A stretch of DNA of 64,000 nt, taken from the NCBI GenBank assembly GCA_030688735.1, contig JAUYJC010000630.1:2262-66261 (forward strand), written 5' to 3'. Source of the DNA: Deltaproteobacteria bacterium. Its GTDB lineage: Bacteria; Desulfobacterota; Binatia; UBA9968. The notes beneath the pieces were generated by a model. It saw only the letters and a list, made by a program, of their open reading frames with translations, searched no databases and had not been told where the DNA came from. Position numbers and translations under genes: made by a program. Positions 1-64,000 of the stretch are shown in pieces; position 1 is the stretch's first letter, and each line of letters starts with the position of its first letter.

Positions 1-131
1 AATCAACGCAACTGTTTGCGGAGCCCCTCGAAAGGGACCCGCTACATCTATGCGACCGTGTAGTGCTTGCTGTGGGAACAACCCATGATCTACCTACCGG
101 AGAGAAGGCAGAGAAAGCCTACCACAACTTG

Positions 132-1877
132 CTATTCGGTAGTGCCTTCCAACAGGTATTTGGCCACCTTACGGACGAAGTTGCGACCATTTACTGTCTT
201 CAAGGGAGAGCCAGGGTCGAGTACGGCGACATCATTGAGGAAAACATCCGGCCCCTCTTCTTCGAGGAAGCGCATGATGTCGGCGGGAATCATGTTCCTG
301 GCTGATTCGGCAAACTCTGCGGGGGTGGTTTTGCCACCTTGCACTGCCGCTTCCATGAACCGGACCGCCAACTTGACCTCATCCGGCTCGGGGCGTCTTG
401 CCATTTTCTCCTGTGCCTGCTGAATCTCGATGACCTGCTCTCGGGTGAGATCGTGGACGAGCCCGTGCTCGTCGCGGACCTGAATTCGGCCATCGGGGGT
501 TTGGTAGGGCTGCCCCACGGGGGGCAATGCTGCCAACTGGGTCTGGGCCTGCGGCGCCGCCGCCAACTGCGCGGGTGCTGGTGGGCCGCCGATGATGCGC
601 TGGATGGCTTCTGGATTTTCCATGACCGTTTGCGCCAGAGATTCGTACCACTTGGGTCGCTCCTCCTCGTTGCCACCGAAGACGCCGTGGAGTTGTTGGT
701 ACACGCTCGTCATCTCGACGGCTTGATCGGCAACGGATTTGTCTTTTCGGGCTCGAAGCTCACCGACCTCAGCCTCGGTCTTGCCGAGATCGCGGTTGAG
801 CTTGTCGATCTCGGACTTGAGCCCATCAATTCGGGTCTCGTAGGCCAACTTGGTGGTTTCGAGCTGCCCTTGGTGGGAGCGTTGCAGGTTGTCGATCTCC
901 CGCAGGTGTGACTGTTCTAGGCGGTTGATCTCAGCGGCTCGCAGCACTTCCTCTCGCTTGAGGTCTTCGCGATGATTCTCGCGAAGCTGCCGGGTTTCGG
1001 AGTCGTGCTGAGCCCGAAGTGACTCGACACGCCCTGACTCCTGTCCCCACATGGACTTCATCAAGTCGGTGGAGCCATCGGGTTTGCTGCCTTGCTCGGC
1101 GATGTACTTGAGTAGTTGCGTGTCCTTCTCGGTGAGCTTGGTCTGCAACTGAGTCACCTGCGCCACGAGCGGATTCATCATCGTCTGAATCAGCGCGAGG
1201 GTTTCGCCATTGCTGCCGTTGCCATTGCGTCGACCCTCCTGTGCCATCTGTTGCGCGAAGTCAAACGCACGACTGCCAAGCCCGCCATCCTCTTCGCCCT
1301 TGGTCCGGGGACCACCAAGCATGACGCCATCCACAATGGGGTGCCCGGGGATCTTCACTGTGCGACTCTTGAAATAGACCATTCGACCTTGCTCGTCAGG
1401 TCGCATGACCTGAACGGAATACGTTCCGCCACCATTGGTGAGCTTGATATCGTCCTCAGTGAGCATTTCATCGTATTGATCGATGTATCCACCGATCTCA
1501 ACAATGTCCCCGTTTGCATCGCGAACCTTGTCGGGCTTGCGTCGCTCAAGCTTGACCTTGAAGTTGTCGTGAACTCCGAGGGAGTCGAGCCACGACTGCA
1601 AGGTCTGATCGCCACGCTCGATCATCTCCTTTTGACGACGGGTTGTGGTGCGCCTGGGAATGGGTGTGACAGTGGCGATTCCATCATCGTCTTCTTCGAT
1701 CTCTGGCATTTCTTCCTCTTCTTCCTCTTCGGTTTCTTCGACTTCAACCACCTCGATAGGCGAGTCGGTCTTACTCGTCTTCCGCCGACGCTTCTTCTTC
1801 TTTAGTGGCATTTTCTTCTCTAGTTTTTCCAGCTCCGTCGTCGTCATTGTCGGAATCGTCGGCATCTTCGTCCTCAT
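132..1877 (-). CDS. coiled-coil protein with basic/poly-Glu N-terminus (possible scaffold or internal virion protein)
   Basis: 581-aa ORF. KKKKRRRK then a poly-Glu run, followed by a long Q/E/R/L-rich heptad-like middle. Start ambiguous: 1877, 1865 (GAGGA upstream) or 1811. Confidence 0.6.
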   Translation of the reverse strand: MRTKMPTIPTMTTTELEKLEKKMPLKKKKRRRKTSKTDSPIEVVEVEETEEEEEEEMPEIEEDDDGIATVTPIPRRTTTRRQKEMIERGDQTLQSWLDSLGVHDNFKVKLERRKPDKVRDANGDIVEIGGYIDQYDEMLTEDDIKLTNGGGTYSVQVMRPDEQGRMVYFKSRTVKIPGHPIVDGVMLGGPRTKGEEDGGLGSRAFDFAQQMAQEGRRNGNGSNGETLALIQTMMNPLVAQVTQLQTKLTEKDTQLLKYIAEQGSKPDGSTDLMKSMWGQESGRVESLRAQHDSETRQLRENHREDLKREEVLRAAEINRLEQSHLREIDNLQRSHQGQLETTKLAYETRIDGLKSEIDKLNRDLGKTEAEVGELRARKDKSVADQAVEMTSVYQQLHGVFGGNEEERPKWYESLAQTVMENPEAIQRIIGGPPAPAQLAAAPQAQTQLAALPPVGQPYQTPDGRIQVRDEHGLVHDLTREQVIEIQQAQEKMARRPEPDEVKLAVRFMEAAVQGGKTTPAEFAESARNMIPADIMRFLEEEGPDVFLNDVAVLDPGSPLKTVNGRNFVRKVAKYLLEGTTE

Positions 1878-2262
1878 CTTCGAGGGTGATTTCCTCGATA
1901 AGTTGGGCTGCCATCACAGCAGCGCGTTCGTAGCTCTCTTTGGCTTGGGTGAGCTTCTTCGCAAGCAGCTCGTCATCAATCTTGATGTCTTCGACGATCA
2001 AGCAAAGCGCAGCGCCAAGCTCCAAAGCGCCGATGATGGTCTTCGCAGTGTCCTCGTGGATGAGTTCGCCACTATCCTCGATGAGATCGACGAGCATCTT
2101 CTCGTGCTCGTCGGCCTTGTCCGAGACGACTTCAATGAAGCCATCGAAGAGCGAGAGGATCTCATCATTGATGAGGGACCTCATCGTGTTGTCCAGCGGC
2201 ATCTTCGCCACTCGCTTCTTCAACAGCGTCACGTCCGCTCGGATTTGCTGAAACTCTTGCAT
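1771..2262 (-). CDS. acidic hypothetical protein
   Basis: 163-aa ORF with an Asp/Glu-rich C-terminal tail. It overlaps both neighbours, so the true start may be an internal ATG (2202 or 2184). Confidence 0.5.
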   Translation of the reverse strand: MQEFQQIRADVTLLKKRVAKMPLDNTMRSLINDEILSLFDGFIEVVSDKADEHEKMLVDLIEDSGELIHEDTAKTIIGALELGAALCLIVEDIKIDDELLAKKLTQAKESYERAAVMAAQLIEEITLEDEDEDADDSDNDDDGAGKTREENATKEEEASAEDE

Positions 2263-2695
2263 TGTCTATCTCCCACTCGTGTTGTCGCGCTGCAAGCGCG
2301 GCCGTTTCTAGCGGCGTATACGGGTCCCAGCGGTTGCATTCCAGAATTGGAAGATCCCCGCTTAGAGAGGTCTCAGTGCCCGGGTGAGCACAACAGGTCC
2401 GAGTGATCTGAATCGGCGCATTGTGCCCAAGCTCGGCGTAGTCCTTCGGACTCGACGCCGCTTCAAACGGGTTGATGATTTTCCAGAGGTGGCGACACGG
2501 CCCTCGAACGCAGACGCCTGCATCGAAGTCCCCGAGAGGGCGCGTATCGACGGGGAAGGAGCCCGGTGCAATGCCGCCATCGGAGCCGATTGGCAAAGCA
2601 GAAGGTTCGTAACACTCGGCGATGAGGTCGTTGACGTTCTTCGTTTTGCCTTCCGGCGGAATCTTGGTGGTCATCGGCCGACACTGTAATGCCAA
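2165..2695 (-). CDS. Cys-containing hypothetical protein
   Basis: 176-aa ORF. The listed start is TTG; the ATG at 2674 is more likely. First gene leftward of the divergent intergenic region. Confidence 0.5.
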   Translation of the reverse strand: MALQCRPMTTKIPPEGKTKNVNDLIAECYEPSALPIGSDGGIAPGSFPVDTRPLGDFDAGVCVRGPCRHLWKIINPFEAASSPKDYAELGHNAPIQITRTCCAHPGTETSLSGDLPILECNRWDPYTPLETAALAARQHEWEIDNARVSANPSGRDAVEEASGEDAAGQHDEVPHQ

Positions 2696-2770
2696 ACGGC
2701 GGAAAGGCTACGGTGTTCCTGCGATATTTTTATGGTATTTTTTAGGTGTTTTTCTTGTTTATTATTGGGA

Positions 2771-3022
2771 GATTTGCCAAATGTCACTCTGAGGGCTTGA
2801 CCGATTTGCCAAAAGGGTCGCCGAAAGGGTTGATCGATTTGCCAAAAGTGTCGTCTTGGGTGGCCGAAAAATCGGCGACCTCGACCGGGCCGGCGACCTC
2901 GACCGGGCCGGCGACCGAGCCTATAGAGGATCGGCCCCCCGTGACACCTTGGCGCGCACTGACCTAATCCGCTACACCTATAAAATCAGGTACTTAGGCC
3001 AGGATCGTGACACCTTGGCGCG
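2771..3022. repeat. short direct repeats in the divergent intergenic region (candidate operator/promoter region)
   Basis: GATTTGCCAAA x3 (2771, 2803, 2836). 18-bp CGGCGACCTCGACCGGGC in tandem (2873-2920). GTGACACCTTGGCGCG x2 (2941, 3007). Confidence 0.8.
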
Positions 3023-3160
3023 ATCGGCGGTTTTGGGGCCTAATAATTCCGCGGGGTTACACTGGCCTGTGGCCTGCATATCCCTGTGATTTTTGGACCC
3101 GGGCGATTCTGCCCACCTGCAACCCCGCGAAAACACGCGGAAAACACTGAGGAGCACTAG

Positions 3161-4837
3161 ATGGCCGAAATCACATGGATAGGACCACGAGGATCATGGG
3201 CGCGGCTGGTTCGCGAGGTAGACCCGGGGCTCGGGGTAGGCGTCAAGAGCTTTCCGGGCCGCTACCTCACTAGCGGCACGCCGAGCGATCTACCTCCGGG
3301 CGCTGTGGTGCTCCGAGTAGGTGCAGGAGTAGCGCAGCTCGGAGTGGTGCGGGACGGTGCACTACGATTCGAGCCCGCCCGCTATGATTGGCGCCTGGAT
3401 AGCGCCGCGATCGTCACCCGGGCGCGCGCCCTACTTGCGGCCACCACTCCGGCCACCACTCCGGCCGCCGCTAGCGGCGTCGCAGCGTCGCTGACCGAGA
3501 TCGCCGCCGAGTCTCGGACGACGGCAGCGGTCACGGGTCGGCGCTGGATGCGCGGCGCGACGCGGCGCGGCGCGGCGCCGGTAGAGGATACCGGCGGCCG
3601 TGACACGTACCGGCGCCTAGTCCTCGCAGGCGGCGCCGCTGAGGGTAGCGGCGCGCTGACGGGCTGGGCGGGGCTCGGATCGGTACCACGCTCGCTGATC
3701 TCCGAGGCCCTTGAGGCCGCGGGGCTACCGGCCGGATGGGCCCCCGCGGCAAAGAGCGACGTAGCGCACGCTGGTCACGTCTTAGGCACGCTGAATGGCC
3801 ACGGATCGGGGCTGATCTCGCGCCGATGTGGGGCGGCAAAATGGGATCGCGGTGTCTACGAAAAACGACGTGAGTACCGCGCTCGCTGGACCGTCCAGCG
3901 AGCCATATCGACCGCTGAAGTAGGCGATCAGGGCGGCCCTGTGATCCTCACGGCCGAGCTGAGGGACGGTGACAGCACGCTACACTTAGATGGTCCGTCA
4001 GAGATGGTCGCTGAGCTGCGCGAACGCTATCTAGCGAGAATTGCAGCCGAAACCCTGAATGCGGGGGACGTGACTACCTGGCTCGCGCGCACCCTGCGCG
4101 ATCGGTGTGGCGCGGCGCGGTACGCGGTAGGCTACTACCTACCAGCCGGCGGCCGTGAGATCGCCGAGCGACTCGTAGCTGCGATGTCCGTCCGGTGGGG
4201 CGCGGGCTGGGCGAGCCCGCTCCTGCCGGTCGCGTCAGGCCCCGAGCTTGTCGCGGGGCTCGCCAGGGGATTTTTCGACGAGATCTCCAGGGTCGCGGGC
4301 TCGCTGGCGACCGCTCGCGAGGCCGCTAGGGCTGCGAGCCCACCCGCGAGCGAAATCAGTGCCGCGATAGCCGCGCGACTGCTGCGCGACCTCGGCGACG
4401 TGTCCGAGCGAGCGGACGCCTACCGTGTGCTAGTCGGCGCGGATGCGCTCGCTCCAGCGGTCGCCGAGCTAGCCAGGCTACACGCCGAGCTAACTCCCCT
4501 AGCGGACGGGGCCTCGGTCCGATTCGCCCTGCTCGAACTAGACGACTCACCGGCCGAAATTGCCGCATCCGAGCGAGTGTCGCCGGCTATCCGGGCTGCC
4601 GAGGTCGCGAGCGAGGCTAGGCGGGCTGAAGCTCCGGCCGCCACTCCGGCCGCCACTCCGGCCGCCGAGGCTGAGCGGGACACGTACCGCGCGGCACTCG
4701 CCCAGTCGGGGATGACCTCAGAAAAGTTCCGGGCCGCATGTGAAGCGTACCTCAGCGAAGATCGCAGCCCCGCGGCCTGGGTACGCGCTGCACAGATAGT
4801 CACACGTCCCTCGGGGCGAGAAATCGAGCTGGACTAG
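3161..4837 (+). CDS. Ala/Arg-rich hypothetical protein
   Basis: 558-aa ORF with GAGGAG upstream. Strongly GC-rich codons. Internal ATTPATTPAA / PAATPAATPAA repeats near both ends. Confidence 0.7.
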   Translation: MAEITWIGPRGSWARLVREVDPGLGVGVKSFPGRYLTSGTPSDLPPGAVVLRVGAGVAQLGVVRDGALRFEPARYDWRLDSAAIVTRARALLAATTPATTPAAASGVAASLTEIAAESRTTAAVTGRRWMRGATRRGAAPVEDTGGRDTYRRLVLAGGAAEGSGALTGWAGLGSVPRSLISEALEAAGLPAGWAPAAKSDVAHAGHVLGTLNGHGSGLISRRCGAAKWDRGVYEKRREYRARWTVQRAISTAEVGDQGGPVILTAELRDGDSTLHLDGPSEMVAELRERYLARIAAETLNAGDVTTWLARTLRDRCGAARYAVGYYLPAGGREIAERLVAAMSVRWGAGWASPLLPVASGPELVAGLARGFFDEISRVAGSLATAREAARAASPPASEISAAIAARLLRDLGDVSERADAYRVLVGADALAPAVAELARLHAELTPLADGASVRFALLELDDSPAEIAASERVSPAIRAAEVASEARRAEAPAATPAATPAAEAERDTYRAALAQSGMTSEKFRAACEAYLSEDRSPAAWVRAAQIVTRPSGREIELD

Positions 4838-4914
4838 CGAGCCTCAGAGCCCCGGGGCGCAAGCTCGGGGGCTGTAGGGTCCGCTGGACCGATCACATCT
4901 AAAGGAGCACACCG
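4838..4914 (+). promoter_or_regulatory. intergenic hairpin cassette, copy 1
   Basis: Stem-loop 4848-4873 (GCAA loop), conserved box GTAGGGTCCGCTGGAC 4874-4889, SD AAAGGAGCACA 4901-4911, ATG 4915. The same layout recurs at 6004 and 6865. Confidence 0.8.
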
Positions 4915-5298
4915 ATGAGCGACCGAAAATCCCTTACTCACTACATCGTGCAAACTGCATCCGCGCAGATGCCCGGCAAATGCCGGGGTCATTATCGCCG
5001 AGTGGCCGTCCTCGAAGTCCACTACGACCTCACACGAGTCTCGCAGATCTCCGACCGCGCGCGGGGCTGCGTCCGCATTGTGCAGACGTGGGAGCGTCTA
5101 TCGGTCGGGCGCACCATGAAATCTGCCTACCAGCGCGCACTGGTCGAGGCAGAGACACTCGCGGGCGCCCTCAACGCCGGGCTCCCGAAGACCCTAGCCT
5201 TCGCGGTCGCTGATCGCGCGGTCGATCTGTACAGTGACGGGATTTTTTCGCTCCCGGAGAGCCTCGAGATCGCCGTGCGGCGCGAGGGTGCCCGATGA
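4915..5298 (+). CDS. hypothetical protein
   Basis: 127-aa ORF behind cassette copy 1. Its first five codons (MSDRK) are shared with the gene at 6081. Confidence 0.7.
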   Translation: MSDRKSLTHYIVQTASAQMPGKCRGHYRRVAVLEVHYDLTRVSQISDRARGCVRIVQTWERLSVGRTMKSAYQRALVEAETLAGALNAGLPKTLAFAVADRAVDLYSDGIFSLPESLEIAVRREGAR

Positions 5299-5576
5299 CG
5301 CTCACCCCAGTACAGATCGCGGCGCTGGAAACCGCAGGCCGCGAGGTCGCCGAGGGGTGGCTGCAGTGGCCCGACCTCGACGCCGATGAAGACTATGATT
5401 TTTCGGGGGTGGGCGACTGGGAGCACGTACGAGAAGCCGCCATCGCTGCTGGCGTCGATTGGGATCCTGACTGGTCACAGCCTGACGATTCGGTCCACCG
5501 CGAGGTGTGGCAGGCCGTGAGACGCGGCTATCGCGAGAGGCTCGCCGAGGCCGAGGCCGAGATGGAGGACTACTAA
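5295..5576 (+). CDS. acidic hypothetical protein
   Basis: 93-aa ORF with an ATGA overlap to the upstream gene. Confidence 0.65.
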   Translation: MTLTPVQIAALETAGREVAEGWLQWPDLDADEDYDFSGVGDWEHVREAAIAAGVDWDPDWSQPDDSVHREVWQAVRRGYRERLAEAEAEMEDY

Positions 5577-5773
5577 TGACCGGCTGGTACTGGGACGGCG
5601 TAATCGACAGGTCCGATCTCCGTACCACCCGCGCAGCCGCCGAGGCCGACGCACAGTGGCTCCGTGGCCACCCTGCACGTCGTGATCGGCTGCGCATAGG
5701 ATGGGGGATCGTGGAGATACTGCGCGTCCGGGAGAGTGAGTGGCTCGCGGGAGAGTGGGAGGTACTCCGATGA
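5576..5773 (+). CDS. hypothetical protein
   Basis: In-frame ATG at 5576 (TAATG overlap) inside listed ORF 5507..5773; product starts MTGWYWDG. Confidence 0.55.
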   Translation: MTGWYWDGVIDRSDLRTTRAAAEADAQWLRGHPARRDRLRIGWGIVEILRVRESEWLAGEWEVLR

Positions 5774-6003
5774 CGCTCACACTCACAGCAGAGGCGCGCC
5801 TCGCGTTGGGAGAGGCTACAGCCGAGTGGATCGAGAACCACGCAATTACAGCTTTGGGGAAAAAGGAAAAATGGTTGGTCCACGACTCACAGGATGTACC
5901 CGAGAGCGTGGCCGCCGTCCTCACTCAGCGTTATGGACGGTGGAAGACTCCGTACATGGCTGAGCACGCATACTGGCCAATCGACGCTGGAGACGCCAGC
6001 TAG
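5770..6003 (+). CDS. hypothetical protein
   Basis: In-frame ATG at 5770 (ATGA overlap) inside listed ORF 5740..6003; product starts MTLTLTAEARL. Confidence 0.55.
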   Translation: MTLTLTAEARLALGEATAEWIENHAITALGKKEKWLVHDSQDVPESVAAVLTQRYGRWKTPYMAEHAYWPIDAGDAS

Positions 6004-6080
6004 CCTCGGAGCCCCGGAGCACAAGCTCCGGGGCTGTAGGGTCCGCTGGACTAATCACAACCCTAAAGGAGCACACCCAA
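6004..6080 (+). promoter_or_regulatory. intergenic hairpin cassette, copy 2
   Basis: Perfect 11-bp stem 6010-6035 (loop ACAA), box GTAGGGTCCGCTGGAC 6036-6051, SD 6065-6075, ATG 6081. Confidence 0.8.
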
Positions 6081-6365
6081 ATGAGCGACCGAAAACCCCG
6101 ATCCCTAGCCGAGCTGGCGCGCGAAGCGTTTGCCGTGCAAGACGCCTGCAATCTATCCGGCGTCGCACACGGATTCGCCCGTGCGATGGCCGATCTCTGC
6201 GATCTCGGCCTCGATACGGACACACGCAACCACCACCCGATCGCGATCCTATGGGCCGACAAAATCGCGCACCTGACGGGTACGCAGCACAATGAAATGT
6301 CGTACGTTTTTGACGCCTATGCACAGGTGAAAATTTTGATCGAAGGAGCTGATCATGCTGCGTAG
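6081..6365 (+). CDS. hypothetical protein
   Basis: 94-aa ORF behind cassette copy 2; begins MSDRK like the gene at 4915. Confidence 0.7.
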   Translation: MSDRKPRSLAELAREAFAVQDACNLSGVAHGFARAMADLCDLGLDTDTRNHHPIAILWADKIAHLTGTQHNEMSYVFDAYAQVKILIEGADHAA

Positions 6366-6864
6366 CATCCGATGCTGGGACGATCTAAAGCCGTTCGGGA
6401 TCAATTGCCTCACTGGCGAAGCGTGCGGATACGCGATGCGTCTGCTCTGCGACGTGACCGAGCGCGGGGCCGAGATTGTGGAGCGGTACCTCGGTGGTAC
6501 CGTCCAGATCAAGCGCGGCTCAAACTGGAACGGTGGAAGCTCAGACGATCCACACGTCGGATCGGTACTACTCGCGCGGGATTCGCTGATATCGCTCGGC
6601 GCCTTCTGTTTGTTGCGCACGCGTACTGATTCTGGATCAGCGATCATATTACTTAAAGAAGCGTATGGCGGCTATCTGGTCGAATACTCGGCCGAATCCC
6701 TGGAAAGTTATCGCGAGCTGTACCAGGGTCGAAATGGTGGTAACGGCTTTGAAGGTGGCGACAGCAGTGATCGGTTTGAGGCACGGATCGCGCGCTACTA
6801 CGCACGCCCGAGTGTGATGGACCCTGAGCGTCACACTCACGCGATGAGCGGCCGCACAATCTAG
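6355..6864 (+). CDS. hypothetical protein
   Basis: 169-aa ORF with GAAGGAG 7 nt upstream of the ATG. Confidence 0.7.
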   Translation: MLRSIRCWDDLKPFGINCLTGEACGYAMRLLCDVTERGAEIVERYLGGTVQIKRGSNWNGGSSDDPHVGSVLLARDSLISLGAFCLLRTRTDSGSAIILLKEAYGGYLVEYSAESLESYRELYQGRNGGNGFEGGDSSDRFEARIARYYARPSVMDPERHTHAMSGRTI

Positions 6865-6946
6865 CGAGCCTCTGAGCCTCGGAGTGCAAGCTCCGGGGCT
6901 GTAGGGTCCGCTGGACCAATTAACCCAATCAAAGGAGCACAACCCG
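6865..6946 (+). promoter_or_regulatory. intergenic hairpin cassette, copy 3
   Basis: Stem-loop 6875-6900 (GCAA loop, two positions changed to G-U pairs), box 6901-6916, SD 6931-6941, ATG 6947. Confidence 0.8.
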
Positions 6947-7306
6947 ATGCGATACCCTTACGAGCCACAAGATTACGTCCGCTGCACTTGCTGCGGTATC
7001 GATGTCCGCAACGTTCCAGGCGAAAATGTTTACCTCAATTTGCCCGATGGAAATTCTTACCCAAGTGATGACGGCTATGGCATGTGTATCGCTTGCGGAG
7101 GCGACCCTAGCGCCGATGTCAACGATACATCTGAGGCTAACATTCGCAAGCGTCTCGGCTACGGCATGATCGTTTTCTACAATGCTCGGATCGAGATCAT
7201 GGAAAGAGCACTGAACCCAGAAAACGCTGCACTATTCAAAAAACTTGATTACGCCAGCAAGATCTCTCTCGTGATTAAGGCTGTCGAGGACGGGTTAATC
7301 GTATGA
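6947..7306 (+). CDS. zinc-ribbon-like hypothetical protein
   Basis: 119-aa ORF with CTCCG...CIACGG cysteine pairs. Confidence 0.7.
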   Translation: MRYPYEPQDYVRCTCCGIDVRNVPGENVYLNLPDGNSYPSDDGYGMCIACGGDPSADVNDTSEANIRKRLGYGMIVFYNARIEIMERALNPENAALFKKLDYASKISLVIKAVEDGLIV

Positions 7307-7401
7307 AACCGGAGCGGATCAAGAAGGGTCTACCTCCGTCGTCGAGACATCGCGGGGCGAAGACTACAAACAAGTCACCGACGGTGACGAGAACTGTCTA
7401 G
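7303..7401 (+). CDS. small basic peptide (32 aa), tentative
   Basis: ATGA overlap with the upstream stop. Not in the ORF track because it is under 60 aa. It fills an otherwise empty 100-bp gap. Confidence 0.3.
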   Translation: MKPERIKKGLPPSSRHRGAKTTNKSPTVTRTV

Positions 7402-7410
7402 GAGAATAAA

Positions 7411-7707
7411 ATGGGACTAAAACCGAGAAAGCCACTACTCAACCATGAAGACATTTGCGCGGCTGTACAAGGGCACTTGAAACGAATCAAGGCCAAGGGC
7501 ATCACAGTCACTCAGAAGCCAAAGACGTTCCTTGTCTATGGGGAAGGTGACGGTTTCGCCTTCCCCTACGACTACGGAGTGACTTTGCAGCGCGAGCTGG
7601 GCAAGGTGCCCGATGGGGGCGGTAATCTGCCGGTGTGGGATGCGGTTGCGGAAATCATGATCAGGTGCTTGGATGCCAGAGACAAGGCGAGGGAGTCATG
7701 CAGCTAA
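7411..7707 (+). CDS. hypothetical protein
   Basis: 98-aa ORF with AGGAG 8 nt upstream. Confidence 0.7.
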   Translation: MGLKPRKPLLNHEDICAAVQGHLKRIKAKGITVTQKPKTFLVYGEGDGFAFPYDYGVTLQRELGKVPDGGGNLPVWDAVAEIMIRCLDARDKARESCS

Positions 7708-7958
7708 TCAAACTCACACCCGACGAACCGAGCGACCACGAGCGCAATCACTTCTTCCAAGTGCAGAATGGCACCGGAGCTATGATCGCCTTGAATCTCG
7801 GCGAAACCACGATGACCTTGAGGGTGTTCGCGCCTGGAAATGGGAACCTCGCCGCTATCTTCGACGTACCGCCGTTGCTGCAACCGGACCGCTGCGAATA
7901 CACAGTAGAAGAAATGGCGGCGCTGCTCTGGAGAGTGATCCGTGACGGAACAATTTAG
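7698..7958 (+). CDS. hypothetical protein
   Basis: In-frame ATG at 7698 with GGGAG upstream, inside listed ORF 7635..7958. Confidence 0.6.
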   Translation: MQLIKLTPDEPSDHERNHFFQVQNGTGAMIALNLGETTMTLRVFAPGNGNLAAIFDVPPLLQPDRCEYTVEEMAALLWRVIRDGTI

Positions 7959-8157
7959 GGCGTTGGTACGCAGTTACGCAGGGGCCATCGACGAGTCACG
8001 GGGAGAGGTACCTATGGGGCGTCTCTTCTGTGATCTCGACGATCACCCTGAGTTAGAAAATGACGCGGATCTAACGTGGATTATCGGCTGGATCACAGGG
8101 GCGGCGGCTGCACTCGGCATTTATCCCGAGCTTCTGATAGAAAGGTGCAGAGCATGA
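7942..8157 (+). CDS. hypothetical protein
   Basis: 71-aa ORF with a GTG start. Confidence 0.5.
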   Translation: MTEQFRALVRSYAGAIDESRGEVPMGRLFCDLDDHPELENDADLTWIIGWITGAAAALGIYPELLIERCRA

Positions 8158-8330
8158 AGAAATGTTACGAGGTGAGAAACGAAGAGGGGCTTCTAGAAGC
8201 TGCTTTTCCATACACAGAGCAAGGATTCGCCGCTGCTCAGAGCTACGTGAACGAATTGCGTGAATCGAACGGTATACGAGACGCTGTTATCGTGATTGCG
8301 AAGCTGTTACCGAAAGACGGCGACAAGTGA
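8154..8330 (+). CDS. hypothetical protein
   Basis: ATGA-overlapped ATG at 8154 inside listed ORF 8076..8330; product starts MKKCYEV. Confidence 0.55.
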   Translation: MKKCYEVRNEEGLLEAAFPYTEQGFAAAQSYVNELRESNGIRDAVIVIAKLLPKDGDK

Positions 8331-8647
8331 CCTGGCACCGCATCAATCCACTGGCCAAAGCTGAGCTTCCCGACATTGAGATCTGGCCCGATCTCCACGT
8401 TACAGTGAAATGTCGCAAATGCGGAATCCGCACGGGTCCCGAGGGCATGATCAACGATCCTGACAAGGGTGTCGTCTGCCCCAAGTGCGGGAAAAAGGCC
8501 AAAATGACCCAATGTAGCGCCGAGCAAGCGTTTTTCTATTGGTTCTGCGTGCCTGGGTGTACTCCGGTGTCCGATCCCTGCGGGCCCTATACAAGTGAGA
8601 CCGAAGCTCTTGATTCTGCAAGAGCTTTCGTTGCAGACTTAGATTGA
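8327..8647 (+). CDS. zinc-ribbon hypothetical protein
   Basis: 106-aa ORF with a GTGA-overlapped start; CRKCG...CPKCG motifs. Confidence 0.6.
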   Translation: MTWHRINPLAKAELPDIEIWPDLHVTVKCRKCGIRTGPEGMINDPDKGVVCPKCGKKAKMTQCSAEQAFFYWFCVPGCTPVSDPCGPYTSETEALDSARAFVADLD

Positions 8648-8742
8648 GAGGCCGGCCTTCCGGGTTGCCCCGGTGTCAGGGATGAGGATTAGTGCTCCTC
8701 TTCTCCTTGGCATCGGGGCTTTTTTGCACGAAGCTCCCGGGC

Positions 8743-9210
8743 ATGAGTAAAAAAGCCTTGGTTCTTTCAATCGTCTTGATGGGGTTCGCCGCCGACTACG
8801 CCTACGCGAATGACGCCGGTACGGTCGATACGGCCGTGGTCGTCGTCGATGCAGTGCCACCTATCGTGGTCGCAACGACGCCGCCCGCCGACGAGGATAG
8901 TGTCGTCGACAGTGCGAAGGGCGCCATTACGTCGCTCAAGGGTGGCAAAGCCATCCTCGGGCTCGGGTTCATCGCGTTGTTCCTGGGCGCGGTAGGCCGC
9001 AAGCTCGTGGGCTTGAAGTGGAATTTCTGGAAGTCAAAAGCAGGTGGCTACACAATCGCCGTGTTTTCCGGCTTGACCCTGTTTGGCACCGGAACAATTT
9101 CCAACGGTAGCTTCAGCCTCGATGTGCTGCTGAATTCCGTGGTCGTTGTTCTCGTCGCCATGGGTCTGCATGGTCCAGCGAAGTCAGCTAAAGCGGCTGC
9201 GACCAAGTGA
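8743..9210 (+). CDS. multi-pass membrane protein with N-terminal signal-like segment (possible holin)
   Basis: ATG 8743 gives MSKKALVLSIVLMGFAADYAYA followed by about three hydrophobic helices. It lies immediately upstream of the spanin pair. Confidence 0.5.
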   Translation: MSKKALVLSIVLMGFAADYAYANDAGTVDTAVVVVDAVPPIVVATTPPADEDSVVDSAKGAITSLKGGKAILGLGFIALFLGAVGRKLVGLKWNFWKSKAGGYTIAVFSGLTLFGTGTISNGSFSLDVLLNSVVVVLVAMGLHGPAKSAKAAATK

Positions 9211-9632
9211 TCGCTGCGGTCATTGCCATTGCAGGAGTAGCCGCGGGCCTCACGGGGCTTGCGGCTGCTCTCACGTATCTGTGGAACGTGGCCAACAACC
9301 GGACTTTGAGCAGCAAAGACAGCCTGCACAACGCTAATTTGCTCAATAGCCGACTGGAATTGCAGCACGAAGGGACGCTCCATGCTCTCAAAGTCAAAGA
9401 AAACGAGTGCAAGCGATTGGCCGCTGCCCTCAGTGAAAGCGATGAAGCCTATCGAGAAATCGTTGAACTCAACATCCAAGATCCTGCTAGTGCTCTGCGC
9501 TTGGCTCTTAGTCGTCTGGAGCGGCTGCGGAACGTGGAATTGCCCAAAGCCTCCGAAGCCACTACCACCGAAGGTGGTGACGGTGACGACCCCGTGCATG
9601 GACAAGATCCCAATTCTCCCTCTGAAGGCTGA
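9207..9632 (+). CDS. i-spanin (Rz-like)
   Basis: 141 aa. N-terminal TM helix (IAAVIAIAGVAAGLTGLAAAL), then a coiled-coil periplasmic part. A lipoprotein ORF is embedded out of frame. Confidence 0.65.
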   Translation: MIAAVIAIAGVAAGLTGLAAALTYLWNVANNRTLSSKDSLHNANLLNSRLELQHEGTLHALKVKENECKRLAAALSESDEAYREIVELNIQDPASALRLALSRLERLRNVELPKASEATTTEGGDGDDPVHGQDPNSPSEG

Positions 9633-9744
9633 AGACGTTCCCGAGACCATCGACGACGCCACGATTTTGGCTCTCGTGCAGAGCTTCGTGATCTTGACGG
9701 CCTACACCGCGACGCAGTATCAAAAGTGTGCAAGTGACAAGTGA
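9442..9744 (+). CDS. o-spanin (Rz1-like lipoprotein), overlapped architecture
   Basis: ATG 9442 in the +1 frame of the i-spanin gene. Signal peptide ends VVWSGC (lipobox-like) and the mature part is Pro-rich (PKPPKPLPPK). It extends past the i-spanin stop. Confidence 0.6.
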   Translation: MKPIEKSLNSTSKILLVLCAWLLVVWSGCGTWNCPKPPKPLPPKVVTVTTPCMDKIPILPLKAEDVPETIDDATILALVQSFVILTAYTATQYQKCASDK

Positions 9745-9747
9745 CAA

Positions 9748-10242
9748 GTGAGTAGACGGTGCTCCTATCGTGACGACTATGGGCGCTGCCAGAGGCACGG
9801 ATGGGGCGACCCTGCTCTATGCCGGGCACACTCGCTCAGCGCGCTCTTGGAAGAGGAAGAGCCAATCCCGCTATGGATGCGAGCCGGGATTGAGATGCTG
9901 GATCGTCAAGTCAGCCAATCAAGTAGCCAGGTGGTTCGTGGTTTTCGCGACCGCTTGGGCGATTTCCTTGCCGGTGCTGTCGGTGACATCGCTACGGCTC
10001 CTCGAGCGCCGCGACCTGAGCCTCGCCGAGCCGCTCCCCCACCGCCGCCTCCACCGCCGCCGGCTCCGAAAGAAGATCCGCGCGAAGTTCTCGGATTTCC
10101 GCCTAATCTTCCTCTCACTAAGGAGGTCATCAAGAGCCGCCAGCGAGAGTTATCCAAGCTATTTCACCCAGATAGGAACGGATCGCTGGCTGCCATGCAG
10201 CGAGTCAACGCTGCGACCAAAGAACTACTGGCTAAGCTATAG
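9748..10242 (+). CDS. J-domain (DnaJ-like) protein
   Basis: The C-terminal ~60 aa read EVLGFP...IKSRQRELSKLFHPDRNG...AATKELLAKL, with the HPD tripeptide. A poly-Pro linker precedes it. GTG start. Confidence 0.7.
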   Translation: MSRRCSYRDDYGRCQRHGWGDPALCRAHSLSALLEEEEPIPLWMRAGIEMLDRQVSQSSSQVVRGFRDRLGDFLAGAVGDIATAPRAPRPEPRRAAPPPPPPPPPAPKEDPREVLGFPPNLPLTKEVIKSRQRELSKLFHPDRNGSLAAMQRVNAATKELLAKL

Positions 10243-10303
10243 AATTTGGGCTGGTTACGGCTATACTCTGGGGGCAGCTCTCCGGGCAAGGCTAGAAGCC
10301 GCC

Positions 10304-10918
10304 ATGCTGCCGACAACATTCGACGCACTGTTCATACGACACGCCAGCGGCGTGCCGCTCAACTTGATGAGGGCTCTCACTCAGCGAGAGTCTGGCTTCA
10401 ATCCGAGCGATTCGTCGGGTCCGGCATGGGGTCTCATGCAGATCACCGAGGTTGTGCGCAATGCCTACAACTCGGCGTATCGAACCGCGTATTCCCGCAG
10501 TGACCTTCTCTCCCCTGAAGTGAACGTGGTGATGGCGGGCGACCTCCTAAAGAGGATTGCCCAGGCTTACAACAAGCACCCGTCGCCGAACATGAAGATC
10601 GACTGGAACAACCCCGAGTTCGTCAAGCTCGTGATTGCCGGTTGGAATTCGGGCTACTCCGAAGGTGGCGGCGTGGGTCGAGTCGCCAGATATCTGGAGG
10701 GCAATGGCATCCCGGTGACACACGACAACGTTTTCGCCTACGCCGCAGCGGCCGGGGCCACAACCCAGCTTCAGAAATCAGCGAAGCAAGCATGGCAACG
10801 AAGTGTCGTGGATTTGTACTTCGCCGAGGGTGGTGACAAAGCCGGAGTAGGCTCGGTCGTGTTATACGCTCTCATCACACTCGGCGTCACTTACGGCGTG
10901 TATCGGTATTTCAGCTAG
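10304..10918 (+). CDS. lytic transglycosylase (SLT domain) with C-terminal TM anchor
   Basis: LTQRESGFNP (catalytic Glu), GLMQIT and YN motifs. C-terminal VVLYALITLGVTYGVY helix. The ATG at 10304 is chosen inside listed ORF 9770..10918. Confidence 0.8.
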   Translation: MLPTTFDALFIRHASGVPLNLMRALTQRESGFNPSDSSGPAWGLMQITEVVRNAYNSAYRTAYSRSDLLSPEVNVVMAGDLLKRIAQAYNKHPSPNMKIDWNNPEFVKLVIAGWNSGYSEGGGVGRVARYLEGNGIPVTHDNVFAYAAAAGATTQLQKSAKQAWQRSVVDLYFAEGGDKAGVGSVVLYALITLGVTYGVYRYFS

Positions 10919-10926
10919 GAGTCATC

Positions 10927-11406
10927 ATGGCGTCGAACAACAAAAAAGGGTTGCGTCGAGCACTCACCAATATGGGTGGAGCGGGAATGCGCGAGATGGC
11001 TAAGAATCTCGCCGACCCTGGCGAAGCAGGTCGCTCGCAGCCTGGTCAAGTCATCGTTCCGCAGACCACACAGCAGACCGTGGTCAAGGGGCGCACGGAC
11101 ATCTTCACGCACTTCACGACTGCTGGTGGTCAGGCTTTGGTGTTCTCGGCGCCGAAGTGGACAAAGGTACAGCTTTTGCTCGAAACGGCTGGCCCCGTGG
11201 TATTTGGCACACGGGAAAACATCCTTCCCGTACTCGGTGGCAAAGGTGCGTTGCTACTGACGAACATACCTCGCGAATTCACGTTAAGCCCTGGTGATCG
11301 TCTCTACATCGCGGCGACAGCGGGAAACCGGGTACAGATATTCACTGAGCCGTACCCGTGGCTCGAGCAGATGGTCAACTCCCTCAGCGCGCTGATTGGA
11401 AGGTAG
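10927..11406 (+). CDS. hypothetical protein
   Basis: 159-aa ORF with AGGAG upstream. Confidence 0.7.
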   Translation: MASNNKKGLRRALTNMGGAGMREMAKNLADPGEAGRSQPGQVIVPQTTQQTVVKGRTDIFTHFTTAGGQALVFSAPKWTKVQLLLETAGPVVFGTRENILPVLGGKGALLLTNIPREFTLSPGDRLYIAATAGNRVQIFTEPYPWLEQMVNSLSALIGR

Positions 11407-11409
11407 AAA

Positions 11410-12249
11410 ATGAGCATCCTACAACTCGCAAGCGCGTCGAATGCCATCATCAACGAAGGCCAGAAGTTCTACCGAATCAATCAGCCAGCTCTTGGCAACG
11501 GTGACATCTTCGAGGTGGATCAATCCGTCAAGGCTATCGTCGTTGGTCCTCTGAGTGATTTTGCTGAGTATTCAGTTTACTACTACGATCCCATTACTGA
11601 TTTGGCTGTGAACCTAGCGACAATCAGTAGTGATCAACCATTCATTGGCGATCTATTAGTGCGCCTTGATCAACAGTATCGCGGAGCCCGGGGGCTGTCT
11701 GGCAAAATTATCGTCACAACAAAAGATCTATACATACCGACTGCATTTGCTGGTGCTATTGCGCCGAGCACGAGCGATATCTTCCCCCCGAACATTGATT
11801 TACTGTTCTACACAACCCCTCCGAACACTATTCCTGATAAGCGGCCTTCAAGGGTGATTAGAACGGCGATTTCTGCCGCTGCTGCTGTTGCGGTCCACTC
11901 ATTTCATTTTCCGTCTTATGGGCGACGTATTATCAGCATCTCTCTAGTGGATGCGAGTTCAGCTATCGCAGCATCACTTTCAGTGTCAGGAACCAACTTC
12001 GCGTACCCATCAGGAGATTTTTATTCGGATACGGTTCCTATGATAGCAACGCTTGGTGGGACTACCGCGATGACGCCTGGCGGTATCTCGGGAATGACCT
12101 ACAACGCTGAAACCCCCGCTGCAATTGCGGGGGGTGGGACTCGTGGTTATTGGGACTATATTACCGCCAACATTATATCGGATTTTGACATTAACCCACC
12201 GACTTCAGTACGCGGTGATCTTCAGATTTTCTTCAGTGCTAAGGACTAA
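11410..12249 (+). CDS. hypothetical protein (beta-rich, possibly virion-associated)
   Basis: 279-aa ORF, tightly spaced with its neighbours. Confidence 0.7.
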   Translation: MSILQLASASNAIINEGQKFYRINQPALGNGDIFEVDQSVKAIVVGPLSDFAEYSVYYYDPITDLAVNLATISSDQPFIGDLLVRLDQQYRGARGLSGKIIVTTKDLYIPTAFAGAIAPSTSDIFPPNIDLLFYTTPPNTIPDKRPSRVIRTAISAAAAVAVHSFHFPSYGRRIISISLVDASSAIAASLSVSGTNFAYPSGDFYSDTVPMIATLGGTTAMTPGGISGMTYNAETPAAIAGGGTRGYWDYITANIISDFDINPPTSVRGDLQIFFSAKD

Positions 12250-12252
12250 AAA

Positions 12253-12603
12253 ATGCCACTCGCCGGAAACATTCTCCAGATGCAGCAATATGCACTTCAA
12301 AACACCTGGGATCGCTACCTGGCGCCGGTTGTTCTACGCACACGGATCGTGTCATGGCGCGACAACGGTCTATCAGAACTCGACGACAATATTGCGGAAC
12401 AAGCTGAGACCATGCGATGGCTCGTTCCGACCTCTTTTTTGATCCAGCGTCTACCCATATCAACAACCTCTCAGAATCTCGCTCATGTTGAGCAGGTCAT
12501 CGAGATCCTATCTAGGACCATCGAGCGCATCCGCGACCTCACCCTGACCGTTCCGCAGACCGCGGCAATCATCACCGCCTACAACACTGCCTTCGCGGTC
12601 TAA
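12253..12603 (+). CDS. hypothetical protein
   Basis: 116-aa ORF. Confidence 0.65.
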   Translation: MPLAGNILQMQQYALQNTWDRYLAPVVLRTRIVSWRDNGLSELDDNIAEQAETMRWLVPTSFLIQRLPISTTSQNLAHVEQVIEILSRTIERIRDLTLTVPQTAAIITAYNTAFAV

Positions 12604-12607
12604 GCCC

Positions 12608-13189
12608 GTGACCGCCCTCACGACCTCACAGACAGTCTTCGTCAACCCTATCCCAAGACACAAGGATGGGCGAGCGCCGAGCATTTCAAGTGGGTTTCGT
12701 GAGAGCAATCGGCCTGAGCATGGTGGCGTTGACATCATGTATCGCCGGAACCCCTGTGGTACCGCGAAGCTGCCTGAGCAATCGAAGTGTTACGAGATAG
12801 GCAACGTCCCCGTGTTCGCCTACGGGCCTGGAGTCGTCGCAGAGAGTTCGCAGCCATCTAAGGGCGGCTACATCGTCATCGACCATCCGCTAGGCTGGCG
12901 AAGCCAGTACATGCACCTGATTCGACGAGATGTGAAAGCGGGCGAGCGCGTCACTGCGGGGCAACGAATTGGCCTTGTCGGCTATGACACGAGCCCTGGG
13001 GGCTACAAGCTCAACCATCTACATTTCCAGCTCCGTTACGAGGGGAATCTCGTGGACCCTGGGATCTACCTACGCAACGCTCCAATTCTGCCCTGGCCCT
13101 CGATGTTGAGTGGTTCGGCGATCATCTACGTCGGCATTTTGGCGGTGTTCGTCGCCGGCTTTTGGTACTTCACAGGACGAAGGGGATAG
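12608..13189 (+). CDS. M23 (LytM-type) metallopeptidase with C-terminal TM anchor
   Basis: HGGVDI, then GGYIVIDH and LNHLHFQL (HxH) motifs. C-terminal IIYVGILAVFVAGFWYF helix. GTG start. Confidence 0.8.
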   Translation: MTALTTSQTVFVNPIPRHKDGRAPSISSGFRESNRPEHGGVDIMYRRNPCGTAKLPEQSKCYEIGNVPVFAYGPGVVAESSQPSKGGYIVIDHPLGWRSQYMHLIRRDVKAGERVTAGQRIGLVGYDTSPGGYKLNHLHFQLRYEGNLVDPGIYLRNAPILPWPSMLSGSAIIYVGILAVFVAGFWYFTGRRG

Positions 13190-13191
13190 AG

Positions 13192-13734
13192 ATGGCAACG
13201 AGATTACAACTCATCGCATTACACGCCACAGAGGCCGCCGACAACATCGTAGAAGGGGCGTTTCAACAATCCAACATCGCAGGAACCGGACACGAAAAGC
13301 ACTGGGAGCTTCAACGGCACCACTCTGATCTCATTAGGGACCGAACCGCTCTCAAAGAGCTACGAGCCATAATTATTTCTGTGTGGCGGGCTGGCGATAT
13401 TGGGAAGGATCGAGTCGAACAGATAGATGCTTGGATTGATGAAGTCGGCGTGTGGATAACAAGCATAAAAAACGGGCTGAATGGAAAGCCTAGAAGCAAC
13501 CCGTCATACACACAGGAGAAGTTCGGCTCCAGTAAAAAGCACGCTACTCAATTTATACGCGAGTACAGGGACGGGGACACGATCCCTAACTCTCTGGACT
13601 CCATATCCGAGTACGTTGCGCGCTACACCGACGACGATGGTGATGCTTCGATCTTCGGAGAAGAGATACATGAGGCGCTCTATAATCTAGGTTGGGAAGA
13701 AGATCAAAGAGCCGGTATCTACGTCAAGGGCTAA
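13192..13734 (+). CDS. hypothetical protein
   Basis: ATG at 13192 inside listed ORF 13162..13734; product starts MATRLQLIALH. Confidence 0.65.
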   Translation: MATRLQLIALHATEAADNIVEGAFQQSNIAGTGHEKHWELQRHHSDLIRDRTALKELRAIIISVWRAGDIGKDRVEQIDAWIDEVGVWITSIKNGLNGKPRSNPSYTQEKFGSSKKHATQFIREYRDGDTIPNSLDSISEYVARYTDDDGDASIFGEEIHEALYNLGWEEDQRAGIYVKG

Positions 13735-13740
13735 GATGCG

Positions 13741-13941
13741 ATGGGCATCCTCCAAGGCATTGCTGGGCTCTTCAATGTAGCGACCGGTAGAGACCCGGCG
13801 TCGCCGGCTTTGGTGCAGGAGCGTCTCATGATCTGCACTCGGTGCCCGTACCGTTCTAGGGTGCGATGCCACGAGTGTGGTTGTCTGATTCATGCCAAGG
13901 CGAGATTGAAATCCGAGCACTGCCCGAGAGGATATTGGTAA
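13741..13941 (+). CDS. small Cys-rich protein
   Basis: 66 aa; CTRCPY...CHECGC...HCPRGYW. Confidence 0.55.
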   Translation: MGILQGIAGLFNVATGRDPASPALVQERLMICTRCPYRSRVRCHECGCLIHAKARLKSEHCPRGYW

Positions 13942-14381
13942 TGCCCGTCTTCAAACCAAAAAAGCTCTACGTCAAGCTCAAAGCTGCTACGTCGGAGCTT
14001 CCTCCACTGCCTCCGATCAACACTCCCTCCGCAGTGATAGGGGCAGCGCAAAAAGTCATCGGTGACAACGCCTATGAGACTTTCCTTGTTCTGTACTTGA
14101 ACAACCAAAACAACGTCTTCGCCTACGAAGAGTTCACTGATGGTGGCCTATCCAGCGTTACAGTTCACCCGTCCACGGTGATTCGCAACGCGGTAATAAT
14201 CGGCGCGCGAGCAATTATCACAGTTCACCAACACCCTTCGGGTATCAACACTCCGAGCGATGACGACCTCCGACTGTGGAAAAAGCTCAAAGAGCAGGCT
14301 GATTTCATGGATCTGGCTTTGCTTGACAACTTCATCATCACTGACAGTGGGTACTACTCAGAGATGGAGAACGGGAGATGA
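13941..14381 (+). CDS. radC: RadC-like JAB/MPN domain protein
   Basis: IITVHQHPSGINTPSDDDLRLWKKL matches the RadC HxHPSG...PS..D signature. ATG 13941 (TAATG overlap). Confidence 0.85.
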   Translation: MPVFKPKKLYVKLKAATSELPPLPPINTPSAVIGAAQKVIGDNAYETFLVLYLNNQNNVFAYEEFTDGGLSSVTVHPSTVIRNAVIIGARAIITVHQHPSGINTPSDDDLRLWKKLKEQADFMDLALLDNFIITDSGYYSEMENGR

Positions 14382-14986
14382 AGTACAAGATTCCAGAAGA
14401 GCGTGGGATTCGTCTTCGTGCAAATCCACCATACCTATTCCACGTCACAAGCTACCATCACCTCGCTAACATCGCGGAGCACGGGCTACATTACGAAAAG
14501 CGACAAGGACGAAGTATCGGAACAGCTGCTTACGACTTCAACCGGAAAGATAGCATCTTTCTCACCGAGGCCGATGGCATTGGCTATTGGGCCGAGCGGC
14601 TCGAAGCCTTCATCGAACATAACGTCGAAGACCCAAAGTACCCCATGGGGTATGAGGACGAAGAAGACATGCCTATGTTCCCTGTGGTCTTGCGTATAAG
14701 CGGACTCAAAGAAGACGAGCTTCATATCGACGATGTAGGAACCCGAGACGCGCTCGCAAACGCCTACAAAACCTCGGTGCGGATCGAAACGATAGACATC
14801 GAACTCTGGGATGGTGAAGATTGGGTGCCGATTGAGGATTATGACGAACTCATAGACACCGATGCGCCGTTCGAGTCGGACTCAGACACCGACGATGGGG
14901 AAGAGGTTGAGTACAATTTTTTGAAATCTGAGCAACCCTACATCGAGGGCGCCGAGGAAAACGCTGACGCCGAGGGAATAGAATGA
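14378..14986 (+). CDS. hypothetical protein (weak ADP-ribosyltransferase/Tpt1-like N-terminal pattern)
   Basis: 202 aa. YLFHVTSYHHLANIAEHGL...IFLTEA resembles the H-x-T...GL start of ART-fold proteins. Acidic C-terminus. The functional call is speculative. Confidence 0.6.
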   Translation: MKYKIPEERGIRLRANPPYLFHVTSYHHLANIAEHGLHYEKRQGRSIGTAAYDFNRKDSIFLTEADGIGYWAERLEAFIEHNVEDPKYPMGYEDEEDMPMFPVVLRISGLKEDELHIDDVGTRDALANAYKTSVRIETIDIELWDGEDWVPIEDYDELIDTDAPFESDSDTDDGEEVEYNFLKSEQPYIEGAEENADAEGIE

Positions 14987-16650
14987 GTAAGCACCACGTC
15001 ACAATTGGCAAGAGCTACCACGTCTACGGCAAGATGCCTGGCATGAGCAAGTACATGCCTATGGACGGGGAGCGGTTCACGAACAAGCTCATCTACGCCG
15101 AGGTCTTCTACATCAGCGACGAAGACGCGAAGCAGGACTTCCTTGAGCTGCTCAACGACCTCAACGAACAGGGCAAGTTCGAGGCGCGGGAAACAGACTT
15201 CCATAGCAGTGTGAAGCCGAACCCGTACCGCGGTGGTCAACCAGATCTGTTTGAAGAGGGCGACACAGGTGAATACGTTGCGCTCGAAGACATGACGGAC
15301 GAAGAGATCCTGGCGCTGCCGAAGAGTGCTTTCAACGAAGATGAGTGGAACAGCCTGGAGTGGGCTGTGCAAAAGCGGATCTCCAAGAACGAACCGCCGA
15401 CTCCCCGTGACTCCATCTCAAACGTGAACAACTGGGATGTCAGTTATGGTGCTGTCTACTCAACTCATGACTGGGCCTGTGATCTCTACGACAACATCTA
15501 CATCGAGCAATCGTGGCTTAAAGAGGAGATCCCTGGTGTTATCGAGAGTGACCTCGATATTGCTTGGGAAAATCACGTAAGCTCCGACGCAAAAGACTAC
15601 CTTGATTCTGACGGCATCCGCACACTAATCACTTCAAAAAAGAACTACGCGACCTATGAAACTGAATCCACGCAAATTGGCCTAGAACTCGTCGCCGATG
15701 TAATCTGGACCAACATAGACTCCGAAGTCGCCGAGGCGCTTGGTAAAAAAGCTCCAGAAAGCGAAGAAGGGACCATCGACAAAGAGCGAGCGATCTACAC
15801 ATTTGACGATGGTGCCTATGTTGTCAAGCTCACGCCCGGAGAGTTGTACCGAGAAGGCAGCAAACAGAAGCACTGCATTGGTAGGCCAGAGCAACCGTAT
15901 CTAGGCATGGTCACGAAAGGGGAGGCCGCAGCCTATTCGCTACGCGACGCCAACGGAGAGAGAGTGCTAACAGCTTTCGCCGAGCTTGATGACGACGGAA
16001 ATCCCGTCCGCATGAAGCAGATCAAAGGAAAGGCGAACCGCAAACCCGGGACGGATAATATGGCCGGGCAGATCGGTAAAAAGGGATTCCGGCAAGCCGA
16101 GGTGGATCATGCTCTTGAGTTTCTCAAGTACCTTGACATTAGCCCGGAGAGTATCCCAGACCTCGAACCCGCACTCCACTACATGAAGACGGGTGAGAAG
16201 AAGACGTGGGACAAATACAACCCCAGTAGCTCGTGTCCCGGCTGCGGTGGCAATGCTGTCGGCTTCTGCGCTCGGAATCCTCCCGATGACGACTCAGGAG
16301 AGCGACCCTTTGATGATATGGAGGATGTGATTCTTAAGCAAATTGATCGGAAAATCGATGAGGGTGGTGGTTGGGCTGCAATAAAAGGGCTACCTGGTGG
16401 AAAAGATTTTGTATGGGATCTCATTGATCAAGGCATTCTTGAAGAAGAAGGCGGCTACATTCGCCGCGCAAATCATAGCAATCCACCCCGCCATTTCGAG
16501 GCTAGCCTCACACCCAAGGGGCTCGCGATGATGAAGGACATCGAAAAGATCGCCAAAGGCAACTTCCGCTACCGCGGTCGCGAGGCCGACGTGGCCTATG
16601 AGACGGTGCTAGGGCGAGCGAAACACGGGGCCAAGGGGCTCGTGAGGTAG
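14983..16650 (+). CDS. large protein with PcfJ-like central domain
   Basis: 555 aa. KHCIGRPEQPYLGMVTKGEAAAYSLRD...MKQIKGKANRKP resembles the PcfJ family as I remember it. Confidence 0.65.
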   Translation: MSKHHVTIGKSYHVYGKMPGMSKYMPMDGERFTNKLIYAEVFYISDEDAKQDFLELLNDLNEQGKFEARETDFHSSVKPNPYRGGQPDLFEEGDTGEYVALEDMTDEEILALPKSAFNEDEWNSLEWAVQKRISKNEPPTPRDSISNVNNWDVSYGAVYSTHDWACDLYDNIYIEQSWLKEEIPGVIESDLDIAWENHVSSDAKDYLDSDGIRTLITSKKNYATYETESTQIGLELVADVIWTNIDSEVAEALGKKAPESEEGTIDKERAIYTFDDGAYVVKLTPGELYREGSKQKHCIGRPEQPYLGMVTKGEAAAYSLRDANGERVLTAFAELDDDGNPVRMKQIKGKANRKPGTDNMAGQIGKKGFRQAEVDHALEFLKYLDISPESIPDLEPALHYMKTGEKKTWDKYNPSSSCPGCGGNAVGFCARNPPDDDSGERPFDDMEDVILKQIDRKIDEGGGWAAIKGLPGGKDFVWDLIDQGILEEEGGYIRRANHSNPPRHFEASLTPKGLAMMKDIEKIAKGNFRYRGREADVAYETVLGRAKHGAKGLVR

Positions 16651-16820
16651 TGAAGATCCACACCAAAAACGTCTCCGACCCGAAGACGTGCCACGAGTGC
16701 TCAAAGGCAATCGGCCGGCACGTCATCGAGATGGCCATCTGTAAGGTCGCGCTCTGCGACTTCTGTTTCCACAAACTCGAAGAGAGCTTAGAGCGGTACC
16801 GGGACGAGTTTTGGGATTGA
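16650..16820 (+). CDS. small zinc-binding protein (56 aa), tentative
   Basis: GTG overlapping the upstream TAG; CHECS...CDFC pairs. Under 60 aa, so absent from the ORF track. Confidence 0.4.
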   Translation: MKIHTKNVSDPKTCHECSKAIGRHVIEMAICKVALCDFCFHKLEESLERYRDEFWD

Positions 16821-16847
16821 TATGACCGAAGACGAGTTTGAAACCGC

Positions 16848-17381
16848 GTGGGGGATTGGAACTGGCACGATGGCGGCATGGAGATGCTCATCTCCCTCGA
16901 AGACCAGGGGTACAAGTGGCAATACTTCATCCCCGGTGGCATTGGTTTCATTCCTGAAGACATTGGCGTGGACGCCTACGCCCTCATCACCGACGAATTC
17001 CCTCACGGCGATATTCTTCTCACGAAAAAGCTTATCAATCCGCGCATCACAATAGAGCACGGCATCAAGGCCATCGGCTACGACACCAAAAAGAAGATGG
17101 CCGTCGAGAACATCCTGTACTTCTTCCGGGACGGCAGCCCCATCGAAGTATCCTCGCGCGACGGTCTACAAGCGGCGCTCGTGCATCCTGCCACACGCAA
17201 AGACATCATGTTCCAGGGCAGTATGTTCGACGAGTATGATCCATATTCCCACGTCGAAGGCAACTCCCAGCGACGAGTCGTTGAGCAACTCATCGAATAC
17301 TCCCTAACTCGCCCCGACCCGGGAGCGGTTGAGAGAATTTTTAGGTACCGGGAGAATCCGGTGTCTAGCTGCCTGCGCTAG
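16848..17381 (+). CDS. hypothetical protein
   Basis: 177-aa ORF with a GTG start. The ATG at 16822 lies in another frame just upstream of a G5 run, so the start is uncertain. Confidence 0.6.
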   Translation: MGDWNWHDGGMEMLISLEDQGYKWQYFIPGGIGFIPEDIGVDAYALITDEFPHGDILLTKKLINPRITIEHGIKAIGYDTKKKMAVENILYFFRDGSPIEVSSRDGLQAALVHPATRKDIMFQGSMFDEYDPYSHVEGNSQRRVVEQLIEYSLTRPDPGAVERIFRYRENPVSSCLR

Positions 17382-17587
17382 ATCTTCGCCGGCAACAGAT
17401 CGAGCATCCGGGCAATGGCCGGTAAATGCCGTTTAGCTAGGTACGGGGTCCGACAGACCTTGCCGTCGCGCATAAACTCTTTCGCAAACATCACCGTGCG
17501 CTGGTTGCGAACCTTGTCGTCGGTGACGACGCAGATGACCTCACCCTCGCGGATGACCTCGCACTCAATGTAACGGTCGTCGCTCAC
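17378..17587 (-). CDS. small protein downstream of the integrase (excisionase-position gene, function unknown)
   Basis: GTG at 17587 overlaps the integrase stop (TAGTG); 69 aa. The listed ORF 17378..17716 extends back into the integrase. Confidence 0.45.
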   Translation of the reverse strand: MSDDRYIECEVIREGEVICVVTDDKVRNQRTVMFAKEFMRDGKVCRTPYLAKRHLPAIARMLDLLPAKI

Positions 17588-18453
17588 TACTGATCCTCGA
17601 ACAGTGTGTCCGCTACCGCTTCGAGATCCTTCTGGCTCGACTGAGCGACGTACAACATCGCGGTCTCGATTGCTGCCCATTGCATATGGTCCTTCAACTT
17701 CACTGGATCTTTGCAAGCCTCGTAATAGTACGTTGCGTAGGTCTTGCGCAAGAGGTGAGGGTTAATCTTAGCAATTCCGACCTCTTCCCCGCAGGCAGTC
17801 AGAGCCCGAGAGACGGTCTTTTCCGCGGCGCCGAGGGTGTGCCCGGGGGATACGCATTCTGCGACGGTCTCATCTTTTCGAGGGTAGCAGAGCTTGAGGC
17901 TAGCTTCCCAGTGACGCGTGACGGGGAAGGACAGCCGGCGCCGGCCCTTGGCGACGTAGGTGAGCGTACCCGAGGTGAAGGAATCCTTGATCACGTCCCG
18001 GGTGAGCCTCAACACGTCGCCACGACGGAAGCCGCGCGCCGCCATGAGTCCCAACACACCACGGACGGGATCGTCGATGTAATCTGCCTGGTCGATCTCT
18101 TGTCGGAGATCAAGCCACTGCTTTCGCGTGAGCACCTTCTTCTCGGAGATGCGGCTCGCCGCTGGCAGAGAGATCTCGCTGATCTCGTGCTTGAGTGCGT
18201 CATTGCGCGTGTGCTGCGCCCAAGCCCGTAGGGCGCTGGCGATGGAGTGCAACGTCTTCGGCGCCGCGGTATCGTCTAGGAGGCGGTCTAGCGGGTCTTC
18301 GCCTCCGGTGTAGCTGCGCCTGACTTGGTAGGTATAGAGGTCTGCGGTGCCTTGACAACGACCGCGCTTGCGCAGCCACTTGTGGAAGCCCTGAAGTTCT
18401 TCATCGGTGGGCATCAGTATGTGTGAGAGCTTACCACTACTGTCCATAAACAA
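17587..18453 (-). CDS. int: tyrosine recombinase / phage integrase
   Basis: 288 aa. ARGFRRGD (Arg I), HLLRKTYAT (H-x-x-R) and AIETAMLY (catalytic Tyr region). N-terminal SAM-like core-binding segment. Confidence 0.8.
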   Translation of the reverse strand: MFMDSSGKLSHILMPTDEELQGFHKWLRKRGRCQGTADLYTYQVRRSYTGGEDPLDRLLDDTAAPKTLHSIASALRAWAQHTRNDALKHEISEISLPAASRISEKKVLTRKQWLDLRQEIDQADYIDDPVRGVLGLMAARGFRRGDVLRLTRDVIKDSFTSGTLTYVAKGRRRLSFPVTRHWEASLKLCYPRKDETVAECVSPGHTLGAAEKTVSRALTACGEEVGIAKINPHLLRKTYATYYYEACKDPVKLKDHMQWAAIETAMLYVAQSSQKDLEAVADTLFEDQ

Positions 18454-18638
18454 AACCCCCGCCCGGGGGAGGGCGAGGGTTCTGAGTCCCGATCACCGAA
18501 TAGATCTTCTTGACTCGCGCCTAGAAACCAACTCGGTCGATACGAGGCGACACTAGCGGCTTCTCAGTGGTTCGTCAAGTATTTGATGAGGCCCGAGAGG
18601 GGGTAAGAGGGAGGTCAGAAAGGTCTCGGAGCAAAATG

Positions 18639-18952
18639 CTTAGAACACAGCACCTCTGTAAGTCTAGTAAATACACGGATCGGATACCGTCTGTGTTCTA
18701 AGGGCCGATCCTTAGAACACAGATTTTCTTGTTCTAAGGATTTTGGGTTTGTGTTCTAAAGTGTGTTCTAAGCATGGTCTCTGATAAAAAAGTTGTAACT
18801 ACCCGAAAGGTCGATCCGAAAAATACTTTCCCCCAACCCATATATATAAACCTCTTAGAACATACTTTAGAACAAATATTAGAACATAAAATATACTTGT
18901 TCTAAGCCTTGTTCTAAGCCGTGTTCTAAGGCGTTTTTATATATGGGTTGGG
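18639..18952. repeat. iteron cluster and palindrome (candidate replication origin, attP arm sites or operator)
   Basis: 12 copies of TGTTCTAA(G)/its complement. Complement orientation at 18639, 18711, 18854, 18866, 18878. Direct orientation at 18693, 18729, 18751, 18763, 18897, 18909, 18921. The AT-rich inverted repeat CCCAACCCATATATATAAA (18832) / TTTATATATGGGTTGGG (18936) brackets a 3+3 set. Confidence 0.85.
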
Positions 18953-19073
18953 CTGGCCATTTTTCTTCCTGACAGGCTCACTTTAGAAAAACTTGCTTTT
19001 CTCCCCCCGGGTTTGTTATGAGGGGGTCCCCGATCGCCTTCGAGGATCTTTTTCACCCCTACAACCAACCCCC

Positions 19074-21713
19074 ATGAATCGATCGCCATCTGAGGACCTC
19101 CGGGCTTTCTTGCTCGCCCTATGGGGACGGACTGACCCTCTCTCGGTCTCTACCGACCTTTTCTCACTAACGCAGCCCGAGACGAAGTGTACGCACCACT
19201 TCCCCGCCAGGCGGGTTTTGGAAGCACTACACGACGATGCCGACTTCGCCGCTCTTGCTGGAATTATTTTCGAGCTGAATGCGAGCGCAGATCTTCGCAT
19301 CAACGTGGGCCTGCGTGACCGCAAGCTCATCATGGCTAGAGCAAACGTCGACGTCGGCCCCGATGATTTTTTCTCTTCTGCGATTCGCGGCAAGCGTCCC
19401 GAGGTGAGTGTGCTGCCGTGTTTCTCAGCCGAGTTCGATATTGGTCAAGAGGGGCACGCTGCCGACGCCGCCGAACTTCCGAAAAGTCGTGAAGAAGTAT
19501 TCGAGCATCTAGCGACCTGTGGCATCCCACCAGCGTCCCTCGAAGTGTCTTCGGGGCATGGGTTCCATTTGCACTGGTGCTTTGAGCCTATCTTTTTGTT
19601 CATCGACGGTAACGACACCGGCATTACCGGGTCAGTCTGGAATCGTTTTCAGAAATTTCAGCAACGCTTTACCACCAAAGAGAGCTTTGGCGACCGAGTG
19701 TTTTTCAAGATCGATCCAACAGCCGGCATCGAGCGTGAGTGGCGCTTGCCGGGCACCAACAACATGAAGATCCCAGAGCGACCTCGCCCTGTGAGGTTGA
19801 TCGGCAATGGGGATCTTGAGCCCTACGACATCGACGTATTGGCCCCAATCAAACATCGAATTACGAAGACCGATAAAGCTCGTATCGATGCGGTCTCTGG
19901 AAATCGCGACATTGATCGCTTGAAGGCCCATCTTGCTTCTCGTCGACCTGATAGCAAGAATCAAGCGGAGATCAAATTACTGCTTGACGGGAAGTCGTTC
20001 GCTCCTTCAGGCAAACGCAATTCCACAATGCAAGCTCTTGTCGGAACCATTGTGTTTGGTGGCATAGGGGCACTCGGAATTGACCCGAACCTCGAAGACA
20101 TATACGGACTTTTTGATTCATCGTTTCAGGCATGGGAAGACGAGCCTCCTGTTTCTGGTAAGGAGTCAACAACTGTTGAGAGGGAGCGCGAGATTCTCAA
20201 GGATATGCTTGAGCGTGCGGTCGCGGAATACATCGAGAAGCAACAAGCGGCGATGGCCGCGCAGCAAGCCGATGCAAACAAAGACATCGAGTTGAGCCCT
20301 CTTGGTGAGATCAATACCATCACGACCGAGGGTGTTACCCAGCTCTGTCGCATCGTCCAACACAAAAAATCATTCGCTCTCTACTCATTTGTCGAAGGTA
20401 AATTTTTGTCTCGGTGGTTTGAACAAAACGAGATGAGCATTCTCGATATAGACTGGCCGAACCATCGAGCTGATCTCGTCGTGGTGGGGGAAAACGGAAA
20501 GTCGCGCCCTCGAAAAGCGGAAGAACTCACCAGAGCCTTCGGGGTCGTTGCCGTCGACGTGAGGTACTCGCTGCTCATCAATGAGGATTACTACGACGAG
20601 AAAGAGCGCGCATTCATCCGAGCTGCGTCCCCTCTCCGTGAAGATCTAGAGCCAATCTACAGCCCGATCATTGACGAGTTCATAGACAAACTCGGGGGTG
20701 CAAAAGCCGACATACTCCGGGATTGGTGTGCAGCGTGTTTTCGATTGGATGGTCCGTGCGCTGGTCTCTATCTCTACGGGGTCCCGGGGTGTGGCAAAGA
20801 TTTCTTCGTCAACGGGGTCGCGAGTATTTGGAAGCGCGGCTCACCCACCGAGTACAACGAATTCAAGAGCAAGAGTGGCTTTGTCTACTTCAACAATCCC
20901 ATCATTCTCATCGAAGAAGAAGTCAAAGATCCAATCGGCGTGACCAGCGACATTCGTAAGCTCGTTTCGCAACAGAATGAGCACCAGATCAAACACAAGT
21001 TCAAAGATCCCTTCTCGATGATCGGTTCACTACGACTCGTGATTACAGCAAACAACTACGACGCCATCAACGAGCCCGGCGTCAATCACACGCAGTACGA
21101 CATCGCCGCCATCCAGGAGCGCATCACATTCATCGCTGTAAATAGTGTGGTCTCTAAGCCTTGGGTCGAAGATCTACACCAGAAACTTTTGAAAGAGCAG
21201 AACGGGAACGGCCCGGGGATTGGTGCGCTCATCGAGTCAGGTGAGTTTGCTAATCACGTTGCGTGGCTTGCCACCGAGCGAGAGCCGAAGCGGGATCGAT
21301 TCTACTGTATGCAGAACGAACTCACGGACTGGCACTTGCACTATGTTCTCCACGGCTCTGGTAGCGACAATACACTTGAATGGATCACGCGCATGGCGAC
21401 GGAGCCGGCGCTGCTGTATCAAAGCGCCAGAGGGATGGCTATCCAGGGTGGGGGCAATCTCACAACGTCGATCGGTGGGGGACAAATTCGAGTGCGGACG
21501 CAGGAGGTGCTCGACCACTGGAAAGTTTACATGTCGAACATTATGAAACCCACGGTGCTCACCGCAAACCGCTCACTCGACAAACTTGCGGTGCAGGATG
21601 GCGACGGCTACACCGTGCGCCTCGATCTACTCAGGTTCTACGTCCAGAAAAGTGGCATTGGCGATTGGGACAAGATTGAAGCGAACATGAGAGGACTAGC
21701 GTTAGTAAAATGA
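19074..21713 (+). CDS. bifunctional primase-polymerase (AEP) / SF3-type helicase
   Basis: AEP-like motifs FSAEFDIG and SSGHGFHLHW; Walker A LYGVPGCGKDFF. ATG 19074 inside listed ORF 18993..21713. Confidence 0.75.
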   Translation: MNRSPSEDLRAFLLALWGRTDPLSVSTDLFSLTQPETKCTHHFPARRVLEALHDDADFAALAGIIFELNASADLRINVGLRDRKLIMARANVDVGPDDFFSSAIRGKRPEVSVLPCFSAEFDIGQEGHAADAAELPKSREEVFEHLATCGIPPASLEVSSGHGFHLHWCFEPIFLFIDGNDTGITGSVWNRFQKFQQRFTTKESFGDRVFFKIDPTAGIEREWRLPGTNNMKIPERPRPVRLIGNGDLEPYDIDVLAPIKHRITKTDKARIDAVSGNRDIDRLKAHLASRRPDSKNQAEIKLLLDGKSFAPSGKRNSTMQALVGTIVFGGIGALGIDPNLEDIYGLFDSSFQAWEDEPPVSGKESTTVEREREILKDMLERAVAEYIEKQQAAMAAQQADANKDIELSPLGEINTITTEGVTQLCRIVQHKKSFALYSFVEGKFLSRWFEQNEMSILDIDWPNHRADLVVVGENGKSRPRKAEELTRAFGVVAVDVRYSLLINEDYYDEKERAFIRAASPLREDLEPIYSPIIDEFIDKLGGAKADILRDWCAACFRLDGPCAGLYLYGVPGCGKDFFVNGVASIWKRGSPTEYNEFKSKSGFVYFNNPIILIEEEVKDPIGVTSDIRKLVSQQNEHQIKHKFKDPFSMIGSLRLVITANNYDAINEPGVNHTQYDIAAIQERITFIAVNSVVSKPWVEDLHQKLLKEQNGNGPGIGALIESGEFANHVAWLATEREPKRDRFYCMQNELTDWHLHYVLHGSGSDNTLEWITRMATEPALLYQSARGMAIQGGGNLTTSIGGGQIRVRTQEVLDHWKVYMSNIMKPTVLTANRSLDKLAVQDGDGYTVRLDLLRFYVQKSGIGDWDKIEANMRGLALVK

Positions 21714-23122
21714 TATCTAACTCAGGTGAAATAATGCACCACACCTCAGCATCTCAAGTTTCTATGTTCCTACGCTGCAATCGGCGCTGGTTCTGGACTT
21801 ACGTAATGAAGATGCGGAGCCCTCCTTCTGAGGCGCAGCTCCGCGGCTTGGCCGTTCACAAAGTCGTCGAGAACTATTTCAATCACGGAGTCATGCCCGA
21901 TGCGCCCAAAGAAGGTGAGCTTGACCTACGTCCCTACGTGGAAGCTGCTATCAAGTACGTGCATCGAAACCAGACGATCCCACTTTTGCCCGAGCCCGAG
22001 CCCGGTCCAGATCGTAGTTATCTCGTCGAGCACAAGTTCGTCATTCCTACCCGAGAAGGTTTGCCCGACTGGCTTGGCTTCATCGACTTTTTTCACGACG
22101 TACAACCCATAAGGCGTTGCCCAGATTTCAAAACGATGGGCAGCTTACGCAGCGCGAAGACGCCCATCGAACTCAGCAAAGATCCACAGATGATGTCCTA
22201 CGCCAAGTGGGCGTACATGGCTGGTCATCAAGGCCCACTCGAAGTTGGGCATTTCTGCATCGAGACAAGAATGCCGCCGCCGAAAAAAGCGGCGCCGAGA
22301 ATCTTGTATGTGCCGTTAGTGGTTGTCGAAGACACCGTAAACGAGTATTGGAATGAAACGGCACTCCCAGCGGTCGAGCGGATGACCACCATCGAAGCTG
22401 GACCCAAAGAGATTTCCCTCATCGATCCAAATGACGAGGCGTGCGGCGACCATGGTGGTTGCCCTCACCGGGAACGATGCGGGCTTGAGAAAAACGTCGT
22501 CACGTTCGGACGAAAAACAACCAAAGGAAAAGGAACAGAGATGGGAAACCCGATGCTTGAGAAGTTGAAGAACGCAAAACTCGCCGCCGCTGATAACGGC
22601 ACTAGCGCCGCGCCGGTCGCTGCTGTCGTTCCGGCTGTTGTCGCCGCGCAGGCCCAGGCCCCCGAGGCCCAGCCGACCATCCCGACCTTCGTGCGGGCTC
22701 GTATGGCCGCCGTGCCGCCCCAGGAAGTGCAGCCGGCCAACGCCGCTACCTTGGCTGCTGTGACCGCTCAGGAGCCCGTCAAGGCCGTCAAACCCAAGGC
22801 AGCCCCCCGAGGCGCCAAAGGCGGCTTCGAGCTGTACATCGACTGCCAGCCCGTCGTGGGTGGCAAGCCAGCGGTGCCTTTCGAGGTCTGGTTCGCGCCC
22901 ATCGAGGAAGCGGTCGGGCAAATTCTCGAATCAGAAGGTAAGCCAGCTAACATTATGCGGCTGGACTTCGGCGAGCAGAAGGCCGTCATTGCGGATGCTG
23001 TCCGGGCCAATCTCGATGAGGTTCCCGGCGCTCTGTGCGTGTCGACCTCGAACAACATCGGCAAGGACGCACTCAACGTCCTCATCCCACACGCATCTCG
23101 GGTGGTTAGGTCGATCCGGTAA
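21710..23122 (+). CDS. PD-(D/E)XK nuclease, Cas4/RecB-like, with Cys cluster and C-terminal extension
   Basis: GFIDFF...CPDFKT...QMMSY motifs. One N-terminal Cys plus C-x5-C-x5-C (CGDHGGCPHRERC). Ala/Pro-rich linker, then an unknown ~110-aa domain. Confidence 0.7.
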   Translation: MISNSGEIMHHTSASQVSMFLRCNRRWFWTYVMKMRSPPSEAQLRGLAVHKVVENYFNHGVMPDAPKEGELDLRPYVEAAIKYVHRNQTIPLLPEPEPGPDRSYLVEHKFVIPTREGLPDWLGFIDFFHDVQPIRRCPDFKTMGSLRSAKTPIELSKDPQMMSYAKWAYMAGHQGPLEVGHFCIETRMPPPKKAAPRILYVPLVVVEDTVNEYWNETALPAVERMTTIEAGPKEISLIDPNDEACGDHGGCPHRERCGLEKNVVTFGRKTTKGKGTEMGNPMLEKLKNAKLAAADNGTSAAPVAAVVPAVVAAQAQAPEAQPTIPTFVRARMAAVPPQEVQPANAATLAAVTAQEPVKAVKPKAAPRGAKGGFELYIDCQPVVGGKPAVPFEVWFAPIEEAVGQILESEGKPANIMRLDFGEQKAVIADAVRANLDEVPGALCVSTSNNIGKDALNVLIPHASRVVRSIR

Positions 23123-24843
23123 TGGCGACGAAGCTCAACCTCGGCGCCGCGACCGAACCTCGCTATGCGGGTAAGGTCGTGGCGTCGTGGGAGCTTCAAC
23201 GCATCGAGAAACTCCCAAGGAGAATCTTAGATCTGAACGACATCCCGGACCTCTCGCCGCTGTTCGTGCGCGAGAGAAGCCCGTACCGGCTCTGGCCAAT
23301 TCAGAGTGCGGCGCTGATCGAGGCCGCGGCACAGAACGGTTTGTTTGCTCCCATCCGCGCGGGGGCCGGCAAGACACTCATTGGCCTCTTGCTCCCCGAG
23401 GCTCTCGACTCGGATTGCGCGGTCTACCTCGTCAAGCCAAGCCTCAAGCGACAACTCATCCGTGAGCTTGACGAGTTCTACTGCAAACACTTCCTGATTC
23501 CCCGAGATCGCCTGCACATTGTTTCCTATCACGAGCTGTCGGACGCTGAAACGGACGACATACTAGACGAATTGAATCCAGATGCAATCATTGCGGACGA
23601 GGCGCACTGTCTAAAAAACCCGAAAAGTGTCAGAACCGGCCGATTTCTCCGCTTCATGGAAGAGCACCCCCAGTGTCGATTCGCCGGCATGAGTGGCACG
23701 ATGACCACGCGCTCGCTCAAGGAATACTCACACCTTGCCGAGCTGGCGCTGCACAAAAACTCTCCCGTACCCAAATCCTATCAAGAGCTGCGCGCCTGGT
23801 CCGGCGCCCTCGACGCTAAGCCTGCTGAGCTTTTCGAACCCGGCGCGCTTCTACGCTTCTGCAATGAAGACGAGACCCCGCGACAAGGGTTTCATCGCCG
23901 GCTCGTCGAAACTCCCGGGGTCGTCGGCACGAGCGAAGCGGAGACGGGATCGAGCCTACTCATGCGTCCGATCCAGATCAAGATTCCGTCGCAGATCACC
24001 GAGATGATCGCGGACCTCCTGCACACCTGGAAGCTCGTCGACGAGGCACACGATTTCATTGATGAGATCACCGAGGCCACAGTGCTCGCCGCGTACCGGC
24101 GCCAACTCAGTAGCGGCTTCTACTACGTCTGGGATTGGCCCAACACGGGCATCGATCGCGAGTGGATGACTGCTCGCGCCAACTGGAACCGCGAGGTTCG
24201 TGAAAAACGTAAGCGACCCGTCGCAGGCATGGACAGCCCCTTACTCTTGGAGCGCGCGGCTGAGCGAATGCACAAGTGGGTCGAAGAGGGTAGCAAACCA
24301 CCGCAACCGGCAAAGTGCTGGGACTCTGCATATTGGCCAGAGTGGAGACTTTTCAAAGATCAACCCAAGCCGCCGACCATCCCTGTTTGGATTGACGACT
24401 TCATTGTCCGGGCCAGTATTGTGTGGGCGAAGAAGCAGGACAAAAAAGCGATCATTTGGTACGAACATCGCGCGGTCGGCGAAGCTCTCGCCAAGCACTT
24501 TCCTTTTTATGGCCCCGGAGCGGACGCAGATCTAGCGACCGAGCCCGTGATCGTGTGCAGCATCGAAGCTCAAGGCACCGGCAAAAATCTTCAACATCAA
24601 TACAGTCGAAACCTATTTACGTCTTTCGCGCCGAGTGGTAGTAAGCTCGAGCAGCTCATGGCGCGAACGCATCGCCCGGGGCAGCCTGAAGATGAGGTGA
24701 TCTGTGACTATTTCCAACACACCTGCACAGAATCTCTCGAACGAATCATGGACGACGACGCGCCGTATGTACAGGAGAGCATGGGCCAACTACAGCGTGT
24801 CTTTTATGCGACGCACCTAGATCTGATTAGCTTGAAATATTGA
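23122..24843 (+). CDS. SNF2/DEAD-like helicase
   Basis: RAGAGKT (Walker A), IIADEAHCLKN (DEAH box), QGTGKNLQ and RTHRPGQ (motif VI). Confidence 0.85.
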   Translation: MATKLNLGAATEPRYAGKVVASWELQRIEKLPRRILDLNDIPDLSPLFVRERSPYRLWPIQSAALIEAAAQNGLFAPIRAGAGKTLIGLLLPEALDSDCAVYLVKPSLKRQLIRELDEFYCKHFLIPRDRLHIVSYHELSDAETDDILDELNPDAIIADEAHCLKNPKSVRTGRFLRFMEEHPQCRFAGMSGTMTTRSLKEYSHLAELALHKNSPVPKSYQELRAWSGALDAKPAELFEPGALLRFCNEDETPRQGFHRRLVETPGVVGTSEAETGSSLLMRPIQIKIPSQITEMIADLLHTWKLVDEAHDFIDEITEATVLAAYRRQLSSGFYYVWDWPNTGIDREWMTARANWNREVREKRKRPVAGMDSPLLLERAAERMHKWVEEGSKPPQPAKCWDSAYWPEWRLFKDQPKPPTIPVWIDDFIVRASIVWAKKQDKKAIIWYEHRAVGEALAKHFPFYGPGADADLATEPVIVCSIEAQGTGKNLQHQYSRNLFTSFAPSGSKLEQLMARTHRPGQPEDEVICDYFQHTCTESLERIMDDDAPYVQESMGQLQRVFYATHLDLISLKY

Positions 24844-24890
24844 AGACACAACACACACAACATACACAACAACAATAGAAAGACAAGAAA

Positions 24891-25391
24891 ATGGGCATGT
24901 TTGCAGGAATGAATCTGAACCAGTTCCACGGCTCCGGCGGTGGGAACTACTTCAAGGACGGTGATTTCGTCTGCCGTGTGCAGTCGATGAAGGTCATCAC
25001 GAAGCGCGACGGGCACACCGCGTTCATCGCCGAGTTCGAGGTGCTGGAATCGAACAACGACGAGATCAAGGTGGGTAGCATCCGCTCTTTTTACGTGCCT
25101 CTCTCCGACGCACAGTTCAAAGAGACGAGCTACGGCAACATGGTCGACGCGATGCGTGCGGCGACGGCCACGATGATGTTCATCCACGGCTCTCCCACCG
25201 ATCCGATGCCGGTCGTGAAGGACGTGGCGATTTCCGACGAGGATGCTGACAGCATCATTGCCGAAGATCAACCGCTCGCTGGAGCGATCTGTGGTGTGCG
25301 TGCGTACACGATCATCACCAAGATCAAAAAACAGCAGTTCACCAAGCACGAGTTCTTCGTGCCGACGAACGCTCGCGACTACGCACGGTAG
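24891..25391 (+). CDS. hypothetical protein (position is compatible with an ssDNA-binding or recombination role, but this is unsupported)
   Basis: 166-aa ORF preceded by a CA-rich leader (24846-24875). Confidence 0.65.
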   Translation: MGMFAGMNLNQFHGSGGGNYFKDGDFVCRVQSMKVITKRDGHTAFIAEFEVLESNNDEIKVGSIRSFYVPLSDAQFKETSYGNMVDAMRAATATMMFIHGSPTDPMPVVKDVAISDEDADSIIAEDQPLAGAICGVRAYTIITKIKKQQFTKHEFFVPTNARDYAR

Positions 25392-25401
25392 AGAAAGACT
25401 C

Positions 25402-25474
25402 GGTCCTGCTCCATCGAGAGGGAGTTAATCCTTTCGCCCTCTCATGTTGACAGATGGGGCAGGACCCCTTTTTT
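25402..25474 (+). terminator. structured element ending in an intrinsic-terminator-like hairpin
   Basis: GGTCCTGC (25402) pairs with GCAGGACC (25459). Inner stem GAGAGGG/CCCTCTC (25416/25437). Followed by CCTTTTTT. Confidence 0.55.
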
Positions 25475-25489
25475 GTGGAGAACGTTATT

Positions 25490-25813
25490 ATGCCTACGTT
25501 CAAACTCGATGAAGCAGGACCGAATATCTATGAAGAGCGCGGTGATGAAATAGGTAGGCTCGTCACCGAAAAGCAAAAGCAGTACGGGGATTCTGCCGGC
25601 AAGAGCGCGGACATCATGCGAATTCTCTACCCGCAAGGGATCATGTCCTATCAGATGACCGATGCACTGCTCGTCGTGCGGGTGCTCGACAAGCTCTCAC
25701 GCATCGCGCAGCGCGGTACCGATTGCAGAGACCTCGGCGGCGAGAGTCCTTGGAAAGACATTTCTGGTTATGGGCTTCTAGGGTGGGTGAAAGATGAGTT
25801 CAGATCGGTATAG
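25490..25813 (+). CDS. DUF1599-like protein (nucleotide-modification-associated domain)
   Basis: KQKQYGDSAGK...VVRVLDKLSRIAQ pattern. ATG 25490 lies after the terminator hairpin. Confidence 0.5.
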   Translation: MPTFKLDEAGPNIYEERGDEIGRLVTEKQKQYGDSAGKSADIMRILYPQGIMSYQMTDALLVVRVLDKLSRIAQRGTDCRDLGGESPWKDISGYGLLGWVKDEFRSV

Positions 25814-26111
25814 CTGCGGCGTCGCTAACTGCCCCTACGAGTCGTCCACAACTATTGAAGGCTTCCCGGTTTGCGAACTTCACAACGCACCGCAGACCCG
25901 GGGCATCCTCGATAAGCTAGAACGACCCGGCGCGTTCTTGATGGGCGGCCACCTTATCGTGGTGCCGGTTGGCGCGTTGGAAGAAGAGCACTTTTTTCAG
26001 ACGGGTGGCAAACCGATTGATCTAGACAGACTCACTCGTGATACGGATCTAGATGGGCCTGGCGCCGCCCCGCAGTTCGATCTGTTCAAAGAGTACCCGG
26101 AGATACTGTGA
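25794..26111 (+). CDS. hypothetical protein
   Basis: 105-aa ORF with Cys/His near the N-terminus. Confidence 0.55.
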   Translation: MSSDRYSCGVANCPYESSTTIEGFPVCELHNAPQTRGILDKLERPGAFLMGGHLIVVPVGALEEEHFFQTGGKPIDLDRLTRDTDLDGPGAAPQFDLFKEYPEIL

Positions 26112-28069
26112 CCGTCATCGCCTGGGACATTGAGACGCATCCGATTGTGGACGGCTGCAACACGCCGAAGCTGGTCTGCATCTCTTCCTGCGACGGCGAG
26201 AACGCCGATCTTTTTCTCGCCACCGAAGGGCTCGTGAAGCTTCGCGAGTGGCTACTCGATCCGACGATCATTCTTGTAGGTCACAATCTGCCCTACGATC
26301 TTTGCGTCGCTTGCGTCGAAGATCCAACGCTGTTGTCGTTGGTCTTCACTGCCATCGAGCAGAACCGAATACACGACAACCAGATTCGACAAGCGGTCAT
26401 CGCCAACTACGCCGGCAAGCTCAAGTTCGAGTGGGACGCCGACTCACACAAGTGGAACAAATCCAGATTCGATCAGGCCACGCTGGTAGCCGAGTACACC
26501 GGCCGCCGCCCGAAGAAGGGCGCCGACAGTGTGCAGCTCCGCTACGGGGAAGTGGATGGTCTCGCTATCGAACATTGGCCCGAAGAGTTCATTGACTACG
26601 CGGTCGGCGACTCCATCGACGCCTTCGACGTATGGCAGGCGCAGGAAGAGGGTCTCCCCGAGAGCGGGCTACCGCAAAACTGGCGACACATGGCTCATGC
26701 GTGGGCGTTGCAACTGGCCAGCACCCGCGGCTTCCGCACCGACCGGGGCAAGACCCTCGCGCTCGAAGCCGCGCTAGGTCACGAGATGGCGGCACACATC
26801 GAGGTCGTCAAGAGCTACGGCTTCATTCGCGAGAGCAGCACCAAGAATGAGAAGGCCACCCGCGCCGCAGTTGCGCGCCTGGTCAAGCAACCGATGCTCA
26901 CCCGGACCGGGCTTATCTCACTCAAGCGCGAGCAGCTTCAGGGCGTGCCGTGTCCTGAGTGTGGGCTCGATTTCGACGCACACAAGAAAGCCGACAGCGG
27001 GTGCATGGCGCAGGGCGAGCATATCGGCCTGTGGGCCTTCAGTGAGGTCAAGCGGGTCGAGAAGCAAATCTCAACCTACATCAAGGTACTCAAGCACGGC
27101 TTCGATCACCCGATCCAGTGTCACTACAACGTTATCATCGAGACCTACCGCACCTCTTGTGCGAGGCCGAACATTCAGAACTATCCACGCTCGGGGGGCA
27201 TCCGCGACTGCATCGTGCCTCGCGAGGGGTGGGTGTTCGCGTTTTGTGATCTCGATACCGTCGAGATGGGTACATTAGCACAGACGTGCATTGATCTATT
27301 CGGCTACTCAAAACTCGCAGACGCGATCAATGCTGGTCGCGATGTTCATATAGATTTTGCGTCTAAATTGTTGCAGATTCCCTATGACGAGTGTCTAAAG
27401 AGGTACGAAGAGGGTGACCCGGAGATCGAGCGCGCTAGACAGTATTGTAAGATCTGTAACTATGGCGCCGCGGGTGGCCTTGGACCCGATGCTTTTGTTG
27501 AATACGCAAAAAACGGTTATGGGATGGACATCACCCGGGAATTTGCTGTTCGACTGCTAACACAATTTAGGGATGCGTGGGAGCTGTATGATTACTTCAG
27601 CTATTGCGCTAACAGCATCGGTCCAGAAGGAGATTGTCGGTTTTTGCAGCATCCACGTTCCAAACTTGTTCGAGGACACGTTCGGTATACGTCGGTTTGC
27701 AACTATTTTTTCCAGCACCTCGCCGCGATGCTCGCGAAAGACTCGTTGTATTTCGTGACCAAAGAGTGCTACGCAGTTCCCGACTCGCCGCTCTATGGTT
27801 CGCGCCCGTGGCTCTTCGCGCATGACGAGATCGGCTTGGAAATCCCCGAGGCGTGGATCGGCACTGCTGCTTCGTCAGACGCCGCTCGGCGAATGCAGGA
27901 GATCATGGTCGCGTGTGCGAAGCACTGGTGCCCTGATGTGACCATCGGTGCCACTGTCGCGATGGCGCGGAGCTGGCTCAAGGGGGCGAAGCCTGTTAAC
28001 GACGAGCACGGGAACCTCGTGCCAGTAAAGAAAGCCAACAAGGAGTGGATTCATGACCGAGTGGCATGA
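26108..28069 (+). CDS. family A DNA polymerase with 3'-5' exonuclease domain
   Basis: Exo motifs WDIET, GHNLPYDL, YAVGDS. Pol motifs CDLDTVEM (A), RQYCKICNYGAAGG (B), AHDEIG (C), plus ARPNIQNYPR. Confidence 0.95.
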   Translation: MTVIAWDIETHPIVDGCNTPKLVCISSCDGENADLFLATEGLVKLREWLLDPTIILVGHNLPYDLCVACVEDPTLLSLVFTAIEQNRIHDNQIRQAVIANYAGKLKFEWDADSHKWNKSRFDQATLVAEYTGRRPKKGADSVQLRYGEVDGLAIEHWPEEFIDYAVGDSIDAFDVWQAQEEGLPESGLPQNWRHMAHAWALQLASTRGFRTDRGKTLALEAALGHEMAAHIEVVKSYGFIRESSTKNEKATRAAVARLVKQPMLTRTGLISLKREQLQGVPCPECGLDFDAHKKADSGCMAQGEHIGLWAFSEVKRVEKQISTYIKVLKHGFDHPIQCHYNVIIETYRTSCARPNIQNYPRSGGIRDCIVPREGWVFAFCDLDTVEMGTLAQTCIDLFGYSKLADAINAGRDVHIDFASKLLQIPYDECLKRYEEGDPEIERARQYCKICNYGAAGGLGPDAFVEYAKNGYGMDITREFAVRLLTQFRDAWELYDYFSYCANSIGPEGDCRFLQHPRSKLVRGHVRYTSVCNYFFQHLAAMLAKDSLYFVTKECYAVPDSPLYGSRPWLFAHDEIGLEIPEAWIGTAASSDAARRMQEIMVACAKHWCPDVTIGATVAMARSWLKGAKPVNDEHGNLVPVKKANKEWIHDRVA

Positions 28070-28637
28070 AAGATTTTGGGAGAAAGTAGATCAGTCTGGA
28101 GATTGTTGGGTCTGGACGGCTGCGACTGATAAGGACGGCTACGGTATATTTCAGCTCGAAGGCAAGGCACAGAAAGCCCACCGGGTTATTTTCCTAGTGT
28201 TGAATGGAAAGCTCCCTCCCAAGGAGAAGAAGTCATGTCATTCCTGCGACAACCCTCCGTGTGTGAACCCTGAGCATTTGTGGCTTGGCTCCACAAAAGA
28301 CAATATTCACGATGCATTGTCAAAAAGGAGATTGTTTCACCAAAAAGGGGATCATCCAAAGAAGCTAGCGGCTGCGATAGCTGCATACAAAGCAGGAAAA
28401 AATACAATTGGGGAAATTGTAGAAAGGTTTGGAGTGAGTTCCAGCACCTTAAATGTACACACGAAAGAAATACCTCGTCGGAGCCTAAAAGTAGTAATCA
28501 CAGACAAACAGGTACGTGAAATCCGTGCCGCAGCCACACGCGGGGAAGCACACAAAGTCATAGCGGATCGCTACGACATCTACATCAGCACAGTTGGCAA
28601 GATCTGCCGTCGTGAAGTTAGGAGTAATGTAAAATGA
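28053..28637 (+). CDS. HNH homing endonuclease with C-terminal HTH
   Basis: FWEKVDQSGDCWVW...DGYG...AHR...CHSCDNPPCVNPEHLWLGSTKDN. Overlaps the 3' end of the polymerase gene. Confidence 0.9.
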   Translation: MTEWHERFWEKVDQSGDCWVWTAATDKDGYGIFQLEGKAQKAHRVIFLVLNGKLPPKEKKSCHSCDNPPCVNPEHLWLGSTKDNIHDALSKRRLFHQKGDHPKKLAAAIAAYKAGKNTIGEIVERFGVSSSTLNVHTKEIPRRSLKVVITDKQVREIRAAATRGEAHKVIADRYDIYISTVGKICRREVRSNVK

Positions 28638-29131
28638 TTCTGTCAATTGATCCGGGCGTGCGCCAAGCTGGCGCCGCGCTGTTCGAGAACGGCGAACTCA
28701 CCACCGCGTGGCTATCCAAGGGTGACAAAGAGATCGCCGGTCTTGTGACTTGGCCCATCGCGACGGCGTGGGCAGTTTTTGAAGACATTGGCGCGCACAC
28801 GATCCCTGACGCGATACAGCACCTCGTGATGGAGATTCCCTATATCTACCCTGCGCAGTTTCAAAAGGGTGATCAACAGGACATCATTCAGGTCGCCTTG
28901 ATGAACGGCGCCCTCGCCGGGTTGTTCTTGAACGTTCCGGGTGCGGAGATCGTGACCTACCTACCAAAACAGTGGAAGGGACAGGTACCCAAAGACACGA
29001 TGATCGAGCGCATCAAGAGCAAGCTCGATACCGAGGAGCTGAGCCGGGTGCAGATCGTCGAAGACAAGAAACACCAGAAGGACATCTGGGACGCTGTTGG
29101 CGTCGGTCTCAAGTACGTAGGGCGGCTATGA
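28634..29131 (+). CDS. RuvC-like Holliday junction resolvase
   Basis: MILSIDPGVRQAGAALF N-terminus (catalytic Asp motif). 165 aa, with acidic residues spaced as in RuvC. Confidence 0.7.
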   Translation: MILSIDPGVRQAGAALFENGELTTAWLSKGDKEIAGLVTWPIATAWAVFEDIGAHTIPDAIQHLVMEIPYIYPAQFQKGDQQDIIQVALMNGALAGLFLNVPGAEIVTYLPKQWKGQVPKDTMIERIKSKLDTEELSRVQIVEDKKHQKDIWDAVGVGLKYVGRL

Positions 29132-29331
29132 GCAAGTCGATGCGTAACCCCAAGAAGGTCCGCGTCGATTTTGACATTTGGCCGGAAGAGAAAAAAGTCC
29201 TCGACAAGCTTGCGAAGAAGTACCGGGTCACGCGGACGGAAGTGATTCGCTATCTGATCCGCAAAGCCGGCGATCTGCCGGCGATGCTCGTGCCGACTAC
29301 GCAGGAAGAGATGAGTGACGGAGCCAGCTAA
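29128..29331 (+). CDS. ribbon-helix-helix (CopG/Arc-like) DNA-binding protein
   Basis: 67 aa. VRVDFDIWPEEKKVLDKLAKKYRVTRTEVIRYLI fits a beta-alpha-alpha pattern. ATGA overlap. Confidence 0.55.
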   Translation: MSKSMRNPKKVRVDFDIWPEEKKVLDKLAKKYRVTRTEVIRYLIRKAGDLPAMLVPTTQEEMSDGAS

Positions 29332-30142
29332 AGCTCTCGGCCTACTTCGATGGGCTGGCGGAAAAAAGTGGGCCACCAAATACCTCGGTCCCGCTTTTCA
29401 CAACTATCTCTCCACGGGCAAGCAATACGTCGAACCCTTCCTCGGCTCGGCGGCGATGGCTGCCTACTTAGGGCATCACAATGCCATACTCACCGACGTG
29501 ATCCCGGACCTGATTGAATTTTACGAGTGTGTTCAGAGAGACCCAGCGCGACTAGCGTGGGCGCTCTCAGTTTACGCAACCTATGGTGTCGACAAAGCGG
29601 CCTACCTTCAAGTGAGAGATGACCATCCCGAGGACAAACTCTTCCGCGCCGCTCGCGTCGTCTATCTCAATCGTCTGAGCTTCAATGGGCTCTGGCGTGT
29701 GAACAAGTCCGGGAAGCACAATGTCCCCTATCGAGAATCGGCGATAAAACGAAAGTCTTTTGAAGCCCTATCACAATCCCTACAGGGGGCCGACCTCGCC
29801 TGTCTCGACTTCGCCCCCGTCATCGGCATTGCCGAGCCCGGGGCACTCATCTACGCCGATCCGCCCTACCATGGGGTCTACGACAGCTACACGGCCGAGG
29901 GCTTCTCTGAGTTCGACCAAGAGAGGTTGGCGATGGCGCTCTGGGAAGCTCACACCCGCGGCTGCAAGGTTGTACTTCACAACTCCAACACCGAATTGAT
30001 TCAACACCTTTATTCTGACTGGCTCACGGTCGTGCCCGTGGACGAGAGACGGAGCATTGCAGCCGACCCGAGTAGCCGAGATCACGCTAAGTGCGTGGTT
30101 GCAACCAACGACGTGGAGCTGCTAGGCTCTCTGGCGTGTTGA
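29315..30142 (+). CDS. dam: DNA adenine methyltransferase (Dam / D12 class)
   Basis: LRWAGGKKW, EPFLGSAAM (SAM binding) and IYADPPY (catalytic DPPY). Confidence 0.9.
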   Translation: MTEPAKALGLLRWAGGKKWATKYLGPAFHNYLSTGKQYVEPFLGSAAMAAYLGHHNAILTDVIPDLIEFYECVQRDPARLAWALSVYATYGVDKAAYLQVRDDHPEDKLFRAARVVYLNRLSFNGLWRVNKSGKHNVPYRESAIKRKSFEALSQSLQGADLACLDFAPVIGIAEPGALIYADPPYHGVYDSYTAEGFSEFDQERLAMALWEAHTRGCKVVLHNSNTELIQHLYSDWLTVVPVDERRSIAADPSSRDHAKCVVATNDVELLGSLAC

Positions 30143-30158
30143 TGAGAAGACAAAGGGA

Positions 30159-31010
30159 ATGAAGAAGCTGAACCCCATCCTCGCCGATCCCAAAGTCAGC
30201 TTTCATCGCATTCGCGACCCAAAGCGACTCAAAGAGTTCGCCGAAGATCCCCACATAGGTGTTCACACCTCGGGAACTTGGAATATTGCCGCCGCCTACG
30301 CCATGGGCGCATGGCGTCAGAACAGCCAAAATGGTTACCCCGTCGTCATCACCCTCGATGTCACCGGGCTCGACGCGCTGCCGGATGTTGACGCCATGCT
30401 CAAGGCAAAGGAAGAACTCTACAGCTATACGCGCAGTGAAGCGTTGAGGTCACTCCAAAGTGAAGACGACCTTTGGCAGATTGCCGATCAGTGGTCTGAG
30501 TTCGAGTACGAAAGGTCGAGCACTCCTGAGCAGGTGATCTTTGCCGAGTCTCAAGATCACTTGAACCCCTTTGCTGCCATCCTCAACATCTACGACGGCG
30601 AAGAGGCAGACCGCATTGCCTGGAAGTGGGCCAAGGGTGGCACTCTACCCGATCAGGTGCTCATCCACCTCGTCGATCAGCGCCGATACTTGAACGATTT
30701 TTACGAGGATCGGGTCGTCAAGATTGAGACCTTCCGGCCTTGGTCTGAAGAAATCATTGACTCGTATTGGGATGAGCCGACTCGGGAAGAAGAACAACTC
30801 AAAGCCGCTGGCTACCACGTCATCATCACGGAAGACATCCTCGACAGTGGCGCCGATTTCTCCAGCGAGAAGGTTACACTCTACACCCGCCCCGGCCCGG
30901 AACCGGTCGAAACCCAGTACCACGGCACCGTGTCGTTCATGGCCCAGATGGCGCTTCCAGACATCGAGCTACCCGACCCCGAGGGTAACTACTGGAATAT
31001 TGAGGACTAG
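30159..31010 (+). CDS. hypothetical protein
   Basis: 283-aa ORF. Confidence 0.7.
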   Translation: MKKLNPILADPKVSFHRIRDPKRLKEFAEDPHIGVHTSGTWNIAAAYAMGAWRQNSQNGYPVVITLDVTGLDALPDVDAMLKAKEELYSYTRSEALRSLQSEDDLWQIADQWSEFEYERSSTPEQVIFAESQDHLNPFAAILNIYDGEEADRIAWKWAKGGTLPDQVLIHLVDQRRYLNDFYEDRVVKIETFRPWSEEIIDSYWDEPTREEEQLKAAGYHVIITEDILDSGADFSSEKVTLYTRPGPEPVETQYHGTVSFMAQMALPDIELPDPEGNYWNIED

Positions 31011-31110
31011 ATAGCCAGTGGCGCCAAGCTCTGGTAATCTTTCCAGACACTTGATATAAGTCGGCTTGTGCGTCGAAGCTCTCCGGCGGCGCGCACAAGG
31101 AGAACACTAG

Positions 31111-31677
31111 ATGCCCAAAGTAGTGAAGCGCGGCAACAGCCCGGCCGCTTTCCGCCGGAAACGAAAAACCATCTCGAAGCCCAAAGCGAAGCCCAATCCT
31201 CCGCTCGGCGCGGACATGACAGAACTCATCATTCCCGGCTTCGTCGCTTACGCAGGTACACGTCTTCTCGCTCGTATTGTTCACTCCCTGGCGAAGAAGC
31301 GGTTCCCGAATGGTGGCAAGCACGTCGCCGTACTGAGTTCTCTTGCCGCGGCTGGTGGGACATGGCTCATCGCCCATCGAATCCCCCAGGTCGAGAAGTA
31401 CCACACCCCTGCGACCATCGGCGCGTCCATCGCCGCAGCTCAGACGGTGGTACAGACCTACTTCCCGAAGTACGGCTGGATGGTCGCCGACCTCCCCAAT
31501 GACACGACGGGGAGCGCGCTGACCTCGGGCTCGGTAAAAGCCATGCTACCCCCGCCGCCTGCGTCGGACGATGATGACATTCTCGATGGCATCGACACCG
31601 ATGGGGGCATCCTCGGCAGCGCGGGCTTGCTCAGTGACAGCGACTTGGACGAACTCGAAGAGCTGACGATGCACTAA
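31111..31677 (+). CDS. membrane protein with basic N-terminus and acidic C-terminus
   Basis: 188 aa with about three hydrophobic helices; AAGGAG upstream. Confidence 0.7.
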   Translation: MPKVVKRGNSPAAFRRKRKTISKPKAKPNPPLGADMTELIIPGFVAYAGTRLLARIVHSLAKKRFPNGGKHVAVLSSLAAAGGTWLIAHRIPQVEKYHTPATIGASIAAAQTVVQTYFPKYGWMVADLPNDTTGSALTSGSVKAMLPPPPASDDDDILDGIDTDGGILGSAGLLSDSDLDELEELTMH

Positions 31678-31689
31678 AGTATGTGAGTG

Positions 31690-32511
31690 ATGCACCAAAA
31701 CCCACCCTGGTCGAACCGCGCTCTGAAGCAGCACTGGGCCGAGATCCGGACGGTCGGGTTGCCTATGCCCGTCGAAGACGAGAAGCGGTGGGTCTTCAAG
31801 GAGTACGGCACCGGGCACTTCGGCGTCGTGATGCCCACGGATACCAAGGGCACTGTTTTCAAGCTCACCAGCGATCACACTGAATCGGACTTCATCCAGC
31901 TCACCGAGGGACTCCGCGAAGAGGGTCGGTGGCCGGTTGGCATTGTCGACTACTACGCCATCATCCCGCTCACCTTCACGTTCCGGCGGCGACAGGTGTT
32001 CGCGATCTGGCGCGAGGAAGCCTACGAGGTTGGCTACCTGACTCACCCAGGCTACCTCGTCGACGAGTGGGAGCAACAATGCCGCAACCAATTTGCTCTA
32101 CGACTCAGCCAGTTCAAAGACCATGCAGCCCGATTTCGGATCACGCTGAACAACTCCAGACAGCCTGGCAAGATTTGGGCTGAGGCAAAGGACCTCGACC
32201 GCTGGGCTTGGAACAAGATCGGTGGTGAGGATGCCGAGGGTAAGTCACAGCATAGCTATCCAAACATCATCACGGGCCAGCGCGGCGCCTATCGACTAGC
32301 CGCCTCGTGGCGCGCGTGTGAGATCATCGCCGAACTCATGGAGAACGAACATCGATCTAGTGAGGTTGGCACTGCTTTTTCCACCTTCATGTCACACGGG
32401 TACCTGTTAGCCGACGTTCACCAAGGCAACATTGGGATGGTCCCGCGCGAAGACTACCAGGGGAAGATCTGGGTCATCACTGACCCTGGACACGTTGTGG
32501 TGTTGCCATAA
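31690..32511 (+). CDS. protein-kinase-like fold protein
   Basis: YGTGHFGVV (Gly loop), VFKL (Lys), LLADVHQGNIGM (D-x-H-x-x-N catalytic loop as in APH/Kdo/RIO-type kinases), VITDPG (metal-binding Asp). Confidence 0.55.
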   Translation: MHQNPPWSNRALKQHWAEIRTVGLPMPVEDEKRWVFKEYGTGHFGVVMPTDTKGTVFKLTSDHTESDFIQLTEGLREEGRWPVGIVDYYAIIPLTFTFRRRQVFAIWREEAYEVGYLTHPGYLVDEWEQQCRNQFALRLSQFKDHAARFRITLNNSRQPGKIWAEAKDLDRWAWNKIGGEDAEGKSQHSYPNIITGQRGAYRLAASWRACEIIAELMENEHRSSEVGTAFSTFMSHGYLLADVHQGNIGMVPREDYQGKIWVITDPGHVVVLP

Positions 32512-32528
32512 CTTGACAACCCACCCCC

Positions 32529-32552
32529 GAAGGATGTATCAAAACATCCTTC
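32529..32552 (+). terminator. 8-bp hairpin between the kinase-like and wHTH genes (weak terminator or RBS-occluding stem)
   Basis: GAAGGATG-tatcaaaa-CATCCTTC. No clear U-tract follows. Confidence 0.3.
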
Positions 32553-32555
32553 TCA

Positions 32556-32843
32556 ATGGCGAAGCGAAGTAACCCACCGGCTAATCGTCGACTTGGCGTC
32601 GCTGCCAAGCAGGTGCTCTTCGCCATCGCCTCTTTTCCAGAGTCGGTCTCCATCACGAAGGCCCAGATTCTAAGGAAAATTCCATACCCATCAGAAACGG
32701 GTGTGCCGCAGACTATCAACCGTTTGCGTCGCAGTGGCCATGTCGCGCGTACCAACGGCGCTGGCCCCGGGACCATCGGCACGTATCGGCTCACGCCGAC
32801 CGGCAAAAAGACACTTCAGCAGCTCAAGGAGGGTGCATCGTGA
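32556..32843 (+). CDS. winged-helix DNA-binding protein (MarR-like pattern)
   Basis: 95 aa; SITKAQILRKIP...VPQTINRLRRSGHVART. Confidence 0.5.
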   Translation: MAKRSNPPANRRLGVAAKQVLFAIASFPESVSITKAQILRKIPYPSETGVPQTINRLRRSGHVARTNGAGPGTIGTYRLTPTGKKTLQQLKEGAS

Positions 32844-33238
32844 AAACAGGATTCCTATCTGCCGTCCCGTGTGATCACTGTGGGCAGCCGAACAACTTAT
32901 CAGCACAGCACGCCAATCTCGGTGGCAATCAGAGTTTCGCCTCGGGCATCACCACTGAGACGAAGTTTGAGTGTGATCATTGCGCTCGCCACAACGTCGT
33001 CACAGGCACTTTCAAGGACCCATATATCTGGGTTCAAATCGGACTCACGGTGGTATCAGGACCGGCGAGCAACGTGCCTTGTCCGCAGTGTGGGAACCAC
33101 GACAACTTCCAGGGCGTTCTATCGTTCATGCCGGTTGGTGATCTTAATGGTGCTGTGAACACCTGTGTTCATTGCGACGCTGAACAGAAAATTGTGGGTA
33201 TCAAAACAGAAATGAGGGTCCGAGTTGCTGCGCAATAA
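32840..33238 (+). CDS. tandem zinc-ribbon protein
   Basis: Four CxxC pairs (CDHCG, CDHCA, CPQCG, CVHCD). Confidence 0.6.
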   Translation: MKTGFLSAVPCDHCGQPNNLSAQHANLGGNQSFASGITTETKFECDHCARHNVVTGTFKDPYIWVQIGLTVVSGPASNVPCPQCGNHDNFQGVLSFMPVGDLNGAVNTCVHCDAEQKIVGIKTEMRVRVAAQ

Positions 33239-33536
33239 ATCCGATTCTGAAATCCGGGACTTCATCCTCGCCCGCGTTCTGGCCGCGCTGGTTCGCGTCG
33301 ACAACGCCACCGAGGCACTCAAGGCCATCACGCAAATGATTATCGAGCCCGAAGGAAAGGAAAAGGATGAAGAAATCTTGGAACTCCTCGAAATCATCGC
33401 CGATGACACGGGCGGCGCGGCTCGTAGCGTGGAAGCTATCCAAGCCGTTTTTGAAGAGGCGCCGTCGTTATCTCTGTTCGACGGTGAGCCCGACTTTGGA
33501 GATGATGACGAGAAAGCCGAAGAAGACGATGACTGA
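33225..33536 (+). CDS. acidic hypothetical protein
   Basis: 103 aa with a TTG start and an Asp/Glu-rich C-terminus. Confidence 0.45.
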   Translation: MLRNKSDSEIRDFILARVLAALVRVDNATEALKAITQMIIEPEGKEKDEEILELLEIIADDTGGAARSVEAIQAVFEEAPSLSLFDGEPDFGDDDEKAEEDDD

Positions 33537-34092
33537 GAGCTACTACGATAGCGTTTGGCCTGAAAATGCGAGGACCGAAGGCAGATATGTACTAGTTCGG
33601 AGTCATTATACTCCACTACTCTTTGAGTGGATCGCGCAAACAAAAGGCGATCTGCTCGGCGAGCCCGAGAAGATTTGGCTCTTCCTACTTGACGACCCGA
33701 CGTGGTTTCGTCGCCTCACGCCGGAATCGTGGCACAACCTCAATAGCCCTCAAGGGGGTATTCCTAAGAACGTGTGGGCAGGGGTAAAAATTGACAGTCC
33801 CGAGGACATCCAAAACATCCCGGAACTCCGACGCATCCGAGCCCGTCGACTTTTTCTGGAGTGCAACCTCGAAGAGAATGGATCAAATGAAGCACTATCC
33901 AAAGAGCTTAACGCCTGGCGGTGTAAGTCCTGCGGAATGCGCGGCGAAGAAAAACAGCGCGATTGCCCGAACATTCATCTCTGTGACCGTGACACGCTCT
34001 CGCCACAAATCGAGTGGATTGTGGGCAAGGCGGCACACACGATAGCTACTCCTTTGAGCATCATACTTTGGCCGGAGCGACCCAATGACTGA
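33529..34092 (+). CDS. hypothetical protein
   Basis: ATG 33529 inside listed ORF 33367..34092; product starts MTESYYDSVWPEN. Confidence 0.6.
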   Translation: MTESYYDSVWPENARTEGRYVLVRSHYTPLLFEWIAQTKGDLLGEPEKIWLFLLDDPTWFRRLTPESWHNLNSPQGGIPKNVWAGVKIDSPEDIQNIPELRRIRARRLFLECNLEENGSNEALSKELNAWRCKSCGMRGEEKQRDCPNIHLCDRDTLSPQIEWIVGKAAHTIATPLSIILWPERPND

Positions 34093-35725
34093 GACTGAGC
34101 GAGAAATCTGGTACGCCATTCCCACCTGCAACGTCCCACGGGCACAGGCCACGCTGAAGAAGTGGAAAGAGAAGGGCTACAAGACCATCGCACTATTGGA
34201 CGGCAAGGTCGAAGATCACGCAGCAGTCGGCGCCGACGTGGTGTTGTTTCGCGACAAGTACGAGGGCTATTACGTCTCTGCGCGGCTCATGGCGCAGAAG
34301 CTCAGAGAGAAGCTTGGCGACTACCCCGACATCATGGTCTGCGGCGGCGACGACATGGACCCCGATCCGAAACTCCACGCGCAAGCCATTGCGGCTCAGT
34401 GCTACGAGAAGTTCCCTGACGGCTACTTTGTCATGCAGCCCATCGGCGACGACCTGCAAGGCACTGACAAGATCTGCGGCTCGCCATGGTTCGGTAAGGA
34501 GTGGCTCAAGAGGTCCTACAACGGCAACGGCCCCTTCTGCGGGCAATACTTCCAATTCTACGGTGATGAAGAACTCAGGTACGTCGCCGACATACGCAAG
34601 GTGCTCTGGCAGCGACCTGATCTCGCGCAGCGTCATCACCACTGGCTTCGCCCCGGCATCAAGAAAGAGAAGTACCAGTCGGTGAACGAGGTGAAGTATT
34701 GGGAAAAGGACAAGGCCACGTTCGCCGGACGCCAGACAAAAGGCTTCCCCGGATCATATCGGCAGTGTACGTTCCCTGCCGGCGCTAAGGTTGTGGTGAC
34801 CGGCGCTGGTGGCTTTATTGGTCACCACCTATCAAATCGACTCGTCGCCGAAGGCGCCGATGTTTTCAGTATTGACCGCAAGCACCCCGAGTGGGGCGAT
34901 CACCCTTCGCGGGATTTCATGCTTGTCGATTTGCGTTGCATCGAAGATTTCCTCAGTGGTCAAGACTTTGTTTTCCATCTCGCTGCGGAAATGGGTGGTA
35001 TCGGCTACATCGAGAACAACAAGGGAGACATCGTATCGAGTTCAACTCGCATAGATCTGAACGTCCTTGATGCCTCCTATCGGAGCAAGGTCGGTCGATT
35101 CCTCTATACGTCCTCAGCGTGTGTCTATCCAGGCTACCGTCAGAACGATCTCAATAACCCCGGGCTCAGAGAGTCGGACGCCTACCCCGCCGACGCGGAA
35201 GACGGCTACGGCTGGCAGAAGCTCTACACCGAGCGCCTGTGTCGCCACTACCGCAAGGACTTCGGCCTCGATACTCGCATCGCGCGGCTGCACAACATCT
35301 TCGGTCCGCTGGGGACCTACGATGGCGGCCGAGAGAAGGCGCCGGCTGCCATGTGTCGTAAGATCGCCATGGCCAAGGACGGGGACCCTATCGAGGTCTG
35401 GGGCGATGGCAAACAGACACGATCCTACTGCTACGTCGACGATTGCGTTGAGGGTCTGATTCGCCTCATGCTCTTCGACTACAACAAGCCCATCAACATC
35501 GGCACCGATGAAATGGTGTCGGTCAACAAGCTCATCGAGCACGTCGAGGCCGTGTCCGGTAAAAAGGTCAAGCGGGTCTACGACCAGACCAAGCCTAAGG
35601 GCGTTCGTGGGCGCAACGCCAACCTTGATCTTGTCAAAGTTGTCCTCGACTGGTCGCCGACGCGCACCCTCAAAGAAGGGCTGGCAGAGACCTACCCTTG
35701 GATTGCAGAGCAGGTACAGAAGTGA
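34085..35725 (+). CDS. fusion protein: unknown N-terminal domain + GDP-mannose-3,5-epimerase-like SDR domain
   Basis: From ~aa 235: VVVTGAGGFIGHH (Rossmann), SSACVYP, YGWQKLYTE (YxxxK), REKAPAAMCRKIA, WGDGKQTRSYCYVDDCVEG. This closely resembles GME-type epimerases. Confidence 0.8.
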   Translation: MTETEREIWYAIPTCNVPRAQATLKKWKEKGYKTIALLDGKVEDHAAVGADVVLFRDKYEGYYVSARLMAQKLREKLGDYPDIMVCGGDDMDPDPKLHAQAIAAQCYEKFPDGYFVMQPIGDDLQGTDKICGSPWFGKEWLKRSYNGNGPFCGQYFQFYGDEELRYVADIRKVLWQRPDLAQRHHHWLRPGIKKEKYQSVNEVKYWEKDKATFAGRQTKGFPGSYRQCTFPAGAKVVVTGAGGFIGHHLSNRLVAEGADVFSIDRKHPEWGDHPSRDFMLVDLRCIEDFLSGQDFVFHLAAEMGGIGYIENNKGDIVSSSTRIDLNVLDASYRSKVGRFLYTSSACVYPGYRQNDLNNPGLRESDAYPADAEDGYGWQKLYTERLCRHYRKDFGLDTRIARLHNIFGPLGTYDGGREKAPAAMCRKIAMAKDGDPIEVWGDGKQTRSYCYVDDCVEGLIRLMLFDYNKPINIGTDEMVSVNKLIEHVEAVSGKKVKRVYDQTKPKGVRGRNANLDLVKVVLDWSPTRTLKEGLAETYPWIAEQVQK

Positions 35726-36075
35726 GTTATTCCCAGGGACGTGAAGAAGAGATCCTCATCACTCAGGTGCAGCGTCTCGGCATCAAGAAAGGCAACTTTC
35801 TCGACATAGGCGCCTACACAGGCATCAAGTTCTCCAACAGCCGGCACTTGCTTGAGAATGGTTGGAGTGGCACCTTGATCGAGCCCTCGCCCTCGGTGTT
35901 TCCAAAGCTCAAAGAGCTGTACAAGGATCGAAAAGACGTTCTGACAATCAACGCCGCGCTCGTCGTGAGCCTGCCACCCATCAACTCCAACCATCCGCCC
36001 GGACATATCAAATTTTGGGACGCGAGCGGCAACGCTTCAGGCTCAAGTACGTGTGGCATGATGGCAACAACATGA
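35722..36075 (+). CDS. FkbM-like SAM methyltransferase, short or truncated
   Basis: SQGREEEIL...GNFLDIGAYTG...SNSRHLLENGWSGTLIEPSP matches only the N-terminal half of this family. 117 aa, GTGA-overlapped start. Confidence 0.5.
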   Translation: MSYSQGREEEILITQVQRLGIKKGNFLDIGAYTGIKFSNSRHLLENGWSGTLIEPSPSVFPKLKELYKDRKDVLTINAALVVSLPPINSNHPPGHIKFWDASGNASGSSTCGMMATT

Positions 36076-36085
36076 TCTGGGCAAA

Positions 36086-36808
36086 ATGAATAGACCACTT
36101 GTCAGAATGCTATGGTGCCTGTCACCGAACTTCGGCGACGAGCTTGCACCGTATCTCGCGAGGCGAGCCGGCAAAGAGCCCGCCTATACCCTATCTCCGG
36201 GACGCTACGTGCTCTCGGGTTCGATGCTCAATAACTGCACCAAGAACGACACAGCATGGGGGTGTGGAATCGCTCATGAGCAACACCGGGTACCGGCAGG
36301 TATCACAATTCTGAGCGTTCGAGGGCCGAAGTCACTATATCGAGCCCGTGAGCACAACAATAATGTGCCTGAAGTCATCGCGGATTCTGGGTTCATTCTA
36401 CCACGCATCTATACAAACTCTCTTCAGGGCGAAAACCTGGAAGGTGAAGTCATCGTCCCTCATTACGTTGACTTTGAGAAGCTCACAGCCGCAAACCCAA
36501 ATAAACACGTCGTCAACATTCTTGATCCCGTTGAGAAGGTACTCGATCAAATTCTAGCGGCTGAGATCATCAGGTCGAGTTCACTTCACGGGCTCGTCGT
36601 TGCCGCGGCCTATGGTCGTAAGTTTCAGTGGATTCCGAGCGCGTTGGTCAATGGTGTTGAGTACAAATATGACGACTTCTACCAATCAATGGGGCTCAAG
36701 CTCTCTGAAGACGTTGTGTCATGTCCAGAGTCTAAACAGCTTGACCTGATTCAAATCGCATCACAAACGTTCCCATTTCCTGAAATCTTCAAGTCAAAGG
36801 CAGTATGA
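36086..36808 (+). CDS. polysaccharide pyruvyl transferase-like protein
   Basis: SPNFGDELAPYL near the N-terminus and RSSSLHGLVVAAAYG near the C-terminus, as in the PS_pyruv_trans family. Confidence 0.5.
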   Translation: MNRPLVRMLWCLSPNFGDELAPYLARRAGKEPAYTLSPGRYVLSGSMLNNCTKNDTAWGCGIAHEQHRVPAGITILSVRGPKSLYRAREHNNNVPEVIADSGFILPRIYTNSLQGENLEGEVIVPHYVDFEKLTAANPNKHVVNILDPVEKVLDQILAAEIIRSSSLHGLVVAAAYGRKFQWIPSALVNGVEYKYDDFYQSMGLKLSEDVVSCPESKQLDLIQIASQTFPFPEIFKSKAV

Positions 36809-37644
36809 GCAACATCGTCGCCATGATCATGGCTCGCAATGAAGAATGGATTCTCGAAGCGAGCATCAAAGCCGCTCGCAAGCTCTGTGACAAGATTGTC
36901 GTCTTCGATCACGCGAGCACCGACCGAACCCGAGAAATTGCTCTGAGCTGCGCCGATGGCGTTGACGGTACGACGGACCCTGTTTGGCGAGAGATGGACT
37001 ACCGGCAACAGATGTTTGAACTCACGGCTGGGCTCAAACCTACTCATCTTGCTTTCATCGACGCTGACGAGATTGTCACCAACAACTGTGTCGCTTCCTA
37101 TCGCAAAGCCATTGAGAACCTCACCCCTGGGCAGGTCGCCATTGCGCCCATGGTACCAGTATGGCGAACCCTCGACCAGTACCGCAAAGATGCCTCGGTC
37201 TGGTCAACAGCTGGCATCTCCCTCGCGGTCGGTTACAAGGCGGATCTGAACTGGAAGCCACGAGCGCATGACGGCTATCAGCATCACGCCAGAGAGCCCA
37301 AAGGCATGACCGAACGTGTGCCCATCGGGCAGCGGTACCAGGGTGGCGTGATGCACTTGCAGTTCGCCTGTCACCGTCGCCTGAAGGCCAAACATACTTT
37401 CTACAAGATGATGGAGCGCATTACTACACACAAGCCTAGCGACATCATCGAACGCCAATACAACCAAGCGATGGACGAGACAGGTATCAACTACGAGCCC
37501 TTACCAAAGTCCTGGTGGGACCCCGAGGTCAAAGCACTTATCGATCTGGATCACGTCCCGTGGCATGAGAAACAGTGCCAAGAATATTTAGATAAGTACG
37601 GGCGAAAATACTTCGGTGGCCTAAACCTTTTTGGTGTTGTATGA
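36805..37644 (+). CDS. family 2 glycosyltransferase
   Basis: IVAMIMARNEE...IVVFDHASTDRT...FIDADE (DxD). Confidence 0.7.
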   Translation: MSNIVAMIMARNEEWILEASIKAARKLCDKIVVFDHASTDRTREIALSCADGVDGTTDPVWREMDYRQQMFELTAGLKPTHLAFIDADEIVTNNCVASYRKAIENLTPGQVAIAPMVPVWRTLDQYRKDASVWSTAGISLAVGYKADLNWKPRAHDGYQHHAREPKGMTERVPIGQRYQGGVMHLQFACHRRLKAKHTFYKMMERITTHKPSDIIERQYNQAMDETGINYEPLPKSWWDPEVKALIDLDHVPWHEKQCQEYLDKYGRKYFGGLNLFGVV

Positions 37645-38099
37645 ATAAGCGCAGACCGTGGCATCTTAGATTCTGGGAAAAAGTTGATCAGAGTGGTGAC
37701 TGCTGGATATGGACAGCCAGCACCAAAAATGGGTACGGGCAGTTTCAACTAAACAGGGATATTTTGTATGCTCATCGTCTTTCGTGGGAGCTTGTAAATG
37801 GCACCGTCCCATTAGGTAAATTCATCTGTCACACCTGCGATGAAAGAAGGTGTGTGAACCCGAGTCATCTATGGGCCGGCACGCACTTGGACAATCAACG
37901 TGACTGCTGGCGTAAAGAACGTTCGCACTTCCAAAAAGCAGGTAACCCGAATCAGAAATTATCTGATCAACAAGTGCGTGAGATTCACCAACTACTCAAC
38001 ACAGTAAAGATTACCCGCGAAATCGCATTTCAATATGGTGTGACAACATCACAAATCAGGCACATCGCCACGGGTTTCTCGCGTTCGGGGGTCGTGTGA
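37641..38099 (+). CDS. HNH homing endonuclease (paralogue of 28053)
   Basis: FWEKVDQSGDCWIW...NGYG...AHR...CHTCDERRCVNPSHLWAGTHLDN. Confidence 0.9.
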   Translation: MNKRRPWHLRFWEKVDQSGDCWIWTASTKNGYGQFQLNRDILYAHRLSWELVNGTVPLGKFICHTCDERRCVNPSHLWAGTHLDNQRDCWRKERSHFQKAGNPNQKLSDQQVREIHQLLNTVKITREIAFQYGVTTSQIRHIATGFSRSGVV

Positions 38100-38395
38100 A
38101 GAAGATACGTGAGGTCTCCGATTACTTTGTTGGACACAAAGCTGTCATAGAAGAGGTCTGTGACGAGTGCGCCGGCACCGGGCACGTACACACCGGCTCC
38201 TTGGGCGGCGGCACGGAAGGAATAACCTGTTGCTGGGAATGCAACGGCTCCGGGCAGCTCGCTGAGCCTCGGCCTTACCACGCCATCCCCCACGGGGATC
38301 ACTGCCCGTCATCATGCGAGCACATTGATCCGCCAATTACCATGTACCAGTTTGCTAACCTCATCACTCGCGACGTGCCGCCGCGGCATGAGTGA
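38096..38395 (+). CDS. DnaJ-type CxxCxGxG zinc-finger protein
   Basis: CDECAGTG and CWECNGSG repeats. 99 aa, GTGA-overlapped start. Confidence 0.6.
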   Translation: MKKIREVSDYFVGHKAVIEEVCDECAGTGHVHTGSLGGGTEGITCCWECNGSGQLAEPRPYHAIPHGDHCPSSCEHIDPPITMYQFANLITRDVPPRHE

Positions 38396-38427
38396 CTCTG
38401 GTTGTGGATCAAAAAGAGGTTCAAGAA

Positions 38428-39096
38428 ATGACCCAACTCATTCTCGTCGTCGGCAACGGTCGTAGTGGCACCAACTTGCTCGGCAAGCTCATTGCCTCAC
38501 ACCCGGGTGTAGAAGGCTACATAGAGGAAGAGCCTATCTTTGGTCTTGTTACCAAAGCAGCCCTCTACAACGACGGGGACGCGCTCTACGCGGCGCGAGA
38601 GTGGTATGAGAGCAAACTCAAAGCCTGCACCAAGCCCTATTTGCTCGATAAGTCACACATGAATCTGTGGCTGGTCGAGAGGTGGCTGCGTGTGTTCCCG
38701 AACGTGAAAATCATTGGCATCCGTCGTGATGCGTACAACACGATCCTGAGTGCCCGTGAGCACATGGGAGTGCAGAGCCACTACCTGCGACTTGATCTCG
38801 TTGGCAAAGACTGTCGCGCCCTCGGGCTCAAAGCTAAAGACTGGTCACGATCACTCACAGCCAAACTCTTGCTGCGCTGGCAAGCACACGAGGATGAGTT
38901 TCGCCGGCTGTCGTGGATACCCACGATTGAGTACCGAAACCTTGTTCGTGATCCTGGTAACGCATTGGAGAAACTCGGGCTTGGCAATCTCCCAAAGGGT
39001 ATTGACTGCTCTATCATCAAACCCCCGACCAAGCGGCCGTTTGATAAAGCACTCATCGACGAGATCATCTTTTACGCTTCTCAGCATGAAGACTGA
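38428..39096 (+). CDS. sulfotransferase
   Basis: VVGNGRSGTNLLGKL (5'-PSB loop) and IGIRRDAYNTILS (3'-PB motif). ATG 38428 with AGAGG upstream, inside listed ORF 38392..39096. Confidence 0.7.
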   Translation: MTQLILVVGNGRSGTNLLGKLIASHPGVEGYIEEEPIFGLVTKAALYNDGDALYAAREWYESKLKACTKPYLLDKSHMNLWLVERWLRVFPNVKIIGIRRDAYNTILSAREHMGVQSHYLRLDLVGKDCRALGLKAKDWSRSLTAKLLLRWQAHEDEFRRLSWIPTIEYRNLVRDPGNALEKLGLGNLPKGIDCSIIKPPTKRPFDKALIDEIIFYASQHED

Positions 39097-39173
39097 AATA
39101 CTCAGTCGTAAAATCTATATTTGAGCACGCATCCCTAATTACTCAATAATATCAATAGTTTAAGTATATTGAT

Positions 39174-39202
39174 TTGACTTTGTTGGTCGAGTGTAGTTAG
39201 GT
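39174..39202 (+). promoter_or_regulatory. candidate sigma70-like promoter in an AT-rich gap
   Basis: TTGACT, 17 nt, TTAGGT. This would place the transcript start at about the ATG at 39209 (a leaderless message). Weak -10. Confidence 0.3.
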
Positions 39203-39208
39203 GGCTGC

Positions 39209-39547
39209 ATGGGTGGCCCAAAACAGAGGAAAAAAGCGCCAAAACAGCTTGAAATCTCCGAAAGAGGGGTCAAGCGCCGCCGCGAGCTGGGGATCGACGC
39301 TCTCCTATCCGCGGCGGCCCGGAGCGACCTAGCACGAAAAAAGGCCGAATTGGGTACCCAAACAGAACCCGCAAAATCCACCTCTCAGCGTCACAGTCAA
39401 GAGGATGCGCGGGCTCCGCTGTGCGCGTGCGGACACTCGATGAAGTATTGGGGTCAGAGCGTACTCAGTCCGCTGTGGCAACTCTACGCCTATCGCTGCT
39501 TGTGTGGCAGCGTTGCGAATCTCAAAAGGGAGCGAGTAGCGGAATGA
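39209..39547 (+). CDS. basic protein with C-terminal zinc-ribbon-like motif
   Basis: 112 aa; KQRKKAPK...KRRRE N-terminus; CACGH...CLCGS. Confidence 0.6.
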   Translation: MGGPKQRKKAPKQLEISERGVKRRRELGIDALLSAAARSDLARKKAELGTQTEPAKSTSQRHSQEDARAPLCACGHSMKYWGQSVLSPLWQLYAYRCLCGSVANLKRERVAE

Positions 39548-39618
39548 GCGAACGGCTTTGCCTCGCGATCGGCGAGCCGGTGTGGTGTCACGATCGCAAA
39601 AACCGAAGGAAGAAAAAC

Positions 39619-39903
39619 ATGAGCAACACAAAGAAGAAAGCCACGGGCAGCACAAGCAAGAAGAAAGTCCAGCGTGGCGCCGCAAATCTCATCGGAAAAC
39701 AGGTCATGGTGTGGTGTGGGATCTACATCTATACCGGGGTCTTGGTCAGTGTGACCCCCGACGAACTCGTGCTCGACAATGCGTCGGTGGTCTACGAGAC
39801 GGGGCCACTGTGTGGCCCACCACAGACGGCCCAGAAGTTGCCAGCGCAGCTGTCGATCCGGCTCTCTGCGATCGAGTGCTATTACAAAGCACCACTATCG
39901 TGA
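39619..39903 (+). CDS. hypothetical protein (alternative start 39544)
   Basis: 94 aa from ATG 39619 (AGGAAG upstream); Lys-rich N-terminus. Its TGA overlaps the GTG of the first repeat gene. Confidence 0.55.
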   Translation: MSNTKKKATGSTSKKKVQRGAANLIGKQVMVWCGIYIYTGVLVSVTPDELVLDNASVVYETGPLCGPPQTAQKLPAQLSIRLSAIECYYKAPLS

Positions 39904-40172
39904 ACATCCCAAACAAACGCGCTAGGTGGCGGTCCGGGTCCGGATCTAAGTCCTGGTCCTGGTCCCGAACCCAGACCCGGTCCGGGTCCCGGTCCGGGTC
40001 CTGGTCCAGGTCCTGGTCCGGGTCCGGATCTAAGTCCTGGTCCTGGTCCCGAACCCAGACCCGGTCCGGGTCCTGGTCCGGGTCCTGGTCCAGGTCCTGG
40101 TCCTGGTCCGGGTCCGGGTCCTGGTCCCGGTCCTGGTCCCGGTCCAGGTCCTGGTCCGGGTCTCAGTCCTAG
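39900..40172 (+). CDS. repeat protein 1: VNIPNKRARWR-(S-G/W/R)n, coding frame uncertain
   Basis: GTGA overlap with the upstream stop. Low-complexity Ser/Gly/Trp/Arg product. Confidence 0.35.
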   Translation: MNIPNKRARWRSGSGSKSWSWSRTQTRSGSRSGSWSRSWSGSGSKSWSWSRTQTRSGSWSGSWSRSWSWSGSGSWSRSWSRSRSWSGSQS

Positions 40173-40198
40173 TTCCAGTCCAAATCCAAGGTGTCGCC

Positions 40199-40411
40199 AT
40201 GAGTACCCCGAACAAACGCATTAGGTGGCGGTCCCGGTCCGGGTCTCAGTCCGGGTCCCGGTCCGGGTCCCGGTCCTGGTCCCGGTCCGGGGCCGGGGGC
40301 GGGGCCGGGTTCTGGTCCGGGTCCTGGTCCGGGTCCTGGTTCTGGTCCGGGTTCTGGTCCGGGTTCGGGTCTCAGTCCGGGCCCCGGTCTTTGAGGGTGT
40401 TGCTGCCATGA
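40199..40411 (+). CDS. repeat protein 2: MSTPNKRIRWR-(S-G/W/R)n, coding frame uncertain
   Basis: ATG start; the stop overlaps the next ATG (ATGA). Confidence 0.35.
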   Translation: MSTPNKRIRWRSRSGSQSGSRSGSRSWSRSGAGGGAGFWSGSWSGSWFWSGFWSGFGSQSGPRSLRVLLP

Positions 40412-40617
40412 GCACTCCCAACAAACGCGCTAAGTGGCGAACCCGGTCCGGGTCCGGGTCCTGGTCCTGGTCCCGGTCCGGGTCTCAGTCCGGGTCCCAG
40501 TCTCGGTCCTGGTCTCGGTCCTGGTCCCAGTCCTGGTCCGGGTCCGGGTTCTGGTCCCGGTCCCGGTCCCGGTCCGGGTACGGGTCCTGGTCTGAATCCA
40601 AGGTGTCGCTGCCGTGA
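40408..40617 (+). CDS. repeat protein 3: MSTPNKRAKWR-(S-G/W/R)n, coding frame uncertain
   Basis: ATGA-coupled start; the stop overlaps the next GTG. Confidence 0.35.
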   Translation: MSTPNKRAKWRTRSGSGSWSWSRSGSQSGSQSRSWSRSWSQSWSGSGFWSRSRSRSGYGSWSESKVSLP

Positions 40618-40820
40618 GTACCCCGAACAAACGCGCTAAGTGGCGGACCCGGTCCGGGTCCGGGTCCTGGTCCTGGTCCTGGTCCGGGTCTCAGTCCGGG
40701 TCCCGGTCCGGGTCCGGGTCCTGGTCCAGGTCCTGGTCCTGGTCCGGGTCCGGGTCCTGGTCCCGGTCCTGGTCCCGATCCTCCGGGTTTTCAGAGGTGT
40801 CGTGGTCATCACAGCACTAG
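40614..40820 (+). CDS. repeat protein 4: MSTPNKRAKWR-(S-G/W/R)n, coding frame uncertain
   Basis: GTGA-coupled start. Ends 22 nt before the TnpB-like gene. Confidence 0.35.
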   Translation: MSTPNKRAKWRTRSGSGSWSWSWSGSQSGSRSGSGSWSRSWSWSGSGSWSRSWSRSSGFSEVSWSSQH

Positions 40821-40842
40821 AAAGATTAGAAAGGAAAGACAA

Positions 40843-41665
40843 ATGAGCAAAATTCTAGTTTACAAATTCGGAGCCCGCTATCCATCCGCAGAGTCTCGCG
40901 CGCTGTTGCTCGCACAAATGCGGATGGGGCATGAGTATTACAACCACCTCGTCGAAATGGAAAACGCTCGACGTAAGGCGGCGCAACGCTCGTGCAGATC
41001 GTATTCGTAGCACCCGCGACGTGATGCGCAACGAGCTGCTTGAGTGGCTCGGCGCCGATGAGAGTGAGTCTTCAAATCTCGTGCGTGATCGGGCGGGACG
41101 ACTCGCCATTTTCCGCGGTTTGCTGCGCGTGGTAGGAATCGATACCGACCAGGCGACAATTGATCGGCTGCAAGAGCACGTCCACCGAGATCGGCATCTG
41201 GCTCAGTACGAGAGCGGCAACCGCCGGCGCGCCGAGTTGCACAGGCGCAATGAGTTCCGCAAATTTGTTCGCGTGCTACGCCGGCGCTATCTCTGCGTCA
41301 TGATCAAGACGGACGCGATCAAGGAGATGAAGGAAAAAGGTGATCTCCCACAACCCGCGCGGAAACAGGGACAGATTGCGGCTCCGGGCGAGATGTTGGC
41401 AGAGCTACGCTCTGTCTTCCTCGACGGCGGCGCAATCATCGTCGTCGAGGGTGAGTACACGTCACGGGATTGCGTGAAGTTGGAGTGCGGGCATCGCAAC
41501 GAGGGCTACGCGGGTCCTGTGCTGATTTGCGAGCAGTGTGGTGACACGAGGGATCGGGATGAGGTATCTGTGGAGAATATGATGCGGCTGCTGGCGAGGG
41601 GGGGAGTACAAAATCAAGACCGCTCGCAAACGGGTGGCCAGGTTCGCGAAACGACACAAGAGTAG
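40843..41665 (+). CDS. hypercompact TnpB/Cas12-like (RuvC + zinc-ribbon) protein split over two frames (40843..41010 and 40931..41665)
   Basis: N-terminus MSKILVYKFGARYPSAESRALLLAQMRMGHEYYNHLVE. VVGIDTD (RuvC-I-like). C-terminus IIVVEGEYTSRDCVKLECGH...CEQCGDTRDRDEVSVENM (TNB finger + RuvC-III). A frame change is needed near 40975-41010. The CRISPR array follows immediately. Confidence 0.65.
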
Positions 41666-41673
41666 CGAGAGCA

Positions 41674-42064
41674 GTGACAATGCCAGCTCGATGGCTTAGA
41701 GATCGAGACATGCCGTCGAGCTTCGCGCCATCCACGCTGAGGTCGTGACAATGCCAGCTCGATGGCTTAGAGATCGAGACAGCTGCAAGGTGTCGACCGC
41801 TTTCCCGCACCCCCTGTGACAATGCCAGCTCGATGGTTTAGAGATCGAGACCACTGGAACAATCGCCGCCTGAGCGCGAGGGAGCTTGTGACAATACCAG
41901 CTTGATGGTTTAGAGATCGAGACTCGTCGGTACCGTTCACCGCCTCTACCACGACAGGTGACAATGCCAGCTCGATGGCTTCGTGATCGAGACCGAGAAG
42001 TCTAGGGATCTCGGGGTGAAGCAAGGGGTAGTAATGCCAGCTCGATGGCTTCGTGCACTTCCGT
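41674..42064 (+). CRISPR. CRISPR array: five 36-bp repeats plus a degenerate sixth (a seventh remnant at 42071-42106)
   Basis: GTGACAATGCCAGCTCGATGGCTTAGAGATCGAGAC at 41674, 41745, 41816, 41888, 41958. Unique spacers of 35, 35, 36, 34 and 35 bp. Repeats decay away from the TnpB-like gene. Confidence 0.85.
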
Positions 42065-42086
42065 CAAAAGTAGTAATGTCAGCTTG

Positions 42087-42413
42087 ATGCTGGATTTAGT
42101 CGTGAACAAGACACCACCACTGTTCTGTCCTAAGTGCAAAACTAAAACCCGGCTCATCTCGACCGGCATCTGCTATCGCTGCAACTGGTGGGCGAAGGTC
42201 ATGGGCAAAAAGCCGCCAAAGCGAACCCGCCCGGCGCCCTTGCCACTGAAGCCGCGCAAGCGTAAGAACCCCCCGGGCAAGCCGGGTCGACCGCGCGGCA
42301 AGGTCCGCATCCCGGGGTTGATTCAGTGCGCGGGATGGGCGTGGTCGATAGGCCGGCGATGCTCACGGATGGCAGAGCTTGGTGGTGATTACTGTTGGGA
42401 GCACAAGAGATGA
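42087..42413 (+). CDS. zinc-ribbon protein with Pro/Lys/Arg-rich linker
   Basis: CPKCK...CYRC, then KKPPKRTRPAPLPLKPRKRKNPPGKPGRPRGK. Start uncertain (42045, 42087 or GTG 42102); all three lie inside degenerate repeats. Confidence 0.55.
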   Translation: MLDLVVNKTPPLFCPKCKTKTRLISTGICYRCNWWAKVMGKKPPKRTRPAPLPLKPRKRKNPPGKPGRPRGKVRIPGLIQCAGWAWSIGRRCSRMAELGGDYCWEHKR

Positions 42414-42697
42414 GCGTCACTGAAATCGTTCGAAGTTGGCTCACAGTGAATGGCTACACCGGATTCCACCAAGCAGAGTGTGGATGTTTGGTGATCTGGT
42501 CGGCGCAGCAGCAGGGTGAGCCTGGATACCAGGTGGACTGCACCTGCAAGGAGAAAAATATGGCTGGCAAGATAGAAGACCTGAAGGCACAGATAGAGGA
42601 CCTGGAAGAGCAACTGAAGGTAGTGACGGAGATCCGGCATCACGGCTGCGAGTGTAGTGATGATGACGTGTGCGCTGTGCGCAGGACGTGGATATGA
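42410..42697 (+). CDS. hypothetical protein with short coiled coil
   Basis: ATGA-overlapped ATG at 42410; Cys-containing; KIEDLKAQIEDLEEQLK. Confidence 0.55.
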   Translation: MSVTEIVRSWLTVNGYTGFHQAECGCLVIWSAQQQGEPGYQVDCTCKEKNMAGKIEDLKAQIEDLEEQLKVVTEIRHHGCECSDDDVCAVRRTWI

Positions 42698-43128
42698 TCG
42701 ACCCCCCTCTTCGTGAACTCCTTAGAGCAGGCGCGAAGTGTGACCGAAGCGGTCCTCTTTGGCGCTCCTTCCTCGAATTCCACCACGACAACCCGTGGGT
42801 GTACAGGAGGATCAAGGAGATCTCCAATGACCTCTACACCTCCGGGTTTCGATACTACTCCACGAGAACGGTGATCAGCGTTCTGCGCTTCGAGTGGGAT
42901 CTGAGAACCGGAGGTCAAGAGGTCATCATCACCGGCAAACCACGCATGGTGAAGCTCAACAACAATCACAGCCCGTACTACGCGCGCATGATGATAGAAG
43001 AGGACCCGGGCAAGTGGACCGATTTTTTCGAGCTTCGCAGCGCCGAGGGTGACCCAGTTTGCTTTCCACCGGGGCTCGGCCCCAAAACACTGATCCAGAA
43101 ACTACGCGCGCAAATGAGCTTGTTATGA
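42694..43128 (+). CDS. hypothetical protein
   Basis: ATGA-overlapped ATG at 42694; 144 aa. Confidence 0.6.
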   Translation: MIDPPLRELLRAGAKCDRSGPLWRSFLEFHHDNPWVYRRIKEISNDLYTSGFRYYSTRTVISVLRFEWDLRTGGQEVIITGKPRMVKLNNNHSPYYARMMIEEDPGKWTDFFELRSAEGDPVCFPPGLGPKTLIQKLRAQMSLL

Positions 43129-43643
43129 CCATCAAAACCTCAGCCTACGAACGTTCCAAGCTCTGGCCGCCGAAGAGCATCCCCAAGAGCTTTCCCAAGA
43201 ACTTCAAGCGCAGCGAGTGGGACTGCTACGACAAGCGAGGCCAGCTAATTCCGAAGGGGGCGCTCATCGCCGCGGTCCCCGCGACCGGACCGGTCTATCA
43301 GGCGGTGCTGCTGTGCGCGTGGAACTGCCAGCGCATCCGTGACCGGCTCTGCGACATCTACCAGCGCGATGTCAAAATGACCGTGCTGAGCGGCTGGCGG
43401 CCCAAGATCTACAACGATGCTATCAAAGGGGCGTCTAACTCGCAGCACCTCTACGGGCGCGCCGCCGATCTAACCGCCTTCGGCGTGCCGACGAAGAGTC
43501 TCTATGAGGTCGCTTTGAAGATGGCACGCTCGGGGGAGATCGACCAAGGCGGCATCGGCTACTACCCTCGCTCGCGGTTCGTTCACGTTGACACGCGTTG
43601 CGTCTACGGTATGAAGGCCGCGCGATGGAGTCAGAAGGCATGA
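43125..43643 (+). CDS. M15-family zinc peptidase (peptidoglycan hydrolase, D-Ala-D-Ala carboxypeptidase fold)
   Basis: SGWRP...SQHLYGRAADL...RFVHVD (H-x6-D and H-x-D zinc ligands). Confidence 0.8.
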   Translation: MTIKTSAYERSKLWPPKSIPKSFPKNFKRSEWDCYDKRGQLIPKGALIAAVPATGPVYQAVLLCAWNCQRIRDRLCDIYQRDVKMTVLSGWRPKIYNDAIKGASNSQHLYGRAADLTAFGVPTKSLYEVALKMARSGEIDQGGIGYYPRSRFVHVDTRCVYGMKAARWSQKA

Positions 43644-43867
43644 CCAACTACACACCCAAACAGCTCTCCGAGGCGCTCGACATAATCGACGAGTTGCAAG
43701 CCCAGCTCAACACTATCCGCGAAACGTTGGCGGATACATATAGGATCTATGACGCTCGAATTCTCATCAAAACCGCAGAGGAAGAAATCGACGCCGCCGT
43801 ACTCCGCAAGCAACTTCAAAACGACACGGCCAACAACATTCGCAACGTTTTGGGGATATTGAAATGA
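43640..43867 (+). CDS. hypothetical coiled-coil protein
   Basis: ATGA-overlapped ATG at 43640; 75 aa. Confidence 0.55.
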   Translation: MTNYTPKQLSEALDIIDELQAQLNTIRETLADTYRIYDARILIKTAEEEIDAAVLRKQLQNDTANNIRNVLGILK

Positions 43868-44142
43868 CACACGCACGAAACGCAAAAAATATGGCTGAGC
43901 AGACATGCGAGTTCACGCTGAAAAATATCAACAGGGATCGTGATGAAAAGAGAACCCTCCACTGGAAAGCAGCTGGTCAGCAAATCAAAAAAGCAGCGTC
44001 GAAGGGGTTGTTTGAGTGTCGATACATCCTTTCAGAACACACCGAGGCAACCACTTGGCTCGCGGAAGAGTTGGCTCGGGTCGGCTTCACCATCTGCAAA
44101 GAATCTAGCTCTTTGATCATCTATTGGGGAGTGCGGAAATGA
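43864..44142 (+). CDS. hypothetical protein
   Basis: 92-aa ORF with an ATGA overlap. Confidence 0.6.
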   Translation: MTHARNAKNMAEQTCEFTLKNINRDRDEKRTLHWKAAGQQIKKAASKGLFECRYILSEHTEATTWLAEELARVGFTICKESSSLIIYWGVRK

Positions 44143-44369
44143 TCGAGTTCATGGGCCAGGACCGTCGCCATCGCGAAGAGGCCATCGCCATAGTGATTGC
44201 CCTGATCATCCTTATCGCATTGCTTGCATCGGTAGCCTATTTCCGGCTACAAAACCGACTGGACCGAATCGAAAAGGAGTGCCATTCAAATGGGCAAACG
44301 CAGCAAGCAACTCAAGAACAAGATGAACGGCGGGCGCGGCCATCGCCGCAGCAAAGTGAAGATCGATAA
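44139..44369 (+). CDS. small single-pass membrane protein
   Basis: ATG 44139; AIAIVIALIILIALLASVAYF helix. Confidence 0.5.
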   Translation: MIEFMGQDRRHREEAIAIVIALIILIALLASVAYFRLQNRLDRIEKECHSNGQTQQATQEQDERRARPSPQQSEDR

Positions 44370-44616
44370 CCGGGAAGCTCACGGGCCATGCTACTTCGAG
44401 GGCTGCAAGCGAAAGGCCGTTCGCACCTTTCACTGCAAGACTTGTGAAGCGATGCAGCTCCAAGGCAAGCGTGAAGAAAAAGACGTGGTTCGCATTCCGC
44501 ACTGTTTGACACACCTCGACGACGCCATCACGGCGATCAAGCACCACGCTATCGCCGGCCATCCATTGCTGAACGTGCCTCGGGCTGTCTTGGCGGGGCT
44601 GAAGGGGGAGCTGTGA
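44290..44616 (+). CDS. basic Cys/His-rich protein
   Basis: 108-aa ORF overlapping the previous gene by about 80 nt; the start may be internal (44323). Confidence 0.45.
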   Translation: MGKRSKQLKNKMNGGRGHRRSKVKIDNREAHGPCYFEGCKRKAVRTFHCKTCEAMQLQGKREEKDVVRIPHCLTHLDDAITAIKHHAIAGHPLLNVPRAVLAGLKGEL

Positions 44617-44802
44617 GGTGTCACGCCGGAGCCGGTCACAGTGAACCGGCAGATCGTGGTGCCTACGGTTGGTTGTGTGATGCTTGCTGGGCCGCGGTTC
44701 AGCGGCTCTGGAAAAGGAACAAATGAAGATCTCCGGCCAGTTACTCATGGATGCGATCATTCAGCGAGCAGTCATCCTCAAAGCTCTCAAGGAACTTCAG
44801 TC

Positions 44803-45240
44803 GTGAAAGTCAAAATCCGATTCGTCGCCTCGCCCATTCCAAAGTCCGTCGACTACCTGCGCTTGCTGGAGTCCTCCGCGCACGGAGTCATGGCCGTACC
44901 CATCGGCCCCGTCGCTCTCAACATGCCGCCGTGGGATGAGCTGGCGCACCTGTTTGTCAATGAACTCGCCGATGTCTACGTCAATGTCGTGTGCGCCCCG
45001 CGGGGGGTGCTCATCGCGCCGCCGGTCTGCTTCGACCAGGCGATCCCTGACGCGAGTGATTTCGTCCCCGGGACTATCTTCGCGGCGTTTTGGACTTCGG
45101 GGGTCATCAACATCGCGGCTGTTGTCGGCGGCGAGGGGGATAGTGACGCCCTCGGACGCTACGACGTAGCTATGCTAGACATGCAACCGCTCGCGCTGCG
45201 GGCGTACATCGACAACCTCATTGTGGAAAAAGGGATATGA
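44803..45240 (+). CDS. hypothetical protein
   Basis: GTG 44803 inside listed ORF 44641..45240. A 27-codon ORF (44723-44806, AAGGA upstream) may be coupled to it. Confidence 0.5.
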   Translation: MKVKIRFVASPIPKSVDYLRLLESSAHGVMAVPIGPVALNMPPWDELAHLFVNELADVYVNVVCAPRGVLIAPPVCFDQAIPDASDFVPGTIFAAFWTSGVINIAAVVGGEGDSDALGRYDVAMLDMQPLALRAYIDNLIVEKGI

Positions 45241-45395
45241 AAGTCATCGAAGATGTTCGCGGCGAGACCATCAGCGTCGTCACAATTTCTAACACTATTC
45301 AGATCGGACTATACGATGAGTCTGTGGAGCTTGACGAAGACGGGGTTAACAACTTAATCACCGCGCTACAAACCGCGAAGGAAGAGCTAGAATGA
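45237..45395 (+). CDS. small hypothetical protein (52 aa)
   Basis: ATGA overlaps at both ends. Under 60 aa, so not in the ORF track. Confidence 0.45.
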   Translation: MKVIEDVRGETISVVTISNTIQIGLYDESVELDEDGVNNLITALQTAKEELE

Positions 45396-46516
45396 GAGTC
45401 AACTACCACTGCCATTTCGGCCAGCCCACCGGCTACGCCCGAGCTGCTCACGACAACATCATGGCGTTGCTCTCAGTCGGCGTGAGCGTGAAGATCTGGC
45501 CGTTCGATTCATATGCTTGCATCGACGGGCTTGAGTCACGCTACATGAAGTTGACCAACTACCTCGCCGCCGATGACGATGATCCCTTCAAAGATGAAGG
45601 CGTTCACGTCTATCACGAGACCCCGGGGAGGCTCAAAGAGCTGTTGGACATCGACGCGCTCCCCGGGCCAGCAGTCGCTTTCACGACTTGGGAGACTTCC
45701 CAGCTGCCAGAGGAGTTTGTCGACGCTCTTTTGTCGTTCGAGAGTGTCATCGTACCTTCGGTCTTTTGTCAACATGCCTTGTCGAAAAGCGGTGTGAAGT
45801 CTGAAGTGGTTCCGCACACCCTCGATTTCGACTTCTGGGAGCCCTCAGACAAGCCCAAGGCGTCGCCGTTCACCTTCTACACCATCGGCGCCTGGAACGA
45901 GCGCAAGAACGTCGGGGCGCTGCTCAAGGCGTACCTGGCCGCGTTCCGCCGGGACGATGAGGTCAAGCTCGTCATCCACTCGATCGATCCCGACATCTTC
46001 GAGACCAAACGCATCCTCAGCCAGAGCGGCATCCCGGAAGGTCAATTGCCGCGACTCTTGATCACAGATCACTTCCTCTCCGAAGCCGCACTTTTGTCTA
46101 TCCACCAGGAATCACACTGTTTCGTGTCGATGACCCGGTGCGAGGGGTGGGGGCTCGGCGCCTTCGAGGCGCTGGCCTGCGGCAACCCCGTGCTCATGCC
46201 GGGCTACGGCGGACAGTGGGACTTTCTGCCGACGCAGAGTCACAAGGTGCAGTACACGACGACGCCTTGTTTCCCTTCTGATCGCATCGTCATCCGCGAT
46301 GACGTGGTCACGGGCATCCGCAACGTACCCAAGGGCGTCGCGTGCGATCAAGACTGGGCCGAGCCCAGCATCCACGACATGAAAGTGCTCATGCGGCGAG
46401 TGTTCACTAGCCGGGGAGAGGATATTCTTCCTATCCGAAAGAAGCTCGGCTCTCTCTACAACTACAACAAAGTCGGTGAGCGGCTCGCTTCGGTCCTCGC
46501 CTACACGGGGAAATAG
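45392..46516 (+). CDS. GT-B glycosyltransferase (GT1/GT4-like)
   Basis: RCEGWGLGAFEALACGNPVLMPGYGG contains the E-x7-E motif. 374 aa. Confidence 0.8.
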   Translation: MRVNYHCHFGQPTGYARAAHDNIMALLSVGVSVKIWPFDSYACIDGLESRYMKLTNYLAADDDDPFKDEGVHVYHETPGRLKELLDIDALPGPAVAFTTWETSQLPEEFVDALLSFESVIVPSVFCQHALSKSGVKSEVVPHTLDFDFWEPSDKPKASPFTFYTIGAWNERKNVGALLKAYLAAFRRDDEVKLVIHSIDPDIFETKRILSQSGIPEGQLPRLLITDHFLSEAALLSIHQESHCFVSMTRCEGWGLGAFEALACGNPVLMPGYGGQWDFLPTQSHKVQYTTTPCFPSDRIVIRDDVVTGIRNVPKGVACDQDWAEPSIHDMKVLMRRVFTSRGEDILPIRKKLGSLYNYNKVGERLASVLAYTGK

Positions 46517-46518
46517 CT

Positions 46519-46860
46519 ATGATCAACACACTCAAAAAACTCATCAAAGATCGCGGCACCGACATCAACGACAAGCGCGTCATCATGGGACAGATTTCCA
46601 TGCAAGGCGGTTTGCAGATCGTCGGCGCCATCTCCTTCATCACGGGGGAGGAAGGCGAGCCTATAGGCTATTGCGTCGGCGCTGTGCCACTCAACCCACA
46701 GAACCCTCGGCTGGGCATGAAGATCATCGAGCAATACTTCAACCCGTTCGACGTTACGGGCATCACCATCCAAGGCAGCCCCGAACTCGCGGGCGCCTAC
46801 GAAAAGCTCTGGAATCAGGGCAACAGCGTTGCGCCCTCGAAGTCGGCGCTGGAGATCTAG
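46519..46860 (+). CDS. hypothetical protein
   Basis: 113-aa ORF, the last gene of the plus-strand block. Confidence 0.6.
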   Translation: MINTLKKLIKDRGTDINDKRVIMGQISMQGGLQIVGAISFITGEEGEPIGYCVGAVPLNPQNPRLGMKIIEQYFNPFDVTGITIQGSPELAGAYEKLWNQGNSVAPSKSALEI

Positions 46861-47243
46861 GGAGTCACAGGTTTCGGCGGTAGGCGATTCAGCAACGTGT
46901 TTGAAATCGCCTCCTGTCGAATCTGACTCTCGCGAATCGTGCGAACCTCTTGTTCGATGACGGGGTGCCCGTGCTGCTCCACGTTGGCGAGAGCATCTCT
47001 CACAGAGAGGTACCAGCTAAAGGCAGCCACGATACAGGCTCCCAACAGGGCGAGAGTCATCCGCGTCCAGCCCCCGAGTTCGATGCCGAGAAACGCCGTC
47101 GACGGCGCTTTTTCGTGGACCTTATCCGCGATGGCGTTGATGAAGCTCTCATTGGCGAGAGGACCACTTTCAGACCACTCCCGCCGGACGGGGACCCCCA
47201 ACGGAGGGGTGGACATTATTGGGATATCATCCGTGGTAGCCAT
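46857..47243 (-). CDS. membrane protein
   Basis: 128 aa with a central TM helix (LALLGACIVAAFSWYL). Its stop shares the CTAG with the convergent plus-strand stop. Confidence 0.6.
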   Translation of the reverse strand: MATTDDIPIMSTPPLGVPVRREWSESGPLANESFINAIADKVHEKAPSTAFLGIELGGWTRMTLALLGACIVAAFSWYLSVRDALANVEQHGHPVIEQEVRTIRESQIRQEAISNTLLNRLPPKPVTP

Positions 47244-47482
47244 TATTGCCCCCAGTATCTCATGAGGAGCGCCCCGGCGCCGAGCCCTAGCGAGACGTGC
47301 AGAGCGCCTTTGTGGCCTGTGGCGAGCCCGTAGGCGAGCCCGGCAGCCGCCACGAGGCCGACGCGGCGCGTGGCGCCGGCCATGCGCTCGTCGACGGCGA
47401 TCTCGTCCGGGCCGGCGAGACCCATGATCTGGGTGACGCCGTGTTGCCCAGGAGGACCATACTCAACGATGACCTTCTTCAC
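47243..47482 (-). CDS. small Gly/Ala-rich membrane protein
   Basis: 79 aa with a GTG start. Confidence 0.5.
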   Translation of the reverse strand: MKKVIVEYGPPGQHGVTQIMGLAGPDEIAVDERMAGATRRVGLVAAAGLAYGLATGHKGALHVSLGLGAGALLMRYWGQ

Positions 47483-47493
47483 GGTGATCTATC

Positions 47494-47631
47494 TTACTTC
47501 TTGTAAAGCCAGAACAGGAAGAATACCCCGAACATCAGTGGCAGTCCGATGACGGCCCGAGTGGTCTCGCCGGCACACGCGGTACAGCCCACGGTTACCG
47601 GTACCGGGTTCGTGATGTAATTGGACGACAT
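47494..47631 (-). CDS. small tail-anchored membrane protein (45 aa)
   Basis: Perfect AAGGAGG SD 5 nt upstream of the ATG at 47631. C-terminal LPLMFGVFFLFWLYKK. Confidence 0.6.
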   Translation of the reverse strand: MSSNYITNPVPVTVGCTACAGETTRAVIGLPLMFGVFFLFWLYKK

Positions 47632-47640
47632 GATTCCTCC

Positions 47641-48459
47641 TTAGTTTTGTGTTTGCGGTAAGTAGCCGAACGCTTGGTTGAACGCGGCAAACCGCTGCAT
47701 GATCAGCCCACCGATATCTTGGGGGACATGATCCGACCAGAGACCTTCTGGCACTTTGACCGCGCCAGAGCCCTCGTGTGGGTATTTGCCGAGGTAGAGC
47801 GCGTCTGCGTCGGTCGCCGTGTTCTCGACGTGCGTGAAGTCATGCGCGAAACCGTCTTCACCAAGTACGGTGTAGATGGAGTCGAGCACGAGTTTCGGAT
47901 TTTTCACCAATGTCTCGAATTGGATCATATGGACGTAGGGTAGGTTGCGGCGCATTAGATCTTCGATACCGGCGACGTGCTGACCAACGAGCCCTTGCGG
48001 GGACAGCATTCGGTCGGCGCGGTTGTACGTGTGCAGCTCAAGAGGGCCACTAGCCTCGTCGAGCACGGGGTTTTTGGCGTGCTGCTTCTCGATGCTCGCC
48101 ATGACGGCGCGTAGATCGCGCACCATGACGAACATGTGCGACTCGGGGAAGATCTGGTGCAGGAGCAACGGGGAGTGATTCCAGTGTCGATCTTTGTCGA
48201 AAATCACTTCCCCGTTGCCTGCGTACCAGGCTTCGATCATGGCGCGAATACCGCCTACCATCTTGGTGGTCGTGACTTCTGCGTCGTGTAGCAACTGACT
48301 CTTGATCTCTGGGGAATGACTCCAGAGATTGCTGAGTGCCCGAGCCGACGACGCCACGCAGCTTGTCGAGCTAGCGTGGAATCGTGGGTTCTGATTCAAG
48401 ATGTTGCAGAGTAGTGTCGATCCACTCCGTGGTGTACCGCAGATTGTGTTGAATTTCAT
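47641..48459 (-). CDS. sulfotransferase (second copy, divergent)
   Basis: CGTPRSGSTLLCNIL (5'-PSB) and VMVRDLRAVMAS (3'-PB). Confidence 0.75.
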   Translation of the reverse strand: MKFNTICGTPRSGSTLLCNILNQNPRFHASSTSCVASSARALSNLWSHSPEIKSQLLHDAEVTTTKMVGGIRAMIEAWYAGNGEVIFDKDRHWNHSPLLLHQIFPESHMFVMVRDLRAVMASIEKQHAKNPVLDEASGPLELHTYNRADRMLSPQGLVGQHVAGIEDLMRRNLPYVHMIQFETLVKNPKLVLDSIYTVLGEDGFAHDFTHVENTATDADALYLGKYPHEGSGAVKVPEGLWSDHVPQDIGGLIMQRFAAFNQAFGYLPQTQN

Positions 48460-48725
48460 AGTGGAACGTCCACGGTGACTTTACTGACCAGGTTATCGAG
48501 AGAGGTTTTCTCGGCGACCATATCGTCTACTTCTTCTTGCTGGCTGGCGATCTGCTTCGTGAGGCGTGCGATGCGGGCGGCCAGGCGGCTAGCTTCTCGT
48601 TCAAGGCGCTTTTTGGGCACGTCGGTCGTGACTGCGGTGGGAATACCGGCGACTACGATCTGCGCCTTCCCATCAGTAACCTGCCATTTGTGTCCAGACT
48701 CTTTGTTCTTAGGCATTTTCTTCAA
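48456..48725 (-). CDS. small beta + coiled-coil protein
   Basis: 89 aa. Similar architecture to 49068..49331 (short beta segment, then a KxRLxxxxxRL...EEVD helix). Confidence 0.6.
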   Translation of the reverse strand: MKKMPKNKESGHKWQVTDGKAQIVVAGIPTAVTTDVPKKRLEREASRLAARIARLTKQIASQQEEVDDMVAEKTSLDNLVSKVTVDVPL

Positions 48726-48828
48726 TTCTTTCTTGGTTTCGCTATTTCGGAAGCCCCTGATCTGGGTACCAACTCAGGCTGAGCTTGCCTCCGCTGTTGG
48801 GCGGTTTTACGCTGAGAGCGTATCATAG

Positions 48829-48852
48829 GTGTGTGTGTGTGTGTGTGTGTGT
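48829..48852. repeat. (GT)12 / (AC)12 dinucleotide microsatellite
   Basis: 12 perfect GT units in the intergenic gap between minus-strand genes. Confidence 0.95.
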
Positions 48853-48863
48853 TAGTTGTTAGC

Positions 48864-49046
48864 TCACGAAGCGAAACGTATCTGTGGCCGCCCATAGCCA
48901 CCCTGGCCCAGAGTCAATCGGTCAGGGGAAGTGCCTACTGTGATGGCGCCGTCGTAGCTCTCAGCGTTGGTTCCGTCAACTTTCTCAACGCCACTAGCAG
49001 TAACGTACAGTGCCCATTCCCAGTTCGTTGACTCTTTGCTCGGCAT
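48864..49046 (-). CDS. small hypothetical protein
   Basis: 60-aa ORF. Confidence 0.45.
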   Translation of the reverse strand: MPSKESTNWEWALYVTASGVEKVDGTNAESYDGAITVGTSPDRLTLGQGGYGRPQIRFAS

Positions 49047-49067
49047 TTTCTTCTCTTTTGGGCGGTT

Positions 49068-49331
49068 TTACACAGGTTCTGGGTCATCCTTTACCAGAGC
49101 CAGTAGGGCCACTAACCCCACTTTGGCGGCTTTGAGCTTATCGACCTCAGCCTGATTCTCGGCACAGATCTGCCGGTGTGTTTCCAGGGCTCCTTCGATG
49201 CGGCTTAGCTGCTTTACTAATCGAGCTTTCGGCATAGCGCGGACCTCTTCAGGTACCGCGGGGGTGGTCGCTATCAGCGTACCATCTACATCCACGCTGA
49301 AGATCTTGCCGTCAAATTCTATGTTTGCCAT
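49068..49331 (-). CDS. small beta + coiled-coil protein (possible fibre chaperone or assembly factor)
   Basis: 87 aa, immediately downstream of the third fibre gene. Confidence 0.6.
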   Translation of the reverse strand: MANIEFDGKIFSVDVDGTLIATTPAVPEEVRAMPKARLVKQLSRIEGALETHRQICAENQAEVDKLKAAKVGLVALLALVKDDPEPV

Positions 49332-49350
49332 TGTCTTCTCTCTGTCTGAG

Positions 49351-51036
49351 TTAGTTTACGCTACGGCTGATTTCGTACCAGCTCGTGCCATCGGAGATTA
49401 GCTCAAGTATCGTGTCATCAGCTGAGGTAAACGCAGCCGATAGATCGACCGTGTTGGCTGTATGGGCATCCGTGTCTGTGATAGTCACGAGGCTATCGAC
49501 AAATAGCAACACCAGGCGCATTCCATCAAATCCCCCCGTGATGTCAGCTAGTGTATTTCCGCCGCCATTACCCGTGACCACCACGAAGGAAGACGTGACT
49601 GCCAGGGTAGTAGCACCTACCCCAAGCGTTTTTGATTCTTTCCCAGAGCCCGTAGCGCCACTAGCTCGCGCCGACCATTTAGTTCCCACCTGCAAGCTAT
49701 TGGCTATGCTGTTGGTGCCGGGGCCGAACTGAACTGCGTTGGTTGCCGAGGCAACGATGGCTGCTGTGTCCGTCTTGCCAAATGCAAACGAGCCCTCGGC
49801 ACTAGCAGTAATCGCAAATGTGGTCGAGCACGAACCACCCGCAAAAGCTCCTGCCCCTGCCCCAGCTGTGATATTTGCCGAGCCAGCTATGTTGCCGAAA
49901 GCGAATGTACCATTTCCTGAGGAAGCGATATTGCCACTACTATTTGCGTTGCCAAATGCAAGTGATCCAGATCCAGACGCGAGAATATTGGACGTGTTTC
50001 CCGCGCGGCCAAGTGCAAATGATCCGGTTCCAGACGCGAGAATATCGGACGTGTTTATCGCGTAGCCCAATGCGTGAGCACCGCCCGCAGCTGCGACAAT
50101 GGTAGTCCCGGTAGTCGCAGAGCCAGAGGCGAATGACCCTGCCCCGCTGGCTCGGATTGTGCCTCCTGTTGACGATCCACGCGCGAACGCCCCCGCCGCC
50201 GTAGTTGTTTCTATGAGACCGCCGTTGGTTACTGAGCCCGTTGCAAACGATCCCACACCTGTACCCGTCAAGATTCTTGACGATACAGCAGTGCCAATAA
50301 CACTCCCGAAGACAAATGAAGCCCCATTTGTGGAGTTTGCTTTCAGTGTTCCAATTTCGTTAACATAGCCACAGACAACGCTACCAACAGCAGTTGCGCC
50401 GGTTCCCATGCTGACTGTGTGGTTGCCAGAACCCGTCCGTCCATGAACAAACGCACCCTGCGCAGCCGAATATATGTTTGAGTAACCTCCATAGTAACTG
50501 TCAGAGCCAGACACGCCTCCTACCCACGCACCGGCAACACTGGCCGACATATTGGCGTAACCGCCGGCAAGTCCGTGCGCAAAGGCACCCGCCCCCGCTG
50601 CGGTGATATTTCCACCCTTATTCGCACTATCAATTGTGCTCTGCCCGTGAGCAAAGGCACCAGCCCCCGCCGCTGTGATGACCCCCGTAGGGACTCCTAC
50701 GGCGATATCTCCACCTGCTATCGCAGCATTATCAGCCAGAGCAATCGCACTGCTTTGAATGGTATTGGCTCCATTCCATCGAGCAATTCGATCATCAACA
50801 CCTAGCCCTGTGAGGTCGGTACCACCACCAGCAGTAGAAGCCACCCAGCCTGTGTTGGTGCCTACTCCAGTCTCCTTTCGGTAGAGAGTGGTATCAGTTC
50901 CACCGTCAGTACGCTGCCACGTATCACCGGGGCTACCAGTGACTGCACCCTCGGGTGAACCAGTACCAGACAGACTGCGAGCCCCACTCGCAAAAAGAGT
51001 CTGATCGACGCCGCCTCTACGTACGATGCTGGTCAT
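49351..51036 (-). CDS. fibre/spike protein with YadA-head-like Gly/Ala/Ser repeats
   Basis: 561 aa. The N-terminus MTSIVRRGGVDQTLF is shared with the next gene. Long run of G-[SA]-x-A-x-G type repeats (GAGAFAHG, GSFALGRAG...). Confidence 0.75.
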   Translation of the reverse strand: MTSIVRRGGVDQTLFASGARSLSGTGSPEGAVTGSPGDTWQRTDGGTDTTLYRKETGVGTNTGWVASTAGGGTDLTGLGVDDRIARWNGANTIQSSAIALADNAAIAGGDIAVGVPTGVITAAGAGAFAHGQSTIDSANKGGNITAAGAGAFAHGLAGGYANMSASVAGAWVGGVSGSDSYYGGYSNIYSAAQGAFVHGRTGSGNHTVSMGTGATAVGSVVCGYVNEIGTLKANSTNGASFVFGSVIGTAVSSRILTGTGVGSFATGSVTNGGLIETTTAAGAFARGSSTGGTIRASGAGSFASGSATTGTTIVAAAGGAHALGYAINTSDILASGTGSFALGRAGNTSNILASGSGSLAFGNANSSGNIASSGNGTFAFGNIAGSANITAGAGAGAFAGGSCSTTFAITASAEGSFAFGKTDTAAIVASATNAVQFGPGTNSIANSLQVGTKWSARASGATGSGKESKTLGVGATTLAVTSSFVVVTGNGGGNTLADITGGFDGMRLVLLFVDSLVTITDTDAHTANTVDLSAAFTSADDTILELISDGTSWYEISRSVN

Positions 51037-51086
51037 GGATTATTCCTCTGATTTTTAGCTTACTAGAGTCATAAGGATGGGTGGCT

Positions 51087-53015
51087 TCATGCTTTGACCC
51101 TCCGCACTTCAACCCAAGAGCCAGCAAGAAACCCGCTGGCCACCGACGAGATGAAGTCTAGGCTGGTTAAGTTGTCCGTGTTGCTGAGGTAGGACCCCAT
51201 AAGCTCGAACAGGTTAGTGGTCGTGCTGTTGTAGATAACATTGCACGTACCGCTGAACGTACGAAAACTTCCAGTTTCTCTCTCTACCAGGAACCGGAAA
51301 TCTGGGTAAATAACACATTGTGACGTGGCGCCGAGGCTCGCTATTTGTCCGGCGGCATCGGTCGTGGCCGCTCCTCCGTTGGAAGACCATCTTGTTGACA
51401 TGTTTGCCCCTGAGCCATTAGGCGCCACGTCAACCGTCTGACTGGCATTGCTCAGAATAAGCCTTCCGATGATCTCGTATTCCTCATCCAGGTCTCCGTT
51501 GAGCCCAGTGAGGGAGATGGTAGTCGCCGCAGCCGATAGCTTGGCTCGCGATACTACCCGGTCGTTTTGAGTAACCAAGGCGTTGTTGGTCAGATGGACT
51601 TGGACCGTGACTGCAGAAGGGACGCTGCCCGCGTTGTCGTAGCTCGTCGGCACGAACTCCACCGTTACATTCTCGTCGGCTGCAAAGCTAGCAACGCCAA
51701 TCGCTTCGCGAACTACTCGTGATGTTGGGTTGGTCGTATCGAGAACAGCGGTGAGCTTGGTGACACCGCCGACTTTGACGTTGACCGTGATGTCTCCAGC
51801 CGTGACCGCATCCTCGACTCGAGCTGAAATGCCAACGACCGAGCCACCGTAGATTGAATGGCCGACTGTTCGCTCGGTGGTTGCTAGTGCGCCCGGGTCC
51901 ACCGTCTCCACGGACATGCGCTCGTAGACGGCTGCCGTATCAGACCGCATGTTGGAGCGGGTTCGTCTCCAGAGAGAAAAGCGAGCGCCCGCCTTGATGG
52001 CATTGGCTACGGTTGCAACGATCTCAAGGCTCGTGATGTTCGTTGTGGTATCAGTCCAGGTCCCGCCTATGTCATTGGATCGATTATTGCTCGTGTAGTA
52101 TTGCTTCTGTGTCGCGAACCAAGTCCGGTTCTTGCCACTCTTGGCTAAGAGTTCTCCGCGTCCAACTAGTGGTTCGGTCGCCACAAGTGCTTGCCCTAAG
52201 TAGAGCCTACTGCCTGTGGTGATTCCAGTGGTGGTTCCATACCAGTGACGCGTTCCGTACTGATTGGTGGTTAAGCCATTCGGACGTAACTCAAAGTTGG
52301 TCGTGGCTCCTGGTGCTGGACCTGAATACGAGATCAGGTACTCCTCATCGACATCACCATCGAGAGCCCGACCGAAAGCGCCATCTCCACCAGCGCCGAA
52401 CATCACCGACGTGACATCGGCTAGAACCTCGATGCTATCGACGAACTCAAGCCCGCCAACGACGCTGGCCTGGACGGCACCGATTTCGTAGATGCTGAGG
52501 GCTGAACCATCGGCAATGATGTCTATCGTAGGAACTGTTGCATCTGCTGATCTGATTTCGTACTCAGAATCGATAGTAGGTGAAACCGGAATGCTAAGTG
52601 TTCCCGCCCCACCTGAGAAGGATGTTGCGTCAGCGTTGTATAAGCGTCTTCTTGATCCAGCTACCTCAGCACCAGCAGTCAGATCCCACAAGTGAAAGAC
52701 TCGTGCGGACGACACCGAATCGGAGATTCGTAGGGCGCAGGTAACCACGAACGTTTTGCCGGCCAGCAACGTGAAGCGCCCTACATTCGTGACTGTATCG
52801 ATGGTGATTCCGGTTCCACGGTAGCTCGCCACAGTGTTGAACAACACGGCACTGTTGATGGCAGGATTGAGTTGGTCCGCGCTCATCGTCGCATTCAGAT
52901 AGTCCCCCTGCGCCGTCGTCTTGTTCGCAACACTCGCCCACGCAGGGCCTGTAATGACCCCGCCATCATTGAACAGGACCTGATCAATTCCGCCTCTACG
53001 CGCGATGCTGGTCAT
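51087..53015 (-). CDS. fibre/spike protein
   Basis: 642 aa. N-terminus MTSIARRGGIDQVLF is shared with 49351..51036. Beta-rich body. Confidence 0.7.
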   Translation of the reverse strand: MTSIARRGGIDQVLFNDGGVITGPAWASVANKTTAQGDYLNATMSADQLNPAINSAVLFNTVASYRGTGITIDTVTNVGRFTLLAGKTFVVTCALRISDSVSSARVFHLWDLTAGAEVAGSRRRLYNADATSFSGGAGTLSIPVSPTIDSEYEIRSADATVPTIDIIADGSALSIYEIGAVQASVVGGLEFVDSIEVLADVTSVMFGAGGDGAFGRALDGDVDEEYLISYSGPAPGATTNFELRPNGLTTNQYGTRHWYGTTTGITTGSRLYLGQALVATEPLVGRGELLAKSGKNRTWFATQKQYYTSNNRSNDIGGTWTDTTTNITSLEIVATVANAIKAGARFSLWRRTRSNMRSDTAAVYERMSVETVDPGALATTERTVGHSIYGGSVVGISARVEDAVTAGDITVNVKVGGVTKLTAVLDTTNPTSRVVREAIGVASFAADENVTVEFVPTSYDNAGSVPSAVTVQVHLTNNALVTQNDRVVSRAKLSAAATTISLTGLNGDLDEEYEIIGRLILSNASQTVDVAPNGSGANMSTRWSSNGGAATTDAAGQIASLGATSQCVIYPDFRFLVERETGSFRTFSGTCNVIYNSTTTNLFELMGSYLSNTDNLTSLDFISSVASGFLAGSWVEVRRVKA

Positions 53016-53018
53016 GGG

Positions 53019-56000
53019 TTATTCCTGTACTTGTAGCCACGCTTCAACGTCGGTAGTGATTGGTGCGAACGATACCAATGTAGTGATCTCGATGCCTAGC
53101 TCATCGCCTGCCACGTAGGTATCAATGCCGGCAGCTTGAGTAGCTTGACCACCGGACGGGTTAGAGCCGCTTGTATGGACGATGGCCAGTGTCCCGCTGG
53201 CCCCATTCACTGTTACTTGAACGATGCAGCTACTTGCTGTGGCGTCCGTAATAGCCTCAGTGAACCGAGTGCCGAGTCCGACGATTGAACCAGCGCGAAT
53301 CATCTTGATCGTATCGAAGCTGGTCGAAACCATCGCTGATAGATCTACGTTGGCTTGTGAGGCCGCAACGTTCTGTTGATTCCACTTTTCCGGCGGGGAT
53401 GCTATGCCGCTGAGGGCGCTCAGGTTGACGCTAGCACCGCCTGTTCGCAACCATAGGTCTGTGCCGTTAATCCAAGCATCACCATCTACAGGCACTCCGG
53501 GAGCCCCATCGGTGCCCTTGAACCGCCAGCCGACACCAATGCGAAGGCTATCGTTGAGTGCGTTTACACCCGGCCCGAACTGGAAGGCGTTATTGCCCTG
53601 GGCATCGATGTCGGCGACCCCGGCGTAACCGAAAGCAACCGAGCCCGCCCCTGTTGCCAAGATTGAGTATGCTGCTTTAGCTGCTCCATGAGCGAAACCA
53701 CCTAGCCCTGACGAGGCAATTATTCCATTGAGTGCGTACCCAGAGGCGTGTGATCCACCACCAAAGGCTGCGATGTAGCCGGTACCACCTGGAGTCGTAA
53801 CTCGCGCGTACCCTTGAGCAAACGAACCCAAGCCTGACGATTGCAGATACACGGTCGGACCACCCGCGGCCACTGTGCGGGCGACGCCCATGGCGACGGA
53901 GCCCCAGTTAGTCGCGGTTACATCACCACCACTCGCCATTCCTTGCGCGAAGCTGCTGTATCCGGTTGCCAGTAGTTGCCCGTTTGATGCGAGGCCGAAG
54001 GCGAACGATGCGCTGCTTCCCAAGCCCGCCTGGAGCAAGCTCGGGCCTAGACTGCTGCCACATGAGCCGCCTGCAAATGACCCGTAGCCATACGCCAGGA
54101 TGGTGGCGTCTCTGCCAACAACAAAACCTGGTGAGATATCCCCAAACGCGAGCGACCCACCCCCGAACCCGCCGTATGCCTGTGCTCGGATGAGTCCTAC
54201 AGCATCCGCTACTTTAGTCGAACCAAAGGCAGTGCAGCCCTCGTCAGCCAGAATCGAGGAAGAATCGCCTGCGGTCACATAGGCCGAGTAGACATCACTT
54301 ACAACACCATGAGCAAAGCCACCTTCGCCCTGGGCACTGATAGTACCCGCCCCGCCCTTTACTCCTTGAGCAAGGCCGAAGGCTACGGCGCCGTCTGCTG
54401 TTGCTGAGATGGTGGCATCACTGCCGTAAACGTCATCTCCGTGAGTGTAGCCACCTGCATGGGCACCGTTGTTACTCGCAAGAATCTGTGAAGTGTTAGC
54501 ACCACTAGCTCGTGCATACCCAAAAGTTGTCGCACCCATTCCGCTGGCGTACATGAGTGCTGCGGCGGAATTCAATCCCCTTACTTTTCCAGAGGCAAAA
54601 GCACCGTCTTGCCATGCCCTGATATAAGCAGTTGCGGTAGTAGCCGCCCTAGCCCATCCCTGTGCAGTAGCTCCCTCCGCGTCTGCGGATATTTCCGCCG
54701 CCGAACCAACGGCTTCTACGGCATAACCACGGGCAAATGAACCCGGTTTATTGGCGAGTATGTAGGCACCATACGCCCACCCACGCGCATCGGAACCAGC
54801 ACCTCCAGCTACGATATAGCCACCGTCGCTTACGTAGCCCCGAGCCGTGTCACCATCATTACTAGCTCGAATGGCCCCTGTATTCTGAACTATGCCACTG
54901 GCGTGGGACCCACGGCCATTAGAGTTTATTTCACCAGCGTTGACTATGAACCCTTGTGCAAACGCTCCACGATCTGTGGCTTTGATTACGCCACCGCCTT
55001 GTGCGTAGCCACTTGCGTGCGCTCCGGCAAAACTAGCGAGGATGCTGCCATCAAGTGCAAAGCCTTGAGCGACCGCGCCGATTCCAGAACCAGTGATAGC
55101 CGCATTGGCTGTAGTGGCAGATGCAAAGCCCTGCGCCTGAGCACCCACTGCTGACGTGCTGATGTTGGCCGCATAACCACCACGAGCGTAGGCAGCTCCA
55201 AGCGCGAAGCTTCCATCCGTATTCAGGACGACTTGAGCGGTAGCTCCTGCGTCGGCGTCTACGAAGCCGGCGACAAAGCCGGTAGCCAGCAAGCTAACCG
55301 CCTCGGTACCACCCGAGCCCGCGCCCTCGGCGGCGAGTACGCCGGAGCCGGCGCCGACTACAGAGGTTGTCGGCGTACCGAGCCGAGGCAGTACGATTGG
55401 ATCGACAAATCCAGGGTTCGGGTACGTGCCATTGAGCATCCCGCCGGCCGGTCCAATGGGGGGACCGCCAGCCATAGCGGGGCTTGAAGAACCAATAGCA
55501 GCAACGGGAGTTCCGGGCGACTGTCCCGTTCCAATGCCCGTGCGACGGATGCGAAGCCTTTGACCGTTGAAGCGTTTGGTCTGTACTGAAGTGGCTCCCG
55601 TAAACGTCATTACGGGGTTCCAGCTCGTCAAATCCTCACTAATTTCGAGTGCAATTGCACCCTCAAACCGCCCTGAAATAATGACAGTAACGTTATCGTT
55701 ATAGCCAGAAATGTTGATCGCGGCACCAACACCATTACCTGCTGGCATCGTCAGTACACTAAAATTGGCAACGGTGACTTGCGCCGATACATCGACATTC
55801 GCAGTGCCACGGTTCTGCCGGTCGACACCAAGGCGTCGAACACGCATCAACTGAACAGTGAACGCTATTATTAGCTTGCCGGGCTTCGTGGCACTGATCA
55901 GCGGTCCCCAGGTAATACCACCGTCGTTGGAACCTTCAATGATGAGAGCACCCGTGAAGGTTCCTTGAACCGTGAGAGTCCTCAAACTGTCCATTGTCGA

Positions 56001-56066
56001 GGTATTCACCCCGGCGCCGACGCCATTGTCTGCTGGAACTGGTAGATTCGCTGTTACAGTGGCCAT
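53019..56066 (-). CDS. large fibre/spike protein with duplicated N-terminal domain and long YadA-like repeat region
   Basis: 1015 aa. Two ~95-aa N-terminal repeats (LPVPADNGVGAGVNTS / LTMPAGNGVGAAINIS), then hundreds of residues of GxxAxGxA-type repeats. Confidence 0.75.
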   Translation of the reverse strand: MATVTANLPVPADNGVGAGVNTSTMDSLRTLTVQGTFTGALIIEGSNDGGITWGPLISATKPGKLIIAFTVQLMRVRRLGVDRQNRGTANVDVSAQVTVANFSVLTMPAGNGVGAAINISGYNDNVTVIISGRFEGAIALEISEDLTSWNPVMTFTGATSVQTKRFNGQRLRIRRTGIGTGQSPGTPVAAIGSSSPAMAGGPPIGPAGGMLNGTYPNPGFVDPIVLPRLGTPTTSVVGAGSGVLAAEGAGSGGTEAVSLLATGFVAGFVDADAGATAQVVLNTDGSFALGAAYARGGYAANISTSAVGAQAQGFASATTANAAITGSGIGAVAQGFALDGSILASFAGAHASGYAQGGGVIKATDRGAFAQGFIVNAGEINSNGRGSHASGIVQNTGAIRASNDGDTARGYVSDGGYIVAGGAGSDARGWAYGAYILANKPGSFARGYAVEAVGSAAEISADAEGATAQGWARAATTATAYIRAWQDGAFASGKVRGLNSAAALMYASGMGATTFGYARASGANTSQILASNNGAHAGGYTHGDDVYGSDATISATADGAVAFGLAQGVKGGAGTISAQGEGGFAHGVVSDVYSAYVTAGDSSSILADEGCTAFGSTKVADAVGLIRAQAYGGFGGGSLAFGDISPGFVVGRDATILAYGYGSFAGGSCGSSLGPSLLQAGLGSSASFAFGLASNGQLLATGYSSFAQGMASGGDVTATNWGSVAMGVARTVAAGGPTVYLQSSGLGSFAQGYARVTTPGGTGYIAAFGGGSHASGYALNGIIASSGLGGFAHGAAKAAYSILATGAGSVAFGYAGVADIDAQGNNAFQFGPGVNALNDSLRIGVGWRFKGTDGAPGVPVDGDAWINGTDLWLRTGGASVNLSALSGIASPPEKWNQQNVAASQANVDLSAMVSTSFDTIKMIRAGSIVGLGTRFTEAITDATASSCIVQVTVNGASGTLAIVHTSGSNPSGGQATQAAGIDTYVAGDELGIEITTLVSFAPITTDVEAWLQVQE

Positions 56067-56073
56067 TGTTGCC

Positions 56074-56556
56074 TCACACGTCTCGGGCTATGTTGTCTTC
56101 GATAACAACCCGCCAATTGCAGATCGCATCGTGGGTACGACGGAGTTCAGGCTCAGTCTCCCAGGTGCATTGAATCGGGTCGTGAATGGAAATGACGCCG
56201 CGGAGCTGATCGATTGACGTGAGTCCAAGATCGGCAGCAAGCTCGGAATACTGTAGGCCAGTCTTCTTTGCGATCTTTTTGGGTAGCTCGTTGGCGCTAA
56301 AACTGAACGTTTTACGGTCTTGGGACACCTTCAAGGCGTTGTGACACTTCGGGCAGATCAGATGCAGATAGGCCGGAGCGTTAGGAAGAGTGTAGAGATC
56401 TAGGGTCAAAAGCCGGTCCTGCCAAAGTACAACGGGTTTTGCCGTCGCTGTATTGGTCAGGTTGTAGCCGGGCATCACCCCATTTTTCGGTTTGTAATCC
56501 GGGGTCGGGGGGTCTCCAGCTACCTGAAAGATCTCTTTTTCAAAGGGTTTTTTCAT
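56074..56556 (-). CDS. hypothetical protein
   Basis: 160-aa ORF with a CPKCH motif. Confidence 0.65.
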   Translation of the reverse strand: MKKPFEKEIFQVAGDPPTPDYKPKNGVMPGYNLTNTATAKPVVLWQDRLLTLDLYTLPNAPAYLHLICPKCHNALKVSQDRKTFSFSANELPKKIAKKTGLQYSELAADLGLTSIDQLRGVISIHDPIQCTWETEPELRRTHDAICNWRVVIEDNIARDV

Positions 56557-56565
56557 GCGGCGACT

Positions 56566-56985
56566 CTACCCCGCGGGCTTCTTTTTCATGAGCAGAAGTA
56601 GCGCCAAAAGACCGACCCCGCCGAGGGCGACGGGGATCACCCAGCTCGGCATTCCCGAGCCTGAGTTGATGGGCATCGGCGCCCCGATGCCTGGCTGCGG
56701 CTGCGGCGCGAAGACGGACATGAAGCCGGTGAGGAAGTTCGAGACCGCCCCGGTCTTGAACGGGTTCGCGACGCCAGAATTGGCGCACATGGCCTGGTTT
56801 TCGTACTTGCTCGTGCCAGCGTTGTAGCAGTTGCTCGGCTGAAGGTTGGGGCCGACGTTCTGCTGATTGGTCCAGTAGATGTTCGCGCCGATGAGTACGC
56901 AGGTCTTGTTGGCGACGCACGCTGGCGTGCTGACACCACTGAACGCCTGCTGGCCGATGAGTGTATTTCCTGCATGATATGTCAT
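56566..56985 (-). CDS. tail-anchored membrane protein
   Basis: ATG 56985 inside listed ORF 56566..57135. C-terminal WVIPVALGGVGLLALLLLMKKK. Confidence 0.6.
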   Translation of the reverse strand: MTYHAGNTLIGQQAFSGVSTPACVANKTCVLIGANIYWTNQQNVGPNLQPSNCYNAGTSKYENQAMCANSGVANPFKTGAVSNFLTGFMSVFAPQPQPGIGAPMPINSGSGMPSWVIPVALGGVGLLALLLLMKKKPAG

Positions 56986-56990
56986 GGTGA

Positions 56991-57623
56991 TTACCTTTTC
57001 TTGAGTAGCAGAAACAGAACGAGGGCGCCGCCACCGATGGCCAGAGGCAGAAAGAGCTTGCTCCCGCTGTTCGCTGGGAGGTCGATGGGAGCGAGCGGGG
57101 CTGAGACCGTGGCTGATCTCGGCTGGGGGTCCCACGGGGAAGAGGACACTGCAAGGGTCGGCGCGGCGATCCTGGCGTCCTGCTCCTGCTTAGCAACTGC
57201 GGCTTCGGCTTCGGCTGCGGCGAGTTCTTTTGCGGCTGCGGCTGCGTCGGCGGCGGCCTTTTCGGCGGCCTCGGCGCGCTCTTTGTTGCGCTCTTGCTTC
57301 GTGATGGGCTGTCTTCCGGCCGTGACGACCTTCGTCGACGTCCTCCCGCGAGCCCGGGCTGCCTCGCGAGCTTCCATAGCCCTGCGAGCCCGCTCTATCT
57401 TGGCCCTGGCAGCGGGATCGCCCGATGCTGTGACGGTGGTGGTGCGGGTGCGCCCCTCGGGGGGAGGGGACGATGTTCGCGTCAGGGTGCTCGTCGTCGG
57501 TGCGACCTTTGGTCGGCTGGTGAGGGCCGTGCCCGCGCCAGCGTAGGACAGAGCCCCCAGATCGGACGCAGCTACGGCCCCGGGGTAGCGAGTAGGACTG
57601 GTTCCGTCATTGCAATACGCCAT
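56991..57623 (-). CDS. tail-anchored membrane protein with Ala/Glu/Arg-rich helix
   Basis: 210 aa. C-terminal LFLPLAIGGGALVLFLLLKKR. Confidence 0.6.
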   Translation of the reverse strand: MAYCNDGTSPTRYPGAVAASDLGALSYAGAGTALTSRPKVAPTTSTLTRTSSPPPEGRTRTTTVTASGDPAARAKIERARRAMEAREAARARGRTSTKVVTAGRQPITKQERNKERAEAAEKAAADAAAAAKELAAAEAEAAVAKQEQDARIAAPTLAVSSSPWDPQPRSATVSAPLAPIDLPANSGSKLFLPLAIGGGALVLFLLLKKR

Positions 57624-57626
57624 TTT

Positions 57627-57989
57627 TCAAACCCTCCGCTTGCTTCGGCCAACTGAGAGACCCAAAGAGAAGATGGTGAACACGACCCCGGCGGCGATGA
57701 GGGCGGCGATGTAGGGTTTTTCCTTGGCTTTGACGTAGTAGCGGAGCGGGACCACAACATCTCGAAGACCGATGCCCTTACCAGGGAGGTAGTCCTTGGA
57801 GACGATGTTACACGCGCCAACTCGTTGCCCTTTTTCGATGGCCTGAAGTTTGAGAACTTGGCAGATGACCTCAGACAGATGCGGATCGGTCGTGACTGCG
57901 ATAAGAGCCCCGGCGGTGGACTTCACAGTGTCCTGCCAGGTGCCTTCTTTTGCGGTGAGTGGGTCTGTGGCTCCAACGGGGTAGTACAT
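57627..57989 (-). CDS. tail-anchored membrane protein
   Basis: ATG 57989 with AAGGA upstream. C-terminal YIAALIAAGVVFTIFSLGLSVG. Confidence 0.6.
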   Translation of the reverse strand: MYYPVGATDPLTAKEGTWQDTVKSTAGALIAVTTDPHLSEVICQVLKLQAIEKGQRVGACNIVSKDYLPGKGIGLRDVVVPLRYYVKAKEKPYIAALIAAGVVFTIFSLGLSVGRSKRRV

Positions 57990-58102
57990 CGTATTTCCTT
58001 CTCTTGGGCCGAGTGATTTAGATAGCCCGCCAACCAAAAACCGCGCAGCTCTCCGGTGTTCCGCAGTGACCTTCGTTTGGCAGGCTATCTAAATGACTCG
58101 GC

Positions 58103-58819
58103 CTATATACCTTTCTGAATCTGTCTGAACGCGAAGTACCCGAACACCACGACCACGGCGTAGGGGAGATATTTGAGGATGGTAAATCCGCCTTTTACCG
58201 CAGAAACAGCTACGTCAACCGCGGCTTTGATGGCCGGCGTCACGTCCTTCGCGGTGTACCAGCCCGCCTTGAAAAGTGTTTGTGTGCCCCACGGCATCAC
58301 CGAGATCCAACGCTCGAAATCACTTTGAATATTGACGACCGCCCAAAGTGTGCCGGAGAGGCCGATCACGTACCGAGAAACTGCGTCGTAGAAGCTAGCC
58401 GCAGTGGGGTACCAGACGTATTTGCCACCATCGGTGTAGAGTGCGGTTATGCGGACCAAACTGTCTACGGCACTGAAGTTTTCAACCAGCTTCGCGATGT
58501 CTTGAGAAAATCGGTAACGGTCGTTGATGGCACGTTGTTTTACGTCCGACCGACCGCTCATGCCCGTGGCGATGGCTTTATCACCGATGCTAATCCATGC
58601 CGCCGCGATTTCTCGAATTTGTGTGAGTGTCACCCGGGGGATGGACATCCCTCGCAACGTCATCGGGCCGTAGCTGCCCTCTTTGTTGCGCAGGTTGACC
58701 GCGAGACCTCCCCAAATTCGGATGGGGTCGACCGATTGTTGAGTGGTCTGCTCAACTGACTTGGTTCCGATTTGTTCCTGCGCCCAGTCGACGATGCTGC
58801 CTGCCGGTAGGTACGTCAT
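58103..58819 (-). CDS. membrane-associated hypothetical protein
   Basis: ATG 58819 with GAGGAAG upstream; 238 aa; hydrophobic C-terminal segment. Confidence 0.65.
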   Translation of the reverse strand: MTYLPAGSIVDWAQEQIGTKSVEQTTQQSVDPIRIWGGLAVNLRNKEGSYGPMTLRGMSIPRVTLTQIREIAAAWISIGDKAIATGMSGRSDVKQRAINDRYRFSQDIAKLVENFSAVDSLVRITALYTDGGKYVWYPTAASFYDAVSRYVIGLSGTLWAVVNIQSDFERWISVMPWGTQTLFKAGWYTAKDVTPAIKAAVDVAVSAVKGGFTILKYLPYAVVVVFGYFAFRQIQKGI

Positions 58820-58968
58820 TGCTTCTTCCTCATCACCCACCAGATCGCGATCCCGGCGACCGCAATCACCTTGAGTGGAAGCGAGATCGGGCGCGCACGA
58901 AGGCCACTCGCGTATTCAAGCTCGCGAGTGACCTCTTCCGTGGTGAGATCGGAAACAGGGAGGTACAC
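58816..58968 (-). CDS. small tail-anchored membrane protein (50 aa), tentative
   Basis: GTG 58968 with GGGAG upstream. C-terminal VIAVAGIAIWWVMRKK. Its stop overlaps the next ATG (ATGA). Confidence 0.45.
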   Translation of the reverse strand: MYLPVSDLTTEEVTRELEYASGLRARPISLPLKVIAVAGIAIWWVMRKKQ

Positions 58969-58977
58969 AGATACTCC

Positions 58978-59595
58978 CTACAGGTTGATGATGCGATAGC
59001 CGGGCAGGGTCACGCGGAGCACGCCGCCCTCGGTCGGGATCCCCGGAGTGGCGTTGAACGCGATATCTTCCAGCGTCGTGAAGAACTGAATGACCGTGTT
59101 CGGTGAGAACAGCGTCGGCACCGGCAGAGGCAGCGCGGCGTCGAACCGGCTGAGCAGCGGCAGCGCCGGCTCATTCTGGAACAGACGTTGCGAGCCCGAG
59201 TCAATCACCTCGTAGGAGATGTCGATCGCGTCGTTGTTGGCCGCGTCCTGCGTCGGCATCGGAGACGAGTAAATTGGAGACCAGCGACCGAAGTTGGTCG
59301 CGGTGGTGGGCAGGTTCGGCTTCCAGGCGACACACGGGTAGTGGGTCATCACGAAAGGACCGTCTTGGCTCACCAGGAAATTCAGAGGTGCCATTCGGGT
59401 ACCGGCGTCGGTAGCCACGAAGTTCCCCTCATCGGACAGGTTGTAGAAGATGCGGCGGCCTGGGAGGGCGTCGATCTCTTCTGTAATGGAAGGCGGTGTG
59501 CTCAGACAAGCCTTCAAGATCTCGCGGAGATCGTTGTCGAGCTTGTTCTGACGCTGGAGGACGGTGCGAATGATTGCGTTGATGTCGTTAGCCAT
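58978..59595 (-). CDS. candidate small capsid (jelly-roll-sized) protein B
   Basis: ATG 59595 with GGGAGA upstream; 205 aa; beta-rich. Follows the terminator after the neighbouring small beta-rich gene. The structural role is inferred only. Confidence 0.6.
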   Translation of the reverse strand: MANDINAIIRTVLQRQNKLDNDLREILKACLSTPPSITEEIDALPGRRIFYNLSDEGNFVATDAGTRMAPLNFLVSQDGPFVMTHYPCVAWKPNLPTTATNFGRWSPIYSSPMPTQDAANNDAIDISYEVIDSGSQRLFQNEPALPLLSRFDAALPLPVPTLFSPNTVIQFFTTLEDIAFNATPGIPTEGGVLRVTLPGYRIINL

Positions 59596-59654
59596 TTTGT
59601 TCTCCCAAAGGCGAGGGGTTCGATTGAATCGCTCTCGCAAAAACAACGAGGTGT

Positions 59655-59683
59655 GAAAAGGAGGCCGGAAAATCCGACCTCCT
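59655..59683 (-). terminator. intrinsic terminator on the minus strand
   Basis: Minus-strand AGGAGGTCGGA-ttt-TCCGGCCTCCT followed by TTTTC, directly after the stop at 59699. Confidence 0.65.
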
Positions 59684-59698
59684 GATCGGTTGTCTTCT

Positions 59699-60133
59699 CT
59701 ACTGAACGTCGCGGGTCTGAAGACCGTCGAAGATGTACTGGATGCACATCTGGTCGTCAGTAGCAGCCGAATTGAGCAAGGTGAGTGCGTTCGTGCCACC
59801 CATCGCGAAGAACTGCGCCTGGACGGCGATGTTCTGACGAACGGGGATCACGATAGGTCGAGCGAGTTTGAGAATGGATTCCTGGGTAGGCATACCATTC
59901 GAAAACACAGGCGCGACCGTTGCATTGCCACCCGAGTAAATTCCGCCACCTGCCGGATGATACCAACAGCCCGCAGAGAACTGCGGTTTGTCGCCGAGCT
60001 GGAACGTGAAATAGAGCTGGCTCGATACTTGATTGTACAAAGCTCGCGCATTCGTTCCGTCGAAGTAGAGGTAACAGCGAAGGGCGAGGACCACGTAGGT
60101 CTGGTCACTGGCAAGCTGTCCAGCGGACTGCAA
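59699..60133 (-). CDS. candidate small capsid (jelly-roll-sized) protein A
   Basis: 144 aa from TTG 60133. The frame stays open upstream to 60237 without any ATG/GTG/TTG. Beta-rich. A strong terminator follows it, as for a highly expressed gene. Confidence 0.55.
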   Translation of the reverse strand: MQSAGQLASDQTYVVLALRCYLYFDGTNARALYNQVSSQLYFTFQLGDKPQFSAGCWYHPAGGGIYSGGNATVAPVFSNGMPTQESILKLARPIVIPVRQNIAVQAQFFAMGGTNALTLLNSAATDDQMCIQYIFDGLQTRDVQ

Positions 60134-60249
60134 GTTCGTGAGACCAAATTGACCGACGTTGGCCGCACCGAACAGAGTCGACGGCGACGCAATAGCGGTT
60201 GCCGGCGCACCTGTAGTGCGGACGAGTGAATCCCAGACACCAGTTATTG

Positions 60250-60723
60250 CTAGTTGTTTATACTAGCTCTCCGAGTTTCCTCGGAGTGTCGGACTATATC
60301 ATCACCTGCTATATGCAGGGCCGGGCGCTCTTGGGGACCATTATTGTTGAGACTCAGGTCCCTAGTCTCTACACGTTCTTCCAAACCACCTAACTGACTA
60401 AAGTTAGGGCTCTTGAAAGCTTCGCTCGGGATTACCTCGCTGAGTAACTCAAAATACTCAGCAGGGGCTTCCCCGCCATTCCGCTTCACCGCCGACAGCG
60501 ATTCTAACACTGCAACATCTAGTGCATTTCGCTTATAGGCGCGGTGAGCACACGCACGCTGAAGAAACCACTTCACAACCTCACCCTCAACACGTTTAGC
60601 CGTGAGATAAGGAAGTAGCATCTCAGTGTCATACGTTTGCATAACGAAACAGTTTAATTCACCCGATTTTACAACCGCCCGTGGGCTACTTTGACGGTTG
60701 ATGACGACGTTCGCGAACACCAT
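60250..60723 (-). CDS. hypothetical protein in an AT-richer insert
   Basis: 157-aa ORF using TTA/ATA/GTA codons that are rare in the neighbours. A polypurine tract lies upstream. Confidence 0.6.
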   Translation of the reverse strand: MVFANVVINRQSSPRAVVKSGELNCFVMQTYDTEMLLPYLTAKRVEGEVVKWFLQRACAHRAYKRNALDVAVLESLSAVKRNGGEAPAEYFELLSEVIPSEAFKSPNFSQLGGLEERVETRDLSLNNNGPQERPALHIAGDDIVRHSEETRRASINN

Positions 60724-60831
60724 GAATACGAGGCATTTTTCTCTTTCTCTCTTTCTTAGTTGTTGTCTGTTTGATTTGGTCCCACCCCAACAACATTGCC
60801 GGGGCGTGGACCAGGCAGGTACCGCCTGCCT

Positions 60832-62148
60832 TTAGCTATTCTTGAAGATCCCTCGGTAGAGACCCTGGTCGAAACCCGGGCCAATCGAAGGAACCGCGCC
60901 GGTCCACGACCGCGACGGTATGGGGGCGAGCGAACCTCGCGCCGGGACAGGCGAGAGCATGGAGCTGCGACTCACGCCGCCGAGCCGGCGGTTGGCAAAG
61001 TCACCCATCTCCGACTCAAACGCGCCCATTTCCGACTCGAACATCCCCAGATCAGCTTCGATCTGTCCCAAGGTGATGTCGTCATCAATAGGGTTTTCGC
61101 CGACCTCGAAGTAGCCGTCCTGTGCCACGTAGTCGTCGACGGTCACGTAACCCTCAGTGGGTTGAGTGGTGACTAGCGGTGTCAAAACGGTGCCGCTTTC
61201 GAGACCGAGGACTTCCTTCACGCTTTGCGGCGCGAAGGCGTTGACCACAACGTCGATGAAGTTGAGACCGGCGCCGAGCATCAAAGAGCTGCGATGCTTG
61301 ACGAGAGCCTTGACCTTCTTCGTACCGAAGTGGGTGACCACGATGGCCCCGAGGGACAGAACCGGCTTGGCCAGATCAATCCCGCCGACCTGGAGCTTGT
61401 TCAGACCGGGGACGTACTTCGCGCCAAGATGCGCGAGCGCCTTCGACCCATAGAAGCCGGCCGCGATCGGCAGTGCCTTCATGATGGCATCTTTGATGCC
61501 TGCGGGGTTCGAGCGCATCTTGAACCTCGCTGCGACGGCGCTAGCAAGCCCCTTGCGTTTCTTGTTGACGATGGTCTGACGAGCCCGGTGCATCGACTCC
61601 CCGGTAGAAGCGCGAGGGTTCCGTCGAAGCCGACGCCGACGAACGACGCGCTTGGCAACGGACCGCCGACGCCGACGCCGCTTGGGGGCTGGATTCCGAC
61701 GAGCAACCCGCCGACGCCGACGAACGACGCGCTTGGCAGCAACCCGCCGACGCCGACGCCGCTTGGGGGCCGGATTCTTGCGAGCGCGCTTGCGGGCGCC
61801 CTTTTTGGCAGCGAGGCTGCGCTTGCGCTTGTTGGCGGCGCGAGTGCGCGCGGCTTTCTTGGCGGCAGAACTTCGACTTCGCTTGGACGGGTTGCGCTTC
61901 ACGCGGCGCCTGGTGGTGGTCTTGCGGCGCACAGGGCGGCGACGCTTGACCGTTCGTTTCTTGGCCATGGTCTTCTTTCTCCTTGTTGCGCTCGCGATGC
62001 GGCGCGGGTTGGTTTTGCGCTTCGGGCGCTTTTTTGCCGTCTTGAATTTGCGGGCCACGGCCCGCTTGAGTGCAGGCCCGACCTTGCGGCGAACTACCTT
62101 TTTGGTCTTCCGACGCTTACCGCGCGGGTTGACGTACATGATCGGCAC
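60832..62148 (-). CDS. Arg/Lys-rich DNA-binding-like protein with hydrophobic/acidic C-terminal domain
   Basis: 438 aa. About 200 aa of K/R-rich sequence, including the tandem NPAPKRRRRRR-x-AKRVVRRRR repeats. Confidence 0.75.
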   Translation of the reverse strand: MPIMYVNPRGKRRKTKKVVRRKVGPALKRAVARKFKTAKKRPKRKTNPRRIASATRRKKTMAKKRTVKRRRPVRRKTTTRRRVKRNPSKRSRSSAAKKAARTRAANKRKRSLAAKKGARKRARKNPAPKRRRRRRVAAKRVVRRRRRVARRNPAPKRRRRRRSVAKRVVRRRRLRRNPRASTGESMHRARQTIVNKKRKGLASAVAARFKMRSNPAGIKDAIMKALPIAAGFYGSKALAHLGAKYVPGLNKLQVGGIDLAKPVLSLGAIVVTHFGTKKVKALVKHRSSLMLGAGLNFIDVVVNAFAPQSVKEVLGLESGTVLTPLVTTQPTEGYVTVDDYVAQDGYFEVGENPIDDDITLGQIEADLGMFESEMGAFESEMGDFANRRLGGVSRSSMLSPVPARGSLAPIPSRSWTGAVPSIGPGFDQGLYRGIFKNS

Positions 62149-62320
62149 AGAGGCACTCCTTTTTCAGAACGTAAAAAAAGCGGCTAACGCACACTGTCGT
62201 AAAAACAGAGTCGTAAAAGCCGCGTCGGAAAAAGGAGAGTCGTAAATTTTTGGTAGAAGACTCTGGCCTGCCAGAAGTCTTCACTACCCAGAGGGTTACT
62301 GTCAACAGAAACAGGTGCTT

Positions 62321-62806
62321 TTAGTGAACAATTCCTCTCGGTTCCACGTTGAGTTTGCCACCCCAAAGGAGTGCCAAAACCGTTTTTCGCCCCTGAATCA
62401 CGAGAAGAGCCCGCCCGTCTGGGGTCGTATAAAGGTCTGGAAAGGGTTTTTGCACAACCCCTTCACATTTCTTGCTGTCGTGATCGATGTACTCAAACCC
62501 GAGGCACTGTCCGAGGCAGACAAGCTCCTGAACACCCCAAATCCACTTGGGGACAGTCCGAATTGGGCCTTCTGCATCCCCGTCGATGCGATACGCCTTC
62601 ACGTTCGCGCCGTGCTCGTGGATGTAGTCAATAGCGCCCTCATCCTCGTAAGTGAGTGGGTCGAGCTTCTCAGAGCGGTACATCACGTTCTTGGCGAGCC
62701 CAACCCATACAGCCTCTTGAGGCACAAAAAAACTCGTCGGAAACTCACCAATAGATCTTGGCTCGTACTTGTGAAAGCCCTCATACAGTTTGACAGCCTT
62801 ACTCAT
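62321..62806 (-). CDS. hypothetical protein
   Basis: 161-aa ORF. Confidence 0.65.
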   Translation of the reverse strand: MSKAVKLYEGFHKYEPRSIGEFPTSFFVPQEAVWVGLAKNVMYRSEKLDPLTYEDEGAIDYIHEHGANVKAYRIDGDAEGPIRTVPKWIWGVQELVCLGQCLGFEYIDHDSKKCEGVVQKPFPDLYTTPDGRALLVIQGRKTVLALLWGGKLNVEPRGIVH

Positions 62807-63109
62807 TTACCACTTCTTCTTGAAAACTAAGTACAGAAAAATGATGGCACCTGCGATGCTGATGATCTTCATAGGTGTTAGATCGAACCCGCCGAAGCTC
62901 ACACCGCTCACGGCGATGCGACCCTTGGCATGATCACCGCTACCGACCATCTTCGAGCCAATGGGGAGCTTCCACGATGATTGCTCAATGGTGGAGCCAA
63001 ACTTGCCCGTGGGAATGGAAGGCTTAGGAGCGTTGACTCGGTTCTGCTCTACGTTGGTCTCATAGTAGTCGTAAAGCTTCTTCCCTTGATTCCAGACGGA
63101 ATAGATCAT
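62807..63109 (-). CDS. tail-anchored membrane protein
   Basis: 100 aa. C-terminal IISIAGAIIFLYLVFKKKW. Confidence 0.6.
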   Translation of the reverse strand: MIYSVWNQGKKLYDYYETNVEQNRVNAPKPSIPTGKFGSTIEQSSWKLPIGSKMVGSGDHAKGRIAVSGVSFGGFDLTPMKIISIAGAIIFLYLVFKKKW

Positions 63110-63768
63110 GCCGTGACCCTAACCCCGCTTTTGTGTTTGCGGGTGAGCAAGAGCCCAATACCGATCGCTGCGGCTGCAATGCCGGCGTACATGATGAGAC
63201 GCTTACGCTTGAGGGCTTCTTCGAGTTGTGCCGCTGCTTCTTCGCCTTGCTGTCGGCGAACTTCCTTGACGACGGCTTTCGGGTCGATGATTTCTCGGGC
63301 AGTACCGACTCGAAGCCAAGCCCCGTCGATGCAGACCGATTGCTCGTCAACACCAACTCTGAAGTCGCGCTTTTGATCTCCAGTTTTGCACGGACGCGCC
63401 ACAGCCGTTGTCGTCCTGAACACTGCGGTAGGCTGTGTCGCGGCGACCCGATCAGCAGCCCGGGCTAGGATCCACCTGTTACCGCGGAAGACATAAAGTG
63501 CCTCGCGACCACTGCTGTCGAGCTTCTTCCAGAACATGCCCTCTCTGGCCTTCGAGGGTGGTTTGGGACTTCGCGCAGCCCCGGCGATGCTCTTCACTAT
63601 TGCGGCATTCTGGTCAGCGATGAATTTGACTGTAATCGCCTGAACCTCTTCCGGGGTCAGATCCCTGCCACGAATGCCGCGCTGCTTACTCAACTCAGCA
63701 GCGAGTGCGGCAGATTCTCTTGACGCGCGAAGATCACTCGCAGCGTCACCTAAACCCAGATACGACAT
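63106..63768 (-). CDS. tail-anchored membrane protein
   Basis: 220 aa. C-terminal MYAGIAAAAIGIGLLLTRK. Confidence 0.6.
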   Translation of the reverse strand: MSYLGLGDAASDLRASRESAALAAELSKQRGIRGRDLTPEEVQAITVKFIADQNAAIVKSIAGAARSPKPPSKAREGMFWKKLDSSGREALYVFRGNRWILARAADRVAATQPTAVFRTTTAVARPCKTGDQKRDFRVGVDEQSVCIDGAWLRVGTAREIIDPKAVVKEVRRQQGEEAAAQLEEALKRKRLIMYAGIAAAAIGIGLLLTRKHKSGVRVTA

Positions 63769-64000
63769 TACTTCTTCCGCTCCTTCCAGAGCAGGTAAAG
63801 AGCGCCCACAGCAACCGCCGCGCCAACAAGCTCCAATGTCGTTGGTTGAAACCCCGATAGTGGGTACATTTGCGGAGACAGTGGCTCCGGCGAGCCGTAC
63901 CGCGGCCCACTCACAAGGTTGACACCGTACCCTGTGCGGGGAGGAGCGAATTCGCGATACGACTTTTGAAGATTCTGGTCGTAAGTCTGATCGTAGAACG
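63768..64000 (-). CDS. partial CDS (C-terminal part), tail-anchored membrane protein
   Basis: The frame is open to the window edge. It ends ...LELVGAAVAVGALYLLWKERKK with a TAATG overlap to the next gene. The start lies outside the window. Confidence 0.5.
   Translation of the reverse strand, partial: FYDQTYDQNLQKSYREFAPPRTGYGVNLVSGPRYGSPEPLSPQMYPLSGFQPTTLELVGAAVAVGALYLLWKERKK

Follow-up and report, generated by a model that had tools for sequence, protein, structure and literature searches.

Introduction

The described systems closest to the locus analyzed here are the Cas12m (type V-M) systems, whose crRNAs (MmCas12m2, 8HHL; GoCas12m, 8PM4; and PmCas12m) derive from 36-nt repeats, as in the present case, and share a single order of elements, namely the 5′ strand of stem I, a bulged A, a G that pairs with the A at position -2, the 5′ strand of stem II, the 3′ strand of stem I, a loop, the 3′ strand of stem II and a terminal AC. 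According to the Cas12m2 structure paper, A(-24) is flipped, G(-23) pairs with A(-2), and C(-22..-17) pair with G(-8..-3) in a helix that is stacked on the second stem; the PmCas12m preprint pairs positions -28..-26 with -17..-15 and -23..-20 with -6..-3. Stem I and stem II have both been described in Cas12m repeats, with a triplex-pseudoknot in the structure, and the handle has been noted to be reminiscent of the triplex-pseudoknot core of TnpB (Bigelyte et al., 2024; PMC11013384). The same study gives the Go crRNA as GUGUCAACGCCAG-CGCGGA-GGCGUCAAA-UCCGCG-AC (Table S5) and catalogs entries of the Cas12m clade c3 that come from IMG/VR, e.g., no. 112, with 512 aa (Table S1). MsCas12m and PmCas12m are known to process their own pre-crRNA, cutting it close to the 5′ terminus of the repeat (Bigelyte et al., 2024, PMC11013384; PmCas12m preprint).

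Three other kinds of systems invite comparison. The compact type V systems Cas-phi (Cas12j) and Cas-lambda resemble the present system in being phage-borne, in pairing one compact effector with a short array and, as would be predicted here too, in using crRNA as the only RNA component, and the hairpin in their repeats likewise ends in AC before the guide. However, they come from huge phages, whereas the contig studied here is about 68 kb long and its predicted handle is the Cas12m pseudoknot; in the fold search described below, Cas-lambda ranks 34th or lower (E = 2e-5 and weaker) and the family in question is nearest to Cas12m. The omega-RNA (reRNA) of TnpB is a 150-nt RNA from a transposon end, in contrast to the handle considered here, which is about 36 nt long, repeat-derived and located in a spacer-bearing array. 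Finally, virus-borne orphan mini-arrays and RNA anti-CRISPRs have reportedly been described, which share with the present locus the occurrence of CRISPR repeats in phages without a working cognate effector.

Here we analyze a CRISPR locus in a 64-kb stretch of DNA, henceforth the window, for which a first-pass annotation made from the sequence alone had described a repeat hairpin next to an effector gene. The evidence presented below makes it highly probable that this is a phage-borne V-M locus in which the first repeats of the array are intact and the cognate gene is a pseudogene, that is, most likely a decaying remnant.

The array and its repeats

The window is phage-like, with genes for a DNA polymerase, a helicase, an exonuclease and an M15 peptidase, and is only distantly related to known phages, the best polymerase match showing 27% identity. 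The CRISPR array (41674-41993, plus strand) consists of five 36-nt repeats (41674-41709, 41745-41780, 41816-41851, 41888-41923 and 41958-41993), all of which are recovered as plus-strand hits of the covariance model at 31-50 bits. They enclose four spacers of 35, 35, 36 and 34 nt (41710-41744, 41781-41815, 41852-41887 and 41924-41957, respectively). A fifth spacer-like segment of 34 nt (41994-42027) leads from repeat 5 to the first of two degenerate trailer repeats (42028-42058 and 42070-42112, plus strand), both of which are without the 3′ arm of stem II. When scored with the covariance model of the family, repeats 1-7 reach 49.8, 49.8, 42.5, 31.3, 49.2, 10.7 and 6.3 bits, in this order. The decay away from the gene that the first-pass annotation had read from the array is thus real, but it is not monotonic, repeat 5 scoring like repeat 1. 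Covariance-model scans detected no further repeat copies elsewhere in the 64-kb window and, with both window strands covered, no anti-repeat-like copy on the minus strand, and neither a search of the window against Rfam at gathering thresholds nor a tRNA scan returned any hits.

As a separate observation, a 122-aa ORF (42045-42413) starts inside degenerate repeat 6; its product is Cys-rich, zinc-ribbon-like and very basic, and has weak Pfam matches only.

The consensus of the window repeats is GTGACAATGCCAG-CTCGAT-GGCTTAGAG-ATCGAG-AC (36 nt). On the plus strand, the minimum free energy (MFE) fold of every repeat variant contains a 6-bp stem and a 9-nt loop, followed by AC, so that the hairpin ends 2 nt before the spacer, as had been claimed. 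In repeat 1, the arms of this helix, here denoted stem II, are CTCGAT (41687-41692) and ATCGAG (41702-41707), i.e., repeat positions 14-19 and 29-34, and the same offsets apply to repeats 2-5. A second helix, stem I, would join GCC (41682-41684; positions 9-11) to GGC (41693-41695; positions 20-22), again as numbered in repeat 1.

The departures from the consensus are C22T in repeat 3; C16T, C22T and G9A in repeat 4; and A25C and A27T in repeat 5, the latter two recreating the loop TTCGTG, which is the consensus in other arrays. The C16T change, by which CTCGAT becomes CTTGAT, is present as first reported and leaves a U-G wobble pair, whereas G9A in the same repeat had gone unnoticed in the first-pass annotation; more generally, every change at a paired position of the window repeats keeps the pairing. 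The first-pass annotation had considered the changes in repeats 3 and 5 to be confined to the loop, which is correct for repeat 5 (positions 25 and 27) but not for repeat 3: because GGC at 20-22 is predicted to pair in stem I, C22T, in repeats 3 and 4 alike, is not a loop-only change.

On its own, the structural evidence from within the window, which amounts to three structure-preserving transitions, is weak, and by energy alone the hairpin is no better than shuffled sequences (z between -0.4 and -1.0; 33-68 of 200 shuffles fold equally well or better). The main support for the stem comes from other loci.

Homologous arrays and covariation of stem II

The contig that encodes P0002, a relative of the window effector (see below), carries an array directly 3′ of the gene (locus L001), with the repeat CTAACAATGCCAG-GACGGT-GGCTTATGA-ACTGTC-AC. 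The flanks of this repeat are the same as in the window repeat, and the stem arms differ yet are complementary to each other. Further arrays were sought with a pattern of two copies of CAATGCCAG-N6-GG at array-like spacing, in which the stem II columns were left free. The search yielded one array in IMG/VR (L085), approximately 33 array-bearing loci on metagenome contigs and one array in a Gemmatimonadota MAG. In IMG/VR, single-copy repeat patterns produced chance matches only, and the two-copy pattern recovered mostly unrelated coding repeats but also L085. The MAG array was the one true array in the scan of genome contigs, and hence gave no indication of the host.

From these arrays, 25 distinct consensus repeats were aligned for covariation analysis (alignment A3). 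All six pairs of stem II (14-19/29-34) show compensatory double changes across the 25 repeats, 149 of the 150 cells are paired, and none of 500 shuffles equals the observed pairing or covariation score. When, as a control, the 3′ partner is slid by 1-3 columns, pairing falls to 23-46%; moreover, RNAalifold independently predicts the stem II helix. Joint changes are also seen among degenerate repeats: in L163, both arms change from CCCAGA/TCTGGG to CCCATA/TATGGG and to CCCAAA/TTTGGG, and in L183 the two stem arms likewise change together. Non-compensatory stem changes in homologous arrays had been proposed in advance as the observation that would count against the hairpin; the hairpin passed this test decisively, and the covariation upholds the suggestion that the stem belongs to the 5′ handle of a type V crRNA and is conserved at the RNA level.

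Two of the arrays are orphans. L085, on an IMG/VR viral contig (array at 8713-8965 in array orientation), has no detectable effector relative within 8.7 kb upstream, and L208 (array at 12068-12249) has none within 12 kb upstream. No synteny of L085, L208 or L001 with the window was found beyond the CRISPR locus.

Some loci show unusual repeat layouts. In L242, the effector gene (1871-3325) is preceded by five repeat copies at irregular intervals (367, 901, 1022, 1205 and 1260) and followed by a normal array (regions 367-1295 and 1871-3589). In addition, L164, L202, L204 and L216 (period 64) and L194 (period 68) contain periodic arrays with units that begin with CAATGCCAG and have other 3′ parts and shorter periods, e.g., ACTACAATGCCAGGTTAGTGGCAGCGACACACTCAC; these may be related or unrelated repeat families.

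The effector family and its remnant in the window

A word-indexed search of 5.8 billion proteins returned P0002 (479 aa, 37% identity) as the sole relative of the window effector. An exhaustive HMMER search found roughly 13 close relatives, with lengths of 470-530 aa, and, at E < 1e-10, more than 1,200 further proteins, mostly of about 550-620 aa among the matches listed. P0002 matches a Cas12m chain from PDB with E = 3e-13, and the top four Foldseek matches of its structural model are Cas12m2 (8HHL, 8HHM and 8HIO) and GoCas12m (8PM4), with E-values from 1e-19 to 3e-16, followed by TnpB as the next-best structural match (1.5e-12) and then by Cas12f (about 1e-10). Furthermore, the 512-aa IMG/VR entry of clade c3 in Table S1 of Bigelyte et al. 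(2024; PMC11013384) is a clear member of the P0002 family. Clade c3 and P0002 to P0015 represent the same family, of viral-metagenome origin, and share the motifs VYKYGA, GLYWGTYLVIEQ, FRSWRQGD, VAIDVGWRK, ADRIRSxRD, HLWQYExGCR and AVIKDSCHKKMKE; the clade c3 entries are catalogued only, whereas the copy in the window has an internal deletion and frameshifts. Judged by sequence, modeled fold and published catalog, the intact gene family is Cas12m-related.

The family nevertheless differs from the characterized Cas12m proteins in several respects. Its effectors are shorter (470-530 aa as against 577-607 aa), the 3′ end of the gene overlaps repeat 1, and RuvC-II has a Lys rather than Glu/Asp. 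The Lys occupies the position of the RuvC-II Glu (VxKD) in 13 of the 15 aligned family members, which would fit a binding-only mode of action. In the window, moreover, the gene is a pseudogene.

The evidence for this last point comes from the region immediately upstream of the array, where tblastn and blastp identify three plus-strand pieces of the effector in three frames. Piece 1 (40843-40986, frame 1) corresponds to the N-terminal 43-46 residues of the full-length relatives (MSKILVYKFGAR...ENARRKAAQ; matches to P0002, P0011 and P0014 within residues 1-46); residues 1-39 of P0002 align to a separate upstream ORF, 40843-41010. Piece 2 (40985-41602, frame 2) corresponds to residues ~268-457 of the relatives (266-457 in P0002) and lies inside ORF 40931-41665 (244 aa), which encodes a Cas12f1-like TNB zinc-ribbon domain that scores just above the Pfam threshold; this piece contains the RuvC-II region (IKT; canonical E-D), the RuvC-III DRD motif and the CxxC...CxxC zinc ribbon of TNB. 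Piece 3 (41601-41699, frame 3) encodes GEYKIKTARKRVARFAKRHKSSESSDNASSMA followed by a stop, the conserved C-terminal tail of the family. Residues 457-476 of P0002 align to this frame at 41601-41660, and the piece reaches 26 nt into repeat 1, where it ends in a TAG stop codon at 41697-41699. Correspondingly, the homologues end in ...NASPAA, with NAS encoded by AAT GCC AGC of their own first repeat. The change of frame between pieces 2 and 3 in the tblastn alignment is located at a run of seven G (41598-41604); a G7 homopolymer is a classic slippage site.

Residues ~47-274 of the relatives (~228 residues) have no counterpart anywhere in the window, the junction being located near 40981-40987. 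To judge from the AlphaFold model of P0002 (mean pLDDT 83), what has been lost comprises the REC helices, the WED barrel and the RuvC-I strand that bears the Asp. The three-piece arrangement seen with P0002 is also obtained with P0011 and P0014, the full-length proteins nearest to the window copy (44% identity). Two Logan contigs assembled from different SRA runs are identical to the window over 40748-41703, and an origin of the frameshifts in faulty assembly was rejected on this ground; given this identity of two independent assemblies, the lesions are real. Thus, what had been annotated as an effector gene is a remnant with an internal deletion of ~228 codons and two frameshifts, the window has no intact adjacent effector of the Cas12m family, and, on sequence grounds, the gene is a pseudogene. 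Without the WED barrel and RuvC-I, the window protein should not hold the handle. The truncated 244-aa protein may nonetheless have a function, as its reading frame remains open, with both zinc ribbon and DRD motif retained.

Just upstream of the remnant, the region 39905-40846 contains four or five tandem units of ~205-290 nt, in each of which a conserved head, CC(C/A)AACAAACGCGCTA(A/G)GTGGCGG (peptide STPNKRAKWR), precedes a long (GGTCCG)n tract; TRF counts ~138 hexamer copies. Small plus-strand ORFs in these units (e.g., 40199-40411 and 40614-40820) encode MSTPNKRxxWRxRSGSGSWSWS..., with frames that differ between units. Analogous small tandem units, with the head ATGTCTAAACTTAAA... followed by short repeats around CCAGGTA, are present at 3500-3860 of L001, the other phage-like contig that carries this effector family. 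The two regions are linked by tblastx, which may be a low-complexity coincidence.

Given the ~228-codon deletion and the two frameshifts in the effector gene, the locus is probably not autonomous. [quoted passage not shown] In keeping with such use, these three repeats score as high as any family consensus, all changes at paired positions preserve pairing, and the viral array L085 as well as L208 lack an effector within 8-12 kb upstream. However, the three structure-preserving changes in the window are all transitions and are compatible with chance (roughly 0.01 to 0.25), two trailer repeats are destroyed, and the 64-kb window contains no second copy of the effector. Nor were spacer targets found: spacers 1-3 have no exact 20-22-nt match in IMG/VR, the whole array has no meaningful match among phage or plasmid records, and the spacers have no match elsewhere in the window. 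Furthermore, in contrast to virus-borne orphan mini-arrays and RNA anti-CRISPRs, the window keeps an obvious effector remnant, so that simple decay explains the locus, and no host system with matching repeats was identified for this array. We therefore consider continued use of the array unlikely and favor its interpretation as part of a decaying V-M locus.

A predicted Cas12m-type pseudoknot in the repeats

Taken as originally presented, the hairpin would be a stand-alone stem-loop. Comparison with Cas12m leads to a different view. The published pair coordinates of MmCas12m2 and PmCas12m map one-to-one onto the window repeat, and the PmCas12m pairs are exactly 9-11/20-22 and 14-17/31-34 of that repeat. 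Because these coordinates coincide, the identification of the hairpin with stem II, i.e., the pseudoknot (PK) helix of the Cas12m H-type pseudoknot, is strongly supported; the first three bases of the supposed loop, GGC, would pair with GCC at 9-11. A12 is predicted to be bulged and G13 to pair non-canonically with A35, as in the cryo-EM descriptions; 80 of 84 repeats have both G13 and A35. The alignment of the window repeat with the GoCas12m repeat GUGUCAACGCCAGCGCGGAGGCGUCAAAUCCGCGAC is free of gaps, and the pattern CAA(U/C)GCC(N)AG-stem-GGC-loop-stem-AC is common to the window, Ms, Tf and Un repeats (Bigelyte et al., 2024, Table S5). The window repeats are thus homologous to Cas12m repeats and appear to possess the complete handle, with stem I and stem II in a pseudoknot, the G:A pair and the 3′ AC. 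We assign them to the type V-M (Cas12m-type) CRISPR repeats.

Stem I is invariant in the 25 consensus repeats, for which the search pattern fixed positions 9-11 and 20-21 and left C22 free. Variation at the 9:22 pair is nevertheless found within arrays. In the window, this pair is G:C in repeats 1, 2 and 5, G:U in repeat 3 and A:U in repeat 4, where G9A compensates C22T to give A9:U22. The G:U and A:U variants arise independently in L203, and G:U appears twice in L183. Across more distant repeats, the sequence of stem I changes and yet remains paired, as in GCCC/GGGC (Mm, Ap), GCCU/AGGU (Tf) and ACGCC/GGCGU (Go), and the stem stays paired, with a differing helix sequence, in the Un and Ms repeats too. 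L298, which was found via its protein rather than its repeat, has the paired stem I AAGGA/TCCTT.

These observations bear on the possibility that the handle is a simple stem-loop, as in Cas12a or Cas-phi, with a plain loop and no pseudoknot. The MFE fold and RNAalifold indeed give the hairpin only, but both programs are incapable of predicting pseudoknots. The invariance of GCC 9-11/GGC 20-22 in the consensus repeats, its covariation in degenerate repeats and in distant family members, and the cryo-EM structures of three Cas12m complexes, which show both helices at the same offsets, render a plain stem-loop very improbable. Moreover, no Cas12a or Cas12j chain is among the significant fold matches (E <= 0.001). 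Since Cas12m ranks first in the fold search and the GGC of the "loop" is predicted to be paired in stem I, the system falls outside the single-hairpin class of Cas12a and Cas12j, and the Cas12m pseudoknot is the structure that we adopt below.

Strand and transcription of the array

When read on the plus strand, A-C cells are absent from the 25 consensus repeats and 7 cells are G-U; among the 84 unique repeat variants, there are 32 G-U cells versus 7 A-C cells, the latter mostly in terminal degenerate copies. The G-U cells fit the plus strand only because they would be C-A mismatches on the other strand. Where a locus has at least ~0.7 kb of sequence upstream of the array, as is the case for 20 loci, an effector relative directly precedes the array in the same orientation, except for the orphans L085 and L208, and the degenerate repeats of homologous arrays are usually found at the end of the array that is far from the gene. 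In view of the wobbles, the upstream effector relatives on the same strand and the far-end degenerate repeats, there is good support for reading the array on the plus strand and for placing its leader on the side of the gene, in agreement with the original proposal that the array is read in the sense of the adjacent gene.

The family effector ORF runs into the first repeat, which would therefore be essentially without an intergenic leader. A scan of 40700-42500 revealed no promoters and just two weak terminator-like sites, both of them on the minus strand. Array and gene probably share one transcript, or else the array is transcribed from a promoter inside the gene. A 24-nt block, GCCAGGTTCGCGAAACGACACAAG, which is identical in the window and L001, was considered as a leader or promoter element and rejected: it encodes the family C-terminal peptide ARFAKRHK, and L196 and L200 differ from it at synonymous sites.

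Finally, the notion that the region is not a CRISPR array but a coding tandem repeat on either strand, or a minus-strand element, for which one might invoke the mechanically called minus-strand ORFs that overlap the array (41436-41822 and 41767-42024), can safely be dismissed, given that the spacers are mutually unrelated and the repeats conserved, that homologous arrays share the repeat, carry other spacers and follow a Cas12m-like gene, and that the wobble pairs cannot be reconciled with a minus-strand reading.

Discussion

Under the interpretation that we favor, a V-M locus in decay, the plus-strand transcript would have each repeat folded as a Cas12m crRNA 5′ handle. Pairing of GCC 9-11 with GGC 20-22 and of positions 14-19 with 29-34, together with the bulged A12 and the G13:A35 pair, would produce an H-type pseudoknot with coaxially stacked stems, and C36 would directly precede the guide. 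By analogy with published work on Cas12m, it can be predicted that, in the intact relatives, the WED and RuvC domains of the 470-530-aa protein clamp the pseudoknot and that the pre-crRNA is trimmed a few nucleotides into the repeat, near its 5′ end. By the same analogy, ~17-20 nt of the spacer would then direct PAM-dependent binding to DNA and thereby a block of transcription or replication. Such silencing would most likely occur without DNA cutting because the RuvC-II Glu is replaced by Lys in most family members. The window array, for its part, probably decays from the trailer end.

The architecture of the handle has already been published and the effector family has already been catalogued as Cas12m clade c3 (Bigelyte et al., 2024; PMC11013384). 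The locus is therefore an ordinary decaying, phage-borne member of a known system and does not involve a new mechanism. Were the array used in trans or as a decoy after all, the implication would be that a phage can keep a transcribed Cas12m-type array after effector loss, and either borrow a Cas12m-like protein of the host or of a co-resident element to silence competitors or titrate that protein; the effector-less arrays L085 and L208 would then be further examples.

Within the favored framework of decay, the present analysis, with approximately 25 distinct repeats, provides a covariation-backed case for conservation of the Cas12m pseudoknot handle in a compact branch of the family whose members come mostly from phages and metagenomes. 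The natural repeat variants also show which positions of the handle tolerate change, information that could be of help in guide-RNA engineering for miniature Cas12m tools. For the phage itself, the locus offers a snapshot of a V-M system decaying inside a phage genome.
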